This document shows positions 1 to 62,846 of a DNA stretch of 62,846 nt, in pieces (within the stretch, counting starts at the first letter, position 1; every line of letters begins with the position of its first letter). The DNA lies in the NCBI GenBank assembly GCA_043804415.1, contig JAZDJA010000164.1:1-62846 (forward strand), in the 5' to 3' direction. The notes beneath the pieces are model-generated. The model searched no databases, was not told the DNA's origin, and saw nothing but the letters and a program-made list of their open reading frames with translations. The position numbers were made by a program, and so were the translations under genes. The stretch comes from Candidatus Latescibacterota bacterium. GTDB taxonomy: Bacteria > Latescibacterota > 4484-107.

Positions 1-17
1 CTCCCCCCCCCCCCCCC
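1..17. repeat. poly(C) homopolymer at the contig edge (15 consecutive C at 3-17), most likely a sequencing or assembly end artefact
   Basis: Read directly from the first bases of the window. On the minus strand it turns the end of the nuclease reading frame into poly-Gly. Confidence 0.8.
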
Positions 18-223
18 GTACATCCAGTGCCCACAGCCCTTTCTCACACTCTCTGGCGTTCCGTTCGTAAAAGCGGAAGAGGTCCATATCCTGAAATGGG
101 AATTGGGTATAGACGCGTCCGTATCCTTTTCGCAGAATCTCCAGATTGACATAGAGCCCATCGAGCGCCCGGTATAGATAGTCCAATAGTCGGCCATATC
201 GGTCGAACTCAGGAGTTTCTGCC

Positions 224-598
224 TCATGCACGACATAGACGTATTCTCCCAGAAGAAGGTTTTTCAGAAAAGAACTGTCCTCCGGTCCGTAGGGTTGTGC
301 GGGGTTTTTGGGGATGAACGGTTTCAGGAGTATCTATCCCAATGAGGCGAACAGACGTCTGTTTGTCCTGGATCAATAAGACCACGGTATCACCATCCAC
401 CACCCGAACAACCTGATAAGACGGCTGTTCTCTGAAATCTCTAACCGGGATTTCAGGCGCTGACACGGAGGCAGGGACGGAACGCGCCAGCAGATCCCGA
501 TATCGTTTCTCGAAGCGCGCATTTTGGATCCAGAATAACGAACCGAAAAGAAGTGCGACCAATCCCACCGTTGCGACGGTTTTTGTCGAGGTCTTCAT
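224..598 (-). CDS. thermonuclease (staphylococcal nuclease / SNase-like) family protein with an N-terminal membrane anchor. The frame is broken near 301-304 and the C-terminal half continues in another frame down to about 18
   Basis: Hydrophobic N-terminus, then YQVVRVVDGDTVVLL...VRLIGIDTPE (SNase OB-fold signature). After HPQKP the listed frame is nonsense. The neighbouring minus frame of 18-300 reads AQPYGPEDSSFLKNLLLGEYVYVVHEAETPEFDRYGRLLDYLY...NLEILRKGYGRVY...ECEKGLWAL, the expected SNase C-terminal half. Confidence 0.8.
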   Translation of the reverse strand: MKTSTKTVATVGLVALLFGSLFWIQNARFEKRYRDLLARSVPASVSAPEIPVRDFREQPSYQVVRVVDGDTVVLLIQDKQTSVRLIGIDTPETVHPQKPRTTLRTGGQFFSEKPSSGRIRLCRA

Positions 599-621
599 GG
601 GGCCTCCGAGGCTGCTGCAGG

Positions 622-1500
622 CTATTTGGCCATGCGCCGATAGGCCTCCCTGTATTTTTCCATGGACTTCTGCACGACCTCATCCGGCAGCACAGGAGCC
701 GGCGGAGTCTTGTCCCAATCCAACGTTTCCAGATAATCGCGCACGAACTGCTTGTCCAAACTGTCCTGCGGGCGTCCCGGCTCATACTGATCTTTGGGCC
801 AGAACCGCGACGAATCGGACGAGAAGATCTCGTCAATGAGAATCACCCGCCCGTCGACCAAACCGAACTCGAACTTCGTATCTGCGATAATGATACCCCG
901 CCCATCCGCATACGCCCTGGCCTTCTCATATACAGAGAGGCTCAGATCCCTCAACTGAGTGGCCCGATCCGTTCCGATCAGGGCGGCCGCCTTCTCAATG
1001 GAGATGTTCTCATCGTGGCCGCTCTCTGCCTTCGTGGATGGGGTAAAGATCGGCTCCGGAAGCTTGTCCGCCTCGCGGAGTCCTCTGGGAAGCCGGATCC
1101 CGCAGATCAGTCCTGTGCGCTGGTATTCCCGCCAGCCCGATCCGGCCAGGTAGCCTCGCACCACACACTCTACGTCGAACCGGCAGGCTTTACGAACCAG
1201 CATGGATCGTCCTTCCAACAGTTCCCGGAAGCTCTGAAGCGCCGGAGGGTAGGCATTCACATCCGAGGTGATGAGGTGATTCTCGGCCACATCCGCCACC
1301 AGATCGAACCAGAACAACGACATCGCGGTCAGAATCTTTCCCTTGCCGGGTATGCCATTGGGCATCACACAATCGAACGCCGAAATCCGATCGCTTGCCA
1401 CAATAAGCAGTTGATCCCCCAAGTCGAATACATCGCGCACCTTCCCTTGCGTAAATCGTTTGATCCCAGGAAGATCTATCTTTGTGATCGCTTGCTCCAT
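622..1500 (-). CDS. purC: phosphoribosylaminoimidazole-succinocarboxamide (SAICAR) synthase
   Basis: 293 aa from ATG 1500, with a GGGGGA RBS-like run upstream. Motifs: GKVRDVFD, ASDRISAFD, IIADTKFEFG. The first 37 codons of the listed ORF (to 1611) look non-coding. Confidence 0.93.
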   Translation of the reverse strand: MEQAITKIDLPGIKRFTQGKVRDVFDLGDQLLIVASDRISAFDCVMPNGIPGKGKILTAMSLFWFDLVADVAENHLITSDVNAYPPALQSFRELLEGRSMLVRKACRFDVECVVRGYLAGSGWREYQRTGLICGIRLPRGLREADKLPEPIFTPSTKAESGHDENISIEKAAALIGTDRATQLRDLSLSVYEKARAYADGRGIIIADTKFEFGLVDGRVILIDEIFSSDSSRFWPKDQYEPGRPQDSLDKQFVRDYLETLDWDKTPPAPVLPDEVVQKSMEKYREAYRRMAK

Positions 1501-1881
1501 CTTTCCCCCATGTGTTCCTATCAGCGTGTTGATTCGTTGCCAGTTCCCGCTATGCGTGGCAGAATAGGTTGCCGACTCGCCTAAAATAATGACGAAGCTC
1601 CCGAAAAGCAAGAAAAAAAAGAATGTGGGTCATCTTCCCCTTTTTTCGCGCGGAGAGGAGGGTTGGTGCCTCGAGAAGATCTTTCTGGCCCTCTCCAGGT
1701 GGCTTTCTCCTTGTCCAAACAACAGGATGGTCCACGATCGGTTCGCGGAAGGATGTGAACCGTCTCTCGATAGGAAGTCCGGAAAATAAAGGGGGTCGCT
1801 TCTTGGAATGGGAGCTCCTTTTCTGGTGTTCTCGGTGTGTCAATCTTGTCCGACATCGCGTATCCCGAAACCTCTCTCTGC

Positions 1882-3438
1882 TTAGGGTTGTGGTTTCGCA
1901 TCCTCCGCCAAGCAGGCCTGGTGTTTCGCTTTCCGGTATAGCGACACGTATTCGGCCGCAGAGCTCATCCACGAAAAATCCTGTTTCATCCCGGTCCGCA
2001 TTAACTGCAGCCAAGTCTCCCGATCCTGATAGGTGGCCACGGCCAATTTGATCGCGACGAGCAACGCGCCTCCCGAATACTCCCGAAACACAAATCCATT
2101 GGCCGTCCCCTGTTGGGCATTTTTCGGGGAATAATCCACAATGGTGTCCGCCAGCCCTCCGGTGGCGTGTACGATGGGCACGGCCCCATACTTTAGGCTG
2201 TATAGTTGATTCAGTCCGCAAGGCTCGTACCGGGACGGCATCAGAAACATGTCCGATCCCGCCTCGACCCGATGTGCCAAGGCGTTATCAAAGGTCAGAT
2301 GAACGGCCATTTTCTTGGGATAGCGCTTTGAGATCTGATCGAACAGGGCATGGTATTTGGGCATCCCCGTTCCGAGAAGCACCATTTGGAGGTCCAAACC
2401 CATAATCTGCTCAATCACCTCTCCAATCAGATCGCATCCTTTCTGGTTCGTCAGGCGCGAGATGATTCCGATCAGCGGAACGCCCCGATGCGGGAGTCCA
2501 CTCTCTTTCTGAAGGGCGGCCTTGCACGCCTGCTTCCCCTTCAGATGGTCCGGGCCGAAATTTTGGGCGATGTGTCGATCTGTCTCCGGATTCCAAACGC
2601 TGTAGTCAATACCGTTGAGCACACCGTAGAGAGCGTCCGATCTCGATGCAAGGAGCCCAGAAAGCCCGCATCCGAGTTCTTCGGTCTGAATCTCTTTGCC
2701 ATACTGCCTGCTCACGGTGTTGAGCACATCCGCGTATACGATCCCGCCTTTCATCAGATTGAGCTTCCCGTGAAACTCCAGTTTCTCCGGAACAAATTCA
2801 TCCCAATTCAATCCCGTCAGGGGAAGCAACTCGCTCTCAAATGTGCCTTGAAAGGCCAGATTGTGGATGGTGAGCACGGTTCCCATGCCCTCGAAAAAAG
2901 AATCATTGGCATACAGCGTTTTCAGGTACACGGGGATCAGCGCGGTCTGCCAATCGTTGACGTGGATTACGTCCGGTTTCCAATCAAGAGCTTTCAGGGC
3001 CTCCAACGTTCCTCTGCAGAAAAAGGTGAACCGTGCGAGGTTATCTCTGTAATCCTCTCCGGCCTCCTGGTATAGTTGCTCGCGGTTGAAGTAGCCTTCC
3101 TGAGCGATGAACAGGACGGGAATGACGGATTTCGGGGCGGGGCTCTCCTGGGTGCATGAAGCATTTGCTCTCTCTTTGCACTCTCCTCCTTCGATCTTGC
3201 CGGTCCACAGGGCCCCTTTCACCGTTCGATGGGAAATGGGGACCTCCAGTGGGGCCAGCATTTTCAGTCCGTGTTTCTCCTCGTCTATGGCCGCATATTT
3301 GGGCATGGCTACGCGCACGTCGTGTCCCAGTCCGGAAAGCGCGAGGGGCAAAGAACCCGCCACGTCTCCCAGCCCGCCGGTCTTAGCAAATGGGGCCACT
3401 TCCGAGGAGCAGATCAGAATTTTCAGGGGGACACTCAT
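1882..3438 (-). CDS. glgA: glycogen (starch) synthase, ADP-glucose type, GT5 family
   Basis: 518 aa. N-terminal KILICSSEVAPFAKTGGLGDV (KTGGL motif) and C-terminal HATGGLADT. Confidence 0.93.
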   Translation of the reverse strand: MSVPLKILICSSEVAPFAKTGGLGDVAGSLPLALSGLGHDVRVAMPKYAAIDEEKHGLKMLAPLEVPISHRTVKGALWTGKIEGGECKERANASCTQESPAPKSVIPVLFIAQEGYFNREQLYQEAGEDYRDNLARFTFFCRGTLEALKALDWKPDVIHVNDWQTALIPVYLKTLYANDSFFEGMGTVLTIHNLAFQGTFESELLPLTGLNWDEFVPEKLEFHGKLNLMKGGIVYADVLNTVSRQYGKEIQTEELGCGLSGLLASRSDALYGVLNGIDYSVWNPETDRHIAQNFGPDHLKGKQACKAALQKESGLPHRGVPLIGIISRLTNQKGCDLIGEVIEQIMGLDLQMVLLGTGMPKYHALFDQISKRYPKKMAVHLTFDNALAHRVEAGSDMFLMPSRYEPCGLNQLYSLKYGAVPIVHATGGLADTIVDYSPKNAQQGTANGFVFREYSGGALLVAIKLAVATYQDRETWLQLMRTGMKQDFSWMSSAAEYVSLYRKAKHQACLAEDAKPQP

Positions 3439-5077
3439 GGCGGGTCATTCCTTTCTTGGTCAATGGAAAGAACGCCAAACACCCAGCGGACAAGGGGAAC
3501 AGAGCGGAAAGCATCGCAAAGGCAGCGCATGACGCGGGAAGGCAAGAATCCAGCAGAGCGATTCGGCCTCCTGACGGGACGGTTTTCCTGTCCTCGGCCT
3601 GTTTTCGAGGGAGCGCAGAGGTTGCCTTCGGTGGAACTTCCAGCCACATGGTAATCGTCTTGAGCGTCAACAGCCGCGCGGCAGCCATTCGGCCCTTCGG
3701 ATCACAGAAGGCACCAGCCCCAGGGTGATCACCAGAAGAACGACCATGACCGCGCAAAGGAGCAGGAGGGAATCGTAACTGCTCATGGGCATCCCCCCAC
3801 AGCGACCAAGTGTCACGCAACAGCCCTGCTCCCAGCACCCATGCGCTCAGCATTCCCGAAACCCCCATCCCTCCATACTGGAGGGTGGCCATAGCCGCTG
3901 CTGCGAGACTTTTGTTTTCCTTGGGGAGGAGTGCCAGTATTTCCGTTGAAAGTGCAATGGACAACGCTGAAATCACCACGCCGAAGAGAAAATGGGTGGG
4001 TCCCATGACAAGGACGGAGGGAATCTGAAACAGGCCGCGGAACAGAGAGAGGGACAGGATTGCTCCGAAGGAAAAATGGCACGCGAGGAACACCGATTTG
4101 GTGCCCACGCGATCCACGATCCAGCCGCCTATCAGAAAGCCGAGCAGGGAGCCGATCATCGACAAATTGGCCATCCAAACCACCAGACCGTCCCCGTAGA
4201 ACAGGATCTTCTTTTCGATCAATCCCAGAAGCACCCCGCTGTTTGCCGTGAAGAGCGTCAGCAGGAACAAGTAACAGGAGAAGGAGGCAAACCCTTCCAG
4301 CCGAAAGATGTCGACCAGGGATGTCCTCACCCCAACCCGATGAGCGGTCGGGCCTTCCACCTCAGGAATCCCTCGATACAGAAGGAGACGCCCGATCTGG
4401 GACGCTACCACGACCACGAACACAAGCTGGAAGGTCCCCACAGGAGTGTCTTTTGACAGCAAAAGACCACAGAGACCGGCAAAGACAATCCCCACAGTCC
4501 GCCACGATATGCGCAATTTCGCGAAGAAACGGCCCCGCTCTTCCTGCGGCACGATCGGGCTGAGCAGGGCCAGCCACCCAGCGGAAAACATGGCCATCCC
4601 CATGGCGAAAAGGGTGGCCCCGCCGCCGATCAGCAGGGGACCCATCCGGGACTGAAAAGATCCTGCCAGGGCGATCGCCGCAAATCCCACCACAGTGCAC
4701 GTGAGGCCGATCCTTCCCACGAGTTTCTTTCCGTGGCCGTCTGCCCACCAGGCTGCGGGAAGCACGAGGATGGCCTGCGCGAGCGGAAGGATCGCAAGAT
4801 ACATCAAGATCCGGGATCGGCCCATACCCATGGTGGCCAAATAGAGCAACACAAAATTGCTTTCAAAGCTCTGGGAGCCGAGCGCGCCCGAACACTGGGC
4901 CAAAGTGATCGCGCGCATGGCTCGGAGCCGCGATACGCTGTTGAGTGGGGTATCCGTATCCAAAGAGTGTTCCTGGCCGAGGATGTCCAAGTTGAGAAAG
5001 ATGCCAAATCGGGGCATGATGGCGTCGATTGGAAGAGGGTAAAACACCGGCTTGCGGCGCAAACTCCGGCCTTGCAC
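3383..5077 (-). CDS. MFS-type transporter. The ORF as assembled carries a probable 1-nt indel at the C6 run 3794-3799, and the corrected product would stop at 3667
   Basis: Multi-TM hydrophobic profile through ...AWVLGAGLLRDTWSLWG. The remaining about 130 codons are non-hydrophobic and overlap the glgA start. The adjacent minus frame reads MSSYDSLLLLCAVMVVLLVITLGLVPSVIRRAEWLPRGC-stop, a proper last TM helix. Start is uncertain (GTG 5077 or ATG 5017). Confidence 0.75.
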   Translation of the reverse strand: MQGRSLRRKPVFYPLPIDAIMPRFGIFLNLDILGQEHSLDTDTPLNSVSRLRAMRAITLAQCSGALGSQSFESNFVLLYLATMGMGRSRILMYLAILPLAQAILVLPAAWWADGHGKKLVGRIGLTCTVVGFAAIALAGSFQSRMGPLLIGGGATLFAMGMAMFSAGWLALLSPIVPQEERGRFFAKLRISWRTVGIVFAGLCGLLLSKDTPVGTFQLVFVVVVASQIGRLLLYRGIPEVEGPTAHRVGVRTSLVDIFRLEGFASFSCYLFLLTLFTANSGVLLGLIEKKILFYGDGLVVWMANLSMIGSLLGFLIGGWIVDRVGTKSVFLACHFSFGAILSLSLFRGLFQIPSVLVMGPTHFLFGVVISALSIALSTEILALLPKENKSLAAAAMATLQYGGMGVSGMLSAWVLGAGLLRDTWSLWGDAHEQLRFPPAPLRGHGRSSGDHPGAGAFCDPKGRMAAARLLTLKTITMWLEVPPKATSALPRKQAEDRKTVPSGGRIALLDSCLPASCAAFAMLSALFPLSAGCLAFFPLTKKGMTRHECPPENSDLLLGSGPIC

Positions 5078-5258
5078 AACTCTCGGCCCATCATCAAGCC
5101 GCCGCTTGGTGGCAGCGAGCCCCCTCGCTGGTTTATCCCCTTCCCCCGTGCGGAGTCATCCAAGTCACATACAAGGCGGCCATCCTGTTTCGACGACCGC
5201 CCCGGATTTTCAAAGGAATGCCCCCGTTCCATTTTGGTTACAGGAAGTCCCTCCTCAA

Positions 5259-6581
<1,323 letters not shown>

Positions 6582-6908
6582 TCACTGATGGGCATGATGA
6601 TCGTGTCGTCCACTGATCCTATTCGTCTCCATCCGGGGATTGGCATGAGTTGCAGGAGAAAAGAGGAGATCATCCACGGGCAAACAGTACAACATTTCGA
6701 GGGAAGAATCAAGGGAAAAGAGGGGGAAAGGCGGAAAAGATTCCCATTTCGATGAGCGGGTGAAATAGGGGAAGGGTGGGGAAGCGGCTCCACCGAACCG
6801 GGGATCCGGCAAGGGATGCACACTTCCTCATCGGCGGAACGAACGCAGCTCCAGTCCTATTTTTCTCCGGAAACCCGGCCATGTTCCTCCGGACGACACG
6901 CAGTGGGA

Positions 6909-8051
6909 TCACGACGAGCCCATGATCGCGAGGTCGTCCCGATGCACGATCTCGTCGTGGTATTTGTATCCCAGGATGTCCTGAATCTGAGAAGTCTTTC
7001 GTCCCCCAATCTTCGCCAAGTCGGCCGCAGAATAGTTCACCAATCCTCTGCCCAGTTCGGCTTTGGACTCGTCCACGATTCGCACCATATCTCCCCGCTG
7101 AAAATCCCCCTCGATTCCCACGATTCCCGAGGGCAACAGGCTCTTCCCCTTCTCCACGAGCGCGGCTTTTGCCCCGGCATCCACAATCAGCTTCCCCCGC
7201 TCCTGTAGGTTGAACGCGATCCATCGTTTGCGGCTGGTCATTTTGTCCGCGCAGGGCAGAAAGAGGGTTCCTTTTTCCTGGCCTGCCAGGATTTCGATCA
7301 AACTATCGCACTTCCCATTGGCGATGATCATCATGTTCCCGCCGCCGGTGACGATCTTTGCCGCTTCGATCTTGGTGCGCATGCCGCCTACCCCCACTTC
7401 GCTGCCCGGACTTCCCGCCAGGGCCTCAACCTCCGGCCCGATCTGTTCTACGCAGCGGATCAATAGGGGGTTAGCGCTCTTTCTGGGATCGCACGAATAG
7501 AGGCCGTCTATGTCGGTGAAGATAACAAGAAGCTCCGCTCCGACCAAATGCGTCACATGGGCGGACAGGGTATCGTTGTCTCCGATTTTGATCTCCTCTG
7601 TCGCAACGCTGTCGTTTTCGTTGACGATGGGGATGGCACCGTAATTGAAAAGCTCCTCAAAAGTGTCCCGGAGGCTCAGATAGCGCGCCCGGTTGTTGAG
7701 GATGTCCTCCGCATTGAGGAGTACCTGAGCTATGGGGGTGCGGTGGCGCGCAAACGCCAGTTCGTAGCGGTGCATGAGTTGGTTTTGTCCCACTGCCGCG
7801 GCGGCTTGGAGCTGGGGGATGGATTTGGGGCGCGTGCGGAGTTTCAGTCGTCCCATGCCCGCTCCGATCGCTCCGGAGGAGACCAAGGTCGCTCGGATGC
7901 CCCTCGCTTTCAATTGGGCGATTTCATCCGCCAGGCGCTGTACCACGGTTTCGTCCGGGGCGTGGTCCTCAGCAGTCAGCACGTGGGTGCCCACCTTGAC
8001 CACGATGTTCCTCAAGGGAGCGAAGAGCGTTTTTCTGTCTGGGGTGATCAT
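6909..8051 (-). CDS. proB: glutamate 5-kinase with C-terminal PUA domain
   Basis: 380 aa. Motifs: VVKVGTHVLT, LVSSGAIGAG. PUA-like C-terminus GKSLLPSGIVGIEGDFQRGDMVRI. Confidence 0.92.
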   Translation of the reverse strand: MITPDRKTLFAPLRNIVVKVGTHVLTAEDHAPDETVVQRLADEIAQLKARGIRATLVSSGAIGAGMGRLKLRTRPKSIPQLQAAAAVGQNQLMHRYELAFARHRTPIAQVLLNAEDILNNRARYLSLRDTFEELFNYGAIPIVNENDSVATEEIKIGDNDTLSAHVTHLVGAELLVIFTDIDGLYSCDPRKSANPLLIRCVEQIGPEVEALAGSPGSEVGVGGMRTKIEAAKIVTGGGNMMIIANGKCDSLIEILAGQEKGTLFLPCADKMTSRKRWIAFNLQERGKLIVDAGAKAALVEKGKSLLPSGIVGIEGDFQRGDMVRIVDESKAELGRGLVNYSAADLAKIGGRKTSQIQDILGYKYHDEIVHRDDLAIMGSS

Positions 8052-8188
8052 ACGATTGCATCCTTCCCCTTCCGGGGAATGTGATGGGTCAAGTCCCAGG
8101 CGCCATAGAGCGGAGGCCTATGGCCACGAGCCGGCCAGGATACAGGGCAGGGAGTGCCTTGCGCCTCAGATAGCTGTTCTATCGCGGA

Positions 8189-8528
8189 TCATAGGGGTCG
8201 TCCTTCCAACGCCAGATAGCTGCCAAGCTCCTCCATCAACGCCGCGAACCGGTCGCTTCCGATCCGGTTCCTTTACCTCGACGCGTGTCTGCTGGCTCCA
8301 AGCTTTGGTCCGATCAGCTTGAAGGGTTTGGGAATGGACACCACGCGCTCCACGCCGGGTACGGACTCCAGAACCTGAAGCCGGGTTTTGCCCCGCTCAT
8401 CGCCGATGGCGCCCATCGGCTCGCTCCACCCCGTAGATCGGATGGACTGGATACCCCATCTCGCGGATCGGGCCGAATACGTGTTCGATCTGTTCTTTGG
8501 GGGCTCCGCGCTCCATGACGATGATCAT
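8189..8528 (-). pseudogene. remnant of a DAHP synthase (Thermotoga-type AroF/AroG with N-terminal ferredoxin-like regulatory domain). Only the first ~100 codons are present, with at least 2 frameshifts
   Basis: My own translation of three minus frames gives MIIVMERGAPKEQIEHVFGPIREMGYPVHPIYGVERA / MGAIGDERGKTRLQVLESVPGVERVVSIPKPFKLI / ..LEPADTRVEVK..NRIGSDRFAAL, then a stop. This matches the regulatory domain plus linker of type I-beta DAHP synthases. There is no room for the ~260-aa catalytic barrel before proB. Confidence 0.55.
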
Positions 8529-8647
8529 GGTGTCTATCGTTGTATGAGACACGGATTACACGCGTTGCACGGATTCTGGCAGATCAAGAATTGAAAAGGA
8601 TTTATCCGTGTTTGTCCGTGAGATCCGTGTCCCATTCAGTCTCTTCT

Positions 8648-9409
8648 TCAGGTGCGCACCACCACGCCGCGTTCGGCCAGATGGTCCTTCACCTCGCGGA
8701 TCGAATACTCTCTGAAGTGGAAAATGGAGGCTCCGAGGGCCGCGCTGGCTTTGCCTTCGGTGAGCACCTCGTGGATGTGTTCCAGATTGCCGCAGCCGCC
8801 TGAAGCCACCACGGGGATGTTCACCGCCTCCGAGATCGCGCAGGTCAGGGCAATGTCGTATCCGTCCTTGGTACCATCCCTGTCAATGCTGTTGGCTACG
8901 ATTTCACCGGCACCCAGAGCCTCCCCCTGCTGCACCCATTCGATCACATCGATGCCGGTGGGGGTGCGCCCTCCGTGGATAAACACTTCCCATCCCACTC
9001 CGGAGGCTTTTCGCTGGGCATCTACAGACAGCACGATGCACTGGTTTCCAAAACTTTCCGCGCCGTGCGTGATCAGTTCGGGATGCTCCACCGCGGCGGT
9101 ATTGATGGAAATCTTGTCCGCGCCGCCCTGGATGATCTCCGTGATATCCTCCAGGGTGCGGATGCCGCCACCCACGGTAAACGGAATGAAGACCTGTTCC
9201 GACACGCGTTTTACCATGTCCACGACAATGGCGCGGTGGTCGGAGGAGGCGGTGATGTCGTAGAATACCAGCTCGTCGGCCTCCTCCTGATCATAGAACT
9301 TGGCCTGCTCCACCGGATCGCCGGCATCCACATGGGCTACGAATTTAACGCCTTTGATAACCCGCCCGCGGTTTACGTCCAGGCAGGGGATGATGCGTTT
9401 GGCCAACAT
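8648..9409 (-). CDS. hisF: imidazole glycerol phosphate synthase, cyclase subunit
   Basis: 253 aa. Motifs: [29 protein letters not shown]. Confidence 0.95.
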
Positions 9410-9493
9410 AGGTTAGGTCCTGGTCTCGGGTGAGTGGTGAGTAGTCGGTGGTGAGGGATGAGAGGCGAGCAGGGAGCGATACCCCTGGCTGGG

Positions 9494-10216
9494 TCAGATC
9501 AGCGCAAGCGCCTCCTTCAAGTCGATCGCGCCTTCATAGAGTGCCTTGCCGATGATCATGCTGTCCACACCGAAAGGTTCCAATGCCGCAACGTGCTGCA
9601 CATCCTCCAGCGCGGAGATGCCCCCGGAAGCGGTCACCTTCATGGCGCTTTGCTGGGCAATCTCCTGGGTGGCGTCCAGGTTCGGCCCGACCATCATCCC
9701 GTCCTTGGATATGTCGGTATAGATGACACGTGCTACGCCAAGCCTCTTCATCTGCATCGCCAGATCCAGGGCGGACACTTCGGAGACTTCCTCCCATCCT
9801 TTGACCGCGACTTTCCCTTCGTGCGCGTCTATGCCTACGACGATTTTCTCCGGCCCGAAGCGCTCGAGGGTCTTTCGGACCCATTCGGGTTCGGTGATCG
9901 CCACGGTCCCGAGGATGACCCGATCCAATCCGAGACCCAAAAGCCGGATGATTGTGCCCACGTCCCGAATGCCACCTCCCAGCTCGGCGGGGATGTCGAT
10001 GGCCCGGATGATGGCCCGGATCGCCTCGACATTGGAGGACTGGCCCTCAAACGCGCCGTCCAGATCAACGAGGTGGAGATAGGAGGCACCCTCGTTTTGC
10101 CATCTTACGGCCATCCGGGCCGGATCGTCCGAATAGATCGTTTCGCGGTCCTTCTTCCCCTGAAGGAGACGGACGCACTTTCCATCTTTAAGATCTATGG
10201 CGGGCAGTATTTGCAT
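9494..10216 (-). CDS. hisA: 1-(5-phosphoribosyl)-5-[(5-phosphoribosylamino)methylideneamino]imidazole-4-carboxamide isomerase
   Basis: 240 aa from ATG 10216. Motifs: MQILPAIDLKDGKCVRL, ELGGGIR, TASGGIS. The 51 upstream codons of the listed ORF look non-coding. Confidence 0.93.
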   Translation of the reverse strand: MQILPAIDLKDGKCVRLLQGKKDRETIYSDDPARMAVRWQNEGASYLHLVDLDGAFEGQSSNVEAIRAIIRAIDIPAELGGGIRDVGTIIRLLGLGLDRVILGTVAITEPEWVRKTLERFGPEKIVVGIDAHEGKVAVKGWEEVSEVSALDLAMQMKRLGVARVIYTDISKDGMMVGPNLDATQEIAQQSAMKVTASGGISALEDVQHVAALEPFGVDSMIIGKALYEGAIDLKEALALI

Positions 10217-10466
10217 TGTGTTCCCTGTTCTTTCCATGGAGACAACCCGTGCGATAAGGCGGCCCAAACAATGCGGAAAACGGGACACGGAGGGTATGGA
10301 TGTGGACGGGTCTGAACAAGGACTTCTATCTGCAGATCCGATCCATCCCGACGCGCTTTGCCTTTGCACCCATCCTGCCCACCCGGCATGTTGGCGCAGC
10401 TACACAGCAGAACATCCACGAGGATGTCCTGGATGTTCCACAGATCTTTGTGGCGGCGGATGTTTC

Positions 10467-11069
10467 CTACGCGAGGTTCCCAAAATTCTCCAGAATCCGG
10501 AGTCCGAAACGCTGGCTCTTTTCGGGGTGAAACTGGATGCCGAAGACCCGGCCGCGCGCCACCATGGAGGTATAATCCATGCCGTAATCGGTGGTGGTCA
10601 GGGTCTCCTCGGGGTGGATCGGATCCACATAGTAGGAATGGTTAAAATAGAAGAAGGAACCTTCGGGCACCCCGGACAGAATCGGGCTGTTCTTTTGGAA
10701 ATGGATCTGATTCCAGCCGATCTGAGGCACGTGCACGGTTTTGGGGAACAGGCGCACCTTTCCCTCAAATATGCCCAGTCCCGGATGCGTACCCTTTTCC
10801 TCGCTCTCCTGGAAGAGCAGCTGAAGCCCAAGACAGATTCCGAGCAGAGGAATGCCGCGCGCTACGCCCTCGAGGATGGGCAGCACAAGCCCCGTCCGGC
10901 GCAGATGAGCCATCGCATCTCCGAAGGCACCCACGCCCGGGAGTACGAGTTTCGAGGCGCCTTCTACATCGTCCGGCTTGTCGGTAACCACCGCCTCAAA
11001 GCCCACCTTCTCAAATGCCTTCTGGACGCTTCGGAGGTTGCCCATGCCGTAGTTGATGATGGCGATCAT
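10467..11069 (-). CDS. hisH: imidazole glycerol phosphate synthase, glutamine amidotransferase subunit
   Basis: 200 aa from ATG 11069 (AGGAGAAG RBS). Motifs: GNLRSVQKAFE, catalytic Cys in GICLGLQLL, QFHPEKS. Confidence 0.94.
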   Translation of the reverse strand: MIAIINYGMGNLRSVQKAFEKVGFEAVVTDKPDDVEGASKLVLPGVGAFGDAMAHLRRTGLVLPILEGVARGIPLLGICLGLQLLFQESEEKGTHPGLGIFEGKVRLFPKTVHVPQIGWNQIHFQKNSPILSGVPEGSFFYFNHSYYVDPIHPEETLTTTDYGMDYTSMVARGRVFGIQFHPEKSQRFGLRILENFGNLA

Positions 11070-11082
11070 ATCTGTTCTTCTC

Positions 11083-11898
11083 CTAATGTTGCCCCAATTC
11101 CTCCGACCGCTTCGTGGCCGCTTCCACCGCGCTGATCGCGGCATCCCGGAATCCTTTGGATTCCAATACCTGCATGCCGGTAATGGTCGTTCCGCCTGGC
11201 GAGGTGACCCGATCTCTGAGCACCGCCGGATGCTCTCCGGTCTCGAGCACCATTTGGGCAGCGCCCAGTACCGTCTCTGCGGCGAGCTTCAGGGCGATCG
11301 ATCGCGGCAAACCCATTTTTACGCCCCCGTCGGACAGTGCTTCTATGAAGGTATAGACATAGGCGGGTCCACTTCCAGAGAGACCTGTCACCGCGTCCAT
11401 CTGTTTTTCGGTTACCACAACCACGTCTCCAACCGCGCCCAGGATCGTTTGCGCCAGCAGAAGGTGTTCCTTTTGGGCAAACGTACCGGGACAGATCGCT
11501 GCCATGCCGCAACCCACCAGTGCCGGCGTGTTGGGCATCGCCCGCACGACCGCACACGGTACCTTCAGCTGCTCCTCAATGAGAGACGTGGGCACACCCG
11601 CTGCGATGGAGAGCACCATCTGCTGGGACGTGACAGTCGCACGAATCTCGGCCAGTACCGCCGGGATCGTCTGGGGTTTCACTGCCAGAAGGATCACATC
11701 GGCGTCTTCGATCGCCTGCGTAAGGCTGCCTGCGGGCACGATCTTCCATTTTGCCGCTATGGCCTGTAACCGTTCCCGGTCCGCGTCAAAGGCCGTGATG
11801 CGATCGGCATCCAGCAGAGCGGATGTTACGATGCCGCCTGCTAGTGCTTCACCCATATTGCCCACGCCGATGATCGCAATGCGTTTATCTTGAATCAT
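11083..11898 (-). CDS. proC: pyrroline-5-carboxylate reductase
   Basis: 271 aa. Rossmann IAIIGVGNMGEAL, MPNTPALVG, VTSPGGTT. Confidence 0.93.
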   Translation of the reverse strand: MIQDKRIAIIGVGNMGEALAGGIVTSALLDADRITAFDADRERLQAIAAKWKIVPAGSLTQAIEDADVILLAVKPQTIPAVLAEIRATVTSQQMVLSIAAGVPTSLIEEQLKVPCAVVRAMPNTPALVGCGMAAICPGTFAQKEHLLLAQTILGAVGDVVVVTEKQMDAVTGLSGSGPAYVYTFIEALSDGGVKMGLPRSIALKLAAETVLGAAQMVLETGEHPAVLRDRVTSPGGTTITGMQVLESKGFRDAAISAVEAATKRSEELGQH

Positions 11899-12017
11899 CT
11901 TCGCCCTTTCGGGAATAGTCCGTTCTCAGAATCGATGACCCAATGACTGGGTGAAGGGGGGGATAAGCAACCGGAACACGAATGAGGTCCTCCTATTCCT
12001 TTGCCAAGGGTCACCCA

Positions 12018-12935
12018 TCAGACGAAGGTGAGCCATCCGTGGCTGTCTTCGTTCTCTCCTGTGAGGATGCCAAAGAAAGCGTCCTGCAAGCGCTTTGTGA
12101 TCGGACCCCGCCCCTGTCCGACCGCGATCTTATCGATGGAACGGATTGGGGTAATCTCGGCGGCCGAGCCGGTGAAGAAAACCTCGTCTGCGATATACAG
12201 GGCCTCCCGTGGAATCAGCTGCTGGCGCACTTTGTAGCCCATATCGCGGGCCAACCGGATGACTGAGTGACGCGTGATTCCTGGCAGGATGCAGGATGCG
12301 GACGGCGGGGTAAATATCGCGTCGTTCTTGACGATGAAAATATTCTCGCCGCTGCCCTCGCTGACGTATCCGGAGGTGTCCAGCCCGATGCCTTCGGCAT
12401 ACCCATTGGCCAGGGCCTCCATTTTGATCAACTGGGAATTGATGTAATTTCCGCCCATCTTCGCCAGTGTCGGGAAGGTATTGGGCGCCGGTCGGTTCCA
12501 GGAGGAGATGCACACGTCAATGCCCTGCTCGATGGCCTCCTGGCCCAGGTACTGTCCCCATTGCCATACCGCGATCACCACGTTGAGCGGACATTGCATG
12601 GGATTTACACCGATGCTTCCGTATCCCCGAAAAACGACAGGACGGACGTAGCAATCTTTGAGTTTGTTGACGCGAATCGTTTCCAGGGACGCCGCAATCA
12701 GTTCCTCTCTGGTATAGGGAATCTCCATTCGGTAGATCTTGGCGGACTGGAAAAGCCGGTCGATATGATCCTCCAGCCGAAAGCAGGCAGAACCCTTTTT
12801 GGTGTTATAACAGCGGAATCCCTCAAAAGCACTGGAGCCATAGTGTACGACGTGGGAAAGCACGTGAATGTTTGCGTCGTCCCAGTTCACAAATTTGCCG
12901 TCGAACCAAATCTTCTCCGATTTTTCAAATGCCAT
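12018..12935 (-). CDS. ilvE: branched-chain amino acid aminotransferase (class IV)
   Basis: 305 aa from ATG 12935 (GGGAGAAAA RBS). Motifs: [31 protein letters not shown]. Confidence 0.92.
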
Positions 12936-13308
12936 CGTTTTTCTCCCTGGTTTCCAAAAAATGGACAAGCATCCGTGTCACAAGGACAGGAACATGCACG
13001 GATAACCTTCATTCTGGTCTGCATTGCTGTAAACTATGTGATTTTATGGTACAAAAAAAACCCCACAAAGTCAAGCTAAATTTCGAGACGATGGGCTGGA
13101 AACCGACGGTGGCCGTCGGGCGCGTTTATCTGGCAGGCGAGGACAGAGCAGGATCATGTCCTGTGTTGCCGTACGGGGCGATCCCTCTTGGGTAAGATGC
13201 GGAGGGTATCTCTGCAGGCAACCGTGGAAGAACATGTTCTCGCACCCCAAGCAGGTTGCGCTCTCCGCAAGGTCGAAACCGGTCATCTTTATTGGGCTGC
13301 CTTTTTAC

Positions 13309-13337
13309 TTGATTTTGTTCGCCAAATGTGGTATTAT
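13309..13337 (+). promoter_or_regulatory. sigma70-type promoter (TTGATT-17 nt-TATTAT with TGn extended -10)
   Basis: ttgatt ttgttcgccaaatgtgg tattat read directly. The next plus-strand CDS starts about 330 nt downstream. Confidence 0.55.
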
Positions 13338-13668
13338 TTGGCGACTTGTTCTCCGTGAGCCCCCCATCCCGCGGAATGATGTTACCTTCTTCCCGAAAGC
13401 GAATACAGGAAAGTCGTCCCAGGACACTCCGTAAAAGGTTCCAAGGCCGAATTTTGGCGGGGGTGAAGAACGCCTTGCGTTGTCCCAGATCAAGCCGTTG
13501 GACGACTGTCTGCAGCAGACTCCCTTTTCTTTGTGGCTATATGGCAGATCTTTTGCGAAGGGATCAGATTTCTTTATCCGGCGCACCCCGGTTCTTGGGT
13601 CCAGATGCGATTTGGGTGTCGTATGATCCACTCACCTGGCAGCAGTCACCGGATCGAATTGGAGAGGA

Positions 13669-14238
13669 ATGATTCTGATGAAGAAACAGGACTTGGATCA
13701 ATCAGAGGCAAGATCCGCGGAACCGGCTCTGCCCGATGGTGATCTGGCATTTCTGCAGGAGGTATCGATCTTTGCAGGTTTGTCGGAGGCGCAACTTCGG
13801 AGGATGCGAGGCGTTATGAGGAAGGAGCACTTTGCTCCCGGGAGTGTGGTGGTTCGGGAGGGAGACGTGGGGAATGCGATGTATATCTTGGAGGAGGGAA
13901 CGGTAGATATCTCCAAAACTTTGATGCTGCGGGTTGGGCGCCATGATATTGGTCAGCGGGAGAAAACGATGGCGCGTTTAAGCGGGGAGCATCATGCCTT
14001 TTTCGGAGAGATGGCGATGCTGGAAAGGGACGGGCGATCGGCCACGGTCAGGGCGGTGACGCCGTGCTGGTTGTTCGTGATCGAACGGGAGGATTTCGAG
14101 CGGGTGTGCGAGGAAGACCCCCGGATGGGTTATCGCATCGTGACCCATATCTCCCGGGCCGTTTCCGGGCGACTCCGTTCGACCAATCAGGATGTGCTCA
14201 AGTTGACCACAGCGCTGAGTATGGCGCTCAGGCGGTGA
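13669..14238 (+). CDS. cyclic-nucleotide-binding domain protein (stand-alone cNMP-binding, no HTH)
   Basis: 189 aa. FAPGSVVVREGDVGNAMYILEEG ... FFGEMAMLERDGRSATVRA (cNMP phosphate-binding cassette). The ATG at 13678 has better GGAGAGG spacing than 13669. Confidence 0.85.
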   Translation: MILMKKQDLDQSEARSAEPALPDGDLAFLQEVSIFAGLSEAQLRRMRGVMRKEHFAPGSVVVREGDVGNAMYILEEGTVDISKTLMLRVGRHDIGQREKTMARLSGEHHAFFGEMAMLERDGRSATVRAVTPCWLFVIEREDFERVCEEDPRMGYRIVTHISRAVSGRLRSTNQDVLKLTTALSMALRR

Positions 14239-14326
14239 GGAGCTGAAAACATCCTGACAGCCTATAAGTTCTGGCAGCTCACGGACTCAACTCGTATGCC
14301 GCATGGCCACGAAGGAACAAAATAAG

Positions 14327-14355
14327 TTGACAAATGGCCTCTAATGTGTTATTTT
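14327..14355 (+). promoter_or_regulatory. sigma70-type promoter for tRNA-Leu (TTGACA-17 nt-TATTTT)
   Basis: ttgaca aatggcctctaatgtgt tatttt, ending about 20 nt before the tRNA 5' end. Confidence 0.6.
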
Positions 14356-14375
14356 TGAAAGTTCGCTTCTTCGAT

Positions 14376-14459
14376 GCGAGGGTGGCGGAATTTGGCAGAC
14401 GCGCCAGACTTAGGATCTGGTGGGTAACCGTGGGGGTTCGAGTCCCCCCTCTCGCACCA
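14376..14459 (+). tRNA. tRNA-Leu, anticodon UAG, with encoded CCA
   Basis: Folded by hand. Acceptor gcgaggg/ctctcgc, anticodon stem ccaga/tctgg with loop cTTAGga, long variable arm, T arm ggggg-ttcgagt-ccccc, discriminator A plus CCA. Confidence 0.93.
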
Positions 14460-14572
14460 TGAGGACCGCATTCCGGGTGAGCTATACGGGAGGACCGTCT
14501 GCAATTTGACTGCAACTGGAATTGCAACATGATAATTAATAAGTAATAACTGATCAACAGGAGAAGGAGGCT

Positions 14573-15904
14573 ATGCTAAAGGTCAGCATCGACGGATTGG
14601 ACGGCGTTCGGAGCAGGATTAACGTGGAAGCTTCCCCCCAACGCGTGGAGGAGGAGGTCAGCACGGTGGCCCGGAAATATCGCAGGGAGCTTCAGGTTCC
14701 GGGGTTCCGCAAGGGGAAGGTGCCCATGGGGCTGATCAGAACCCGTTTTCGAGAGGCCCTTGAAAGCGAACTGCTCTCGGAGTGCGTTCCCATGCTCTAC
14801 CAGGAGGCGATCGATCAGGAGGGACTGGTTCCTCTGGCCCATGCGGAGATCGAAGACGTGGAGTATGAGAGTGGCAATCCCCTTCGTTTTGCCGCATTGG
14901 TGGAGCTGAAGCCGGAGATTGAGGTGATCGGCTATGATGATCTTTGTGCCACCCGGACAGTGCGCAAGGTGCGCGAAGAGCAGGTGGATCAGTGGCTGAA
15001 CCATCAGCGTGAGCGGCATGCACAGATCACCATGGTCGACCGGGCGGCGGCGATCGGGGATATCATTCTGGTGGATCTCAGGCAAACCGACCGGGGGGGT
15101 ATCCCCATTGTGGGCGAACAGGTGGCGGACCAGCACATCGAACTGGGCGCAGGTCATCACCTCGGAGATGCGTTTGATCAGCAGATGGTAGGAGCCGAGA
15201 AGGGAGGGGAACGTCGGGTTGAATTGGCCATCCCCGGGAAGGATCCGGTGTTCTTTTCCGTGAACGTCAAGGAGATCCACGAAAAGGCGCTCCCGGATTT
15301 GAACGATGACTTTGCGAAAGATATGGGGTTCGATTCGCTCCCCGAGCTGCGAGAGAAAATCGGCGCGCTCATTCAGTCCCGAATGGACGATGATTCGGAG
15401 CGGGGGGTGCATTCGGAGCTCATCAATCAGATGATCTCGAAAAATACGTTCGATGCGCCGCAGACCATGGTGGAAAACTATATGCAGTCCCTCCTGGCCG
15501 AGGTGAAAAAGCGCTCGAAAGAAAAGGTCAATGAGGAGATGCTTCGCGAGCAGGAGCGCGGCAACGCAATCCGGCACATCAAGACGCATCTGATTCTTCA
15601 GGGGATCGTCCGGACAGCGCCTATCGAGGTGCCCGATGAGGACATCGACGATCAGATCCGAAAGATCGCCGAAGGATCGAAGACCGATTTTGAGGAGCTT
15701 CGCGCTGCCATGAAAGCGGATGGACGGTGGGAGCATATGCGCTCCGATCTGCAGGAGAAGCGCGCGATGGATTTTCTGGTGGATCGCGCCGACATCGCAG
15801 AAGTGGATGCCCAGGAGAGAAATTCCGGCCTCATCGTTCCTCCTTCAATGGACGATGATTATAGCGCAGAGACGATTCTGGAAGAGATTTCCTTGACCGA
15901 ATAG
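14573..15904 (+). CDS. tig: trigger factor
   Basis: 443 aa. GGAGAAGGAGG RBS. Ribosome-binding motif GFRKGKVP near the N-terminus. Sits upstream of clpP-clpX as in many bacteria. Confidence 0.92.
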   Translation: MLKVSIDGLDGVRSRINVEASPQRVEEEVSTVARKYRRELQVPGFRKGKVPMGLIRTRFREALESELLSECVPMLYQEAIDQEGLVPLAHAEIEDVEYESGNPLRFAALVELKPEIEVIGYDDLCATRTVRKVREEQVDQWLNHQRERHAQITMVDRAAAIGDIILVDLRQTDRGGIPIVGEQVADQHIELGAGHHLGDAFDQQMVGAEKGGERRVELAIPGKDPVFFSVNVKEIHEKALPDLNDDFAKDMGFDSLPELREKIGALIQSRMDDDSERGVHSELINQMISKNTFDAPQTMVENYMQSLLAEVKKRSKEKVNEEMLREQERGNAIRHIKTHLILQGIVRTAPIEVPDEDIDDQIRKIAEGSKTDFEELRAAMKADGRWEHMRSDLQEKRAMDFLVDRADIAEVDAQERNSGLIVPPSMDDDYSAETILEEISLTE

Positions 15905-15979
15905 CGTTCGGATTGGGATCGGGCAGAGGCGAGTGGGATGGCATAATCTCAAGTGGGTAAATTGCTGGAGGGGCAACTG

Positions 15980-16590
15980 ATGAGTCTGGTACCGATCGTG
16001 GTTGAGCGGGAGGGAAGAGGCGAGCGCGCCTACGATATCTATTCGAGATTGCTCAAGGATCGCATCATCGTACTGGGTTCGCCCGTGGACGATGCCGTAT
16101 CCAATTTGATTATCGCGCAATTGCTTTTCTTGTCGTCGGATAATCCGGATGCGGATATTTCGCTGTATATCAACTCCCCGGGCGGGAGCATTACCTCAGG
16201 GCTGGCGATCTACGACACGATGCAATACGTGGAGCCGGATGTATCTACGATCTGTATGGGACAGGCCGCGAGTATGGGCGCGGTGCTCTTGGCAGCGGGT
16301 GCTGCGGGCAAGCGATATTCTTTGCCGAATGCCCGGGTCGTCATTCATCAGCCATGGGGAGGCACACACAGGGGACGGCGGCGGACATAGAGATCCACGC
16401 ACGCGAGATCGTGGCCATGCGCAAGCGCCTGAACGAGATCTTGGCATTCCACACGGGCCAGACTTTCGAGCGGATCGAGACCGACGCAGATCGGGATTTT
16501 ATTATGTCCGCGATCGAGGCAAAGGAATACGGCATCATAGACGATGTGATGACCAAGAGGAAAGAGCAGCTGGAGGGAGAGGACGCTTGA
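15980..16590 (+). CDS. clpP: ATP-dependent Clp protease proteolytic subunit, split into two ORFs by a frame disruption at the (CA)4 run 16363-16370
   Basis: Piece 1 is ...[40 protein letters not shown], then nonsense. Piece 2 (16354-16590) is ..[14 protein letters not shown]...[20 protein letters not shown]. Removing one CA restores [17 protein letters not shown] with canonical spacing. Confidence 0.9.
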
Positions 16591-16673
16591 ACAATGAGTA
16601 AAGGGCGCTGACGCGCCGTTGATTCCTCATTGTTTGTAATGCGCAGCTCCTGGTTCATTTCGAAGGGGACAGG

Positions 16674-17924
16674 ATGGTGAAGAAGCGAAAAACAGACGAC
16701 GGCGCATTGGTCTGTTCGTTTTGCGGAAGAAGACAGGGGGAGGTGGAGCGGTTGCTCACCGGGCCTTCGGTGCATATATGCAGCGACTGCGTCCGGATGT
16801 GCAACGAGATACTGACGGAGGATACGACCCACGCTGCGATGGAGGAGGGAGCGCAATGGCCCACGCCGGCGGAATTGAATGCCGGATTGAGCGAGTATGT
16901 CATCGGACAGGACAGCGCGAAAAAGGCGCTGGCGGTGGCGGTGTATAATCATTACAAGCGCATCCGATTCAGCAAAATCGCCGACGAGGTGGAACTGGAA
17001 AAGAGCAACATTCTGCTCATCGGACCCACCGGAACCGGGAAGACTCTGCTCGCCCAGACCCTGGCCAGATTGCTGCGCGTGCCGTTCTCCATCGCGGATT
17101 CCACGGTGTTGACGGAGGCCGGGTATGTGGGGGAGGACGTGGATAACATCATCGTACGTTTGCTCCAGGAGGCGGACTACGACGTGCGGAAGGCGGAAAT
17201 GGGCATCATTTTCATAGACGAGATTGACAAAATCAGCCGAAAATCGGCGAATCCGTCCATCACGCGGGACGTATCCGGTGAGGGCGTGCAGCAGGGACTC
17301 CTGAAAATCCTCGAGGGCACCATCGCAAGCGTTCCCCCAAAAGGGGGGCGCAAGCATCCCGAACAGCCGTTGGTGCAGGTCAATACCCGGAACATCCTCT
17401 TTATCTGCGGAGGGGCCTTCAACGGTCTGGACAAGCTGGTGGAGCGACGCTTGAATACCAAGACCATCGGTTTCGGTGCGGTCATCCCAAAGGAGAAAGA
17501 ACGCCGGATCGGGAATATGCTTTCCCACGTGCAGCCGGAGGACTTGATCCAATACGGGCTCATCCCGGAGCTGGTGGGCCGGCTTCCGGTCATTGCATCC
17601 CTGGAAGAACTGAACGAGGAAGCGATGCGGGATATTCTCGTTCGTCCGAAAAATGCACTGATCAAGCAGTACAAAAAGTTCTTTGAGATGGAGGGGGTGG
17701 AACTGCAGTTTAGCGAGGAGGCCATAGACAGGGTGGTGGCTCTGGCCAGAAACCTGGGTACCGGTGCACGCGGTCTGCGTTCGGTGACGGAAGGCGCGAT
17801 GCTGGACATTATGTACCACATTCCTTCCATGACCGGCGTGCAGAAGTGCCTCATCACACCCGATGTGATCGGAGGGACGGCCGAGCCGGAGTATGTCTAC
17901 CAGGAGCAGAAAAGGACAGCCTAG
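16674..17924 (+). CDS. clpX: ATP-dependent Clp protease ATP-binding subunit ClpX
   Basis: 416 aa. Zn-ribbon [14 protein letters not shown], Walker A GPTGTGKT, Walker [10 protein letters not shown]. Confidence 0.96.
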
Positions 17925-18169
17925 ACCGAGTGCGGCACTGGGTGGGTAGGCGGCGTTCCCGAAAAGAGTCCTTCCGAATACAATGGAAGTGACACCCCTA
18001 TACGCGTTATCTGAACGCCTTGAAACTTTGACAATTTGCGCTGTTATTTGACGCCTCTTCAACGGAAAAACGAAGGAAGGACCTTCCCATCCACTTGCAC
18101 GTTGTCACGGGGAATCCTGTCTTTTTGTCCGATTTTGGAGGGGCGAATCCGGATTGGAAGAGGTAACGC

Positions 18170-20560
18170 ATGGCCGAAGCACTGAAAATACCAAAGATCC
18201 CAAGTCGTTTTCCTGTTCTTCCGCTGAGGGATCAGGTGATGTTCCCCAATATGGTGGTGCCCATCCTGGTCATGCGGGAGAAGTCCATTCAGGCGCTGGA
18301 GGAGGCGATGATGGGCGATCAGTTGATTCTTCTGATGCTCCAGAAGGATCCCACGAAGGATGATCCCACCTCAAAGGATCTCTACCGGGTTGGCGTGGTT
18401 GCCCGTATTATGCAGGTGCTCAAGCTTCCCAATGGGGTCTTGCGGGTGCTCTTTGAAGGGTTGGCACGCGCCAGCGTGGAACGGTTTGTCGCGGGGAAGG
18501 TTTTTCTGAAGGCGAAGGTGCGGATGGTTCCCGAGGAGGTGGCCGCGTCTTCGGAGCTGGATGCGCGCCTGAGAAAACTGATGGACTATTTTACCGAATA
18601 CGTCAAGCTCAATCGTCAGATCCCCGATGAGGTGTTAATGGCCGTCGGCAATCTGGAGAATCCCCGGAGACTGGCGGATACGGTTGCAGCCTACATTATA
18701 CAGAAAGCCTCCATCAAACAGGAAATTCTCGAGCCACTCGATTTGAACGAGCAGTTGGACAAGATGATTGGTATTCTGGCGTCTGAACGCGAAATCCTGG
18801 AGATCGAGCAGAAGATAGACGGCCGGGTGCGCGGTGCCATCCAAAAAAATCAGCGCGAGTTCTATCTCCACGAACAGATCAAGGCCATTCAGGAGGAGCT
18901 GGGAGAAGAAGCGGAGCAGACCGACGAAATCGTCGACCTGGAAAAGCAGATCGTCGAGGCGAAGATGCCCAAGGACGTGGGGGAGAAGGCGCGCAAGGAG
19001 CTTGGGCGTCTGAAAAAGATGTATCCGATGTCCCCCGAATCCACGGTGGTTCGAAACTACCTGGACTGGCTCATTGCACTGCCCTGGGCCAGGCAGACGG
19101 AGGATAATCTGGACCTTTTGGCCGCGCAGGACATCTTGGATGACGATCACTACGGTCTCAAGGAGCCGAAGGAGCGCATCGTCGAATACCTCGCGGTGCT
19201 CAATCTCGTCAAGAAAATCAAAGGGCCGATCCTGTGTCTCGTCGGGCCTCCGGGTACGGGCAAGACCTCACTCGGGAAGTCGGTGGCTCGGGCGCTCAAT
19301 CGCAAATTCATTCAGATGTCCCTCGGTGGGGTGCGGGACGAGGCGGAGATCAGAGGGCACCGGCGCACCTACATCGGCTCGATGCCAGGAAGGATCATCC
19401 AGTCCATCCGGCGGGCCGAGACCAAGAATCCCGTGTTTCTGTTGGACGAGGTGGACAAGATGAGCATGGACTTCCGGGGCGATCCCTCGGCGGCGCTGCT
19501 CGAGGTGTTCGATCCGGAGCAGAACAGCAAGTTCAACGACCATTACCTCGAGGTGGACTTTGATCTGTCGGAAGTGATGTTTCTGACCACGGCCAACGTG
19601 GAGCAGTCCATTCCTCCGCCCCTGTTGGATCGTATGGAGGTGATTCGCCTGCCGGGCTACCTGGAGCACGAGAAACTGAAGATCGCGCAGAAGTTTCTCA
19701 TCCCGAAACAGCTTGCCGAACACGGCATCGGAGAAAAACAGCTCCAATTTACTGCCGGGGCGCTTCGCAGGATCATCCGAAGCTACACCTTCGAGGCCGG
19801 GGTGCGCAATCTGCAGCGAGAGATCTCGAGAATTTGCCGGAAGGTTGCCCGAAAGCTTGTGGAAGGCCAGAGGGCAATCGCCAAAGGTCAGGAGCCTGAG
19901 TCCGCGGAGCGGCCCACTCAAATGCCCGATACACGCCCTGTTTTTACCGTCCATGCAAGAGACGTGGAGAGCTATCTCGGACTTCCCAAGATGGAGGAGA
20001 AACGGAAGGCGGAGGCTGATCAGATCGGCGTGGCTACGGGATTGGCGTGGACCCAGAATGGCGGAGATATTCTCAGCATTGAGGTCAATCTCCTCAAGGG
20101 CAAGGGAGAACTTACGCTGACCGGAAAGCTGGGAGACGTGATGCAGGAGTCAGCCCGAGCCGCACTCAGCTACATTCGCAGCGTAACCGATCAGTGGGGG
20201 ATCAAAGAAGATTTCTACGAGAAGATCGATGTACACATCCATGTGCCGGAGGGAGGCATTCCAAAAGATGGTCCGTCCGCCGGGGTGACCATCGCCACCG
20301 CGCTTTTATCAGCGCTCACCAACCGGGCGGTGAGGCGGGATGTGGCGATGACCGGTGAGATCACGCTGCGGGGAACGGTGCTGGCCATCGGCGGTCTAAA
20401 CGAGAAGGTACTGGCGGCCAAGCGGGCTGGATTGCGCACCATCATCCTGCCGAAAAAGAACGCGAATGCCCTGAAGGAGCTTCCCGATGAAGTGAAGAAG
20501 GGGCTAGAGTTTGTGCTGGCCAATCACATGGACGACGTGCTGAAGGTGGCCCTCGTCTGA
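18170..20560 (+). CDS. lon: Lon protease (LonA type)
   Basis: 796 aa. N-terminal LON substrate-binding domain, Walker A GPPGTGKTS, protease Ser motif KDGPSAGVT. Confidence 0.96.
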   Translation: MAEALKIPKIPSRFPVLPLRDQVMFPNMVVPILVMREKSIQALEEAMMGDQLILLMLQKDPTKDDPTSKDLYRVGVVARIMQVLKLPNGVLRVLFEGLARASVERFVAGKVFLKAKVRMVPEEVAASSELDARLRKLMDYFTEYVKLNRQIPDEVLMAVGNLENPRRLADTVAAYIIQKASIKQEILEPLDLNEQLDKMIGILASEREILEIEQKIDGRVRGAIQKNQREFYLHEQIKAIQEELGEEAEQTDEIVDLEKQIVEAKMPKDVGEKARKELGRLKKMYPMSPESTVVRNYLDWLIALPWARQTEDNLDLLAAQDILDDDHYGLKEPKERIVEYLAVLNLVKKIKGPILCLVGPPGTGKTSLGKSVARALNRKFIQMSLGGVRDEAEIRGHRRTYIGSMPGRIIQSIRRAETKNPVFLLDEVDKMSMDFRGDPSAALLEVFDPEQNSKFNDHYLEVDFDLSEVMFLTTANVEQSIPPPLLDRMEVIRLPGYLEHEKLKIAQKFLIPKQLAEHGIGEKQLQFTAGALRRIIRSYTFEAGVRNLQREISRICRKVARKLVEGQRAIAKGQEPESAERPTQMPDTRPVFTVHARDVESYLGLPKMEEKRKAEADQIGVATGLAWTQNGGDILSIEVNLLKGKGELTLTGKLGDVMQESARAALSYIRSVTDQWGIKEDFYEKIDVHIHVPEGGIPKDGPSAGVTIATALLSALTNRAVRRDVAMTGEITLRGTVLAIGGLNEKVLAAKRAGLRTIILPKKNANALKELPDEVKKGLEFVLANHMDDVLKVALV

Positions 20561-20657
20561 GCCTGGAGCATGCTGAGGCAAACGCCCGGAACCCAAGCAT
20601 TCTGCATCATAAAATGCCGTCTTTGCGGCTAGATCCTTAAGGAAATGAGCGAACCCC

Positions 20658-21251
20658 ATGAAAGTTCGCAGTGCTGAGTTTGTGACAAGTGCCGTGCATC
20701 CGTCCCAATTCCCGACAGATGAGAGCGTCGAGATCGCTTTTTCGGGGCGCTCCAATGTGGGCAAGTCATCGCTGATTAATACGCTGGTAAACCGGAAAGG
20801 ATTGGCAAAGACGAGTTCCACCCCGGGGAAGACCCGTCAGATCAACTATTTTGCCATCAACGAGGGATTTTACCTGGTGGATCTTCCGGGATACGGCTAT
20901 GCGAAGGCGCCCAAGGAGGACCGCGTGAATTGGGGCCGGATGATGGAGCCGTATCTGAGAGGCCGGGAGCAGCTTCACGGAATCATCCAGTTGATTGACG
21001 CCCGGCACGATCCCACGGCAAGTGACCTTCAGATGGTGGCTTGGTTTTCGGCCTATGTCAAGCCGTTTCTGATTGTGCTGACCAAGAGCGACAAACTGTC
21101 AGCCAAACAATTGTCCGAGCAGGTCGGGAGGACCCGGCAGATCCTCTCCCAGTGGGGCGATCTTCTCATCATTCCCTTTTCGGCGAAGCGAGGAGAGGGA
21201 AAGGAGGCGGTTTGGAAGTGGATCGAAGGACAACTTGGGGAGCAGGGATGA
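20658..21251 (+). CDS. engB: ribosome biogenesis GTP-binding protein YihA/YsxC (EngB)
   Basis: 197 aa. G1 GRSNVGKSSLIN, G3 DLPGYG, G4 TKSDK. Confidence 0.9.
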   Translation: MKVRSAEFVTSAVHPSQFPTDESVEIAFSGRSNVGKSSLINTLVNRKGLAKTSSTPGKTRQINYFAINEGFYLVDLPGYGYAKAPKEDRVNWGRMMEPYLRGREQLHGIIQLIDARHDPTASDLQMVAWFSAYVKPFLIVLTKSDKLSAKQLSEQVGRTRQILSQWGDLLIIPFSAKRGEGKEAVWKWIEGQLGEQG

Positions 21252-21390
21252 GCCAGGGGAATGGGGGAGGGGCGAGTGGAATGAAATCGTCCGCTTTCCT
21301 GCCTTTGCCCTTTGTTGGAATGCGGGTTGGTGAAAAATGCCGATTGAGGATTGCTCGTTCCTCGTAAATTTGTGGTCACGTGGAGGGATC

Positions 21391-22518
21391 ATGAAAAGAC
21401 GATTATTTACACCGGGGCCGACAACGGTTCCGGATCAGTTGCGATTGAAGATGGCCGAACCGATCATCCATCACCGTTCCCAGGAGTTCGGGCGGATGTT
21501 CGCATCGGTTAACGAGGGCTTAAAGTATCTGTTTCAGACGGAAAATGACGTGCTGACCCTGACCTCCTCCGGCACAGGAGCCATGGAGGCGGCCGTGGTG
21601 AATCTTCTTTGTGCCGGGGATCGTGCACTCGTAGTGCGGGGCGGGAAATTCGGCGAGCGTTGGGGCGAACTCTGCGAGACCTACGGGGTTCACGTGACCG
21701 CCATAGACGTGCCGTGGGGACAGGCTGTCCCGCCTGAGACCATCTCGGAACATCTGAAGGCCGATCCCACGATCAAGGCCGTTTTTGCCACGCAGAGCGA
21801 GACCTCCACCGGCGCACTCAACGACATCGAAGCCATCGGCCGAGTTGTCCGGGAAACGGAGGCCTTGCTGGTGGTGGATGCCATCACCGGCATTGGCGCG
21901 CACCCGATGCTTCCGGACGCGTGGGGTGTGGATGTGGTGGTTACGGGTTCCCAGAAGGGACTGATGCTGCCTCCTGGGCTGGCTTTTATCGCCCTGAATG
22001 AGCGGGCGTGGGCAGCGGTCAAACGTTCCGATCTTCCGAAATACTATCTGGATTTGACCAAGGCGAAGAAATCGTTGTCGAAAAATCAGAATCCCTATAC
22101 TCCTGCTGTATCGATCATTGTCGGATTGAAAGCGGCTTTGGACATGATTTCCGAAGAAGGCATTGAAAATGTATGGGCCCGTCACGCGAGAAATGCCGAG
22201 GCCACCCGAGCGGCCGTGCGAGCGATGGGGCTGGGGATCTTCGCCAAGAACCCATCCAACGTGCTGACCATCGTGCAGCTCCCAGACCAGATAGACGGCA
22301 AGCAGTTGGTGAAGGTCCTGGACGGCTATGGGTTGACTGTGGCCGGCGGCCAGGAGCAGCTCTCCGGGAGGGTCATTCGCATCTCTCACCTTGGATACAC
22401 AGACGATTTTGACTCCCTGTCCGTTATTGCTGGTTTGGAGCGCGCGCTCCGCGACATGGGCTGGGACTTGGAGCCGGGCGTGGGACTGAGTGCAGCGCAG
22501 GCTGTGCTTGCGGGATAG
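21391..22518 (+). CDS. class V pyridoxal-phosphate aminotransferase (serine-pyruvate / alanine-glyoxylate aminotransferase family)
   Basis: 375 aa from ATG 21391 (GGAGGGA RBS). LFTPGPTTVP start typical of the family, and PLP-lysine context GSQKGLMLPPG. Confidence 0.85.
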   Translation: MKRRLFTPGPTTVPDQLRLKMAEPIIHHRSQEFGRMFASVNEGLKYLFQTENDVLTLTSSGTGAMEAAVVNLLCAGDRALVVRGGKFGERWGELCETYGVHVTAIDVPWGQAVPPETISEHLKADPTIKAVFATQSETSTGALNDIEAIGRVVRETEALLVVDAITGIGAHPMLPDAWGVDVVVTGSQKGLMLPPGLAFIALNERAWAAVKRSDLPKYYLDLTKAKKSLSKNQNPYTPAVSIIVGLKAALDMISEEGIENVWARHARNAEATRAAVRAMGLGIFAKNPSNVLTIVQLPDQIDGKQLVKVLDGYGLTVAGGQEQLSGRVIRISHLGYTDDFDSLSVIAGLERALRDMGWDLEPGVGLSAAQAVLAG

Positions 22519-22664
22519 AAATGCTGGACCGCAGAGACACAGCGGCCGCGGAGAATGGCTAAACAAATAGGCACAAAGGCAAAAAGGCACAAAGAAAATC
22601 GAAGCGGTTTTCGCAGATTAGGGCACAGGTTCCGATAGATGGGATTTCCTCTCAAGGTGACGCC

Positions 22665-22835
22665 ATGAAAGCAGAATACGATCTCTCCAGGATGAAATCC
22701 CGGCGCAACCCCTACGCGAAGTTGTTCAAAAAGCAGATAGCGATCTATGTGGACATTGAAACGAATGAATTACTTGAAAATTGGGAGCTTGCGGAGCAAC
22801 ACGAAGCATTGAAGAAGATTTCACCATTGGAGTAA
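22665..22835 (+). CDS. 56-aa protein with a BrnA/CopG-antitoxin-like N-terminus, the first gene of a two-gene cassette with the DUF2442 gene
   Basis: Below the ORF-track cutoff, so I translated it myself: MKAEYDLSRMKSRRNPYAKLFKKQIAIYVDIETNELLENWELAEQHEALKKISPLE. AAGG RBS 7 nt upstream. The stop is 1 nt before the next ATG. Confidence 0.5.
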   Translation: MKAEYDLSRMKSRRNPYAKLFKKQIAIYVDIETNELLENWELAEQHEALKKISPLE

Positions 22836-22836
22836 A

Positions 22837-23088
22837 ATGATGCTGGAAGTAACCAAAGCAAGATACGAAAAAGAGTATAGAATCCGGATTGAATTCAATG
22901 ATGGTAAGTCCGGTGTAGTGGATTTGAAAGACGACTTATGGGGGTCGGTATTTGAACCTCTTAAAGACCAAAATGAATTCAAGCGATTTACCGTCTCTGA
23001 GATCCTCCATACGATCTCCTGGGAAAATGATGCCGACTTTGCACCGGAATATTTGTATCATAAGTGCCTGACAGAATGCCCCACTTGA
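22837..23088 (+). CDS. DUF2442 domain protein (small TA-associated family)
   Basis: 83 aa. YRIRIEFNDGKSGVVDLKDDLWGSVFEPLKD...ISWENDADFAPEYLY matches the DUF2442 pattern. Confidence 0.75.
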   Translation: MMLEVTKARYEKEYRIRIEFNDGKSGVVDLKDDLWGSVFEPLKDQNEFKRFTVSEILHTISWENDADFAPEYLYHKCLTECPT

Positions 23089-23134
23089 CTGCTGTTTCGA
23101 GTGAGGGATACGATGGAATAACTGGAGATTCACC

Positions 23135-23395
23135 ATGTCCAAAACAGCAACCGTCAGAGCCGGTATCGAACCGGGTTTGAAGGAGGAAGCGGAACGCGTG
23201 TTTCACGGACTTGGATTATCCACAACCCAAGCCATTGCGTTGTTCTATCGCCAGGTCAAGCTGCGTAACCGCTTGCCCTTCGATGTGGCCATTCCGAATG
23301 AGACCACTCGCAAGACCTTCGGGGATACAGACGCCGGGCGTAATCTTATGGTCTGTGAGGATACAAAGGACATGTTTGAGAAATTGGGGATCTGA
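23135..23395 (+). CDS. RelB/DinJ-family antitoxin
   Basis: 86 aa. TVRAGIEPGLKEEAERVFHGLGLSTTQAIALFYRQV is the DinJ ribbon-helix-helix signature. Confidence 0.8.
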   Translation: MSKTATVRAGIEPGLKEEAERVFHGLGLSTTQAIALFYRQVKLRNRLPFDVAIPNETTRKTFGDTDAGRNLMVCEDTKDMFEKLGI

Positions 23396-23436
23396 TGGTT
23401 ACCCCGGTCTATACAAAGCAGTTCTCGACAAGCTAA
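23395..23436 (+). pseudogene. 13-codon remnant of the cognate YafQ-type toxin gene
   Basis: An ATG overlapping the dinJ stop (TGATG) reads MVTPVYTKQFSTS-stop. The ..YTKQF.. start resembles YafQ-family N-termini, and a full toxin (~90 aa) is absent. Confidence 0.35.
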
Positions 23437-23475
23437 GGTTGAGCGAACGTTGCGACCACAAGAGGAGGCTCTATT

Positions 23476-23676
23476 ATGCAAGCAATTCAGGAAATTGAAT
23501 CAGCCGTTTCTCAGCTATCCATGAATGATCTCGCTGGTTTTAGAGAGTGGTTTGACAAATTCGATGCAGAAGTATGGGATAAACAATTTGAAAATGATGT
23601 GAAGTCAGGGAAGCTGGATCATCTTGCTAACCAAGCTATTGCAGATTTTCGGGCTGGTAGGTGCAAAGAGTTATGA
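23476..23676 (+). CDS. small antitoxin-like protein paired with the downstream RelE/ParE-type toxin
   Basis: 66 aa. LSMNDLAGFREWFDKFDAEVWDKQFENDVKSGKLDHLANQAIADFRAGRCKEL. GAGGAGG RBS. There is a 4-nt ATGA overlap with the next gene. Confidence 0.7.
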   Translation: MQAIQEIESAVSQLSMNDLAGFREWFDKFDAEVWDKQFENDVKSGKLDHLANQAIADFRAGRCKEL

Positions 23677-23927
23677 GACATTTTACCACTCCTTCATTTT
23701 GGGAATGTTATAGGAGCCTACTCCCTTCCATTCAGGAATTAGCAGATAAGAATTTTGAACTTCTGAAAGCAGACCCGAAACATCCGTCCTTGCACCTAAA
23801 GAAGGTGCGGAAGTATTGGTCCGCAAGGGTAGGAAGAAAATATCGTACTTTAGCAGTAAGGATTGAAGAGGGGTTGCTCTGGTTCTGGATCGGAACCCAT
23901 GCCGAATACGATGAATGGGTGCGGTAA
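23673..23927 (+). CDS. RelE/ParE-superfamily toxin
   Basis: 84 aa from ATG 23673. FWECYRSLLPSIQELADKNFELLKADPKHPSLHLKKV..YWSARVGRKYRTLAV...LWFWIGTHAEYDEWV is typical of this toxin family. Confidence 0.75.
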   Translation: MRHFTTPSFWECYRSLLPSIQELADKNFELLKADPKHPSLHLKKVRKYWSARVGRKYRTLAVRIEEGLLWFWIGTHAEYDEWVR

Positions 23928-23931
23928 CAGT

Positions 23932-23978
23932 CACGGTCCGGCCACTGTGAGCGCCGGTTGTTGTCCCTCTGCAGAGCC
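23932..23978 (+). repeat. degenerate partial copy (47 nt, 40/47 identical, ungapped) of the core of the cobalamin riboswitch at 26152-26198
   Basis: Left copy: cacggtccggccactgtgagcgccggttgttgtccctctgcagagcc. Right copy: cacggtcccgccactgtgagcgacggttgtaccccgtctgcaaagcc. The left copy lacks the 5' half of the aptamer and has lost the gacgg/ccgtc pairing. Confidence 0.8.
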
Positions 23979-24063
23979 AAAAAAAAGCCGAAGCGCCCTT
24001 TTTTAGACGTGCGTAGTGAGTCGCATCCGATCCAAAAATATCGGAGATGCCTTCAAAAAACTA

Positions 24064-24092
24064 TTGACAAGCATGCGCTCAACACGTATATT
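24064..24092 (+). promoter_or_regulatory. consensus sigma70 promoter (TTGACA-17 nt-TATATT) driving the DUF262-HEPN cassette
   Basis: ttgaca agcatgcgctcaacacg tatatt read directly, followed by a ~240-270-nt AT-rich leader. Confidence 0.6.
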
Positions 24093-24331
24093 TTCCCCTC
24101 GTGAAAAGTGCCTGCTGAAAGGCTAATATCCTGCAACTCGCCGCAAAAGAAAAACCAAGGTTGCTGCACAATTTTCTGATTAGATTAGATATTACGATCT
24201 TTTTTGAAGAGTTCTATGCGTCAACCAGCCTATTATGAAACGAGGCTCCTGGTCGTAATAATACATTAAACAGAAAGATAGGTAGCGGAGCAGCTTGTGA
24301 TATATTGCAGTGCGCAGTATAAGCTAAGGTT

Positions 24332-25468
24332 ATGCAAAAAAAACAAACTGAGGGAATATTAATGAATGAATATTTAGAGGAACTCCATCACGAAATTGAA
24401 CAGGAACAAAACATAGAAGATGAGTCCGATGGAGAGGAAGTATCTCCCTCTCGTTATGACATTACAAGCTATGGTATTGATTTTGATGTGGAGGGTGTTG
24501 TCAGGAGAGTTCAGAAAGGAGATATTTATATTCCTGATTTTCAGAGAAAGTTCGTGTGGAAAATGACAGAATCATCAAGATTCATTGAGTCACTTCTGCT
24601 AGGCCTTCCTGTGCCTGGAATATTTTTAGCTCAAGATCCAGAATCTGGGAAAATGCTTGTCATTGATGGACAACAGAGATTGCTAACTTTAAAATTTTTC
24701 TTCGACGGGTATTTCAATCCTAAGGAAGATGCAGCTATCAAAAGAGTTTTTAAGCTGTCCAAAGTTCAAGAACCATACATAGACAAAACATACGAAACCC
24801 TAAACGGTAAGGATCGAACAAATCTTGGAAATTGCGTTATCCATTCCACTGTTGTCAAACAAGATAGTCCTGCGGATGATGACACCAGTATCTATCATAT
24901 ATTTGAAAGGTTAAATAGTGGGGGCAAAAAACTAGCCGCACAAGAAATACGAATAGCAGTATATCATGGCCATTTTCTCGAATTGCTGAAAACAATGAAT
25001 TCCAATCCTGCTTGGAGAAGAATTTTTGGGCCAGAAAATGACAGGATGAGAGATCAAGAACTAATACTAAGATTTCTTGCAATGCTTGAAGGTTCTCAAA
25101 ACTACAAAAAGCCGATGGTCGACTTTTTGAATAAATTCTTAAGAAGAAACAGAAATCCAGGTACTGATGAACTCAAGCGATATCATGATATTTTTGTAGA
25201 TACAATAAATGCCTTCCATGAAGCACTTGGCCATAAGATTTTCAGACCTGCGAGGGCTTTGAATGTCGCATTTTTCGAAGCGTCGATGGTAGGGTTGGCA
25301 AGAAGAATTGCCAGTAATGTGGAGATCGAACAAGCAAAAATAAAAGAAGCATATGACAGATTGAATGATAATCTCAAATTTAAGGAGTTGATATCACAAT
25401 CGACAACAGACATCAGTAATGTTTCTGAACGATTAGAGATTGCCACAACAATTTTCATGGAGGTGTAG
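24332..25468 (+). CDS. DUF262 (ParB-like NTPase/nuclease superfamily) protein lacking a DUF1524/HNH nuclease half
   Basis: 378 aa. Motifs: IPDFQRKFVW, VIDGQQRLLTL, IFERLNSGGKKL. The alternative start ATG 24362 has a GAGGGA RBS. Sampled 60-nt lines are 32-35% GC. Confidence 0.85.
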   Translation: MQKKQTEGILMNEYLEELHHEIEQEQNIEDESDGEEVSPSRYDITSYGIDFDVEGVVRRVQKGDIYIPDFQRKFVWKMTESSRFIESLLLGLPVPGIFLAQDPESGKMLVIDGQQRLLTLKFFFDGYFNPKEDAAIKRVFKLSKVQEPYIDKTYETLNGKDRTNLGNCVIHSTVVKQDSPADDDTSIYHIFERLNSGGKKLAAQEIRIAVYHGHFLELLKTMNSNPAWRRIFGPENDRMRDQELILRFLAMLEGSQNYKKPMVDFLNKFLRRNRNPGTDELKRYHDIFVDTINAFHEALGHKIFRPARALNVAFFEASMVGLARRIASNVEIEQAKIKEAYDRLNDNLKFKELISQSTTDISNVSERLEIATTIFMEV

Positions 25469-25474
25469 CACGCC

Positions 25475-25951
25475 ATGAAAATTGTTGAATTGAATCGGCA
25501 GGCTCAATCCATAAAAAGACTCATAAAATCTACGGCTGAATCAACCAATTTTAATCTGGAGTTGCAGGGGCATTGGGGAAAGTATCTTTGCGTTCTCGCA
25601 TCAGGTTTTCTAGAAAACGCTATAAGTGAAATATACATCGAACTTGCAAGTAATTCGTCATCACCTCAAGTGACATCATTTACGAGGAGAATGCTGGACA
25701 GAATCCATAATCCAATGGCATCAAAATTCATTGAGACTGCATGTTCTTTCAAGCGAGAATGGGGCGCAGAACTAAAAGAGTATTTTGAACTTAATCCAAA
25801 AGCAAAAGAGGCCATCGATTCCATCATGAGGAATAGGCATCTAATAGCACATGGAAAAACAGCAACTGTTTCTGTGGCTAGATTGGCTGAGTATCTTGAT
25901 GGTAGCATCGAAGCTCTGGAGTTTATTGAAAATCAATGCGGTATAGCATAG
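25475..25951 (+). CDS. small HEPN-superfamily protein (RiboL-PSP / MAE_28990-like type), predicted RNase
   Basis: 158 aa. It starts 6 nt after the DUF262 stop, with a GGAGGTG RBS inside the end of the upstream gene. C-terminal IMRNRHLIAHG is an Rx4-6H motif. Confidence 0.65.
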   Translation: MKIVELNRQAQSIKRLIKSTAESTNFNLELQGHWGKYLCVLASGFLENAISEIYIELASNSSSPQVTSFTRRMLDRIHNPMASKFIETACSFKREWGAELKEYFELNPKAKEAIDSIMRNRHLIAHGKTATVSVARLAEYLDGSIEALEFIENQCGIA

Positions 25952-26097
25952 CAGTCGGCTCAAGTCGGACTGCAATTCGGCTACGCTACATTGCAAGCGC
26001 TGGCCGCGGCGTTGGAGTACTGGCATAGTTACTAAATCATCTCATAAACCAAGTGGAAACAGCTTTCCACCTGAATTAAACTCTACATCGAACATAC

Positions 26098-26350
26098 CTA
26101 TGGAATAGGGTGCCCCGCAAGGGGAGAATAGGGAAGTCGGTGCAAATCCGACACGGTCCCGCCACTGTGAGCGACGGTTGTACCCCGTCTGCAAAGCCAC
26201 TGTCCCGAATGGGATGGGAAGGCGCAGACGGACAGTCGCAAGTCAGGAGACCTGCCCCGTTCCAGTTCCCGAAGAGAAGCCTTCGAGGTCAAGGCTGGCG
26301 GACGCTGCATCGATTCCCCAGCCTGTCTTTTGGAAGGTTGGGGTTTTTTT
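26098..26350 (+). promoter_or_regulatory. cobalamin (B12) riboswitch with terminator-type expression platform
   Basis: ggtgccccgcaaggggagaatagggaagtcggtgcaaatccgacacggtcccgccactgtgagcg ... agtcaggagacctgcc (B12 box). It lies upstream of a TonB-dependent receptor. Confidence 0.9.
26316..26350 (+). terminator. intrinsic terminator of the riboswitch expression platform
   Basis: ccccagcct-gtcttttgga-aggttgggg followed by T7. Confidence 0.7.
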
Positions 26351-26489
26351 GTGCTCAAAGAATTGCACTGCAGAGAGAAACGCAGGTGGACGTAAGGAAG
26401 AAAGACCGCTTGATTCCTGCCTTTCTTTACCTTTACCCATACATGCTCTTGCTGTCCGCGCACGCTGATGCAAGCCAAAAAGAGGACTG

Positions 26490-28721
26490 ATGCGAGCTGG
26501 AATGATAGTGGGATTCCTGATACTATGGGCAGCACCCCTCTGGGCCATCCAGACGGGCCGGATCGTGGGCCGGGTGACGGATGCGGATACCGGAGAATCC
26601 TTAGCTGGCGCGGTGGTACTGCTTCCGGGCACGAACTTGGGAGCCATAGCGGACACGTCGGGGTATTTTCGGATGGAGGGCGTGCCAGCCGGTATGGTAC
26701 AGGTCGAAGCACGGATGGTGGGATATGCGCCTTCGGCGCGGGTGAACCTCCGAGTTGAAGCCGGGAAGGTGGTGGCGTTTTCCCTTTCGCTGGTGCCGAT
26801 CCGGTACAAGATGAAGGAGGTTTCGGTGATCGCGGAGCGGTTGCCTTTCGCTCTGGCCGAGCGTTCTCCGGTATCCCTTCGGGTGATCCGGGCGGCGGAG
26901 TTCGAGCATAGGGTTACATCCGTGTCTGAGCTTTTGTCAGAGGCTGGGGGCGTGCAGATCAAAACATCTGGCGGATTGGGCAGCTACAGCACGGTTTCCA
27001 TACGGGGCAGTTCATCGGAACAGGTGAACGTGTATCTCGATGGGGTGCTATTGAACAGCACGTTGGGTGGTGGTGTCGACGTGGGGAATATTCCGCTCTC
27101 CCACGTGGAGCGGGTCGAGGTCTATAAAGGGGCAACACCTGTGGAACTAGGCGGAGAAGCCATCGGAGGGGCGATCAATATCGTGACCCAGTCTCCTGAT
27201 CGTCGGCGCGTCGGAATTGGCGCGTTCGGCGGTACGTTCGGCACCGCGAAGGCGAACTGGATACTCTCGGAGAAAAAGGAGAAGTTGGGGCTACTCTTTG
27301 CGATGGATTACGTCCGAAGCGACAATAATTTCCGATTTTTAGATGACAACGGAACACGGTATAATCAAGAAGACGACACGTGGATGCAACGCCGAAACAA
27401 CGATTTTCAGGGATTTAATGCCATTGGCAAGATCGACTATGCGCTGCGGCCATCTGCCACGCTGATTTTGAACAACAACTTCTATTGCTCAGACAAGGGG
27501 ATTCCCGGCATTGGCAGCTTCCAGTCCAAATCCGCCCGCTTTCGGACGCTTCGGAATTTGACGGAGGGGTCGCTCATCCTCAGACAGGTATTCGAAAGGA
27601 TGACGTTTCGGCTGAAGGGCGTATCCAGCTATTATGCTGGCGACTACCGTGATCTAGAGAACGAGGTGGGACTGGGACGGCAGGACAATCACAACGTCAC
27701 GCGTACGGTCGGAGGCGAATTGCACATCCAGACACTGCTCTGGAATCATCAGATTTTATCGGGCGTTCTTCGCGGAAGCACTGAGGGCTTCAAGCCTACA
27801 GATCGCATGCAGAATACGTTCCTGTTGGACAACAAAAGGGCGAGTTTCTCGGCGGCTCTGGAGGATGAAATTTTACTCTGGGGGGATCGGCTGAGCATCG
27901 TGCCGTCTGGGCAGTGGGACGTGCTTTTCAGTGAATTTATTGGGGATGGACACTGGATCGAGGGGCCGGCACGGAAGCAACGGCATGCCATGTTCAGCCG
28001 TAGGTTGGGCGTGCGGTTTAAGGCGGCTTCTTGGATGGTACTCAAGGCGAACGTGGCGAAATCCTATCGTGCGCCCTCGTTTTATGAATTGTTTGGGGAC
28101 AAGGGATCGGTTATCGGGAATACGAACTTGACGCCGGAGGAGGGGCTTAACCGGGACGTGGGATGCCGTGTAAGCGGGAAACAAGGATCCTCGGACGCTT
28201 TTTTGGAGGTTAGTTATTACGACAATCGCCTGAGGGACGCGATCCAGTTTATCCAGCATTCCCAAAATGTCTCGAGACCCGAGAACATCGGACGGGCGCA
28301 GATTCGAGGGTTGGAGTGCGCAGCCGGGGCAAATTTCTTCCACCATCTCATGGTGGGGGGTAACCTGACGCGGCAGGACGCGCAAAATATGACCGAACTG
28401 TATGGCGGCATCTATCTCGATAAATGGTTTCCGAATAAGCCCCGATATGAGGGCAGCGGACGGATAGAGGTGTCTGACGAACGCTGGGGGAAGCTGTTTT
28501 ACGAAGTCAGCGCAACCGGCAAAAATTATCACGATCTCTACAATAAATTCCCCGTGCCAAAGCGGGTGCTGCACAATGTGGGGATTACCGTCTTCGGCGC
28601 ACGGAGCAGCTTTCATATTACGGTGGAGGGCAAGAATCTGACGGATAATCAGGTCGCGGATCTGTGGGGATATCCGCTTCCCGGACGGGCGTATCATATG
28701 GGTGTTCGGGGGAGCCTCTAA
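26490..28721 (+). CDS. TonB-dependent outer-membrane receptor with N-terminal carboxypeptidase-regulatory-like domain, a B12-regulated BtuB-like candidate
   Basis: 743 aa. Signal peptide, GRVTDADTGESLAGAVV (CarbopepD_reg-like), plug region, and a long beta-barrel. It follows the riboswitch directly. Confidence 0.88.
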   Translation: MRAGMIVGFLILWAAPLWAIQTGRIVGRVTDADTGESLAGAVVLLPGTNLGAIADTSGYFRMEGVPAGMVQVEARMVGYAPSARVNLRVEAGKVVAFSLSLVPIRYKMKEVSVIAERLPFALAERSPVSLRVIRAAEFEHRVTSVSELLSEAGGVQIKTSGGLGSYSTVSIRGSSSEQVNVYLDGVLLNSTLGGGVDVGNIPLSHVERVEVYKGATPVELGGEAIGGAINIVTQSPDRRRVGIGAFGGTFGTAKANWILSEKKEKLGLLFAMDYVRSDNNFRFLDDNGTRYNQEDDTWMQRRNNDFQGFNAIGKIDYALRPSATLILNNNFYCSDKGIPGIGSFQSKSARFRTLRNLTEGSLILRQVFERMTFRLKGVSSYYAGDYRDLENEVGLGRQDNHNVTRTVGGELHIQTLLWNHQILSGVLRGSTEGFKPTDRMQNTFLLDNKRASFSAALEDEILLWGDRLSIVPSGQWDVLFSEFIGDGHWIEGPARKQRHAMFSRRLGVRFKAASWMVLKANVAKSYRAPSFYELFGDKGSVIGNTNLTPEEGLNRDVGCRVSGKQGSSDAFLEVSYYDNRLRDAIQFIQHSQNVSRPENIGRAQIRGLECAAGANFFHHLMVGGNLTRQDAQNMTELYGGIYLDKWFPNKPRYEGSGRIEVSDERWGKLFYEVSATGKNYHDLYNKFPVPKRVLHNVGITVFGARSSFHITVEGKNLTDNQVADLWGYPLPGRAYHMGVRGSL

Positions 28722-28883
28722 ACTCGATAAATCCGAAATGGAAAGGAGAGTCGGAATGATGGAACAATGAACAAGGAACAATGCCGCCCACCCTCGGTTG
28801 GATGGTGTATTTTTTATTGCTATTTGCGGTTAGGTTCTGATGTAGGAAGTAGATGAGATCTTTGGAGAAAGGAGCAGGAAATT

Positions 28884-30293
28884 ATGTTCAGAGAAATGTG
28901 GGTGGTCGTTTGCTTACTCGTGGTTTCTTTCTGCGGTTTGGGATACGCCGGAGAGATCGCGGTCATCAGCACCACGGATTATTCCAGCGGCAACCTCGCG
29001 GTGTTGGCCGAGGGGGCTTCGGAAGCGCAGGTGGACGTGCTGCCTATTTGCAGCGACAATGCCCTGTTTTCCTACGCAGGCGATCTGTATGTGCTGGAGC
29101 GGTTCGGCGCGGACAACATCATCAAGGTGGATGGAAATGATCTGTCCCCGTCCGGTGTGGTGTATCAATACTCGGTGGGGAACGGAGCCAATCCTCACGG
29201 TATTGCCTTTGTGAGTGATCAGAAGGCGTACGTGACACGTTACGCCGACACAAAACTGTGGATCATCAATCCGAGCGCCGCGTCAGAGGCGGCTTTCAGG
29301 ATCGGCGAGATTGATCTATCTGAATACGCGGACGCCGATGGGTTTCCCGAGATGTCGGCGATGGTTCTGGTGGACGGCAAGCTGTACGTGGGGCTTCAGC
29401 GATTGGATCAGAACACTGTATTCTGGGATCCCCTGGATGCGAAGGTGTTGGTGATTGACACCGCGACGGATGTTGTGATCAAAGCCATCGATCTGGAAAA
29501 GGGCAATCCCCAGGCGATGGCTGCGTTCGGCGGGAAACTGTATGTAACCTGCGGGGGCAACCTGTCCGATCCCACCGATGGCAGCATCGAAGTCATTGAT
29601 ATCGAGACGAATACACACGCGGGTGTGCTGACCTTGGAAAGCGATCTGGGCGGCAACGTGGGCGCGTTGGTCCTGCGGTCCGCCAACAAAGGCTATGTGA
29701 TTGTGGGGGGGTACCTCCAAGACGCAAAGGGAAACTGGATGCCGAGCTATGTGGTGCGCCCCTTCGATCCCTCCGACGGTACGATCGAAGCGGCGCTGAT
29801 CGGATCTCAGTCTGCAACCAGCATGGAACTCGGAGGGAACGGCGTGCTTTACGTGGCGGATCGTTCCACGAACTGGCCGGGGATCTATACGTATGATGCG
29901 GATGATATCCTCGTGTCCAGTAATCCTATTGCCACGGGGCTTCCGCCCAGCTCCATCGCGTTTGTGGGTGAATCGGGTGCGGTTGCCGTGGAAGAGAGCG
30001 TGCAGCAAACTCCGTTGGCTTTTGCGTTGGGAGCCAACTACCCAAATCCCTTCAATGCCGCTACTGTGATCCCCTATACAGTGGAGCACGCGGGCGACGT
30101 TCGGTTGTCCGTGTACGACGAGTTGGGACGATATGTGGCTACGCTCGTTCAGGACGTGCAGATCGCGGGTCGCTATGTGGCTCAATGGAACGGTCGCAGC
30201 GAGGCAGGCGCGGCAGTGGCCAGCGGGTTCTATCTGGTGCGGTTGGAGACGGCCCGTCAGATCGCCACGAGCAAGGTGCTTTTCCTCAAGTAA
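28884..30293 (+). CDS. secreted beta-propeller-like protein with a T9SS (Por) type C-terminal sorting domain
   Basis: 469 aa. Signal peptide, repeated strand-rich blades. C-terminal NYPNPFNAATVIPYTV...VRLSVYDELGRYV...WNGRSEAG..ASGFYLVRLE...KVLFLK. Confidence 0.75.
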   Translation: MFREMWVVVCLLVVSFCGLGYAGEIAVISTTDYSSGNLAVLAEGASEAQVDVLPICSDNALFSYAGDLYVLERFGADNIIKVDGNDLSPSGVVYQYSVGNGANPHGIAFVSDQKAYVTRYADTKLWIINPSAASEAAFRIGEIDLSEYADADGFPEMSAMVLVDGKLYVGLQRLDQNTVFWDPLDAKVLVIDTATDVVIKAIDLEKGNPQAMAAFGGKLYVTCGGNLSDPTDGSIEVIDIETNTHAGVLTLESDLGGNVGALVLRSANKGYVIVGGYLQDAKGNWMPSYVVRPFDPSDGTIEAALIGSQSATSMELGGNGVLYVADRSTNWPGIYTYDADDILVSSNPIATGLPPSSIAFVGESGAVAVEESVQQTPLAFALGANYPNPFNAATVIPYTVEHAGDVRLSVYDELGRYVATLVQDVQIAGRYVAQWNGRSEAGAAVASGFYLVRLETARQIATSKVLFLK

Positions 30294-30308
30294 GTGTGGA
30301 GTGCCCCT

Positions 30309-30340
30309 TCCTCTCCTTGACATAGACATCAAGGAGAGGA
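30309..30340 (+). terminator. perfect 12-bp stem hairpin downstream of the propeller gene, terminator-like with no strong T run
   Basis: tcctctccttga-catagaca-tcaaggagagga. Confidence 0.4.
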
Positions 30341-30646
30341 ACTGGGCTCCAACTTTTCCCGCTGAACTGTGCGGTCTATCGCACGGCGGGAAGGGGAGCG
30401 GGCGTGTGTTTCTCATGCTCTATGGCGGGATTGTTGCGGTTCTTTTTGCGGCGTAGGTTCAGAGCCCGATTGGAGGAGCGACCGGGGATATGTTGGGAGT
30501 AGGCATAAAGGTGGGGGAAGTGATGGAGCTGTTCTTCATGCTCATTGTTGAGTGATTTTTCTGGTTTTTCGGCCTCCTTCTTCTTATATTGAAGTTCTCG
30601 TGATTCGTAAAAGGTAAAACGTGAAGCGTGAAGGGCAGACTAAGAA

Positions 30647-30699
30647 GGTTGAGGGAAGAGAGGGGTTGGGCGATCTCAGCCTCAACCTGAATCTTTTTT
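30647..30699 (+). terminator. hairpin plus T6, an orphan intrinsic-terminator-like element inside the 470-nt gap before cobO
   Basis: ggttgagg ... cctcaacc tgaatc tttttt. Confidence 0.4.
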
Positions 30700-30761
30700 G
30701 GGCCTGTCCTGCGCCATAGGCGGGGCTTGCGGTCAACAAAGGGATCCCGGAGGAAGTAGCA

Positions 30762-31295
30762 ATGGGTATGGAACTGGGTCGGGGTGTGGTTCATGTCTAT
30801 ACCGGAGACGGGAAGGGGAAGACAACAGCTGCGCTCGGGTTGACCATGCGGGCGGTGGGGCAGGGGATGAAGGTGATTATGCTCCAGTTTCTCAAGGGCA
30901 AGTGGCATCCCGGCGAATTGAAGACCGCTGAGAAGCTGGCACCTTTCTTTGAGATACGACCGCTCGGCGGAGACTTTACCTGGAAGACTCAAGATCGCGC
31001 TCAGGATATGGAGACCGTACGAGGTGCGTGGGCACAAACCAGGGAAGTCGTGCTTTCGGGCGACTATGATATGGTGATCCTCGATGAGGTCAACTACGTG
31101 GTCGGGTACGACCTGCTGCCGGTCGAGGAGGTGCTGACCCTTATTCGGGAAAGGCCGGCCGCCCTGCACCTGGTACTCACGGGGCGCCGAGCGCATCCCA
31201 AACTTATCGAAGTGGCCGATCTGGTCACCGAGATGGTGGCTGTCAAACATCCGTTTGTGGAAGGGGTGGATGCCCGGCGGGGGATCGAGTTTTAG
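30762..31295 (+). CDS. cobO: cob(I)yrinic acid a,c-diamide / cob(I)alamin adenosyltransferase (CobO/BtuR type)
   Basis: 177 aa. VHVYTGDGKGKTTAALG, ILDEVNY, and C-terminal MVAVKHPF..G..AR.GIEF typical of CobA/CobO. Confidence 0.9.
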   Translation: MGMELGRGVVHVYTGDGKGKTTAALGLTMRAVGQGMKVIMLQFLKGKWHPGELKTAEKLAPFFEIRPLGGDFTWKTQDRAQDMETVRGAWAQTREVVLSGDYDMVILDEVNYVVGYDLLPVEEVLTLIRERPAALHLVLTGRRAHPKLIEVADLVTEMVAVKHPFVEGVDARRGIEF

Positions 31296-31390
31296 CTGGT
31301 GAGTGGCGAGTGCTTGATTGGTGAGTCGCGTGCCAGTTCCCGGATCTCGCAGTTCAGGATTTCCGCTTCACGAAGAGAGGCAGGTGGGCC

Positions 31391-32272
31391 ATGAACATCC
31401 TCAGCCAATTACGATCCGGTCCGCTCGTTTGCGATTGTGCGATGGGCACGGAACTGCAAAAACTGGGCTTGGACGCGGGCGAGCAATTGGGGGAACTATG
31501 GAATCTCTCCGGGGATCGCGTCAAGGTGCAGTCCGTGCACCGGGCCAATGTGGACGCTGGCGCACAACTCATCTTGTCGAATACGTTCGGGGCCAACCCA
31601 TTCAAACTGGCGCACTATGATGCGGTGGACCGACTCGAACAGATCAATCGAGCGGGTGTCCGGATCGCCAGGGAAGTGATCGGGGCGGACGGGTTTGTGG
31701 TGGGCGATGTGGGTCCGTCGGGAGAGATTCTGGAGGAGTGGGGCGGCACGCGCACCAGAGAAGAGTTGTTTGAGGGATTTCGGCAACAAATAGGAGCCCT
31801 GGTTGAGGCCGGCGCAGACGCGATCATAGTGGAAACAATGATGGATCTGGAGGAGGCGAAGCTCGCGGTTACTGCGGCCAAGGAAGGGACATCTCTTCCC
31901 GTGATCGCCTCGATGTCCTTCTCAAGAGTACAAGAGGGATTCAGGACCCTGTGGGGGGTGTCTCCTGCGGATGCCGCAAAAGGCCTGAGTGCGGCCGGGG
32001 CGGATATCGTGGGAACCAATTGTGGGGTCACGATTGAGGATATGGTAGAGGTGATCCGTGAGATGCGGGCCGTTACGAACGAGCCTCTGATCGCCCAACC
32101 CAACGCAGGTCTTCCGCAGGTAGTGGCAGGCGAGACGTCTTACAGACAGACAATGCAGGAGATGGGTGAATACATCGAAGCGTTGAGGGAGGCGGGAGCC
32201 GATGTGATCGGGGGCTGCTGTGGGACCACGCCGGAATATATTAGGGAGGTGACTCGGAGGATCAGGAGCTGA
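31391..32272 (+). CDS. stand-alone homocysteine S-methyltransferase domain protein (MetH N-terminal module-like)
   Basis: 293 aa. DCAMGTEL, SNTFGAN, and Zn-ligand contexts GTNCG and GGCCGTTPEYI. Confidence 0.85.
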   Translation: MNILSQLRSGPLVCDCAMGTELQKLGLDAGEQLGELWNLSGDRVKVQSVHRANVDAGAQLILSNTFGANPFKLAHYDAVDRLEQINRAGVRIAREVIGADGFVVGDVGPSGEILEEWGGTRTREELFEGFRQQIGALVEAGADAIIVETMMDLEEAKLAVTAAKEGTSLPVIASMSFSRVQEGFRTLWGVSPADAAKGLSAAGADIVGTNCGVTIEDMVEVIREMRAVTNEPLIAQPNAGLPQVVAGETSYRQTMQEMGEYIEALREAGADVIGGCCGTTPEYIREVTRRIRS

Positions 32273-32499
32273 GGCTGGCGGAGCAAGTCTAAGATCCGAC
32301 GGCCCGGGCCACCCGATTTCCGTGCTGTTGTTTTGGGAAGAATGGCATGACAACAGCGTTCGGGTTTTTCTCCGATCTGTTCCTTGGTTTGGCAGGGCGC
32401 CCAGTCGTTCTGCTCTGGAGGATTCTCCGAATTTTCGTGGGATTGGCTGTGATGCACCGTGCGCGTCAAAAGAAAGAATGCGCACGGTGCTTTTTTTTG

Positions 32500-32528
32500 T
32501 TGACTTCTTGCCATTTCGGTATTATTTT
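32500..32528 (+). promoter_or_regulatory. sigma70-like promoter (TTGACT-17 nt-TATTTT) preceded by a T8 UP-like run
   Basis: ttgact tcttgccatttcggtat tatttt. Confidence 0.4.
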
Positions 32529-32625
32529 CGAGTCATCATCGGAATGATTCCAGACCGGCTGTCCGGAAAAAGGGCGCGCATGGCGTTCGGATGGGAAGGA
32601 AGCGGCATTTTGTATCCGGAATCCC

Positions 32626-32654
32626 TTGACTTCCCGTGTGTGTCTTTGTATCTT
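32626..32654 (+). promoter_or_regulatory. sigma70-like promoter (TTGACT-17 nt-TATCTT)
   Basis: ttgact tcccgtgtgtgtctttg tatctt. No CDS lies within the next ~340 nt. Confidence 0.4.
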
Positions 32655-32883
32655 TGAAGCCCTGCAGGGGTGCGATGGTCGAGGCTCTTCCATGAGAGTT
32701 TGGCGAAGAAAGGAGAACCTGTTTCCGTAAGACGTGGTTAGCATCTCCAGTGAGCAGAAGGGATTAACCCGTCAGGATTTCCTTTCTTCACAGTCGACAG
32801 GCTAATTCCTGAACCCGTGCTTCCCTTGCGATACCGTTTCCGAATGGACTCCAAATGAGGGATGCCGGGAGGGAAGAAACCGC

Positions 32884-32912
32884 TTGCCAAATGGGGCTTG
32901 TAAGGTTATATT
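32884..32912 (+). promoter_or_regulatory. sigma70-like promoter (TTGCCA-17 nt-TATATT) for the DUF4398 lipoprotein gene
   Basis: ttgcca aatggggcttgtaaggt tatatt, followed by the inverted repeat tgacgtg-N18-cacgtca. Confidence 0.5.
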
Positions 32913-32999
32913 AAGCTGACGTGTCTGTTGCCTATGTGTCCCACGTCAAGCGATGATCACTATCAACCATAGAAATCAGGGAGGGAGGTGAACAACCTA

Positions 33000-33614
33000 A
33001 TGCGAATAAAGAACATACTGATGGCCTGCTCGGTTCTATTTCTGTTGGTATCCGGGTGCGCTAAGCCTCCGACGTTGGAGATCGATGCGGCCAAGGCGGC
33101 GATTCAGGCCGCGAAGGCCGCGGGGGCCGAGTTGTATGCCGTGAGCGAACTCGGTGCGGCTACAAAGGCGCTGGCGGATGCGGAAGCCCAGGTGACGGCC
33201 AAGGAATATGAGCTGGCCAAAGCCGCTGCCATCCAGGCCAAGGAGAAGGCGGATGCGGCCAAGTTGGCTGTCGGACCCAGCAAGGCCGGAGCTATGACCA
33301 AGGCAGAAGGGGCTCTGACAGGGGCGAAGGCGGCAGTGGCGGGTGTGCGCGAACTACTCGCGAGCGCGCCCAAAAAGGCCGATCTCGGAACACTCAAATC
33401 CGATCTGGAGCAGGTGGAACAGGCGCTCTCTATGGCCAACTCTGCTTTTGACGGAGAGGATTACATGGGTGCGTCCTCCAAGGCGGAGAGTATCGGGAAA
33501 AACGCTTCTGCAATCGGTGAATCGGTGCAGATGGCACTCGATGCCTATGCGGCGGAGCTCTTGAAGCGACAGACGCAGTGGTACCAGGGCGCCAAAAAGA
33601 AGGCATGTCTCTAA
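33000..33614 (+). CDS. alanine-rich lipoprotein (DUF4398-like helical repeats)
   Basis: 204 aa from ATG 33000 (GGGAGGGAGG RBS). Lipobox LLVSGC. Repeated AAKAA/ELAKAA helices. Confidence 0.75.
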   Translation: MRIKNILMACSVLFLLVSGCAKPPTLEIDAAKAAIQAAKAAGAELYAVSELGAATKALADAEAQVTAKEYELAKAAAIQAKEKADAAKLAVGPSKAGAMTKAEGALTGAKAAVAGVRELLASAPKKADLGTLKSDLEQVEQALSMANSAFDGEDYMGASSKAESIGKNASAIGESVQMALDAYAAELLKRQTQWYQGAKKKACL

Positions 33615-33720
33615 GCCGATCAGCGGATTCAAGAACGGACGAAGCGTCCAGATGTCCACGCGCGTGGTGGCGGAGTCGATTCGTCTGATCTTCGACCGGT
33701 TTTCCGGCAGGAATCACTTG

Positions 33721-33776
33721 GGGCGAAGGGTGAGAGATAAGCGGTTTCCTCTTTCCTCCTTCGCCCTTTGACTTTT
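33721..33776 (+). terminator. 9-bp stem hairpin (gggcgaagg/ccttcgccc) followed by a T-rich tract
   Basis: Read directly. It lies ~100 nt after the lipoprotein stop. Confidence 0.35.
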
Positions 33777-33882
33777 GCATGGATTCGTGCACCATGAAAG
33801 AAGAGCCATCTCCCTATCCAGCTCCAGAAATGGGGACAGGCGGCTGAGACATTGTTTCCTATTCCTTGCGTTGAGGGCGTCC

Positions 33883-35607
33883 ATGCTCCGAGGATTGCAC
33901 ATCCAGAATTTTGCGCTGATCGAGGACATCGACGTCGAATTCGAAGACGGTTTCAATGTGATCACCGGCGAGACCGGAGCGGGAAAATCCATCCTGATCG
34001 GCGCGCTGAGCTTGATCCTCGGGGACCGGAGCCATTCGGAAGGGGTGCGCAAAGGAGCGAAAAAATCCATCGTGGAGGGATTCTTTCAGCTTGCGGGGAA
34101 CGATCGGGCCATCCGGGCCCTTTCGGATCTCGGGGTCGAGGTGGACGACGAACTGATTATCCGGCGGGAGATCGAAGCAGAGGGACGGGGACGCTGCTTT
34201 GCCAACGACCGGGCCATCACTGCGCGCACGCTAAAGACCATCGGGGATCTGCTGGTGGACTTGCATGGCCAGCACGATCATCAGGCACTTCTGCGCGTGG
34301 AGACACATCTGGAATTCCTCGATCGTTTCGGCGGTCTGGATGACCGGTTGGGAGCCCTGTGGGATTCGCACAGGCAGCTTCTCCAATTCAAAGGGAAATT
34401 GGAGGCTCTCCAAGATCACAAGGAGGCAAAGGAGGAGCGAAGAGATCTGTATGCGTTCCAGCTGGATGAGATCGCCAAAGCAGATCCCAAGCCCGATGAG
34501 ACCGAAACGCTCGAGCGCGAGCGTGTCCTGTTGGAGCACAGGGAGCAACTGATTCAGGTGACACAATCGCTCTCGCAGCTTCTCTATGATGGCGAAGATT
34601 CCGTCGCGGATCGGCTAGGGGTCGGAGAGCACATGCTGGAGGAAGCCGTTGGGGCCGACGTGCGGCTTTCAGAGCAGATCGAAGCCTATCGTGTGGTCGG
34701 GTACCAGATCGCCGATCTGGCCACCTTCTTCAGAAACTATGCGGACGGCCTGGAGCGCGATCCCTATCGACTGGAGGAAGTGCGCGAGCGATTGGCCCAG
34801 TTGAGGCGTCTCGAGAAGAAATACGGGGGCTGCTTGGCAGCAGTGATGGAGCGAAAGTCATTTGTCGAAAGAGAACTGCAAAGTGCGGAGGATCTGGGAG
34901 AGCAGATCGAAGACGCAGAAAGAGGCGTGGCCGAGGCGACGATCACGTTCTCCCAACAATGCGCCCAGTTATCCGAGAGCAGAGGACGGATTTCAGAAGA
35001 CCTGTCCCGCCAGATCGAGAGGGCGTTGGCGGAACTGGGCATGGCAGAGGCCTCGTTTGAGGTACGATTGAGTGTAGAGCGCGATCCGGAAGGACTTGCT
35101 CAGATCGATGGGGAGCGTTTCAAGGCGGGGCCGGAAGGACGGGATGCGTGCGAGTTTTTCATCTGCACGAATGTGGGGGAGGAACGGATGCCCCTGGCCC
35201 GGATCGCCTCCGGCGGCGAAATCTCCCGGATTATGCTCGCGCTCAAATCCATCTTGGCCGAAGGGGACGCCATTTCCACGTGCATCTTCGACGAGATTGA
35301 CATCGGCATCTCCGGCCGCATCGCGGAGGCCGTGGGACGCAAGCTCTGCCTGCTTTCGAAATCCCGTCAGACGATCTCCATCACGCATCTGCCTCAGATC
35401 GCCTCGCTCGCGGACGTCCACTTCATGGTGAAAAAGGAGGTGCACGGCGAGCGTACCCGTACAGAGGTAGTGCGTTTGGATGAAGAGGCGTGCGTAGAGG
35501 AGGTGGCCAGGCTGCTCGGAGGGGAAAAGATCTCCGAGCTGACCCGTCAACACGCACGGGAGATGCGGCGCGAGGCGGCCGCGCAAGGGACAGGGGCAGG
35601 GGAGTAG
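33883..35607 (+). CDS. recN: DNA repair protein RecN
   Basis: 574 aa from ATG 33883. LHIQNFALIEDIDVEF, Walker A GETGAGKS, long coiled coil, Walker B CIFDEIDIG. Confidence 0.94.
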   Translation: MLRGLHIQNFALIEDIDVEFEDGFNVITGETGAGKSILIGALSLILGDRSHSEGVRKGAKKSIVEGFFQLAGNDRAIRALSDLGVEVDDELIIRREIEAEGRGRCFANDRAITARTLKTIGDLLVDLHGQHDHQALLRVETHLEFLDRFGGLDDRLGALWDSHRQLLQFKGKLEALQDHKEAKEERRDLYAFQLDEIAKADPKPDETETLERERVLLEHREQLIQVTQSLSQLLYDGEDSVADRLGVGEHMLEEAVGADVRLSEQIEAYRVVGYQIADLATFFRNYADGLERDPYRLEEVRERLAQLRRLEKKYGGCLAAVMERKSFVERELQSAEDLGEQIEDAERGVAEATITFSQQCAQLSESRGRISEDLSRQIERALAELGMAEASFEVRLSVERDPEGLAQIDGERFKAGPEGRDACEFFICTNVGEERMPLARIASGGEISRIMLALKSILAEGDAISTCIFDEIDIGISGRIAEAVGRKLCLLSKSRQTISITHLPQIASLADVHFMVKKEVHGERTRTEVVRLDEEACVEEVARLLGGEKISELTRQHAREMRREAAAQGTGAGE

Positions 35608-35677
35608 GAATCGGGCATGGGCAGCCTGCGATGGTGGATTCCCCATCACCCGTAAAGAAACCGAAAGGAGGGCCCAC

Positions 35678-36268
35678 GTGGAATACGCAGAAAGGCCTGT
35701 CGGGTCCGATCCGTCTGCCCGCGCAAGGCGGGGACAGTGGCTCACCATGGCCAATGGGCTGAGTGTGCTTCGGGTTTGCTGTCTGCCCTTTATTCTCTAT
35801 TTTCTGGTTCATGCGGACCGATATGGCGATTGGCCGGTGCTGACTTTTATGGTTGTCGCCGTTCTAAGCGACGTGTTTGACGGGTATTTTGCCCGGGTTC
35901 GCAACAGCGATTCGGAACTGGGAGGCGTTCTCGATCCCATCGCCGATAAGATCACCATTGCTGGGATAGTGCTTTTTCTGGTGTGGTTCCGGGATTTCCC
36001 CTTCTGGGCGGCGGCCTTCATCTGGGCGCGGGACCTCGCCATCGCGTTCGGGGGACTGACGCTCTTTAGAAGTAAGCATATTGTGCTCCCGTCGAGCAAT
36101 CTCAGTCGCTACGCGGTGCTGATCATTGCCTTGGCCATCGGAGCGTTCACTTTCCAGCTGGACCGGGTCAAGTGGGTTTTGCTCTATGGGGGGATGGGGT
36201 TGCTGCTTCTTGCGGGAGCGGTGTATCTGAGCTATTTCTTCCGGCTTTTTCGGAAGGTGAAGGGGTGA
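35678..36268 (+). CDS. CDP-alcohol phosphatidyltransferase family protein
   Basis: 196 aa. GTG start with AGGAGGG RBS. Motif DGYFARVRNSDSELGGVLDPIADK. Confidence 0.85.
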   Translation: MEYAERPVGSDPSARARRGQWLTMANGLSVLRVCCLPFILYFLVHADRYGDWPVLTFMVVAVLSDVFDGYFARVRNSDSELGGVLDPIADKITIAGIVLFLVWFRDFPFWAAAFIWARDLAIAFGGLTLFRSKHIVLPSSNLSRYAVLIIALAIGAFTFQLDRVKWVLLYGGMGLLLLAGAVYLSYFFRLFRKVKG

Positions 36269-36558
36269 TCGAGCGCTGGAGGAAGGGGCACTGTCCGGGA
36301 AAACATGGCGCGTCCCTCGATGATGAGCACCGATCCCTTACGAGGGGGTTCTCAAAATCGGAAGCACTTCTGGCCACGGGATGGGCACGGAGTAACGAAG
36401 AGTGGCTGCCACACTCCCGCCTCGAAAGCGCCAAATAGCCTGCGCACGCCCTGGTCCCAGGCGCAGGAACAGCGTTTTCGGAATAATCCAGGTCAAAGGG
36501 AGACGGCCCTGGAGACTGACCGCAAAGATAGCCAACCCTTCACGGGGAGTTTAGAGCG

Positions 36559-37335
36559 ATGCATGGAAAAAGCCGGTTTGCGATCGCATGTGGGGCAATT
36601 GTGCTTTTGATGACAGCCACGGCCTGGGCGCATTTTGGGGCGATCATTCCGTCGGACGATATGGTGTCCAGGCACGATGAGCGCACTGTGCGGCTTTCTG
36701 TGAGGTTCTTTCATCCCTTCGAGGGCCCCTATATGGAGATGGCCAAACCCGCGCAGTTTGGGGTGATCATCCGGGGAGACAAGCAGGATCTGCTCTCTGC
36801 ACTGAGCCCAAGAAACGAGAATGGGGTTACCACATGGATTGTGGACTATCCGGTGAAACGGCCCGGCGACCACCTCTTCTATATGGTGCCTCAGCCCTAT
36901 TTCGAGCCGGCCGAAGAGATCTTTGTCGTTCACTACACCAAAGTGATTGTAAACGCCTATGGGCTTTCGGATGGATGGGATCAGGAGGTGGGGCTCAGGA
37001 CGGAGATCGTTCCACTGACCCGCCCCTATGGGATATGGTCCGGCAATGTGTTTCAGGGAGTGGTCCTTGTCAACGGGAAGCCCGCACCCGGCACCATCGT
37101 GGAAGTTGAGTATGACAACCACGAGGCCAAAATCCAGGCTCCGGCCGATCCGTTTGTGACCCAGGTGGTCAAGGCCGATGCAAACGGCGTTTTCACCTAT
37201 GCCATGCCCCGCGCAGGCTGGTGGGGCTTTGCCGCGCTGAGCACCGACGAAAAGAAGCGGAAGTATACCGACGGCAAAGAATATGACGTGGAGATCGGTG
37301 CGGTGCTCTGGGTGAAGACCTACGATATGAAGTAA
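36559..37335 (+). CDS. nikK: periplasmic DUF4198 (NikK/CbiK-type) component of an ECF Ni/Co uptake system
   Basis: 258 aa. Signal peptide ...TATAWA-H. First gene of a K-M-L-Q-O arrangement. Confidence 0.7.
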   Translation: MHGKSRFAIACGAIVLLMTATAWAHFGAIIPSDDMVSRHDERTVRLSVRFFHPFEGPYMEMAKPAQFGVIIRGDKQDLLSALSPRNENGVTTWIVDYPVKRPGDHLFYMVPQPYFEPAEEIFVVHYTKVIVNAYGLSDGWDQEVGLRTEIVPLTRPYGIWSGNVFQGVVLVNGKPAPGTIVEVEYDNHEAKIQAPADPFVTQVVKADANGVFTYAMPRAGWWGFAALSTDEKKRKYTDGKEYDVEIGAVLWVKTYDMK

Positions 37336-37348
37336 AGGATGCATTTCC

Positions 37349-37963
37349 ATGCACCTCTCCGAAGGAGTGCTCTCCGCTCCCGTGCTCGCTGCCGGGGCGA
37401 TCTTGACCGCTGGCGGTGTTGCCGTGGGGCTCAAGAAAATGGATCTGGACGAGGTCCCCAAGGTGGCCATGCTCTCCTCCGCTTTCTTTGTGGCATCTCT
37501 GATCCATGTCCCTGTGGGCCCCACGAGCGTGCACCTCGTACTCAACGGAGTCGTCGGATTATTGCTCGGATGGGTTGCGTTCCCCTCGATACTGGTCGGA
37601 TTGACGCTTCAGGCCGTCCTCTTTCAGTTCGGCGGGTTCACCACCTTGGGCGTCAACACGTTTAACATGGCTTTCCCTGCGCTGGTTTGTTCCCTTGCCT
37701 TTTCCCCTCTTGTGAGAGCACGAAGCAGGATGCTCGCACTGGTCGGCGGAGCCGCATGCGGTGCGCTGGGAATCTTTCTGGGGGCCATCCTGATCGGGAT
37801 CTCCTTGGTTTTTACAGGGGAGTCCTTTCTGAAGGTGGCCCAGCTCACGATCGTGGCGCATATCCCCGTCATGATCATCGAGGGGATCTTGACGGCCTTC
37901 TGTGTGGTGTTTCTCAGAAAGGTCCACCCCGAGCTTTTGGGGGTCTCCCATGAGATGCGCTAA
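37349..37963 (+). CDS. nikM: ECF transporter substrate-specific component CbiM/NikM
   Basis: 204 aa. N-terminal MHLSEGVL and a multi-TM profile typical of CbiM/NikM. Confidence 0.88.
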   Translation: MHLSEGVLSAPVLAAGAILTAGGVAVGLKKMDLDEVPKVAMLSSAFFVASLIHVPVGPTSVHLVLNGVVGLLLGWVAFPSILVGLTLQAVLFQFGGFTTLGVNTFNMAFPALVCSLAFSPLVRARSRMLALVGGAACGALGIFLGAILIGISLVFTGESFLKVAQLTIVAHIPVMIIEGILTAFCVVFLRKVHPELLGVSHEMR

Positions 37964-38651
37964 GATATCCGTCGGGTACGCCAAATCAAACGGTGCCCGC
38001 CCGAGTTTTGGTTTTCTCTCCGTGTTCCGGCAGATCCCCCGGTGTCCGATGCCCCCTTCTCGGAGTTTTCCTCCGGCGGCCCCGGTGGCGCTCGCGCTCC
38101 TTCTTCTCTGGAGTGGGCCGGCTATGGCGCACAAGGTGAACCTCTTCGCGTATGTGGAGGGCGACAGCGTGTTCACGGAGAGCTACTTTGGCGATGGGAG
38201 GAAAGCGGTCGGGGCTCAGGTAGTCGTGTATGACCGGTCGGATGCCCCCCTTCTGGAAGGGCGGACGGACAGGGATGGCTTGTTCGCGTTCAAAATACCT
38301 AGGATCGCGGATCTCAAGATTGTCCTGCAGACCGATATGGGGCACCGAAACGAATACTCCATGCCGCAAAGCGAACTGGGCGGGGCGGGGGTGACTTTGG
38401 GGACCGGCTTGACCGAAGGGGGAACTTCCGCAACGGGGGAGGATGAATGGGTGACTCCCGGGAATACAGATCAGCTTGCTGAGAAGATAGATCGCGTGAT
38501 GGCCCAGCGACTTGCGCCCATATCTGCCGCGGTAAGAATCATCCGGATGGACCGGGATCGGACCGATTTCAGGAATGTCATCGGAGGCATCGGATATATT
38601 GTCGGCATTGCGGGAGTGTTGATGATGCTGCGCAGCCGGAAGAAAAACTGA
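37950..38651 (+). CDS. nikL: NikL-like accessory component (signal peptide, beta-rich periplasmic domain, C-terminal TM anchor)
   Basis: Signal-like PAAPVALALLLLWSGPAMA-HKV (ATG 38049 may be the true start). C-terminal IGGIGYIVGIAGVLMMLRSRKK. Confidence 0.6.
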   Translation: MRCAKISVGYAKSNGARPSFGFLSVFRQIPRCPMPPSRSFPPAAPVALALLLLWSGPAMAHKVNLFAYVEGDSVFTESYFGDGRKAVGAQVVVYDRSDAPLLEGRTDRDGLFAFKIPRIADLKIVLQTDMGHRNEYSMPQSELGGAGVTLGTGLTEGGTSATGEDEWVTPGNTDQLAEKIDRVMAQRLAPISAAVRIIRMDRDRTDFRNVIGGIGYIVGIAGVLMMLRSRKKN

Positions 38652-38661
38652 AAGGACCCTC

Positions 38662-39423
38662 GTGCATTTTGAAGAGTTTGCGTTTGGAAATTCGCCGGTT
38701 CACACGGCGGATCCAAGAGTGAAACTGTTGGTGGCTGTGGCCTTCTCCATTCTGGTGGCGGTCTCCGACGCGTACCGGGCGCTCGTGCCGGCGTTGTTTA
38801 TGGCCGGTGGATTGGTGCTCCTGGCAAGGACGGACATTGGGATGCTCGGACGCCGTCTTCTGGTGGTCAACGGATTCTTGGTGCTGCTCTGGCTGATTCT
38901 TCCCTTTACCTTTCCGGGGGAATCGCTGTTTACCCTCGGTCCCTTGGTTGCCTCCCGGGAGGGAGCAGTTTATTGTTTGACCATCACGTTGCGAACGAAT
39001 ACCATTGTGCTTGCCACCATCGGGCTGGTGGGCACGACGTCCATCTTCAACCTGGTGCACGCGCTTCGGCACATGCACGTTCCCGACAAACTGGTGCACA
39101 TCTTCTTTTTCTGCTATCGCTACATTGCCGTCATCCATCTCGAATACCTTCGGCTGAGAAATGCCATGCGGGTGCGCTGTTTTCATCCGAAGACGTCCCT
39201 GCATACCTACCGGTCGTATGCGTATCTGGTCGGAATGCTGTTGATCAAAAGCTACGGGCGATCCCACCGGATCTATCAGGCTATGCTTTGCCGGGGATTC
39301 CGGGGGAAATATCCGACCTTCCATCATTTCCATCTGAAAAAACGGGATCTGGGATTTCTCGGGGTTTCGGCGGCGGTGATCGCGGCATTGGCGGCGTTGC
39401 AGCTATTGGGAGATGGGGCATGA
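38662..39423 (+). CDS. nikQ: ECF transporter transmembrane (T) component CbiQ/NikQ
   Basis: 253 aa. GTG start. DPRVKLL start and the conserved AMxxRG-type region RLRNAMRVRCF. Confidence 0.88.
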   Translation: MHFEEFAFGNSPVHTADPRVKLLVAVAFSILVAVSDAYRALVPALFMAGGLVLLARTDIGMLGRRLLVVNGFLVLLWLILPFTFPGESLFTLGPLVASREGAVYCLTITLRTNTIVLATIGLVGTTSIFNLVHALRHMHVPDKLVHIFFFCYRYIAVIHLEYLRLRNAMRVRCFHPKTSLHTYRSYAYLVGMLLIKSYGRSHRIYQAMLCRGFRGKYPTFHHFHLKKRDLGFLGVSAAVIAALAALQLLGDGA

Positions 39424-40064
39424 TCGATCTGCGCGATGTCACGTTTGGCTATGCGCCCGGCAAACCGGTGCTTACGGGGGTCAACTTTCGCCTCGGCGCC
39501 GGAGAAAAGGTGGGCCTGATCGGTCCCAATGGTTCGGGCAAGAGCACCCTGTTTCATCTTATCGTAGGGCTTTTGTTCCCATCGGAAGGAACCATCGATA
39601 TTTTTGGCAAGGTGCGTCGGAGGGAAGCCGATTTTCGGGAGGTGCGGGAACGGATCGGGCTCTTGTTTCAGGACGCGGACGATCAGCTGTTCTGCCCCAC
39701 CGTCGCAGAGGACGTGGCCTTCGGTCCCCTAAATCTCGGGAGGAGCCACGAGGAGGCGGCGGGGATCGTGCGCGACACGCTTGAAATGCTGAATCTGCAG
39801 GGATTCGAGGATCGGGTTACTTACCACCTTTCCGGAGGAGAGAAGCGTCTCGTGTCCATGGCCACGATCCTTGCCATGGCCCCGGATGTTCTTCTTTTGG
39901 ATGAACCTGCCAGCGGACTGCACGAGGAGCCCACCGAGCGGCTTATCTCGGTGCTTGCCGACCACGTGCCCTCGTATGTGATCATATCCCACGACCGACG
40001 TTTTCTCGAGCGGACGACCGAGAAGATCTACCGGCTGGCTGACGGCACGATCCAATCCGTCTGA
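39420..40064 (+). CDS. nikO: ECF transporter ATPase CbiO/NikO
   Basis: 214 aa. ATGA overlap with nikQ. GPNGSGKST, LSGGEKRL, LLLDEP. Confidence 0.9.
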   Translation: MIDLRDVTFGYAPGKPVLTGVNFRLGAGEKVGLIGPNGSGKSTLFHLIVGLLFPSEGTIDIFGKVRRREADFREVRERIGLLFQDADDQLFCPTVAEDVAFGPLNLGRSHEEAAGIVRDTLEMLNLQGFEDRVTYHLSGGEKRLVSMATILAMAPDVLLLDEPASGLHEEPTERLISVLADHVPSYVIISHDRRFLERTTEKIYRLADGTIQSV

Positions 40065-40295
40065 ATACCGATGCGCCGTCCATAGGATGAGGACTGGAGG
40101 CCACAGAGCGCGTGAACGCAGAACGAGACAGACATCCTGGATGATCGGGCCCTCATTCTCCGGGCCCTCCATAAAAGGTCCTTGGCGCAATTCTGGGGAC
40201 CTTTTGATTTTGTGTTGGAAAACTCCACCGAGAAGTCTGCTCTTTGCCGCTCTGCTCCCCTTCAGGAAATGCCCGAAAACCGCCCGCTTTTTCTC

Positions 40296-40324
40296 TTGAC
40301 CACCCCGCGCAATTGGTCTATATT
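40296..40324 (+). promoter_or_regulatory. sigma70-type promoter (TTGACC-17 nt-TATATT) upstream of dprA
   Basis: ttgacc accccgcgcaattggtc tatatt. Confidence 0.5.
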
Positions 40325-40477
40325 TGGAGCGAAGCGAAAAGGGCACATCGAAAATCGGCAGCACGTGTTGCTTTGGGAAACCAGGTAGATTCAGCAGGTT
40401 CCTTTGCGCAGGATCTTTTCCGCGCCCTTCCATGGTGGAGGGTGCGCGTTTCGCCGTTTTGGAGAGAGGGGCATTCC

Positions 40478-41578
40478 GTGAAAGACTGGACGGCATGGCT
40501 TACGCTGTTGATGGTGCCCGGCATCGGACCTGCCCGATACAAAGCCCTATTGGAGCGTTTCGGTTCGCCGGAGGAGGCGCTGGGTGCTTCCCTTGAGGCG
40601 CTTTGCCAAATTCCCAGAATGGATTCCAAAACGGCCGATGCAGTGCGAAAATACCGGGATATGCCGGAGATTCATCGGCAGTTGGCCGCCATCGATCACC
40701 ACGGCGTCCGCGTGTTTGCGCTGTTGGATCCAGGCTATCCCCAACTGCTCAGGGAGATTCCGGATCCGCCTCCGCTTCTCTTTGTGCAAGGGGATTTTCA
40801 TCCGTCGGATGTGCGGTCGGTGGCGATTGTGGGCACCCGCCGTGCCTCATCGTATGGGAAAACGATGGCCGAGGAGATTGCCGGGGGATTGGCCCAGCGG
40901 GGCATCCCGATTGTCAGCGGGATGGCGCGGGGGATCGATTCCATGGCACACCGGACGGCGCTGTCCAGAGGGGGTCGTACCCTGGCTGTATTGGGATGCG
41001 GCGTGGATGTGACCTATCCCCCGGAGAACCGGGCTCTGAAGGAGGACATTTCCAACTGCGGAGCGGTGATCTCGGAATTCCCGATGGGTGCGGCTCCGGA
41101 GGGACCGAATTTTCCCCGGCGCAATCGGATCATCAGCGGACTGAGTGTGGGAACCATCGTGATCGAGGCGGGGGAGAAAAGCGGGGCACTCTTTACTGCC
41201 AATTATGCGCTGGAGCAAAATCGGGAGGTGTTTGCGGTTCCCGGGACGGCCAACGCCTTCAACAGCCGGGGCGCGAACAGCCTGATCAAGCGGGGTGCCC
41301 ATTTGGTGGAGACGGTCGAGGATGTGCTGGAGGAATTGGAGGGGCCCCTTGGGGGATGGACGTCGTCTGCGCGCGCCGTTCCGCCTGCGCCCCTTCCGAG
41401 TTCCATGCCGCCTGGCGAGAAAGCCGTAATGGAACTGTTGGGCGTGCAGCCTATGCACATCGATGCGCTCTCCCAAGCGGCTCATCTTCCCACCTCTCAA
41501 CTCCTGACACTGCTGCTTTCACTGGAACTGCAGGGCCTGGTCAGACAGCTTCCGGGAAAGTGTTTTGTAAGGGCGTAG
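40478..41578 (+). CDS. dprA: DNA-processing protein DprA (Smf)
   Basis: 366 aa from GTG 40478 (GGAGAGAGGGG RBS). SAM-like PGIGPARYKAL, VSGMARGIDSMAH, and a C-terminal winged-helix-like tail. Confidence 0.9.
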   Translation: MKDWTAWLTLLMVPGIGPARYKALLERFGSPEEALGASLEALCQIPRMDSKTADAVRKYRDMPEIHRQLAAIDHHGVRVFALLDPGYPQLLREIPDPPPLLFVQGDFHPSDVRSVAIVGTRRASSYGKTMAEEIAGGLAQRGIPIVSGMARGIDSMAHRTALSRGGRTLAVLGCGVDVTYPPENRALKEDISNCGAVISEFPMGAAPEGPNFPRRNRIISGLSVGTIVIEAGEKSGALFTANYALEQNREVFAVPGTANAFNSRGANSLIKRGAHLVETVEDVLEELEGPLGGWTSSARAVPPAPLPSSMPPGEKAVMELLGVQPMHIDALSQAAHLPTSQLLTLLLSLELQGLVRQLPGKCFVRA

Positions 41579-41716
41579 TCGGCGACGGAGGGATGGGTGG
41601 GCAGATCTATGGGTGGCAGCGCACCGTCCCCGTGAGGAGCCCGGAGCACTTGTTTGCGACCCAAAGGGAGCCCGTCCTGATAGGTGTCCCGCCGATTCCC
41701 GCGCACCCCTTGCCTT

Positions 41717-41865
41717 AGTGCACGAAATCATAGATATTATGGCGTACGCTGATTAGGGGATATTTTCAACTACACCAGAATGGCAGCGCTTGTCCCTCTG
41801 AACGCAGTGGAGAGTCACCGCGCCAAGTCGCAAAATACGTCATCGTATTTGTGATTTCGTGCACT
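41717..41865. repeat. 149-bp lower-GC element bounded by perfect 14-bp inverted repeats (AGTGCACGAAATCA / TGATTTCGTGCACT), either MITE-like or a long regulatory hairpin
   Basis: Read directly. Under the alternative reading of a 12-bp TIR, both ends are flanked by CTTAG. The right arm ends 9 nt before the ecfA ATG. Confidence 0.5.
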
Positions 41866-41874
41866 TAGGATATC

Positions 41875-43677
41875 ATGATCCAGATCAAAGACCTCTGCTT
41901 TCAGTACGGCGACCACAAAGCCCTGGACGGGATCAATCTGGAAATCCGGGAGGGTGAGTGGATCGCGGTGATGGGAGCCAATGGTTCGGGCAAGACCACG
42001 TTGGCTCGCTGCCTGAATGGCCTGCTTTTGCCCACCGGAGGCGATGTGCTGGTGGACGGGTATTCGGTCTCAGACGAAGCGTCTCTCTGGGATGTCCGAA
42101 AACGGATCGGGATGGTGTTCCAGAATCCGGACAATCAGATCGTCTCCACCATGGTGGAACGGGAGATCGCATTTGGGCTGGAAAATCTGGGCATCCCCAC
42201 AGACGCGATGCACGAGCGCGTTCAGGAGGCGTTGGTGCGTTTTGACCTGATGAAGTATCGTCGCCACCCTCCGCACAAACTCTCGGGCGGAGAAAAACAG
42301 CGGCTGGCGATCGCCTCCGTATGGGCCATGCGCCCCCAGGTGATGGTATTGGACGAACCGTCGTCGCTTCTGGACCCGAAGGGCCGAAGAGAGATCGCCG
42401 AGATCTTGAGATCCCTGGATGCGGCCGGCGGACAGACCATTCTTCACATCACCCAGTTTCCCGAAGAAGCGATGCTGGCCCGTCGCGTCCTGATTATGTC
42501 CGCTGGAAAGATCGTGATGGACGGCCCTCCAGAGGCGATCTTTTGCCAAGTCGCGGTCTTGGAGCACCTGGGACTCGATGTACCGTTTGCGGTTCGATTG
42601 GCGGACATGCTGCGCGCGGAGGGCATTGAGCTGAGCGACGGCATGCCAAACGAGGACACGCTGATTCGAACGCTGGAGCTTCTGCCCTGGACGACAGGGA
42701 GTGTGCGAGAGCGGGAGAGTGGGACAGTGGGAGTCTCCCCCTCACGCGCTCCCTCCCTTCCCTCATCTTCCCGTGGGAAGGGTTTCAACATTTCTCTGGA
42801 AGGCATTTCGTATTGGTATAACAGAGGCCTGCCGATGGCGCTCAAAGCCCTGTCTGAGGTGACGGCCACGATCGAAAAGGGCCAGTTCGTGGCACTGATC
42901 GGGCCTACAGGATCGGGAAAGAGCACCTTGATGCAGCATTTCAACGGGTTGTTGAAGCCTTCGGATGGGCGGGTGTTGTTGGACGGAATCGATCTGTGGA
43001 GCGAAGAAGGGAAACTGCAAAAGGTTCCCGGAAGAGTGGGGCTGGTTTTTCAGTTTCCGGAGTTTCAGCTCTTTGAGGAAAGCGTGGCCAAGGACGTGGC
43101 GTTTGGACCCAGGAATCTCGGATGGACAACAGATCGGGTAAACTCGTCGGTGGAGAAGGCATTGACCGCAGTGGGCCTGGACGTGGCGCAATTCGGCCCG
43201 CGCTCCCCAATGGCGCTCAGCGAAGGCGAGAAGCGGCGGGTGGCCATTGCGGGGATCCTGGCGATGGAGCCGGATGTGCTGGCATTGGACGAACCCACCT
43301 CGGGGCTGGATCCAAGGGGGGCGCGTCAGATTGTTTCGCTCCTCAAGGCACTCCATGCCCAGGGCCGAACGATTGTCCTCATTTCCCACGATATGGACCT
43401 GGTCGCGGAGGTTGCCGAAAGCGTGATGGTGCTGGACGGCGGACGTTTGTGGGCCTGCGATACGCCCGAGGCGGTATTTGGGAAGGTGATGGAATCGGAG
43501 GACATCGGCCTGGAAATCCCCCGGACGGTCCGGTTTCATGAGGCACTCTCCGCGCACGGGATATCATGGGGGGGCGGCGTGCCCATGACGATGAAGGCTT
43601 TGAGCAACCAGATCGTGGAAGCGTTCAGGGGAACCAGCGGAGAGGGAAAGGAGTCGGCTCACATCGTGCGGACATAA
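41875..43677 (+). CDS. fused tandem ECF-transporter ATPase (EcfA1-EcfA2 in one polypeptide)
   Basis: 600 aa. Two complete ABC modules, GANGSGKTT/LSGGEKQR/VLDEP and GPTGSGKST/LSEGEKRR/ALDEP, joined by a ~35-aa Ser/Pro-rich linker. Confidence 0.88.
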   Translation: MIQIKDLCFQYGDHKALDGINLEIREGEWIAVMGANGSGKTTLARCLNGLLLPTGGDVLVDGYSVSDEASLWDVRKRIGMVFQNPDNQIVSTMVEREIAFGLENLGIPTDAMHERVQEALVRFDLMKYRRHPPHKLSGGEKQRLAIASVWAMRPQVMVLDEPSSLLDPKGRREIAEILRSLDAAGGQTILHITQFPEEAMLARRVLIMSAGKIVMDGPPEAIFCQVAVLEHLGLDVPFAVRLADMLRAEGIELSDGMPNEDTLIRTLELLPWTTGSVRERESGTVGVSPSRAPSLPSSSRGKGFNISLEGISYWYNRGLPMALKALSEVTATIEKGQFVALIGPTGSGKSTLMQHFNGLLKPSDGRVLLDGIDLWSEEGKLQKVPGRVGLVFQFPEFQLFEESVAKDVAFGPRNLGWTTDRVNSSVEKALTAVGLDVAQFGPRSPMALSEGEKRRVAIAGILAMEPDVLALDEPTSGLDPRGARQIVSLLKALHAQGRTIVLISHDMDLVAEVAESVMVLDGGRLWACDTPEAVFGKVMESEDIGLEIPRTVRFHEALSAHGISWGGGVPMTMKALSNQIVEAFRGTSGEGKESAHIVRT

Positions 43678-43710
43678 CAGCAGGGCGGACACCCCATTGC
43701 GGGGGGCAGT

Positions 43711-44335
43711 ATGAAAAAGCTCCTTTGGATAGGGGGTGCAATGGCCATTTGCGTATTTGGGGGTTGTGATTTGTTTACCCAATCTGAGAATGAAAACCGC
43801 AAGCCAATGGGCAAGGCCGATGAGTTTGCAGTTTGTTTTCCCGCCCAGGGAATATCCACGGTCCACATGTCAGAGAGTGATCTCAATGATCCTGAACTTG
43901 AGGAGGAACCCATCTTATCTGTTGAGGATATCATTTCCTAGGCATGGGAGACGCACAAAATTGAATCGATCGCATCTGCGTACGAGCGATTCACTCGAGG
44001 GGCTTTCACTGTTCGACACCCCTTTCGCAGTTGGTGTGGGTCGAGGCCCTGTCTATTGGGATGGCTTCTGAAGTGGGGCCTCTTCCATTCCTTCCTGTGG
44101 CATTGTGACTACCAGACCTTCGGGTATGGATAAGTATGTTATCCAAATAGCATTGGGTTACCCATTGTCAGGATTTTTTTCGGGCGAGGATTTCAGATCC
44201 ATCCCACAGATACTGAAATCATCGGGTCGAACAGGCAGATTGAAGGGAACGTTGCCTGGGGCGGAGTGTTCGGCTTCAGCGTTCTCACCTTCATCAAAGT
44301 GCCCTTCGACCGATTTGAGACGAGGAAAGAAATGA
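43711..44335 (+). pseudogene. degraded lipoprotein gene with an in-frame TAG, one frameshift and an in-frame TGA
   Basis: MKKLLWIGGAMAICVFGGC (lipobox)...SVEDIIS-TAG-AWETHKIES... The frame then shifts to ..LSLFDTPFAVGVGRGPVYWDGF-TGA-..KYVIQIALGYPLSGFFSGEDFRSIPQILKSSGRTGRLK. Confidence 0.6.
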
Positions 44336-45123
44336 GTCGGGATGAAAGAAATGGCCGGATAGAAGTGTCGGACGTATGGTTCCGATACGGAGAACCCTGG
44401 GTGTTAAAGGGGGTCTCGCTGAAGATTGAGCGAGGGGATCTGCTCGGAATCATCGGTCCGAACGGCTGCGGGAAGAGCACCTTTCTGCGGATGGTGGCGG
44501 GATCGCTACGTCCCGAACGAGGGAGCGTCCGTCTTTTCGAACAGGAGGCGGGCCGAATCAAACGACGGGAGTTGGCGCGAAGGTTGGCCGTGGTGCCTCA
44601 GGATTCCCACGTGGCGTTTCCCTTCACCGTGCTGGAACTGGTGCTTATGGGGCGCGCTCCCCATTTGGGGAGCCTGGGTTTCGAGCAGGAACGGGATCTG
44701 GAGATCGCCCGGAAGGCCATGGCGTTTATGGATGTGCTGCCGCTTGAGGCGCGCAGGATAGACGAATTGTCCGGAGGCGAAAGGCAACGCGTGGTTCTTG
44801 CCCGGGCGCTGGCTCAGGAGCCGGAAGTGCTGCTTTTGGATGAACCCACGGCGTTTCTGGACATCCGGCATCAGGTCGACATTCATCGGCTGCTTGGGCA
44901 GCTCCGTGATGAGCGCGGGCTCACCGTTGTCCTCGTTTCTCATGATCTCAATCTGGCTGCCCGGTATTGCTCCAAGCTGGCGCTCTTTTCGGAAGGCACG
45001 CTCTTTGCCTTCGGCCTGGCGGATGAGGTGATCACTCAGGGCAACATCGAAGCCACATACCGAGCCGACGTCCTGGTGGAGAGAAACGAGCGCACCGGGG
45101 GGCCGGTCGTGCTGCCGCGATGA
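44332..45123 (+). CDS. ABC transporter ATP-binding protein of the FepC/FecE/BtuD (iron-siderophore/cobalamin) type, with no adjacent permease
   Basis: 263 aa from ATG 44332 (GAGGAAAGAA RBS). GPNGCGKST, LSGGERQR, LLLDEPT, SHDLNLAARY. Confidence 0.85.
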   Translation: MSRDERNGRIEVSDVWFRYGEPWVLKGVSLKIERGDLLGIIGPNGCGKSTFLRMVAGSLRPERGSVRLFEQEAGRIKRRELARRLAVVPQDSHVAFPFTVLELVLMGRAPHLGSLGFEQERDLEIARKAMAFMDVLPLEARRIDELSGGERQRVVLARALAQEPEVLLLDEPTAFLDIRHQVDIHRLLGQLRDERGLTVVLVSHDLNLAARYCSKLALFSEGTLFAFGLADEVITQGNIEATYRADVLVERNERTGGPVVLPR

Positions 45124-45342
45124 CCACCAGGTTGCCCGAGAGGAATGCTGAGTCCCCGCTCTTGAGTCCACGCGAGACCCCGGACCTGCAGGAGCGATCG
45201 TTCGGAATGGGCGGACTTCAAAACGCGCAATGGGCTCGTGTCTTGACTGCTTATGTCCGGAAATGAGCGGGTCCATGCCCGGGCAACCAGACCTTTCCGC
45301 GCGTTCCAATGGAGGATTTCGGGGAGACCTCCTGAAAAAAGA

Positions 45343-45371
45343 TTGACTTTTGGATAGATCGGGATTATATT
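45343..45371 (+). promoter_or_regulatory. sigma70-type promoter (TTGACT-17 nt-TATATT) with an upstream A-tract
   Basis: aaaaaaga ttgact tttggatagatcgggat tatatt. Confidence 0.55.
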
Positions 45372-45491
45372 TGCCTCCTGCATGGGCGGTCTGTCAGCGA
45401 TCTTTCCTCGTATGGGGGAAATTGCCGAGCATCTTTTGCAGTCCGAGACCGCTTCCTATGGACCTTAGCCCTCTTCCTGGTATAGGATTCC

Positions 45492-46319
45492 TTGGCCAAG
45501 ACGAAACGATATATCTCGGTGCTGATTATCCCGGAGGACGGTTCCAACACCCGGGAGTATAAGGTCTCCTCGGGGATATTCAGGCTGATTAAGGGATTCT
45601 CGGTCGTTCTGTTTCTGGTCGTAGTATCCGCCGGCATGGTATACTGGAGAGCGACGTACTGGGCTTTTACCGCCCGGAAGATGGAAGAAGAAAATCGGTT
45701 GCTTCGGGCAGAAAATGCCAAGGTGCTCAAACTGGCGCAGATGGTGGACGAAGTCCGGCAGTCTCGTCAGCGCCTGGAGGTGATGTTGCGTGGGGAAGCC
45801 GTTCCGACGGGGGGAACTGCCTCGCCCCGCTCTCCGATCCTCGGATCGCCCGGATCGGACAGGTCCTCCGAAATCCGTCCGACTTTTCGGACAGTGACCG
45901 TGGCCCAACCCACTCCGCCCTCACCCGGCGGTCTTGAAAGGCGGCCTTCCATCTGGCCGGTCGAGGGAAGGGTGTCCGCACCCTTTGGAGCGCAGTCCGG
46001 ATGGATCAAGCAGGAATATGCCGGGATTGCCATTGCAGCAGGTCAAAATGCCCTTGTTCGCGCGGCGGCGGACGGACAGGTGACGTTTGCTGGGTGGGAG
46101 AACGCGTTGGGGATGCTGATGATTGTGGATCACGGGGGCCGGTACACCACATGGTACGGCCACAATGAGCGGCTTCTGGTTGACGAAGAAGAGTGGGTAA
46201 AAAAGGGCCAGGCCATAGCGTTGGCGGGGAATACCGGGAAAGTCAGCGGGACCGCGCTGCACTACGAGGTATGGGAAAACGGCACGCCCGTAGATCCGGA
46301 GGCGTTTATGCTGTGGTAA
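45492..46319 (+). CDS. M23 (LytM-type) peptidoglycan metalloendopeptidase with N-terminal TM and coiled coil
   Basis: 275 aa. TTG start. KRYISVLIIPEDGS..REYKVS start typical of the family. LytM motifs IDHGGRYTTWYGHN and GNTGKVSGTALHYEV. Confidence 0.85.
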   Translation: MAKTKRYISVLIIPEDGSNTREYKVSSGIFRLIKGFSVVLFLVVVSAGMVYWRATYWAFTARKMEEENRLLRAENAKVLKLAQMVDEVRQSRQRLEVMLRGEAVPTGGTASPRSPILGSPGSDRSSEIRPTFRTVTVAQPTPPSPGGLERRPSIWPVEGRVSAPFGAQSGWIKQEYAGIAIAAGQNALVRAAADGQVTFAGWENALGMLMIVDHGGRYTTWYGHNERLLVDEEEWVKKGQAIALAGNTGKVSGTALHYEVWENGTPVDPEAFMLW

Positions 46320-46407
46320 CCTCTGTCGCGCGCTTTATTGAGGTCCGTGGCGTGTAAGGGGCCATTTGTCTTCATTTCATGCAGTGATGATCTGTAAGGG
46401 GAGTTCT

Positions 46408-46839
46408 ATGGCCAGGGAAGATACGAAGAGAGAAATCGGCGCAATGAACACCATCGTTGGAAAGGGATCGGCGTTCGAGGGGACCCTTCAGGTGGAGAAC
46501 AGCATCCGGGTTGATGGGGTAGTAAGCGGGAGCCTGACAGCTTCGGACACGTTGGTGGTGGGAAAAGACGGCGAAGTGAAAGCCGATGTGACGGTGAAGA
46601 ACGCCATTCTCGGAGGCAAGCTCATCGGATCGCTGGAGGCATCGAATAGAGTGGTGCTGGAGTCCAATGCGTCGCTTTTCGGCGATCTGAAGGCAAAACT
46701 TCTCGTGGTGGCAGAGGGAGCGGTGTTCAGAGGAAAGTGTGAGTCTGGAGCCGGCGATCAAAAGACGGTGCCTGCGCCCAAAGTGGTGGTGGGGGGCGAA
46801 CGGGCTGCATCCGGAGCCGTTGGGGAAGCCAGGAAATAG
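46408..46839 (+). CDS. bactofilin family cytoskeletal protein
   Basis: 143 aa from ATG 46408 (AAGGGGAG RBS). Repeated beta-helix pattern: IVGKGSAFEGTL..SIRVDGVVSGSL..TLVVGKDGEVKADV..AILGGKLIGSL. Confidence 0.85.
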   Translation: MAREDTKREIGAMNTIVGKGSAFEGTLQVENSIRVDGVVSGSLTASDTLVVGKDGEVKADVTVKNAILGGKLIGSLEASNRVVLESNASLFGDLKAKLLVVAEGAVFRGKCESGAGDQKTVPAPKVVVGGERAASGAVGEARK

Positions 46840-46879
46840 CGGGGGTTGGCATCTTTAGAAAAGTGGCGGGGGGATCACC

Positions 46880-47149
46880 TTGGAAAAAGGGGCAGGCCAG
46901 AATGACGCGGACAAGGATGCGTGGCGGGAGACCTTTCGGTACATCGGGTTGATCTCTCAGGTCGGATTGGGGATGGCCGCTTCGATCTTGATCGCGTTTC
47001 TCCTGGGGCTCTTTTTGGATAGAACGCTCCACACCGGTCCGGTATTTATGATCCTGGGGATATTCGGTGGGGTTGGGATGGGTTTCTGGAATACCTACCG
47101 GCTGATTGCGGGGGGCGGAGCCAAACGTGACGGAAAGCAGGCAGTTTAG
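46880..47149 (+). CDS. atpZ: AtpZ/AtpI-family small membrane protein (ATP synthase protein I2)
   Basis: 89 aa. TTG start. Two TM helices: YIGLISQVGLGMAASILIAFLLGLFLD..GPVFMILGIFGGVGMGFW. Confidence 0.75.
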   Translation: MEKGAGQNDADKDAWRETFRYIGLISQVGLGMAASILIAFLLGLFLDRTLHTGPVFMILGIFGGVGMGFWNTYRLIAGGGAKRDGKQAV

Positions 47150-47159
47150 AATAAGGGTG

Positions 47160-47519
47160 ATGTGCAGGGCAGCGGGATTGGGAGCGATCGTCTGTGCGGG
47201 AATCCTGCTTGTCTCCGGGCGATGGGATGTCTCAATCGGTTTTGTAGTAGGAACTTGCATCAGTATCATGAATTTTCACCTGATGGCGGGAGATATATCC
47301 AAGGCGCTTTCGGTTCGTGCAGGGAAGGCAAGTGGCGTGGCTGCCGGCCGGTATTTTCTGCGTTTCATCACCCTTGGGCTCCTGTTGGTGCTCCTGTTTA
47401 CGCGCACCCATATCCATGTGGCCAGCACGCTGGCAGGACTGCTGTCCGTGCAGGCGGTGATCTATCTTTGGGAGGTCGGGGCATTCGTAGCGGAGAAAAT
47501 AGTCAGGAAGGATCCATGA
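47160..47519 (+). CDS. atpI: ATP synthase subunit I
   Basis: ~119 aa. A hydrophobic four-helix profile immediately upstream of atpB. Start is uncertain (47106-47160). Confidence 0.65.
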   Translation: MCRAAGLGAIVCAGILLVSGRWDVSIGFVVGTCISIMNFHLMAGDISKALSVRAGKASGVAAGRYFLRFITLGLLLVLLFTRTHIHVASTLAGLLSVQAVIYLWEVGAFVAEKIVRKDP

Positions 47520-47581
47520 GCCGCCCTTTCTCCTGCCCAAAAAATATCTCAGGAAGTGACAGCGGATATGATTCGGAGTTG

Positions 47582-48427
47582 ATGGCGAGAGAGGAACAAA
47601 GGATGTCGAAAAAACACTGGATTGCGCTCTTGGTCATTCTCTTGGTAGAGGTGGGGCTGGCGTGGAAAGCGCCCGTGTTAGAGGTGGGGCTGGCGTGGAA
47701 AGCGCCCGTGGTAGAGGTGGGGCTGGTGTGGAAAGTGCCCGAGGAGAACATGGCGGAGAAGATCGGGAAGGTACAACAGTGGGAGTTTAAAGTGAAGGGT
47801 CATAATGTGGTGGTCAATAGCCGGACAGCCCTGACGAGTTTTCTGGTGATGGGGATTTTGATCGTTTCAGCCGCAGGGATAAGACGGAGTTTGAGAAAAC
47901 TTCCGGGTCGGTGGCAAAGCGTATTTGAGTTGATCGTGGGATTTTTCGACGGCCTGATTCGGGATACCCTGGGTCCGGGAAACCGGCGCTATCTTCCGCT
48001 GATCGGGAGTTTGTTTGTGTTCCTGTGGGTCTCGAACTTGATCGGAGTGATCCCCACATTCGAGGAACCTACGCGGGATCTCAATGTTCCGATGGGCTGT
48101 ATGCTGGTGGTCTTGGTGGTCGTGCACGCCAGCGCCATCCGGGCCAAAGGGCTGAAGAACTATATCAAGGGATATGCCCAGCCCTTTGTGGTGCTTTTGC
48201 CGCTCAACGTGATCGGAGAGATGGCCAAGGGCGTTTCGCTGGCGTTTCGTCTTTTCGGGAACGTGCTGGGTGGCGCGATCATCATCGTGGTCATTTCGAG
48301 CTTGGTTCGACATATTCTGCTTCCGGTCGGTCTGAGTCTGTTCTTTGGGATATTCGTGGGTACGATCCAGGCTTTTGTATTTGCGATGCTTTCGTTGACC
48401 TACATCGCGGTAGCGGTCAATGACTGA
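47582..48427 (+). CDS. atpB: F0F1 ATP synthase subunit a
   Basis: Conserved LSLAFRLFGNVLGG (essential Arg) and TIQAFVFAMLSLTYI. Alternative start at ATG 47603. The upstream part of the listed 421-aa ORF overlaps atpI and is not coding. Confidence 0.9.
   Translation: MAREEQRMSKKHWIALLVILLVEVGLAWKAPVLEVGLAWKAPVVEVGLVWKVPEENMAEKIGKVQQWEFKVKGHNVVVNSRTALTSFLVMGILIVSAAGIRRSLRKLPGRWQSVFELIVGFFDGLIRDTLGPGNRRYLPLIGSLFVFLWVSNLIGVIPTFEEPTRDLNVPMGCMLVVLVVVHASAIRAKGLKNYIKGYAQPFVVLLPLNVIGEMAKGVSLAFRLFGNVLGGAIIIVVISSLVRHILLPVGLSLFFGIFVGTIQAFVFAMLSLTYIAVAVND
47645..47743 (+). repeat. 33-bp x3 in-frame tandem repeat inside the atpB 5' region
   Basis: Units at 47645-47677, 47678-47710 and 47711-47743, encoding VEVGLAWKAPV / LEVGLAWKAPV / VEVGLVWKVPE. 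Confidence 0.9.
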
Positions 48428-48545
48428 AAACGCGAGACGCAAAGCGACCGCCTCCTTCCCGTTTTGGGCGCCAGGGGGTTGCCTTGCGTTTTGTGGTGCA
48501 TGGTAGCTTCAAAGGGGGACAGGGCAATTTTCGGGAGGAACACGG

Positions 48546-49025
48546 ATGGATTTTGGTGAAATGGCTCGGTATCTTGGGGCGGGCATTGCGGTGGGATTTG
48601 GCGGAATGGGAGCGGGGATCGGCGAGGGGATGTGCGCGCAGGAGGCCAATGCGGCGATCGCCCGGCAGCCCAAGGTGTCGGACCAGATTGTGCGGACGAT
48701 GTTGGTCGCCCAGGCCGTGGCGGAAACCCCGGCCATTTTTGCCCTGTTGGTGGCCTTTATGCTCGTTTTCGGCGAGACCGCGGGAGAAGGATTGGTGCGT
48801 TTGGCAATCCCGCTTGGGGCGGGAATTGCCATGGGACTCGGAGGATTGGGACCGGGCGTGGGAGCGGGCATCGCGGGCGCGAAGGCTTGCGAGGGGATTG
48901 GCCGTCAGCCTCACCTTTCCGGCTTGTTGACGCGGACGATGTTGATTGGACAGGCGATCTCACAGTCAACGGCCGTATATTCGCTGGTGATTGCCCTGTT
49001 GCTGATTTTTGTGATCGGACAATGA
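48546..49025 (+). CDS. atpE: duplicated (four-helix, two-hairpin) F0 c subunit
   Basis: 159 aa. Hairpin 1 is GIGEG...ARQP...AQAVAETPAIFALLVAF. Hairpin 2 is GVGAG...GRQP...[23 protein letters not shown], with Gln at the carboxylate position. Confidence 0.85.
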   Translation: MDFGEMARYLGAGIAVGFGGMGAGIGEGMCAQEANAAIARQPKVSDQIVRTMLVAQAVAETPAIFALLVAFMLVFGETAGEGLVRLAIPLGAGIAMGLGGLGPGVGAGIAGAKACEGIGRQPHLSGLLTRTMLIGQAISQSTAVYSLVIALLLIFVIGQ

Positions 49026-49088
49026 AGAAACCTCCGGAATCTGGCAGGTCTCAGATGCTTCGGGAGGCAGGTCGATGTGAGAAGTTAA

Positions 49089-49367
<279 letters not shown>

Positions 49368-49483
49368 CCAACTTCGGGTAGAGTGGAGGCTGTGGGACCG
49401 TCAGGGCAAGGAAAAAGGCGAGAACGCCTGTGCCTCTCCCTCCCCTGCCCTCTGCCGTTACCAACTAAATACTGGAACGAACT

Positions 49484-49963
49484 ATGATTACGGTCAACTA
49501 TACGCTGCTTCTGACAATCCTCAATTTTCTGATCCTGATCTACGTGCTCAAGAAGCTCCTTTGGGGACCTCTGACGAAGTTTCTGGACGATCGTGCCCAT
49601 GGGATCGAGGAGTCCATTCGGGCCGCGCAGGTCAACAAAGAGGAAGCACAGCGGCTTGTGGAACAGCAGGAGGAGGCGCTCCGGAAGGCTCGGGTCGAAG
49701 CCAGGGAAATTGTGGATCGGTCCGTGGCGGAAGCTTCCCGAGAGGCCAAAAACGTTCGCCTCGAAGGCGAGAACCAGGCCAGGAAGATCATCGAGCAAGG
49801 TCGCGCTGATATCGCGTTGGAGGTGGCGCAGGCAAAACTGGAGCTGCGAAACGAGGCGGCAGATCTTTCAATCCTGCTGGCGGAGCGGATTCTTCAACGG
49901 AGCCTGGGGAAGGATGATCATCGGATGCTGATTGAAACCGCACTGCGCGAGTGGAACAACTAG
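49484..49963 (+). CDS. atpF: F0F1 ATP synthase subunit b
   Basis: 159 aa. Single N-terminal TM (LLLTILNFLILIYVLKKLLW), then a long charged helix. Confidence 0.88.
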   Translation: MITVNYTLLLTILNFLILIYVLKKLLWGPLTKFLDDRAHGIEESIRAAQVNKEEAQRLVEQQEEALRKARVEAREIVDRSVAEASREAKNVRLEGENQARKIIEQGRADIALEVAQAKLELRNEAADLSILLAERILQRSLGKDDHRMLIETALREWNN

Positions 49964-50041
49964 GCCAAGCAAGCATTTACTGGTACTGGGAAAGAAGCGC
50001 TTTGAAGTTCTCTTCCTTTACGTGTTTTATGAAGGTTATCC

Positions 50042-50590
50042 ATGGCGACGGAACAACACACGGCCAGGCGATATGCAAGAGCGCTGATCGAGATGGGAAA
50101 GGACCGCGGGAAGGTGGCGGAGATGAGGGAGGAACTTCTTGGTCTCGGCGCCCTGTTTGGGGGGAAGGAGCCGCTCGGTGTCTGGTTCAACAGCCCCTTG
50201 ATACCGTTGGCTGCAAAGAAGCAAAGTATCGAAAGCCTGTCGGAACGAGGGAATATGCCAGGATGGATGCGGGGGTTAATGAATCTATTGGTCGTGAAGC
50301 ACCGCTGTTTCCTTGTTCCTGAAATTGTCGAGCAGTATAGGTTGATGGCCGATGACGTGTTGGGACGTGTGCGCGTTTCCGTATCCACGGCCCGGGAGAT
50401 GGATCGAGAAACGAAGCGGCTTCTGGAGGAGCAGTTGCGGGCGCGGTGGGGGGAACAGATTGACGTAAAAACTCATGTGGACGAAAAGCTTTTGGGTGGT
50501 ATTGTGGTGGAGGCACAGGGGATGGTGATGGACGGGAGCTTGAAGGGACAGTTGGGGCGGATGCGCGCGCAACTGGGAGGGGCAGACTAG
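50042..50590 (+). CDS. atpH: F0F1 ATP synthase subunit delta (OSCP)
   Basis: 182 aa. ARRYARAL start and C-terminal LLGGIVVEAQGMVMDGSLKGQL. Confidence 0.88.
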   Translation: MATEQHTARRYARALIEMGKDRGKVAEMREELLGLGALFGGKEPLGVWFNSPLIPLAAKKQSIESLSERGNMPGWMRGLMNLLVVKHRCFLVPEIVEQYRLMADDVLGRVRVSVSTAREMDRETKRLLEEQLRARWGEQIDVKTHVDEKLLGGIVVEAQGMVMDGSLKGQLGRMRAQLGGAD

Positions 50591-52330
<1,740 letters not shown>

Positions 52331-52468
52331 CCCATTTTGGATGAGGGATGAAGGTTCGCGCGGAGCGGGCGGGGAAGTGCAGCGAGCAGAAACCGGGCGG
52401 GGTGATTTGCAGTCCTTGGCGGTCTCTGTGGGTAGATGGGATGAATCCGAAATCGAAAAAGGACGGTT

Positions 52469-53341
52469 ATGCCCACCATACGGGATATTCAAAGACGGAT
52501 TGAGAGTGTGCAGAGCACGCGACAGATAACCAATACCATGCAGATGGTTTCCGCGGCGAAGCTTCGAAGGGCGCAGGAGCGGATTTTTTCGGCGCGTCCC
52601 TATTCCGATGCCTTGGATCGCGTGTTGCATAGTCTCGCGAGGAGGGCCACGCGGGATGCGCATCCGCTGCTTGGGGAGCGAAAGTCGGTCGGAAAGGTCG
52701 GACTGGTGGTGGTTACGGCAGATCGGGGGCTTTGCGCCGGTTTCAACGGGAATATTCTCCGCCGGGCGAGCGCCTATCTCGGGGAACGCGCGCACGGGGA
52801 GGTCCTTCTCTATGCGGTGGGGCGCAAGGCGCGCGATTTCTTTCGTCATCGGGGGATGCCGGTAGCAGGTGAGCTGACCCAGCTTTTCGATCGGCTGGAA
52901 TATCGCCACAGTCATCATATCGTAAAAGATCTGATCGCGTGGTACCTGAAAGGCGAAGTGGATCGGGTGGATCTGATCTACAACGAGTTCAAGTCCGTGA
53001 TCCGCCAGAATGTGGTTGTGCGCCAATTACTCCCCATCCTCCCTTCGGAGCCGAATCCGAATGAAACGCGAACCGATTACCTGTATGAACCCTCGGAATG
53101 GGAGGTTTTCGATAGGCTGTTGCCCCGCCATCTGACCACTCAGGTGTGGCGGATGTTGCTGGAGTCCTCGGCAGCCGAGCAGGGCGCCCGGATGACGGCG
53201 ATGGAGTCCGCAACAGATAATGCGGACGAGATGGTCGAAACATTGACACTGAGCTACAATAAAGCCCGACAGGGCGCGATCACCACTGAGCTTCTGGATA
53301 TTGCGGGTGGGGCGGAGGCCTTGCAGTCGGCTGCCGGATGA
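52469..53341 (+). CDS. atpG: F0F1 ATP synthase subunit gamma
   Basis: 290 aa. IRDIQRRIESVQSTRQITNTMQMVSAAKLRRAQ start and C-terminal ITTELLDIAGGAEAL. Confidence 0.94.
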   Translation: MPTIRDIQRRIESVQSTRQITNTMQMVSAAKLRRAQERIFSARPYSDALDRVLHSLARRATRDAHPLLGERKSVGKVGLVVVTADRGLCAGFNGNILRRASAYLGERAHGEVLLYAVGRKARDFFRHRGMPVAGELTQLFDRLEYRHSHHIVKDLIAWYLKGEVDRVDLIYNEFKSVIRQNVVVRQLLPILPSEPNPNETRTDYLYEPSEWEVFDRLLPRHLTTQVWRMLLESSAAEQGARMTAMESATDNADEMVETLTLSYNKARQGAITTELLDIAGGAEALQSAAG

Positions 53342-53486
53342 TCGGTAGGGCGGCTCTTTCCCGTGGGTTCCTGCAATGCTCCAAGGTGCTTGGGTCTCCC
53401 TGCAGGACGGGCTTCGAAGCACCCGATCGGGTATGTGCGGTTGCGATATCCCTGCCGGGATTCTGAGGGATGATCGAGGTGAGTAA

Positions 53487-54539
53487 ATGAGGGGCGTCTT
53501 CCAACGTGTTTTATCAGGATGCGGGGAAGACGCTTTTTTCATGCTGCGAAAAAGGAATCCCTGCGCGCTCCAAGATGCGCGCATTTTCGCCATAGGGTTA
53601 GCGGATATGACTTGGGACAAGGCGATTGACTCCTACAACGAAGGGGTGGCCGCGGCAAAAGAAGGGCGGCTTGACGACGCTGCCGAACTGCTGAAAGCGG
53701 CGGTCTTTCAGGACCCTACCCACGTCAATTCGCACAATGTCCTCGGGAAGGTGTTGATCCGAACGGGCGCGGTCCGGCAAGCCCAAACCTGCTGGAAAAC
53801 CGCGTTGACCTTGGATCCATCGAATGAAACCGCCCGGGCATGTCTGCGTTCGTTGGGGAAGAAACGCCTGAAGCGGGTTTTGCGGTCTTTGACATGGGGA
53901 ACGGGGATCGGGATCGTGTTGGGGGTGTTGCTGAGCATCAATTGGGGAACTACTTGGGTCCGCGCGGACATTCGCAGGCTGTCGGCGCTGTTTGGTGATC
54001 GACCGGTCTCCTCCGAAGAGTTCCCCCAAGCGCCAGCCTCCGTGCCTGTCCTGGAAGCTGTGACGTCCGCTGCGTCCTCAAACGCCCCCGAAAGGGATTC
54101 TGAGGGGCCTATTGTGTCCCAGACGCCCGTATGGGAGAAGGAAATGCGTGCAAGTTACCAATCTGCCGAGCGAGACTACCGGGAAAGGAATTTCTCGCTG
54201 GCCATGGGCAATTTTTCAGCTGTAATTGAAGTTCCCCACCCCCATCCCTTGAAGGACAATGCCCAATACTGGATCGGGGAGTGCTGGTATGCCCAGGGCC
54301 AATACCAACGGGCTTTGACCTCCTTTGAGAAGGTGCGCACACGCTATCCCCATGGAAACAAGGTGCTGCATGCCCATATTAAGGAAGCCTACTGCTATTA
54401 CAGACTCGGCCAGACTGCCAAAGCGAGGGCATCCCTGGTGCGCTTGCAGCAAAGAGGCACTCAGGATTCCGATGCGTTGGAGGCGATGCGGAGGCTTTCC
54501 AGTATACTTGGCTCTGAGAGGAGCACGAACCGTCTGTAA
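53487..54539 (+). CDS. membrane-anchored TPR protein with YbgF/CpoB-like C-terminal domain
   Basis: N-terminal TPR, then TM (GTGIGIVLGVLLSI). The C-terminus, NAQYWIGECWYAQGQYQRALTSFEKVRTRYPHGNKVLHAHIKEAYCYYRLGQ, is typical of YbgF. ATG 53607 is a plausible true start. Confidence 0.7.
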   Translation: MRGVFQRVLSGCGEDAFFMLRKRNPCALQDARIFAIGLADMTWDKAIDSYNEGVAAAKEGRLDDAAELLKAAVFQDPTHVNSHNVLGKVLIRTGAVRQAQTCWKTALTLDPSNETARACLRSLGKKRLKRVLRSLTWGTGIGIVLGVLLSINWGTTWVRADIRRLSALFGDRPVSSEEFPQAPASVPVLEAVTSAASSNAPERDSEGPIVSQTPVWEKEMRASYQSAERDYRERNFSLAMGNFSAVIEVPHPHPLKDNAQYWIGECWYAQGQYQRALTSFEKVRTRYPHGNKVLHAHIKEAYCYYRLGQTAKARASLVRLQQRGTQDSDALEAMRRLSSILGSERSTNRL

Positions 54540-54958
54540 GAGGTTGCGCCAGATGGCGTGTATGGTCGTGAAGCCGCAGACCTGTGGGAATGACCGCACG
54601 CACGGTTTTGTCGGGGCTTCGCCTTTGTTGCGCCGAGAGAATGCCTGCAGGAAAGCAGCCTGGTGGCCATGCTGTTCGCCCGAAGCAGTCCCCGTTTCCC
54701 CGCCCATTCCCCCCCCCTGAAAAGCGCAATGGCCCCTTCGTAAAAATCCCCCCGCCGGAGCAGACGAGCACTTCATCGGACCCGATCGCGCCATCCGAGG
54801 GCACGCCATATTGCTCCCCATACAAGCAAAGACCGGACCGCGGTCTCCTGTGTTTTGGTGATGCGGATGGCGCAGGACGCGCCCCGAACGGCGAAAATCC
54901 GGGGCAAGGAGGGATGCCCATTGACTCCCATCGTTCGGGCAGTCTGAACAGACATCGC

Positions 54959-55720
54959 TTACGCTTTATTGGGTTTTCCCAAGAGGTCTCGGATCTCGCT
55001 GTGCAGAATCCCATTGGTGGCCAATACGTCGTATCCGCCGTCCGGGGTAGGACGGGCATCGATGTATCCCCCGGCCTCCGTTACAAGAAGGGCTCCGGCG
55101 GCCATATCCCACGTCCTGATCCCGTATTCCACGTATCCGTCGAAGCGACCCATCGCCACATAGCTGAGATTGAGCGCGGCCGATCCCATCACGCGCATCT
55201 TGCTGGCGCGGTAGGCCAATCGCCCGAAGCGCTCCAGTCCGCGCCGGATGGCATCCTCTGTCTTCATGAATCCACAGGTGATGAAACTCGCTTCCATCCG
55301 GTCAACTGCGCTGGCGTGGATAGGCATTCCGTTTACGCGGGCGCCTCCATTTTTCTCGGCAGTGAATAGTTCGTCCGCGAGCGGATCATACACCACCCCA
55401 AGCACGGTCTCCTCATGGTACCTGAGCGCGATGGACGTGCAGAAATGCGGCACCCCGCGAAAGAAATTTGCGGTCCCGTCCAAAGGATCGATAATCCATG
55501 TAAAGGGAGACAGCCGGTCCTGCTGCCCACTTTCCTCAGCCCATATCGCAGAATCGGGGCTCTGTTCCCGGATCACCTCGATGATGCGCTCCTCACAGAG
55601 GCGATCCACCTCGAGCTTCACGTCATAGTGCTTCTGCTCATCCACCTTCAGTTCGGTGCCAAAATGCTCCTTGAGAATGGAACCGGCTGCCTGCGCTGCC
55701 GCTATCGCTACCTCGATCAT
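54959..55720 (-). CDS. inositol monophosphatase family protein (SuhB-like)
   Basis: 253 aa. WIIDPLDGTANF and WDMAAGALLV motifs. Confidence 0.9.
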   Translation of the reverse strand: MIEVAIAAAQAAGSILKEHFGTELKVDEQKHYDVKLEVDRLCEERIIEVIREQSPDSAIWAEESGQQDRLSPFTWIIDPLDGTANFFRGVPHFCTSIALRYHEETVLGVVYDPLADELFTAEKNGGARVNGMPIHASAVDRMEASFITCGFMKTEDAIRRGLERFGRLAYRASKMRVMGSAALNLSYVAMGRFDGYVEYGIRTWDMAAGALLVTEAGGYIDARPTPDGGYDVLATNGILHSEIRDLLGKPNKA

Positions 55721-56203
55721 GCGCTACCCCTCTCTTGTGGGATGGATCTCCCCTCGGAATCTGGATCGCATTCGCTCATTCCCCTTGCTACTCTGGAGGC
55801 GCCCGCAAGCCCCAGTTTTTGCCCGTGAAGATTGCACCATGTCCCCCCGGGGCTTGCACCCCGATTCTTGGGTGATCCGATCGCGGGAGGTTCCACGCGC
55901 ATCCGGCATGCGCGGGGGCGCAGCCATTGTCCAGGCTAAGAGTTATCAAATCACCGAATAGGAGTCGTTCCACCCGGCGCAAAGGGTCCTCTTGTCTTCT
56001 TCCCCCAAAAGATACCACGGCGATGTCATGTTCGCAAGGACTTTTGTGACACTGCCGAGTCGGGCTGGTTCGCCCCGGACGCCCCAGACAGCGAATTGGT
56101 CCCCCGCACCAGACCTGGCCTTCTCCACGTTTTTCAGGTATTTCCCTTCCGATGGTGGGCTGCCTGCGATTATTCCCTTTCCCGGGGGATTCGCATATTT
56201 TGA

Positions 56204-56232
56204 TTGACAAAGAGCACCAGTTTGCTTATTTT
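56204..56232 (+). promoter_or_regulatory. sigma70-type promoter (TTGACA-17 nt-TATTTT) upstream of accD
   Basis: ttgaca aagagcaccagtttgct tatttt. Confidence 0.55.
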
Positions 56233-56324
56233 TAGCAGACTTTCGTTACGCGTTGCGCGCACTTTGCCTCACTTCTTGTCCAATCATTCCTGCACTACCC
56301 GTTGTTTTGGCCTGGGAGGCGCTC

Positions 56325-57179
56325 ATGAACTGGTTCGATCGGATGAAATCCGGGTTCAATACTCATCGGAAGAAAGAGCTTCCCGACGGGGTTTGGATCA
56401 AATGCGATGGGTGCGCCACTACCCTCTATCGCAAAGAATTGGAACACTCGCAATGGGTCTGTCATCACTGTGGCCATCATTTTCGCATCCCGTATACCCA
56501 CTATCTGCGCATCCTGCTCGACGAAGGCACAGCCCTGGAAGTCGGCGCTGGGATCACTTCGGCTGATCCGCTGAGGTTCCGGGCCGTAAAGCGCTACACG
56601 GAGAAGATCAAAGACAGCAGGAAACTCACAGGGATGAATGACGCCATCTGGACGGGCACGGGAGTTATGGGCGGACATCCCGTGGCCCTTGGCGTGATGG
56701 ATTTTCGCTTTATCGGCGCCAGTATGGGATCGGCGGTGGGCGAGAAAATAGCGCGGCTGGTAGTGCGGGCCATGGAGAATCGATTGCCGGTGATCATCAT
56801 TGCCACCTCCGGAGGTGCGCGCATGCAGGAAGGCGCGCTTTCACTGATGCAGATGGCCAAGACGAGCATGATGCTGGGGCAATTGTCGGATGCCGGATTG
56901 CCTTTTATCTCCGTGATGACGGATCCCACGACCGGAGGGGTTACCGCCAGTTTTGCGATGCTCGGGGATATACTCCTCGCGGAACCCAAAGCATTAATTG
57001 GCTTTGCCGGGCCAAGGATCATCAAGGAAACGCTCCAGCGCGAGGAGCTGCCCGAAGGATTCCAGCGTTCGGAGTCGGTTCTGGCCAACGGTTTTCTGGA
57101 TCGGATCGTGGACCGGCGGGAAATGAAGGCCACGCTGTCCCAATTCGTGGGCCTCCTTATGGGCGCAAAGGCGGGATAG
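56325..57179 (+). CDS. accD: acetyl-CoA carboxylase carboxyltransferase subunit beta
   Basis: 284 aa from ATG 56325 (GGGAGG RBS). Zn-ribbon CDGC..CHHCGHH and SGGARMQEG. Confidence 0.94.
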   Translation: MNWFDRMKSGFNTHRKKELPDGVWIKCDGCATTLYRKELEHSQWVCHHCGHHFRIPYTHYLRILLDEGTALEVGAGITSADPLRFRAVKRYTEKIKDSRKLTGMNDAIWTGTGVMGGHPVALGVMDFRFIGASMGSAVGEKIARLVVRAMENRLPVIIIATSGGARMQEGALSLMQMAKTSMMLGQLSDAGLPFISVMTDPTTGGVTASFAMLGDILLAEPKALIGFAGPRIIKETLQREELPEGFQRSESVLANGFLDRIVDRREMKATLSQFVGLLMGAKAG

Positions 57180-57383
57180 GCGGTCCTTTGCAGGGAAATT
57201 GCGTGCGTCCAAACAAGGCGAAGACATTTCTTCCCGGTTCCACGTAGGAGGTGCGCCCTCTGCAGTCGCCCCCAGCCTGTGGACGGCGCCAAGAAAGGGA
57301 AAGCGCCCGGGATTGGAGTCCTGCTCTTTTTTTGCGCGCCGGGAAACGGTGTTTACACCTCCTGACAATGATGAGGTCTCTCC

Positions 57384-58487
57384 ATGGCCGAAGTCGTGCT
57401 CAAATCCGTGCGTAAAGTCTTCGACAAGGACGTTGTGGCTGTGGAGCGGATTGATCTTTCGGTTGCGGATAAGGAATTCGTGGTGCTTGTGGGACCTTCC
57501 GGATGCGGGAAATCCACCACGCTGCGGATGATAGCCGGGCTGGAGGAGGTCACAGAGGGCGAGATAACCATAGACGGCCGTCGGGTAAACGACGTGTCGC
57601 CCAAGGATCGCGACATTGCGATGGTTTTCCAGAACTATGCGCTGTATCCCCACATGACGGTGTATCAGAATATGGCCTTCGGGCTGAAGCTGCGAAAGAT
57701 CCCAAAGACGGAGATTGACGAACGGGTGCGCGAGGCTGCGGGGATTCTGGGCATCACTGATCTTCTGGGCCGAAAACCCAAGGCGCTTTCGGGCGGCCAG
57801 CGTCAACGCGTGGCCGTGGGCCGGGCCATCGTGCGGAAACCCAAGGTTTTTCTTTTTGACGAACCCCTCTCCAACCTCGATGCGAAGCTTAGAACGCAGA
57901 TGCGCACGGAAATCAGCAAGCTGCACACCGCTCTGTCGGCCACGATGATCTACGTCACCCACGATCAGATGGAGGCGATGACGATGGGAGAGCGGATCGT
58001 GGTGCTCAAGGAGGGGTCGATCCAGCAGACGGATACCCCGCTTGCCCTGTATGACAGGCCTTCCAACCGGTTTGTGGCGGGCTTCATCGGAAGTCCGGCG
58101 ATGAATTTTCTCGAGGGGCGTATCGGGAAAGACGGCGGATTGTTTTTCGAGCGCAGGGGTCTTCGGGTAAAAATCCCAAAGCAATACGAATCGATGCTCC
58201 ACGATCGTGTGGGAAAAACGATCACACTCGGCATTCGCCCTGAGAGTCTGTTCGATCCGCGGTTTTGCGAGACGGCTGAGGAAAAGGGGGAGTTTGACGC
58301 GGTGGTGGACGTGGTGGAGCCAATGGGAAACGAGATTTTCCTGTATGTGCATGTGGACGAGGCACCGCTGGTGGCGCGCCTCGGCACGAGGTTCGTTCCA
58401 AAGGTGGGTGAGGAGATGACGTTGGTGATGGACGTGAGTGCCTGTCATTTTTTTGACAACGATACGGGGGAGCGTTTGTCGGGGTAG
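57384..58487 (+). CDS. sugar ABC transporter ATP-binding protein (MalK/UgpC/MsmX type), with no adjacent permeases
   Basis: 367 aa. GPSGCGKST, LSGGQRQR, FLFDEPLSNLD, and a C-terminal regulatory/TOBE-like domain. Confidence 0.9.
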   Translation: MAEVVLKSVRKVFDKDVVAVERIDLSVADKEFVVLVGPSGCGKSTTLRMIAGLEEVTEGEITIDGRRVNDVSPKDRDIAMVFQNYALYPHMTVYQNMAFGLKLRKIPKTEIDERVREAAGILGITDLLGRKPKALSGGQRQRVAVGRAIVRKPKVFLFDEPLSNLDAKLRTQMRTEISKLHTALSATMIYVTHDQMEAMTMGERIVVLKEGSIQQTDTPLALYDRPSNRFVAGFIGSPAMNFLEGRIGKDGGLFFERRGLRVKIPKQYESMLHDRVGKTITLGIRPESLFDPRFCETAEEKGEFDAVVDVVEPMGNEIFLYVHVDEAPLVARLGTRFVPKVGEEMTLVMDVSACHFFDNDTGERLSG

Positions 58488-58550
58488 GGGATTCTGGGGG
58501 TTTTCAGGGAGTTCCCCATACGCCCTTCCCGAGTCCGAGAAGGAGCAGGG

Positions 58551-59648
58551 ATGCCGTTTGACGAAGTGATTGGCCAGACGCGGCCCAAGAAGATTCTAAA
58601 CGGGTTGCTGACCTCAGGACGTCTTCCCCACGCGCTCCTGTTGCATGGTCCGGATGGGATCGGCAAGAAGGCGTTGGCAATCCGGATCGCGATGGCCGTA
58701 AATTGTGGGTCCTCGCCTGCCGATCCGTGCGGCAAGTGCCCGGCATGCCGAAATATCTCCGCGCTTTTTCATCCCGATCTGACGGTGCTTTATCCGAGAC
58801 CGGCCACCAGCAAGCCGGAGGAGGAGGTCGCTTTTCTTCGCGCCCTGGCGGAGAATCCCTACCGTGTTCCACAGCCCGCTCGAAACCTGACCATTCCCAT
58901 GCCCAAGAAAAGAGCGCAGGAATTGCGGAGAAACGCGGTTCTCCGTCCGTTTGAGGCCAAACGAAAAGTGGTTCTGATCTTCGACGTGGACTATATGCCG
59001 GATACGGTCAATGCCCTTTTGAAAATGCTGGAGGAACCGCCGAATGAGATGCTTTTTGTATTGACCACTTCCCGTCCGGGTTCGGTACTGCCCACCATTC
59101 TGTCCCGATGTCAGTTGCTCGGGCTCGGGAGACTGTCAGATCAGGAGATCGAGGAGGCCCTTGCAAAACGTGGTGGCGTCTCGATCGAAACCGTTCGATT
59201 GACCGCGAAACTTGCGGATGGGAATCTGACCCGAGCTTACGAGATGCTCGACAACGAGGATCTGGAAGGGGGACGGGAGGCTGCCTTCGAGTTTCTTCGG
59301 CTCTCGATGGCAGGAACTTCTCTCCAGGCACTCGAATGGGCCGAATCCTGGACGAAAAATAAAGAGAATCCTTCACCGGAGCAGTTTGTAAAATGGATGC
59401 TTCTGTGGATTCGGGACGCTTTTTTGCACCTTCAGGGGCTCTCCCACGGAGCGACCAACCGAGACCGAATCACCGACGTAATCTGGCTGGCCACCATGAT
59501 GTCCGATCGAATGGTCGAGGAGATGGTTGCGGAGACCGAGCGGGCCATGGAGATGATAGAACGCAATGTGAATATGCAGTTGGTGCTTTTGCACATCATG
59601 AGCGCATTTCGGAAGAAAGCATGCAAGGCAGAGAAGAAAGAAAGATAA
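58551..59648 (+). CDS. holB: DNA polymerase III subunit delta'
   Basis: 365 aa. LPHALLLHGPDGIGKK, Zn module CGKCPACRN, NALLKMLEEPP. Confidence 0.9.
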   Translation: MPFDEVIGQTRPKKILNGLLTSGRLPHALLLHGPDGIGKKALAIRIAMAVNCGSSPADPCGKCPACRNISALFHPDLTVLYPRPATSKPEEEVAFLRALAENPYRVPQPARNLTIPMPKKRAQELRRNAVLRPFEAKRKVVLIFDVDYMPDTVNALLKMLEEPPNEMLFVLTTSRPGSVLPTILSRCQLLGLGRLSDQEIEEALAKRGGVSIETVRLTAKLADGNLTRAYEMLDNEDLEGGREAAFEFLRLSMAGTSLQALEWAESWTKNKENPSPEQFVKWMLLWIRDAFLHLQGLSHGATNRDRITDVIWLATMMSDRMVEEMVAETERAMEMIERNVNMQLVLLHIMSAFRKKACKAEKKER

Positions 59649-59811
59649 ACTGAGACAGACGGAGACAAACAGAGAGGAGCGGGAAGAGAAAGGGTGACGA
59701 AAAGGCGACGCATTCAATCTGCGCGCGTGGACAGGGCCGCTCTGCCTGCTTTCCCTTTTCCCTTGCCCTATTTCTTTTGGTATGCTATAGTGCCCTCCGA
59801 GGAGGTTCAAA

Positions 59812-61047
59812 TTGGTGGAAAGAGAACAAGACGGCTTGGCGGAAGCACGGGAACTCCTTGAAGACATTGGAGAAGACGTGACCATAGAGGACCCGGTCAA
59901 CGAAGATTCGGCCGCAGAGGAAGCTCCGCAGCAGAAGGAAAGGGAAATTTTTGAGGTGGGTTTCAAGGGAGAACGCAGCGCGTTTTTCCTCAATCCGCAA
60001 CAGATTCCCATCGGTGTGGGGGATTCGGTGATCGTAGAGGCGGATCGGGGGGAGGATCTCGGACGCGTTCTGGAAAATCGGAAATGGTGCAAGCGAAAAC
60101 AAATGGGAGTGCCCAGGCCCATTCTCAGAAAAGCAACCCGGGAAGAGGTGCGCAGTCTCAAGGGCAAGGAGCAGTTGGAGAAGGAAACCTATCAGTTCTG
60201 CAAGGAGAAAATCGCGGAGCATGGGTTGCAGATGAAATTGGTGGATGTGGAGCGCCAGTTCGATGGGAACAAGATCTGTTTCCTGTTCACAGCGGATAAG
60301 CGGGTGGATTTCAGGCAGTTGGTTAAGGATTTGGCTGCGGTCTATAAAACGCGGATTGATCTGAGGCAGATCGGCGTGCGGGATGAGGCTGGGCGGTTCG
60401 GGGGATATGGCCCCTGCGGAAGAAAATTGTGTTGCTCGTCCTTTATCGAGGAATTTGAACCGGTTTCTGCGCAGATGGCCAAAGAACAGCACCTGGCCCT
60501 TTCACCGGCCAAGATATCCGGCGTCTGTGGTCGATTGATGTGCTGTCTTCGGTATGAGCAGGATTTCTACCGCGCAGCCGCGAGCAGCTTCCCGAAAATC
60601 GGAGCGAAACTCTCGATTGACGGGCGGGCATGCGAAATCTGCAAGACGGATATCTTCCACGATCAGGTTCGGGTGCGGGATGGCGAAGGGCACGAAGAAA
60701 ACCTGTCTGTGGAGGATGCGAAGGCCAATCTGGTTTCCCGAAAGAAGTCGCCGCCTCGGAACCGCAGGAACTCCCGTCCGGACCCTATGAGTGCAGAAGA
60801 GAACCCGGCAAGCACCGAAAAGGATGCCGAGCGTGCGGAGGAGAATTCGGATGGCGCCGAGATAGATCCGAGCAGTACCGGAAAGGATCCGGGCACGATG
60901 GAGAAAAACGCGAGAAACAGGGGCCGGGATTCGAGAAATCGAGGCCGAGATTCCAGAAACAGCGGCAAGGACTCCGGAAACAACGGCAAAGATTCGAGGA
61001 ACACCGGCAGGGACTACGGAGGCACTGAGAAGGAGCCCCCGGAATAG
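59812..61047 (+). CDS. PSP1-domain protein (RicT/YaaT family) with an acidic N-terminal extension and a repetitive basic C-terminal tail
   Basis: 411 aa. GTG start with GAGGAGG RBS. Cys-rich core GYGPCGRKLCC...GVCGRLMCCL. It follows holB as in Bacillus holB-yaaT. Confidence 0.85.
   Translation: MVEREQDGLAEARELLEDIGEDVTIEDPVNEDSAAEEAPQQKEREIFEVGFKGERSAFFLNPQQIPIGVGDSVIVEADRGEDLGRVLENRKWCKRKQMGVPRPILRKATREEVRSLKGKEQLEKETYQFCKEKIAEHGLQMKLVDVERQFDGNKICFLFTADKRVDFRQLVKDLAAVYKTRIDLRQIGVRDEAGRFGGYGPCGRKLCCSSFIEEFEPVSAQMAKEQHLALSPAKISGVCGRLMCCLRYEQDFYRAAASSFPKIGAKLSIDGRACEICKTDIFHDQVRVRDGEGHEENLSVEDAKANLVSRKKSPPRNRRNSRPDPMSAEENPASTEKDAERAEENSDGAEIDPSSTGKDPGTMEKNARNRGRDSRNRGRDSRNSGKDSGNNGKDSRNTGRDYGGTEKEPPE
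60913..61017 (+). repeat. five in-frame 21-bp tandem repeats (RNRGRDS-type heptads) in the PSP1 gene tail
   Basis: RNRGRDS RNRGRDS RNSGKDS GNNGKDS RNTGRDY. Confidence 0.85.
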
Positions 61048-61229
61048 CCGTGCCTGAAGCCAAAACACTGGGTCTCGCAAGAAGGCGGCAGACGAACAAA
61101 TGGACGCCAAGGCGCAAGGCGGTCAAAGTGGATTGGCACGATCCCCCAGGGATGTCCCGAACAGCAGCACCAAACCCCTCAAAAGAGGTGGGACGGCAAC
61201 AGGGGGCAAGGTTGCGCGTGAGAAGCGAG

Positions 61230-61259
61230 GGGGAGCGGCTGGATGCTCCCCAACTTTTT
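61230..61259 (+). terminator. intrinsic terminator after the PSP1 gene
   Basis: ggggagc-ggctggat-gctcccc aac ttttt. Confidence 0.6.
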
Positions 61260-61329
61260 GGCTGGTAAGTCACGTCCCTGCGGCTTTGTTCAGGTCGTAT
61301 TTCGTTTGGAAAACCGAAGAGAGGATTCG

Positions 61330-62846
61330 ATGGCTGAGAAATTCTATATAACGACCGCCATTGACTATGCAAACGATCTTCCGCACGTGGGCACGGCCTA
61401 CGAAAAAATCTGTGCGGATGCGATCGCCCGATATAAGCGGCTGGCCGGATATGATGTCTATTTTACGATGGGAAACGACGAGCACAGCATCAACGTAAAA
61501 AAGGAGGCGGATCGCCTTGGGTATACGGACACCACCGCCTATTGCGATCTGATGGCGGATCGGTTTGAGGAGGTCTGGAGCAAGCTTCACATCTCGTATA
61601 GCGATTTTATCCGGACCACGGAGCCGAGGCATCTTGTGGGGGTGCAGAAACTCTTCCAAAAGATTTTTGACTCCGGGGATATCTACAAAGGACACTATGA
61701 GGGTTTCTATTGCGAATCGTGCGAGGCCTTTCTCGGGGAGAAGGATCTTGACGAGGGCCTCTGTCCGCATCATAAACGGAAGCCCAAGTGGATTCAGGAG
61801 GAGAACTACTTTTTCGCCCTGTCGAAATATCAGAATCGCCTGCTCGAGCACGTGACGAGCCATCCGGATTTTATCCGTCCGGAGTCGCGGCGAAACGAGA
61901 TCTTAAGCCTGATTAGGGGCGGGTTGGAGGATATCAGCATCTCCCGCGCCACGTTCGACTGGGGCATTCCGCTTCCGATGGCGCCCTCGCACGTCATCTA
62001 TGTGTGGGTCGATGCCTTGTCAAACTACATCACCGTACTCGGTTACGGGGAAAAGCACAGCGATCTCTGGCGGTATTGGCCCGCGGACGTGCACCTGATC
62101 GGCAAGGACATCACCCGGTTTCACTGCGTGATCTGGGCGGCGATGCTGCTCTCTGCGGGCATTGACCTTCCCAAGACCATCTTTGGCCACGGGTTCATCG
62201 ATTTTGAGGGACGGAAGATGAGCAAGTCCTCGCGTCACGTGGTGCAACCCTTGGAGGCGGTGGAGCGGTACGGAGCCGATGCGCTCCGTTATTTCTTGCT
62301 TCGGGAGGTGACCTTCGGACAGGATGGGGACTTTTCCTGGGAGCGTTTTGCCCAGCGGTATAACGCAGATCTGGCGAACGATCTGGGGAATCTGTTGAGC
62401 CGGGCCATGGCCATGGTGGGTCGCTATTTTGAGGGGGTGGTTCCAGCGCGGGATCCTTCTGGGGATCCCATTTTGATGGAGACTGCCCTGAATGCTTTTG
62501 AGCGGGTGGATGCGGCGATGTCCGATCTCCGGCTTCATACTGCGCTGGATGCCGTCTGGGAGCTGGTACGAGCCGCCAACCGCTACGTGGAGGACAAAGC
62601 GCCATGGACATTGGCCAAAGATCCGTCCACACGCGCCGAGCTCTCGACATGCCTGTATGATCTGTTGGAAACCCTCCGGCATCTGGGCTTACTGCTCTAT
62701 CCCTTCATGCCGGAAAGATCCGAAGAAATCTGGCGTCAATTGGGGTTGGATGCCCCGCTCGCCGATCAGCGGATCGAAACCCTGAGGCGGTGGAACGGGA
62801 TGAAACCCGGAGCGAGGCTATCCAAGGGGGAGGCCCTTTTTCCGCG
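61330..62846 (+). CDS. metG: methionine--tRNA ligase, 3' end outside the window
   Basis: Not in the ORF track because no stop is reached. My own translation: MAEKFYITTAIDYANDLPHVGTAYEKI... (HIGH-class motif) ...GRKMSKSSRH (KMSKS) ...YPFMPERSEEIW. GAGAGGA RBS. Confidence 0.93.
   Translation, partial: MAEKFYITTAIDYANDLPHVGTAYEKICADAIARYKRLAGYDVYFTMGNDEHSINVKKEADRLGYTDTTAYCDLMADRFEEVWSKLHISYSDFIRTTEPRHLVGVQKLFQKIFDSGDIYKGHYEGFYCESCEAFLGEKDLDEGLCPHHKRKPKWIQEENYFFALSKYQNRLLEHVTSHPDFIRPESRRNEILSLIRGGLEDISISRATFDWGIPLPMAPSHVIYVWVDALSNYITVLGYGEKHSDLWRYWPADVHLIGKDITRFHCVIWAAMLLSAGIDLPKTIFGHGFIDFEGRKMSKSSRHVVQPLEAVERYGADALRYFLLREVTFGQDGDFSWERFAQRYNADLANDLGNLLSRAMAMVGRYFEGVVPARDPSGDPILMETALNAFERVDAAMSDLRLHTALDAVWELVRAANRYVEDKAPWTLAKDPSTRAELSTCLYDLLETLRHLGLLLYPFMPERSEEIWRQLGLDAPLADQRIETLRRWNGMKPGARLSKGEALFP

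What the first reader, a model, noticed from the sequence alone, without database searches (positions are those of the whole stretch)
22519..26097. 3.5-kb low-GC accessory island wedged between a housekeeping aminotransferase gene and a B12 riboswitch
Composition changes abruptly. 60-nt lines I counted inside 24.3-25.6 kb are 32-35% GC, against 57-68% in flanking genes. The content is entirely conflict-type: a small BrnA-like ORF plus DUF2442, DinJ plus a truncated YafQ, an antitoxin plus a RelE/ParE toxin, and then a DUF262-HEPN cassette with its own consensus promoter. No integrase, transposase or tRNA boundary is present, so the mobilisation mechanism is not obvious. The island looks like a small defence and addiction-module hotspot built by successive insertions.
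Basis: partly seen in the sequence, partly recalled or inferred. Interest (0 to 1): 0.7.

Follow-up and report, generated by a model that had tools for sequence, protein, structure and literature searches.

The report
Toxin-antitoxin and phage-defence hotspot
A 3.5-kb low-GC stretch in an uncultured Latescibacterota genome is a gene-swapping hotspot between two conserved genes that holds decaying toxin-antitoxin modules and one intact two-gene phage-defence system of a known type; it is a good example of a known phenomenon, with two small unexplained extras.

Summary
Window 22561-26046 averages 42% GC against 57% outside (z = -5.6; tetranucleotide z up to 17). It is the only such stretch in the 62.8-kb window.

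Five related Latescibacterota contigs keep the same flanks (lon, engB, aminotransferase ... cobalamin riboswitch, TonB receptor) but carry four different cargo sets in the gap. All are toxin-antitoxin or abortive-infection genes on the same strand. No integrase or transposase lies within about 10 kb, and there are no attC-like repeats. This is an integrase-less hotspot filled piecemeal.

The DUF262-HEPN pair is a PD-T4-2-type defence module. The A protein matches PADLOC PD-T4-2_A at 8e-62 and B is Pfam PF18735. The same pair recurs in six unrelated genomic contexts. It is not Menshen (no NsnB or NsnC) and not GmrSD (no DUF1524).

- The consensus promoter is not the cassette's own. It lies in a resident non-coding element that is 83% conserved in a relative, upstream of an unrelated gene.
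- Most of the toxin-antitoxin modules are eroded: a BrnA chimera, a solo DUF2442, and DinJ with a YafQ remnant.

One unexplained feature: a 48-nt internal fragment of the riboswitch lies to the left of the defence cassette, and a relative has an independent 58-nt fragment. These are recurrent recombination scars.

Verdict: new member of a known kind, of modest interest.

The parts
22519..22560 (+). Conserved trailer after the aminotransferase stop codon; left boundary of the hotspot
   Evidence: It aligns in the window, L001, L091 and L093, and homology breaks right after ...GGAGAATGGC. The GC change point is at 22551.
22665..22835 (+). 56-aa chimeric ORF: a BrnA-type antitoxin N-terminus (~30 aa) joined to an unrelated tail; no BrnT toxin is present
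   Evidence: The ORF has no Pfam or NCBIfam hit of its own. It has 15 weak relatives that match only residues 1 to about 40. Those with an intact C-terminus hit PF14384 BrnA_antitoxin.
22825..23118 (+). DUF2442 cassette (gene 22837-23088) with its ribosome-binding site; a solo gene with no DUF4160 partner
   Evidence: Pfam DUF2442 3.7e-15. Weak match to NCBIfam antitoxin DhiA. The block is 94.9% identical in nucleotides to L001 with sharp edges. Third codon positions are 90.5% identical, against 61% in the adjacent aminotransferase.
23135..23395 (+). RelB/DinJ-family antitoxin gene, now an orphan; close to host-like composition (GC 0.52, GC3 0.61)
   Evidence: Pfam RelB 3.7e-9 and TIGR02384 7.5e-14. 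Composition.
23382..23460 (+). Probable remnant of the YafQ toxin gene (C-terminal motifs, with internal deletions)
   Evidence: The frame reads NWGSDGYPGLYKAVLDKLRLSERCDH. Against the C-terminus of an annotated Legionella YafQ it scores 39, against 22.9 +/- 4.9 in shuffles (p = 0.009). The ATG-led 13-codon frame is not significant.
23476..23676 (+). 66-aa antitoxin-like partner of the ParE-like toxin (no family model)
   Evidence: It lies upstream of the toxin and overlaps it (ATGA overlap at 23673). Homologues occur at the same hotspot in L001, one truncated and one full-length. It has no Pfam or NCBIfam hit.
23661..23927 (+). ParE-like toxin gene (likely start ATG at 23673); the only TA pair in the island that looks intact
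   Evidence: Pfam PF24732 ParE_like, 27.6 bits against a cut-off of 24.4, covering profile positions 2-66 of 67.
23932..23979 (+). Riboswitch scar: a 48-nt copy of positions 62-109 of the downstream cobalamin riboswitch
   Evidence: 41 of 48 positions match 26152-26199. Local score is 61 against 21 +/- 2.3 in shuffles (maximum 29). The match does not extend significantly in either direction. An independent analogue exists in L091.
24037..24333 (+). Resident conserved non-coding element carrying the near-consensus promoter (TTGACA-17-TATATT, 24064-24092)
   Evidence: It is 83% identical to L091 11188-11482, where the same 11/12 promoter precedes an unrelated ORF. Stop codons occur in all frames. 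No RNA structure signal was found. Its conservation equals that of coding core genes and far exceeds third-position identity of 61%.
24362..25468 (+). Gene A of a PD-T4-2-type defence pair: ParB/DUF262 NTPase domain plus a helical C-terminal domain, with no nuclease domain
   Evidence: PADLOC NsnA 5e-72 and PD-T4-2_A 8e-62, both full length. Pfam GmrSD_N 3e-29 and no DUF1524 hit. PxFQR, DGQQR, RLNxGG and EIR are invariant in a 46-sequence alignment. The AlphaFold2 model has pLDDT 81, and its nearest solved structures are BrxU, SspE and ParB N-domains.
25446..25487 (+). 15-bp perfect hairpin across the A-stop/B-start junction that buries the HEPN gene's ribosome-binding site and start codon
   Evidence: Found by the repeat finder as I8. 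Folding energy is -24.2 kcal/mol, z = -5.0. Homologues show only weak (L088) or no (L087) counterparts.
25475..25951 (+). Gene B: HEPN (RiboL-PSP family) predicted RNase, the effector of the pair
   Evidence: Pfam PF18735 4e-13 over the whole protein. N120-R121-H122-L-x-A-H126-G-K is invariant in homologues. A PF18735 gene of 158-180 aa follows the A gene in six unrelated contexts.
26047..26090 (+). Conserved leader just upstream of the riboswitch; right boundary of the hotspot
   Evidence: It aligns with L091 12655-12698, and homology is lost further upstream. Leader plus riboswitch are 93% identical to L091.
26091..26273 (+). Intact cobalamin riboswitch controlling the TonB-dependent receptor (26490-28721)
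   Evidence: Rfam RF00174, 116.4 bits, model positions 1-189 of 189. About 97% identical to the L091 riboswitch. L091 has cob salvage genes downstream.

Best explanation
Window ~22561-26046 is an integrase-less accessory-gene hotspot. It sits between the trailer of a core aminotransferase gene and the leader of a cobalamin riboswitch/TonB-receptor operon in a Candidatus Latescibacterota genome. Small co-oriented cassettes are gained, exchanged between related lineages, truncated and lost there by recombination. That recombination is probably homologous exchange anchored in the conserved flanks plus illegitimate joins (inferred).

The present cargo has four parts.
1. An eroding array of type II toxin-antitoxin cassettes: a BrnA-derived chimera with a solo DUF2442; DinJ with a YafQ remnant; and one apparently intact antitoxin/ParE-like pair.
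2. A 48-nt scar copied from the riboswitch.
3. A resident conserved non-coding element with a strong sigma-70-type promoter.
4. Immediately downstream of that promoter, an imported low-GC two-gene defence module of the PD-T4-2 type.

For the module, the ParB-fold DUF262 NTPase (A) is proposed to be the sensor and regulator. The RiboL-PSP-family HEPN protein (B) is proposed to be an RNase effector that cuts cellular or phage RNA on infection and stops phage growth.

What is shown: domain identities, intact catalytic motifs, strict A-B linkage across unrelated genomes, the hotspot's variable cargo, and the mosaic structure. What is inferred: transcription from the resident promoter, translational coupling of B to A through the junction hairpin, the sensor/effector roles, and the recombination route.
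For: Hotspot.
- L091/L092 (aminotransferase 88% aa identical, TonB 77%) keep tig-clpP-clpX-lon-engB-aminotransferase ... riboswitch-TonB-cob genes. Their gap holds a 205-aa ORF and a MazE-like gene instead.
- L094 and L097 carry MNT-HEPN, and L094 also GNAT and AbiEii.
- L001 carries DUF2442 plus different small genes.
- All the gaps are lower in GC than their flanks.
- Contigs L002, L093 and L098 end at the hotspot.

Mosaic and erosion.
- The DUF2442 block is 94.9% identical to L001, against 82-85% for core genes.
- L001 has a truncated antitoxin copy.
- P0362 is a BrnA-N/DinJ-C deletion chimera.
- A YafQ remnant follows dinJ.
- The island is compositionally layered.

No mobility genes or attC-like repeats were found.

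Defence module.
- PADLOC and Pfam assignments.
- The A-B pair is conserved beside an MmeI-type R-M system, inside a type I R-M operon, at a Cronobacter prophage junction, on an E. coli IncF plasmid and on a Hymenobacter plasmid.
- Catalytic motifs are invariant.
- The structure model shows no hidden nuclease.
- PD-T4-2 ('DUF262, HEPN') protects E. coli against T4, also in its native strain (PMC9519451; domain table in PMC10952713).

Promoter ownership.
Against: - No empty site was found, so insertion as such is inferred from differing cargo, not seen directly.
- The B protein does not hit any PADLOC model, including PD-T4-2_B, even at E = 10. No B homologue does either, enterobacterial ones included, so that model is uninformative rather than contradictory.
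- The A protein scores higher against NsnA (Menshen) than against PD-T4-2_A.
- The ECOR65 PD-T4-2 proteins could not be fetched for direct comparison.
- No mechanism for PD-T4-2 has been published in the searchable library, so the sensor/effector model rests on domain analogy.
- Sigma-70-type promoter rules are untested in Latescibacterota.
- The junction hairpin is not conserved in homologues.
Confidence: 0.8

Rival explanations
1. The riboswitch is itself the target or anchor of a specific cassette-capture process. Incoming DNA recombines with the highly conserved riboswitch and leader, by Campbell-type integration of circular fragments or by homology-facilitated illegitimate recombination. 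Each event leaves a partial riboswitch duplicate to the left of the newest cassette. The resident promoter element would then act like an integron Pc promoter, expressing whatever lands downstream.
For: - Two independent scars exist. The window's covers riboswitch positions 62-109 and L091's covers positions 80-137.
- Each scar lies to the left of the cassette nearest the riboswitch.
- Each is closer to its own genome's riboswitch (85% and 93%) than the two are to each other.
- The riboswitch is about 97% identical between the window and L091. Riboswitch plus leader are 93% identical, the best-conserved DNA measured in the neighbourhood, against 82-85% for core genes.
- All cargo genes in every relative are co-oriented with the promoter and the riboswitch.
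Against: - The scars are internal fragments that lack the riboswitch 5' end. Simple one-step Campbell or homology-facilitated illegitimate recombination models do not predict that, so every model tried needs a second deletion.
- The endpoints differ between the two genomes, so there is no defined crossover site.
- The right edge of the variable region lies about 45 nt upstream of the riboswitch, not inside it.
- No recombinase is nearby.
- Only two cases are known.
- Tandem duplication followed by deletion would give the same picture without any targeting.
Confidence: 0.12
2. The whole 3.5 kb is a single mobile element or genomic island acquired in one event from a low-GC donor.
For: - The region is contiguous, uniformly co-oriented and lower in GC than the host.
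- The content is all of the kind carried by mobile elements.
Against: - There are at least three compositional layers: dinJ at GC 0.52, other TA genes at 0.41-0.45, and A/B at 0.38-0.39.
- Different blocks have different histories. DUF2442 is 95% identical to L001. The promoter element is 83% identical to L091 and sits at a different position within that gap. A/B homology to other loci is limited to the coding sequences.
- No terminal repeats flank the whole island and there are no mobility genes.
Confidence: 0.04
3. The low-GC segment is an assembly or binning chimera of a metagenome-assembled contig and not a real part of this genome.
For: - The organism is known only from metagenomes.
- Related contigs often break exactly here.
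Against: - Both junctions are embedded in sequence shared with relatives. The trailer, the first bases after it (L093) and the DUF2442 block (L001) lie on the left. The promoter element, leader and riboswitch (L091) lie inside and on the right.
- L091 spans the same hotspot on an 89.7-kb contig with the same architecture.
- The riboswitch scar ties the interior of the island to this genome's own riboswitch.
Confidence: 0.03

Closest known systems
PD-T4-2 (Vassallo et al. 2022, E. coli ECOR65; 'DUF262, HEPN')
   Same: - Two co-oriented, abutting genes: a ~365-aa DUF262/ParB-like protein without DUF1524, followed by a ~150-180-aa PF18735 (RiboL-PSP) HEPN protein.
- Total length is about 1.54-1.59 kb.
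- The A protein matches the PADLOC PD-T4-2_A model end to end at 8e-62.
- It occurs in defence islands, prophage hotspots and plasmids.
   Different: - The host is an uncultured Latescibacterota.
- B does not hit any PADLOC model.
- A scores slightly better against NsnA.
- The pair sits downstream of a resident host promoter and next to a riboswitch.
- This copy has a strong hairpin at the A/B junction.
- Function was not tested here, and the ECOR65 sequences were not compared directly.
Menshen (NsnABC)
   Same: The A protein matches the NsnA model over its full length (5e-72). NsnA is described as a ParB-DUF262 domain plus a ParBDB DNA-binding domain (PMC12065111).
   Different: There is no NsnB ATPase and no NsnC effector. 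The next gene is a HEPN protein and after that the riboswitch. It may work along similar lines (DUF262 sensor plus a separate effector), but it is not a Menshen system.
GmrSD / BrxU / SspE (DUF262-DUF1524 type IV restriction enzymes)
   Same: It shares the N-terminal DUF262 ParB-fold NTPase with the DGQQR motif. BrxU and SspE are the nearest solved structures.
   Different: There is no DUF1524 HNH nuclease domain. The C-terminal half is helical with no nuclease match. The effector is a separate HEPN RNase.
Core defence hotspots flanked by conserved genes (P. aeruginosa cDHS, PMC10250203; E. coli hotspots, PMC10121019) and chromosomal TA spots with erosion (Photorhabdus, PMC13617665)
   Same: - Fixed flanking core genes with variable defence or TA cargo between relatives.
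- Unclear mobilisation.
- Loss of toxins and pseudogenisation leave orphan antitoxins.
   Different: - It is much smaller (3.5 kb, cassettes of 0.3-1.6 kb).
- It is in a candidate phylum.
- It is bounded by a riboswitch and not by a tRNA or protein gene.
- TA and defence genes are mixed here, whereas Belot et al. (PMC13617665) report that the two rarely cluster in Photorhabdus.
- It has riboswitch-derived scars and a conserved internal promoter element.
Chromosomal integron cassette arrays / CALINs
   Same: Small, co-oriented, mostly promoter-less cassettes rich in TA genes, lying downstream of a strong conserved promoter.
   Different: There is no integron integrase within about 10 kb. There are no attC-like imperfect inverted repeats, and the gaps between cassettes are 1-80 nt.

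Membership tests
PD-T4-2-type DUF262-HEPN defence pair | Gene A is a DUF262/ParB-like protein lacking DUF1524 | tested here: met
   Pfam GmrSD_N 3e-29 with no DUF1524 hit. PADLOC PD-T4-2_A 8e-62, protein residues 19-376 against profile 7-362 of 363. The structure model shows no nuclease domain.
PD-T4-2-type DUF262-HEPN defence pair | Gene B, immediately downstream on the same strand, is a PF18735 HEPN protein | tested here: met
   Pfam HEPN_RiboL-PSP 4.2e-13, residues 7-155, with a 6-nt gap after gene A. PMC10952713 lists PF18735 for PD-T4-2.
PD-T4-2-type DUF262-HEPN defence pair | B matches the PADLOC PD-T4-2_B model | tested here: inconclusive
   There is no PADLOC hit for B even at E = 10. 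No B homologue hits either, including Cronobacter and E. coli plasmid copies, so the model, if one exists, is too narrow to discriminate.
PD-T4-2-type DUF262-HEPN defence pair | Catalytic motifs are intact (DGQQR in A; R-x4-H in B) | tested here: met
   D102-G-Q-Q-R106, P58/Q61/R62, R183-L-N-x-G-G and E195-I-R197 are invariant in A (46 sequences). N120-R121-H122...H126 is invariant in B.
PD-T4-2-type DUF262-HEPN defence pair | Direct sequence similarity to the ECOR65 proteins (RCO39066.1 and the unannotated second CDS) | not tested
   The sequences could not be reached. A blastn search of E. coli complete genomes with the Cronobacter homologue found nothing.
PD-T4-2-type DUF262-HEPN defence pair | Confers phage resistance | not testable with these tools
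   Shown only for the E. coli exemplar (PMC9519451).
Menshen (NsnABC) | NsnA-like protein (ParB-DUF262 plus ParBDB) | tested here: met
   PADLOC NsnA 5.1e-72, protein residues 20-377 against profile 22-381 of 385.
Menshen (NsnABC) | An NsnB ATPase gene follows NsnA | tested here: not met
   The next gene is a 158-aa HEPN protein, and no ATPase ORF lies in the island. The requirement is stated in PMC12065111.
Menshen (NsnABC) | An NsnC effector gene (inactive PIN plus nuclease) is third | tested here: not met
   After the HEPN gene come 139 nt and then the riboswitch.
GmrSD/BrxU/SspE type IV restriction | C-terminal DUF1524 HNH nuclease domain | tested here: not met
   No Pfam hit in residues 210-378 even at E = 5. 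Fold search gives only ParB-fold matches.
RelB/DinJ-YafQ type II TA | Antitoxin of the RelB/DinJ family | tested here: met
   TIGR02384 51.7 bits against a cut-off of 45.65.
RelB/DinJ-YafQ type II TA | Intact YafQ/RelE toxin gene downstream | tested here: not met
   Only 80 nt separate dinJ from the next gene. One frame keeps faint YafQ C-terminal motifs (p = 0.009).
ParE-like toxin with upstream antitoxin | Toxin matches the ParE_like family and overlaps a small upstream gene | tested here: met
   PF24732 27.6 bits against a cut-off of 24.4. There is an ATGA overlap at 23673-23676. The antitoxin has no family model.
BrnT/BrnA type II TA | Full BrnA antitoxin domain and a BrnT toxin gene | tested here: not met
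   Only the N-terminal ~30 aa are BrnA-like, shown through relatives that hit PF14384. There is no BrnT ORF.
DUF4160-DUF2442 pair (DhiA-type antitoxin) | DUF2442 gene with an adjacent DUF4160 gene | tested here: not met
   DUF2442 is present (3.7e-15). The upstream ORF is BrnA-derived, and L001 has a truncated antitoxin there. No DUF4160 is present.
Integron / CALIN | Integron integrase and/or attC sites between cassettes | tested here: not met
   No integrase lies within about 10 kb. No inverted repeats occur in the 1-80-nt spacers between cassettes.
Site-specific integrative island (tRNA/tmRNA type) | Integrase gene, and direct repeats of the target at both ends of the island | tested here: not met
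   There is no integrase. The only tRNA is 8 kb away. The riboswitch repeat is internal (23932) and not at the island's left end.
Core-gene-flanked defence/TA hotspot | Same flanking core genes with different cargo in related genomes | tested here: met
   Four cargo sets occur in the window, L001, L091/L092 and L094/L097. An empty site was not found.

The most novel reading that the evidence does not exclude
The cobalamin riboswitch and its leader, the most conserved DNA in the neighbourhood, act as the recombination anchor or target for an integrase-independent cassette-capture process in this Latescibacterota lineage. Each capture leaves an internal riboswitch fragment as a footprint. A resident, selectively maintained promoter element expresses whatever cassette lands downstream. 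Together these would form a natural 'promoter plus landing pad' analogous to an integron platform, but without an integrase or attC sites.
Probability: 0.1. Interest if true: 0.7.

Novelty: new member of a known kind. Interest (0 to 1): 0.38.

Why it matters
- It extends a phage-defence system validated in E. coli (PD-T4-2) and the idea of a core-gene-flanked defence/TA hotspot to an uncultured candidate phylum. The pair recurs across several phyla, on plasmids and in prophages.
- It gives a compact, well-delimited natural example of cassette turnover without any recognisable mobility gene. The example includes dated layers, a recently exchanged cassette, deletion chimeras and orphan antitoxins.
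- Two small features are worth a specialist's look. One is the recurrent riboswitch-derived scars. The other is a conserved non-coding promoter element that appears to have been co-opted to drive an imported defence operon.
- If the scars reflect a real targeting mechanism, they would bear on the open question of how integrase-less defence islands are loaded.

Tried and rejected
- Exact-sequence contig look-ups for four window proteins found nothing. The window's proteins were not found by exact look-up, even where a later homologue search listed the same sequence (P0241).
- The single metagenome scan, with the TonB receptor as query, returned only a C-terminal fragment (L081) and an unrelated receptor. 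The genome scan returned close relatives only on short contigs. The useful relatives came from homologue searches followed by contig look-ups.
- Extending the riboswitch scar: neither side is significant (downstream p about 0.3, upstream p about 0.08).
- The scar as a functional RNA or terminator: folding is not better than shuffles (z = +0.7).
- The conserved promoter element as a structured RNA: plus-strand z = +0.8 and +0.5, minus-strand z = +1.7, and only one compensatory pair. Only sub-threshold, chance-level Rfam matches overlap it, and no conserved ORF was found. Its 30-nt core is absent from viral contigs.
- A terminator after the element in L091: a hairpin is present but is not distinguishable from shuffles.
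- The integron/attC idea was rejected.
- The 11-nt match AAGCTAAGGTT at two cassette borders (D14) is at chance level by my estimate.
- Conservation of the A/B junction hairpin: not conserved.
- Fetching E. coli PD-T4-2 by blastn with the Cronobacter locus: no match.
- AlphaFold2 on B from a single sequence gave pLDDT 45, which is unusable.
- The 13-codon 'MVTPVYTKQFSTS' reading as the YafQ N-terminus is not significant.

Full report

Yes. Sliding-window GC falls from 0.53-0.63 in the flanks to 0.42-0.51 across 22.5-24.15 kb, and to 0.36-0.40 across 24.15-25.95 kb. In 500-nt windows the island averages 0.419 against 0.570 +/- 0.027 for the rest of the window, z = -5.6.

Third-codon-position GC is 0.33 for the DUF262 and HEPN genes. 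It is 0.69 for the aminotransferase and 0.66 for the TonB receptor. The tetranucleotide distance from the window background peaks at z = 17.5.

This is the only sustained low-GC stretch in the 62.8 kb, and the cumulative change point is at 22551.

The gene calls hold. The island holds DUF2442, RelB/DinJ, ParE_like, GmrSD_N/DUF262 and HEPN_RiboL-PSP genes. It is flanked by a class-V aminotransferase and a full-length cobalamin riboswitch (116 bits) ahead of a TonB-dependent receptor.

The promoter TTGACA-17-TATATT at 24064-24092 is real as a motif (11 of 12 matches). The only tRNA is 8 kb away. No integrase or transposase occurs in the island or within about 10 kb.

**2. Which organism, and what do relatives carry?**

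The aminotransferase places the window in Candidatus Latescibacterota. Five related contigs are informative.

- **L091/L092.** The aminotransferase is 88% aa identical and the TonB receptor 77%. L091 is an 89.7-kb contig. It preserves trigger factor-ClpP-ClpX-Lon-EngB-aminotransferase on one side. On the other side it has riboswitch-TonB receptor-FlgD_ig-cob salvage genes. Its 1.6-kb gap holds a 205-aa ORF with no Pfam match and an orphan MazE-like gene.
- **L094 (82%) and L097 (85%).** An MNT-HEPN fusion follows the aminotransferase. In L094 a GNAT gene and an AbiEii gene come next.
- **L001 (87%).** It carries DUF2442 and then different small genes.
- **L002, L093 and L098.** These contigs end at the hotspot, as expected for a strain-variable site.

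Every gap is lower in GC than its flanks, and all cargo is on the same strand.

Alignment fixes the edges of the variable region. The left edge is a conserved ~42-nt trailer after the aminotransferase stop, ending at 22560. The right edge is a conserved ~44-nt leader before the riboswitch, starting at 26047. I did not find an empty site.

**3. The island is a mosaic with different histories.**

Core genes are 82-85% identical in nucleotides between the window and L001 or L091. Their third codon positions are only ~61% identical.

Against that background, the 294-nt DUF2442 block is 94.9% identical to L001, with third positions at 90.5%. Homology breaks sharply on both sides. This cassette was exchanged recently.

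Upstream of DUF2442 the two genomes differ. The window has a 56-aa ORF whose first ~30 residues are BrnA-type. Its relatives with intact C-termini hit PF14384, and the ORF itself hits nothing. L001 has a truncated copy of the ParE-partner antitoxin at that position.

One database protein, P0362, is a BrnA N-terminus fused to the last 32 residues of this island's DinJ (30 of 32 identical). That is a deletion variant of this same array in some relative.

dinJ is followed by 80 nt. One frame of that stretch keeps faint YafQ C-terminal motifs (p = 0.009). The ATG-led 13-codon frame does not.

Only the antitoxin/ParE-like pair looks complete. This pattern of toxin loss leaving orphan antitoxins matches what Belot et al. 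describe for chromosomal TA spots (PMC13617665).

**4. The DUF262-HEPN pair.**

The A protein (368 aa from the MNEYLEEL start) matches PADLOC NsnA (5e-72) and PD-T4-2_A (8e-62) end to end.

- **Not Menshen.** Menshen requires an NsnB ATPase and an NsnC effector (PMC12065111). Neither is present.
- **Not GmrSD/BrxU/SspE.** Those carry a DUF1524 nuclease, and A has none.
- **PD-T4-2.** It is recorded as 'DUF262, HEPN': two CDSs spanning 1,540 nt in ECOR65, validated against T4 also by deletion in the native strain (PMC9519451). Its HEPN is listed under PF18735 (PMC10952713). That is the family of the window's B protein (4e-13). The ParB/RiboL-PSP-HEPN operon association was already noted in 2013 (PMC3710099).

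The pair is strictly linked. A 158-180-aa PF18735 gene directly follows the A homologue in six unrelated contexts:

- beside an MmeI-type R-M system;
- inside a type I R-M operon;
- at a prophage integrase junction in Cronobacter;
- on an E. coli IncF plasmid next to ccdAB and pemIK;
- on a Hymenobacter plasmid next to a tyrosine recombinase;
- in the window itself.

Homologues of A number more than 7,400 at E <= 1e-10. They occur on 738 plasmids and in temperate phages.

The catalytic motifs are invariant: PxFQR, DGQQR, RLNxGG and EIR in A, and N-R-H-L-x-A-H-G-K in B.

The AlphaFold2 model of A has pLDDT 81. It shows a ParB-fold N-domain and a helical C-terminal half. BrxU, SspE and CTP-binding ParB, Noc and KorB N-domains are its nearest solved structures, and nothing nuclease-like matches.

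No PADLOC model hits B or any of its homologues, so that negative result is uninformative.

I file the pair as a PD-T4-2-type system. The caveat is that the ECOR65 sequences themselves were not compared.

**5. How it most likely works.**

Shown: domains, motifs, linkage and genomic context.

Inferred, by analogy with DUF262 proteins of GmrSD/BrxU/SspE and with HEPN effectors such as ApeA or DARNA:
- A binds DNA or a nucleotide signal through its ParB-fold NTPase and its helical domain, and it controls B.
- B, probably as a dimer, cleaves RNA and arrests infection.

No mechanism for PD-T4-2 is published in the searchable library. I could not establish from the text whether it acts by abortive infection or by direct immunity.

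In this copy, a perfect 15-bp hairpin (-24.2 kcal/mol, z = -5.0) spans the A stop and the B start and buries B's ribosome-binding site and ATG. That suggests B is translated only when ribosomes finish A. The hairpin is weak or absent in homologues, so it is a local feature.

**6. The promoter is not the cassette's own.**

Homology between the window and other PD-T4-2-like loci covers only 24343-25941.

The ~295 nt upstream (24037-24333), including the promoter, are 83% identical to L091 11188-11482. There the same 11/12 promoter sits ~95 nt after the aminotransferase gene and ahead of an unrelated ORF.

The element has stop codons in all frames. It shows no RNA-structure signal on either strand. 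Only sub-threshold, chance-level Rfam matches overlap it, and its core is absent from viral contigs.

At 83% identity it is as conserved as the coding core genes and far above the ~61% of third codon positions. So it is vertically inherited and under selection.

The imported defence pair therefore landed directly downstream of a resident promoter. The element's original role is unknown.

**7. Riboswitch scars.**

A 48-nt direct repeat links 23932-23979 to 26152-26199. The left copy starts 5 nt after the ParE-like stop codon. The right copy lies inside the riboswitch at positions 62-109. 41 of 48 positions are identical, including the lineage-specific peripheral helix. The score is 61 against 21 +/- 2.3 in shuffles, and the match does not extend.

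L091 has its own 58-nt fragment at 12338-12395. It corresponds to riboswitch positions 80-137 and is 54 of 58 identical to its own riboswitch (score 96 against a shuffle maximum of 34). It lies immediately to the left of the MazE-like gene that abuts the leader.

The two fragments have different endpoints. Each is closer to its own riboswitch than the two are to each other. So these are independent events.

Both fragments are internal pieces. Simple one-step models predict retention of the riboswitch 5' end, whether Campbell integration of a circle carrying riboswitch homology or homology-facilitated illegitimate recombination. Each model I tried therefore needs a second deletion. Tandem duplication followed by deletion explains them equally well. 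I leave the mechanism open. I give 0.1 to the reading that the riboswitch is a specific capture anchor.

**8. Rivals.**

- **A single en-bloc island.** The compositional layers, the different block histories and the absence of terminal repeats contradict this.
- **An assembly chimera.** Sequence shared with relatives on both sides of each junction, and the scar that ties the interior to this genome's riboswitch, contradict this.
- **An integron.** This is excluded by the lack of an integrase and of attC-like repeats.

**9. Verdict.**

The locus is a small core-gene-flanked TA/defence hotspot of a known kind (PMC10250203, PMC10121019). It carries a new member of the PD-T4-2-type DUF262-HEPN family in a candidate phylum.

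The promoter attribution and the 'all conflict-type, all foreign' description need correcting. The recurrent riboswitch scars and the conserved promoter element are the only unexplained parts.

Interest is 0.38, and the novelty class is new member of a known kind.

Noticed in passing
window 24037-24333 (+); L091 11188-11482: A conserved non-coding element with a near-consensus sigma-70-type promoter. It is 83% identical between two genomes whose synonymous sites are only ~61% identical. It precedes unrelated genes in each genome. It has no ORF, no RNA structure signal and only sub-threshold, chance-level Rfam matches. Its function is unknown.
   Followed up: partly
L091 12338-12395 (and the identical L092): An independent 58-nt internal fragment of that genome's own cobalamin riboswitch (positions 80-137, 93% identical). 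It lies just upstream of an orphan MazE-like gene whose 3' end runs into the conserved riboswitch leader.
   Followed up: partly
window 25446-25487 (+): A perfect 15-bp hairpin (-24.2 kcal/mol, z = -5.0) spanning the DUF262 stop and the HEPN start. It buries the HEPN gene's ribosome-binding site and ATG. Homologous loci show it weakly or not at all. It may provide translational coupling in this copy.
   Followed up: partly
window 22825-23118; L001 3618-3911: The DUF2442 cassette is 94.9% identical between two genomes whose core genes are 82-85% identical, and its edges are sharp. This indicates recent lateral exchange of a 0.3-kb cassette between lineages.
   Followed up: yes
protein P0362 (representative library); corresponds to window ~22665-22757 joined to ~23295-23395: A 64-aa database protein is the BrnA-type N-terminus fused to the C-terminal 32 residues of this island's DinJ (30 of 32 identical). 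It is a deletion variant of the same array in an unseen relative. Other relatives of the 56-aa ORF are also chimeras with unrelated C-termini, for example one with an EVE domain.
   Followed up: no
L001 3512-3628 and 3894-4130: L001 has a truncated copy of the window's ParE-partner antitoxin directly upstream of its DUF2442 gene. It has a second full-length homologue downstream, followed by a 110-aa ORF with no Pfam match.
   Followed up: partly
L094 4538-6937; L097 2324-3061: Two further relatives fill the same hotspot with an MNT-HEPN fusion protein. In L094 a GNAT acetyltransferase, an AbiEii gene and a 91-aa ORF follow.
   Followed up: partly
L002, L093, L098 contig ends: Three related metagenomic contigs end within or right at the edges of the hotspot. 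L093 ends 59 nt after the aminotransferase stop and L098 ends inside the riboswitch. This fits assembly breaks at a strain-variable site. The last ~17 nt of L093 match the window's sequence just past the trailer.
   Followed up: no
window 26317-26351 (+): By eye, a hairpin CCCCAGCC...GGTTGGGG followed by seven T lies after the riboswitch aptamer. It is probably the terminator of the expression platform. The terminator scan missed it, probably because of its 12-nt loop.
   Followed up: no
L095 (E. coli IncF plasmid CP057981.1 44807-46402): A DUF262/PF18735-HEPN pair sits next to ccdAB and pemIK on a conjugative IncF plasmid. Protein-level matches to the window's A protein occur on 738 plasmids, mostly conjugative enterobacterial ones; about 52 cover most of the protein.
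   Followed up: partly

What the first reader, a model, noticed from the sequence alone, without database searches (positions are those of the whole stretch)
24064..25951. DUF262 (ParB-like) protein plus HEPN RNase: candidate uncharacterised two-gene defence or abortive-infection system
Two genes separated by 6 nt, with a GGAGGTG RBS embedded in the end of gene 1, sit behind a consensus promoter (TTGACA-17-TATATT) and a ~240-270-nt AT-rich leader. Gene 1 (378 aa) has the DUF262 signatures IPDFQRKFVW, IDGQQRL and FERLNSGGKKL. It lacks the DUF1524/HNH-type nuclease half that accompanies DUF262 in GmrSD/BrxU/SspE-type enzymes. Gene 2 (158 aa) ends in IMRNRHLIAHG, an Rx4-6H HEPN motif. The DNA-nuclease effector therefore seems to be replaced in trans by a predicted RNase. 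That would give a nucleotide-dependent ParB-like sensor plus an RNA-targeting effector, which is abortive-infection logic. As far as I recall, comparative work on HEPN domains (Anantharaman et al. 2013) noted HEPN families linked to ParB/DUF262 genes. I know of no experimentally characterised or named system with this architecture. The context is foreign composition and adjacent TA modules.
Basis: partly seen in the sequence, partly recalled or inferred. Interest (0 to 1): 0.85.

Follow-up and report, generated by a model that had tools for sequence, protein, structure and literature searches.

The report
Divergent PD-T4-2-type phage defence gene pair
This is a horizontally acquired two-gene cassette (a ParB-like DUF262 NTPase plus a small HEPN RNase) with the same architecture as PD-T4-2, an anti-phage system validated in E. 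coli in 2022, so it is a divergent new member of a known but mechanistically unsolved system, not a new kind of system.

Summary
Two co-oriented genes 6 nt apart sit in a 37-41% GC insert within a 55-60% GC genome, behind the best sigma-70-like site in the region.

- **Gene 1** is DUF262/GmrSD_N only, with no DUF1524 nuclease domain. Its conserved start is 24362 (368 aa), not 24332.
- **Gene 2** (158 aa) is a RiboL-PSP-type HEPN protein. Its Rx4H motif is invariant in all 49 intact homologues examined.
- **Pairing:** the two families are obligate neighbours. In about 68 of 74 genomes from at least 14 phyla, the DUF262 gene lies directly upstream (median gap 0 nt). The two proteins also co-diverge.

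PD-T4-2 was shown to block T4 both when cloned and in its native strain. Anantharaman et al. 2013 had already listed RiboL-PSP-HEPN as 'in operon with ParB'.

Gene 1 matches the PADLOC PD-T4-2_A model over its full length (8e-62). Gene 2 misses the PD-T4-2_B models, although that name is the commonest PADLOC hit among its wider family.

The likely mechanism is an inference: a ParB-like NTPase/DNA sensor activates the HEPN RNase on infection. I found no published mechanism for PD-T4-2.

Verdict: new, divergent member of a known kind; modest interest.

The parts
24064..24092 (+). Sigma-70-like promoter candidate, TTGACA-17-TATATT
   Evidence: It matches 11 of 12 positions and is the best site in 22500-26400. 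This is a consensus match only. The roughly 270-nt leader downstream of it is not conserved in relatives.
24350..24354 (+). RBS (GAGGG) of gene 1, 7 nt before the conserved ATG
   Evidence: Read from the sequence. Relatives L083-L086 and L008 conserve it as GAGGA.
24362..25468 (+). Gene 1: PD-T4-2A/NsnA-like protein, 368 aa. It has a ParB-like DUF262 (GmrSD_N) NTPase domain plus a helical C-terminal domain, and no nuclease domain. The FQR motif is at residues 60-62, DGQQR at 102-106 (nt 24665-24679) and ERLNSGG at 182-188.
   Evidence: - Pfam PF03235, E 3e-29.
- PADLOC NsnA 5e-72 and PD-T4-2_A 7.7e-62, both over the full length.
- phrog_2598, E 1e-77.
- AF2 model with pLDDT 83.7. The best PDB matches are BrxU 7p9k (E 7e-4, prob 1.0), SspE and ParB-CDP.
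- Q61, R62, W66, D102, G103, Q105, R106, R183, N185 and G188 are invariant in 49 homologues.
25446..25487 (+). Perfect 15-bp inverted repeat (25446-25460 and 25473-25487). Its 12-nt loop holds most of the gene 2 RBS and the gene 1 stop codon. Its right arm contains the gene 2 ATG. It probably enforces translational coupling.
   Evidence: Found. The RNA fold gives -25.8 kcal/mol, z = -3.3. Shorter versions occur in close relatives L008 and L061. It is not family-wide: the median z is about 0 over 64 loci.
25459..25465 (+). RBS (GGAGGTG) of gene 2, inside the end of gene 1
   Evidence: Read from the sequence.
25475..25951 (+). Gene 2: small HEPN protein of the RiboL-PSP type, 158 aa, predicted RNase effector. 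The Rx4H motif is R121-H126 (nt 25835-25852).
   Evidence: - Pfam PF18735, 50 bits against a cut-off of 28.4, with PF18737 second.
- R121, H126, G127 and E47 are invariant in 49 homologues whose pairwise identity goes down to 23%.
- AF2 model with pLDDT 93.6, all-alpha. The top Foldseek PDB hits are HEPN proteins 4nqf, 1wol and 2hsb (prob 0.77-0.87), but the E-value is about 0.4.
- No PADLOC hit for this protein.
23932..23979 (+). Left copy of a 48-nt direct repeat (85% identical). It is a fragment of the B12-box region of a cobalamin riboswitch and marks the left edge of the cassette.
   Evidence: It does not score as a riboswitch on its own.
26152..26199 (+). Right copy of the 48-nt repeat. 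It lies inside the intact cobalamin riboswitch (26091-26273) that precedes the TonB-dependent receptor gene at 26490-28721.

Best explanation
The locus is a self-contained, horizontally acquired two-gene anti-phage module of the PD-T4-2 type.

- **Gene 1** encodes a ParB/sulfiredoxin-fold DUF262 NTPase with a helical C-terminal domain. That domain is of the kind called ParBDB (ParB-associated DNA-binding) in NsnA, DndB and SspE.
- **Gene 2** encodes a small HEPN ribonuclease with an intact Rx4H active-site motif.

Shown here: the domain content, conserved catalytic motifs in both proteins, obligate adjacency and co-divergence of the two genes across many phyla, and homology of gene 1 to PD-T4-2A and NsnA.

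Taken from the literature: a DUF262 + RiboL-PSP/MAE_28990-type HEPN pair (PD-T4-2) blocks T4.

Inferred:
1. The two proteins are made in fixed proportion by translational coupling and form a complex.
2. The DUF262 protein binds a feature of invading phage DNA. By analogy with GmrSD, BrxU and SspE, this may be modified DNA.
3. NTP binding or hydrolysis at the DGQQR pocket changes its conformation.
4. That change releases or activates the HEPN RNase, which cuts tRNA, rRNA or mRNA and halts translation. Phage replication stops, probably at the cost of the infected cell.
For: **Architecture and domains**
- The ORFs, 6-nt gap and motifs are as described.
- Pfam gives PF03235 for gene 1, and PF18735 then PF18737 for gene 2. 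The authors' HHpred reported the same families for PD-T4-2A and PD-T4-2B.

**Link to PD-T4-2**
- Gene 1 matches PADLOC PD-T4-2_A at 7.7e-62, covering positions 7-362 of 363.
- Of 117 representatives of the gene 2 family, the PADLOC name hit most often is PD-T4-2_B. Its three models are matched by 10, 5 and 3 members, with a best E of 1.9e-6.
- PD-T4-2 is experimentally validated, including by deletion in its native strain.

**Pair conservation**
- A DUF262-family gene lies directly upstream on the same strand in about 68 of 74 genome loci from at least 14 phyla. The exceptions are contig-end truncations or fragmentary matches.
- The gap between the genes ranges from -14 to +15 nt, median 0 (n = 62).
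- The identity matrices of the two proteins correlate (r = 0.73, Mantel p = 0.001).

**Active sites**
- DGQQR, FQR and RLN-GG in gene 1, and E47, R121 and H126 in gene 2, are essentially invariant in 49 intact pairs.

**Structure**
- The gene 1 model resembles BrxU, SspE and ParB-CDP and has no nuclease domain.
- The gene 2 model is a confident helical bundle whose top PDB hits are HEPN proteins.

**Defence or mobile context of homologues**
- Type I R-M, MmeI-type R-M, putAbiC and a P2-like prophage.
- Here the cassette is low-GC and sits next to toxin-antitoxin genes.
Against: - Gene 2 itself gets no hit to any PADLOC model, including the three PD-T4-2_B models. PADLOC's PD-T4-2_B requirement is therefore not met for this locus.
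- I could not obtain the ECOR65 PD-T4-2 sequences, so there is no direct alignment to the validated proteins.
- HEPN partners of DUF262 genes are heterogeneous. A profile of this family shows no similarity to the HEPN partner in E. coli NRG 857C, although the DUF262 partners align over their full length (33% identity, E 4e-48). Function may not transfer one-to-one between subtypes.
- Gene 1 scores slightly higher on the Menshen NsnA model than on PD-T4-2_A (241 against 207 bits).
- The Foldseek support for the HEPN fold is not significant by E-value (about 0.4).
- Nothing here shows anti-phage activity, RNase activity, a complex, or the trigger.
- I found no published mechanism for PD-T4-2 itself.
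Confidence: 0.75

Rival explanations
1. The pair is a toxin-antitoxin (addiction) module. The HEPN protein would be a constitutively active RNase toxin. The DUF262 protein would be its antitoxin, encoded first as in type II systems. The pair would stabilise the island and would not sense phage. This is not exclusive with abortive infection.
For: - The putative neutraliser comes first, and the genes abut or overlap (median gap 0).
- In this window a perfect 15-bp hairpin sequesters the gene 2 start. HEPN could then be translated only after gene 1.
- Three other toxin-antitoxin-like genes lie immediately upstream.
- HEPN toxins are known from HEPN-MNT toxin-antitoxin systems (general knowledge; cited).
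Against: - In at least five genomes (L016, L030, L044, L046, L053) the DUF262 gene is split by a large insertion (about 1.3-2.8 kb) while the HEPN ORF stays intact. In L016 the insert carries a DDE transposase gene. This is hard to reconcile with an essential antitoxin, although polar loss of HEPN expression could explain it.
- The DUF262 protein keeps an invariant NTPase pocket, which a simple stoichiometric antitoxin would not need.
- The PD-T4-2 pair, which has the same architecture, was selected and validated as a phage defence.
Confidence: 0.12
2. The pair is a type IV-restriction-like DNA-targeting system. The ParB-like DUF262 protein itself would nick or cleave (modified) phage DNA, as some ParB/Srx proteins do. 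The HEPN protein would be an accessory or regulatory subunit, not the effector.
For: - The closest solved structures to gene 1 are the type IV enzymes BrxU and SspE.
- Some ParB/Srx-family members nick DNA (cited).
- The ten systems selected on T4 generally also protected against T2 and T6, and T-even phage DNA is modified (my own knowledge).
Against: - In GmrSD, BrxU and SspE the cutting is done by the DUF1524 HNH domain. That domain is absent here.
- The HEPN Rx4H catalytic residues are invariant in 49 of 49 homologues, which argues that the HEPN protein is an active enzyme.
Confidence: 0.08
3. The locus is a degenerate or minimal Menshen (NsnABC) locus. Gene 1 would be NsnA and gene 2 an unrelated passenger gene.
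For: The best PADLOC hit of gene 1 is NsnA (5e-72, full length).
Against: - There is no NsnB ABC-ATPase or NsnC gene in the island.
- Every HEPN-partnered DUF262 protein tested also scores higher on NsnA than on PD-T4-2_A, so the NsnA model is simply broad.
- The HEPN gene is the fixed partner across about 68 genomes.
Confidence: 0.03

Closest known systems
PD-T4-2 (Vassallo et al. 2022, Nat Microbiol; E. coli ECOR65)
   Same: - It is a two-gene operon with a DUF262 (PF03235) protein of about 360 aa, lacking DUF1524, encoded first.
- A small HEPN protein of about 160 aa follows, which HHpred assigns to PF18735 and then PF18737. This is the same order of Pfam hits as gene 2.
- Gene 1 matches the PADLOC PD-T4-2_A model end to end.
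- The total size is similar: 1540 bp there and 1590 bp here.
   Different: - Gene 2 does not reach any of the three PADLOC PD-T4-2_B models. Only about 10-15% of its wider family do, and weakly.
- The host is a high-GC environmental bacterium, not E. coli.
- No direct sequence comparison with the ECOR65 proteins was possible.
Menshen (NsnABC; Millman et al. 2022; Bell et al. NAR 2025, PMC12065111)
   Same: The sensor-like first gene has the same ParB-DUF262 + helical 'ParBDB' architecture, and gene 1 matches NsnA at 5e-72. In Menshen the proposed effectors (NsnC) are mostly RNases, which parallels the HEPN protein here.
   Different: Menshen has three genes, with an ABC-ATPase transducer (NsnB) and an inPIN-effector protein (NsnC). 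Here the sensor is paired directly with a 158-aa HEPN protein and there is no ATPase.
GmrSD / BrxU / SspE type IV restriction enzymes
   Same: They share the N-terminal DUF262 NTPase domain with the DGQQR motif and the following helical domain. BrxU and SspE are the best structural matches to gene 1.
   Different: Those are single polypeptides of about 560-820 aa (chain lengths) with a C-terminal DUF1524 HNH DNase domain. Here that domain is absent and a separate predicted RNase gene follows.
RiboL-PSP-HEPN and MAE_28990 HEPN families 'in operon with ParB' (Anantharaman et al. 2013)
   Same: This is the same HEPN family and the same gene-neighbourhood association, predicted by comparative genomics.
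   Different: That was a computational note only, with no named system and no experiment.
Other DUF262 + HEPN pairs (E. coli NRG 857C lambdoid prophage remnant, Akkermansia phage Chambord, Peduovirus P24B2)
   Same: They show the same two-gene order, with a homologous DUF262 protein. The E. coli NRG 857C protein is 33% identical over its full length (E 4e-48; loci).
   Different: The HEPN partners are longer (178-239 aa). The NRG 857C partner shows no detectable similarity to gene 2 by profile comparison. Some of them are MAE_28990-type.

Membership tests
PD-T4-2 | Two adjacent co-oriented genes, with the DUF262 gene first and the HEPN gene second | tested here: met
   The gap here is 6 nt. 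The same order and a gap of -14 to +15 nt are seen in 62 homologous loci.
PD-T4-2 | Component A is a DUF262/GmrSD_N protein without DUF1524 that matches the PD-T4-2_A profile | tested here: met
   PF03235 is the only significant Pfam domain. PADLOC PD-T4-2_A gives 7.7e-62 over positions 7-362 of 363. Caveat: the NsnA model scores higher (5e-72).
PD-T4-2 | Component B is a small HEPN protein of the RiboL-PSP/MAE_28990 type with an Rx4-6H motif | tested here: met
   PF18735 at 50 bits (cut-off 28.4), with PF18737 second. These are the same families the authors report for PD-T4-2B. R121 and H126 are invariant.
PD-T4-2 | Component B matches the PADLOC PD-T4-2_B profiles | tested here: not met
   Gene 2 and two close homologues get no hit even at E <= 10. 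At family level, 10, 5 and 3 of 117 representatives match the three PD-T4-2_B models (best E 1.9e-6), and it is the commonest PADLOC hit. The family borders the models but this protein falls below their reach.
PD-T4-2 | Direct sequence homology to the validated ECOR65 proteins (RCO39066.1 and the downstream ORF; QOYX01000002, 338334-339873) | not tested
   The sequences could not be retrieved. The accession is not in the collections, and DNA searches of 5,426 E. coli genomes found only a different DUF262 + HEPN variant.
PD-T4-2 | Confers resistance to phage (T4 for the prototype) | not testable with these tools
   This needs cloning and phage challenge. Only the prototype has been tested.
Menshen (NsnABC) | An NsnA-like ParB-DUF262 + ParBDB protein | tested here: met
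   PADLOC NsnA 5e-72 over positions 22-381 of 385. The model shows a helical C-terminal domain.
Menshen (NsnABC) | An NsnB ABC-ATPase (AAA_15/DUF3696) immediately downstream, followed by an NsnC effector | tested here: not met
   The downstream gene is a 158-aa HEPN protein. No ATPase ORF lies in 22.6-26.1 kb. Across homologous loci the partner is HEPN.
GmrSD / BrxU / SspE type IV restriction | A C-terminal DUF1524 (His-Me/HNH) nuclease domain fused to DUF262 | tested here: not met
   There is no DUF1524 hit. The protein is 368 aa, and its C-terminal half is all-helical without a nuclease domain.
HEPN-MNT toxin-antitoxin | A minimal nucleotidyltransferase (MNT) antitoxin partner | tested here: not met
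   The partner is a DUF262 protein. No nucleotidyltransferase domain was found in either protein.

The most novel reading that the evidence does not exclude
The DUF262 + helical-domain protein may be a conserved, portable sensor platform onto which unrelated effector lineages have been swapped. These would include at least three mutually unalignable HEPN subtypes and the NsnB/NsnC pair. On this reading, the 158-aa HEPN clade found here is a distinct subtype that current detection models miss. It spans at least 1,500 clusters at 50% identity and at least 14 phyla. Its trigger or RNA target could differ from that of E. coli PD-T4-2. It would deserve its own subtype definition and could serve as a compact two-protein model for how a ParB-like NTP switch gates an RNase.
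Probability: 0.3. Interest if true: 0.45.

Novelty: new member of a known kind. Interest (0 to 1): 0.3.

Why it matters
There are three practical points.

1. **Annotation.** A best-hit reading of PADLOC would mislabel gene 1 as Menshen NsnA. The locus also does not meet PADLOC's PD-T4-2_B requirement, because the HEPN partner falls below those models. The clade is large and phylogenetically broad: 855 clusters at 50% identity with E <= 1e-10, and genome loci from at least 14 phyla. Better profiles would therefore recover many missed defence loci.

2. **Mechanism.** I found no published mechanism for PD-T4-2. This family offers a minimal system of 368 + 158 aa with clear, invariant residues to mutate (D102/R106 and R121/H126). 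It could show how a ParB-like NTPase couples DNA sensing to an RNase.

3. **Local biology.** The cassette sits between two copies of a cobalamin-riboswitch segment, directly upstream of the riboswitch-controlled TonB-dependent receptor gene. This is a concrete example of a defence cassette inserting into a regulatory region.

None of this is a surprise to a specialist.

Tried and rejected
**Retrieving the validated ECOR65 PD-T4-2 sequences (failed)**
- The accession is not held.
- The Pantoea homologue DNA has no match in 5,426 E. coli genomes.
- The window DNA, and then the E. coli hit it produced, led only to a different 387 + 182 aa DUF262 + HEPN variant. That variant sits in a lambdoid prophage remnant and occurs in 31 genomes. 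It scores worse on PD-T4-2_A than the window protein does (132 against 207 bits).
- Protein (tblastn) searches of phages and plasmids gave only distant variants.

**DARNA is not this system**
- DARNA (bioRxiv 2026) is PD-T7-3, a single HEPN protein, so it is not the mechanism paper for this system.

**Junction hairpin as a family-wide feature (rejected)**
- It is strong here (z = -3.3) and present in a few close relatives. Over 64 loci the median z is about 0.

**Conserved regulatory element in the roughly 270-nt leader (rejected)**
- The leader does not align with relatives, and Rfam finds only chance-level hits.

**The left riboswitch-like repeat as a second riboswitch (rejected)**
- It is only a 48-nt fragment.

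**Direct similarity between this HEPN protein and the E. coli NRG 857C HEPN partner**
- None was found.

**Solved structures**
- No solved structure of a homologous complex turned up.

**Dazbog**
- Not supported: no Dazbog-named model appears among the PADLOC hits for gene 1.

**Prevalence on viral contigs**
- Only one IMG/VR contig carries this HEPN subtype.
Full report
**1. The observation**

The window has two + strand ORFs at 24332..25468 and 25475..25951, separated by 6 nt. GGAGGTG lies at 25459-25465, just before the gene 1 stop codon.

TTGACA-17-TATATT at 24064-24092 matches 11 of 12 positions and is the best sigma-70-like site in 22500-26400. The total number of such sites there is not above shuffled expectation.

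The cassette is 37-41% GC and the flanks are 55-60% GC. Upstream lie DUF2442, RelB and ParE-like toxin-antitoxin genes. Downstream lies a TonB-dependent receptor gene behind an intact cobalamin riboswitch.

One correction is needed. The window's own called product is 368 aa and homologues are 367-369 aa. Relatives conserve the ATG at 24362 and its GAGG RBS, but not the ATG at 24332. Gene 1 is therefore 24362..25468. The roughly 270-nt leader is not conserved.

**2. What the proteins are**

*Gene 1.*
- It hits only PF03235 (GmrSD_N/DUF262; E 3e-29) and no DUF1524.
- An AlphaFold2 model (pLDDT 83.7) has an alpha/beta N-terminal domain followed by an all-helical C-terminal half.
- Its best PDB matches are BrxU (E 7e-4, prob 1.0), SspE and CDP-bound ParB.
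- The helical half corresponds to what Bell et al. call the ParBDB DNA-binding domain in NsnA, DndB, GmrSD and SspE.

*Gene 2.*
- It hits PF18735 HEPN_RiboL-PSP above the gathering score (50 against 28.4 bits). PF18737 is second.
- Its model is a confident helical bundle (pLDDT 93.6).
- The top Foldseek hits are HEPN proteins (4nqf, 1wol, 2hsb; prob 0.77-0.87), but the E-value is only about 0.4.
- The HEPN call therefore rests mainly on the Pfam profile and the motif.

**3. Conservation of the pair**

Gene 2 has 206 close homologues, all PF18735 and mostly 155-170 aa. A full HMMER scan of 1.84 billion cluster representatives finds 1,528 clusters at 50% identity with E <= 1e-3, and 855 with E <= 1e-10.

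A scan of GTDB species genomes returned 74 loci. By record title they cover:
- Chloroflexota and Dehalococcoidia;
- Gamma-, Alpha- and Betaproteobacteria;
- Desulfobacterota, Spirochaetia, Acidobacteriota and Bacteroidota;
- Cyanobacteria, Planctomycetota, Gemmatimonadota and Nitrospirota;
- Armatimonadota, Latescibacterota, Actinomycetota and Clostridia.

In about 68 of the 74 loci, a gene of the gene 1 family lies directly upstream on the same strand. The exceptions are contig-end truncations or fragmentary matches.

Over 62 intact pairs the stop-to-start distance is -14 to +15 nt, with a median of 0.

In 49 intact pairs:
- HEPN residues E47, R121, H126 and G127 are 100% conserved;
- DUF262 residues Q61, R62, W66, D102, G103, Q105, R106, R183, N185 and G188 are 100% conserved;
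- the two pairwise-identity matrices correlate (r = 0.73, Mantel p = 0.001).

The pair is thus a co-inherited unit with both predicted active sites under selection.

Its contexts include type I R-M, an MmeI-type R-M enzyme, putAbiC and a P2-like prophage in Pantoea. It also occurs as a lone insert among housekeeping genes, as it does here.

**4. Comparison with known systems**

PADLOC matches gene 1 over its full length to NsnA (Menshen; 5e-72) and to PD-T4-2_A (7.7e-62).

The literature shows the architecture is already named.
- Table S1 of Vassallo et al. 2022 lists PD-T4-2 as 'DUF262, HEPN', from ECOR65.
- Their HHpred table gives PF03235 for PD-T4-2A. For PD-T4-2B it gives PF18735 (97.8%) followed by PF18737 (96.9%). 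This is the same order of Pfam hits as for gene 2.
- PD-T4-2 protected against T4 from its native promoter in K-12. Deleting it from ECOR65 restored T4 plaquing.
- Reviews list PD-T4-2 among the DUF262 systems that lack DUF1524 and call them uncharacterised.
- Anantharaman et al. 2013 already recorded 'Ribo L-PSP-HEPN ... operon with ParB'.

The domain calls and the defence inference are sound.

**5. How firm is membership?**

Gene 2 does not hit any PADLOC model. PADLOC's PD-T4-2_B requirement is therefore not met for this locus, and a best-hit reading would mislabel gene 1 as NsnA.

Menshen is excluded. No NsnB ATPase or NsnC gene is present, and the conserved partner across genomes is the HEPN gene. 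All HEPN-partnered DUF262 proteins tested score higher on NsnA than on PD-T4-2_A, so the NsnA model is simply the broader one.

At family level, PD-T4-2_B is the most frequent PADLOC hit among 117 representatives of the gene 2 family. Its three models are matched by 10, 5 and 3 members, with a best E of 1.9e-6. This places the family next to PD-T4-2_B but mostly below model sensitivity.

I could not obtain the ECOR65 sequences. E. coli genomes yielded a different DUF262 + HEPN variant (387 + 182 aa, NRG 857C).
- Its DUF262 protein aligns with the window family over the full length (33% identity, E 4e-48).
- Its HEPN protein shows no detectable similarity.

The sensor-like protein is thus conserved while the HEPN effectors are very divergent or have been exchanged. 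I file the locus as a divergent member of the PD-T4-2 kind. One defining test (the B profile) is not met, and one (direct comparison) was not possible.

**6. Mechanism**

Nothing in the library describes how PD-T4-2 works. DARNA is PD-T7-3, not this system.

My best-supported model is an inference, drawn by analogy with GmrSD, BrxU and SspE. In SspE the DUF262 domain senses modified DNA and uses NTP hydrolysis to activate the nuclease domain.
1. The two proteins are co-translated and form a complex.
2. The DUF262 + helical domain protein detects phage DNA.
3. The NTP switch releases or activates the HEPN RNase.
4. RNA cleavage halts translation and phage growth.

In this window a perfect 15-bp hairpin sequesters the gene 2 start codon and loops out the RBS (-25.8 kcal/mol, z = -3.3). 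It would tie HEPN synthesis to translation of gene 1. This is lineage-specific and not family-wide.

The main rival is a toxin-antitoxin reading, with DUF262 as the antitoxin. It fits the gene order and the coupling, and it is weakened by two observations.
- At least five genomes have the DUF262 gene split by a large insertion while the HEPN ORF stays intact. In L016 the insert carries a DDE transposase gene.
- The NTPase pocket is invariant.

**7. Verdict**

It is a divergent instance of an already named and experimentally validated defence system. The underlying gene association was described in 2013.

Its value is modest. It offers better detection profiles for a large clade and a compact model for an unsolved mechanism.

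Noticed in passing
window 23932-23979 and 26152-26199: A 48-nt direct repeat (85% identical, 2,220 nt apart) brackets exactly the promoter + DUF262 + HEPN cassette. The right copy is part of the intact cobalamin riboswitch (26091-26273) that precedes the TonB-dependent receptor gene. The left copy is an isolated B12-box-region fragment directly after the ParE-like toxin gene. This suggests the cassette entered by recombination at or inside a cobalamin riboswitch.
   Followed up: partly
window 25446-25487: A perfect 15-bp inverted repeat spans the gene 1 / gene 2 junction. Its loop holds most of the gene 2 RBS and the gene 1 stop codon, and its right arm contains the gene 2 ATG. The fold gives -25.8 kcal/mol, z = -3.3. 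Shorter versions occur in close relatives (L008, L061), but it is not conserved family-wide.
   Followed up: yes
L016 2734-5203; also L030, L044, L046, L053, L064: In several genomes, mostly Dehalococcoidia, the DUF262 gene is split by a large insertion (about 1.3-2.8 kb). In L016 the insert carries a DDE_Tnp_1_4 transposase gene. The downstream HEPN ORF is usually still intact. This bears on whether HEPN alone is toxic.
   Followed up: partly
window 22665-23927: A cluster of small toxin-antitoxin-like genes lies in the same low-GC island, just upstream of the cassette. It includes a DUF2442 protein (22837-23088) with a small upstream partner ORF, a RelB antitoxin (23135-23395) with no obvious toxin, and a 66-aa ORF plus a ParE-like toxin (23476-23927).
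   Followed up: partly
L082 4860-6576 (E. coli NRG 857C, NC_017634.1): A different DUF262 (387 aa) + HEPN (182 aa, PF18735) pair is inserted among lambdoid prophage structural genes, next to a truncated capsid gene. It is present in 31 of 5,426 complete E. coli genomes. It matches PADLOC PD-T4-2_A only moderately and PD-T4-2_B only weakly, so it is probably another unrecognised PD-T4-2-like subtype.
   Followed up: partly
L006 140-2015 (Peduovirus P24B2) and L007 2474-4176 (Akkermansia phage Chambord): Phage-borne DUF262 + HEPN pairs. In P24B2 the partner is a 239-aa MAE_28990-type HEPN protein, and the pair lies near a cytosine methyltransferase gene and the replication protein gene. In Chambord the pair directly follows a DNA methyltransferase gene.
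   Followed up: no
L064 7069-8883: A group II intron (Rfam D1-D4 and domain V-VI models) lies just downstream of a degraded DUF262 + HEPN pair in a Planctomycetota MAG.
   Followed up: no
window 24362-24460 (gene 1 residues 1-33): Gene 1 has a strongly acidic N-terminal tail (EELHHEIEQEQNIEDESDGEE). The model has low confidence there (pLDDT below 50 at residues 17-28). Homologues conserve its acidic character but not its sequence. It could be an autoinhibitory or DNA-mimicking segment.
   Followed up: no
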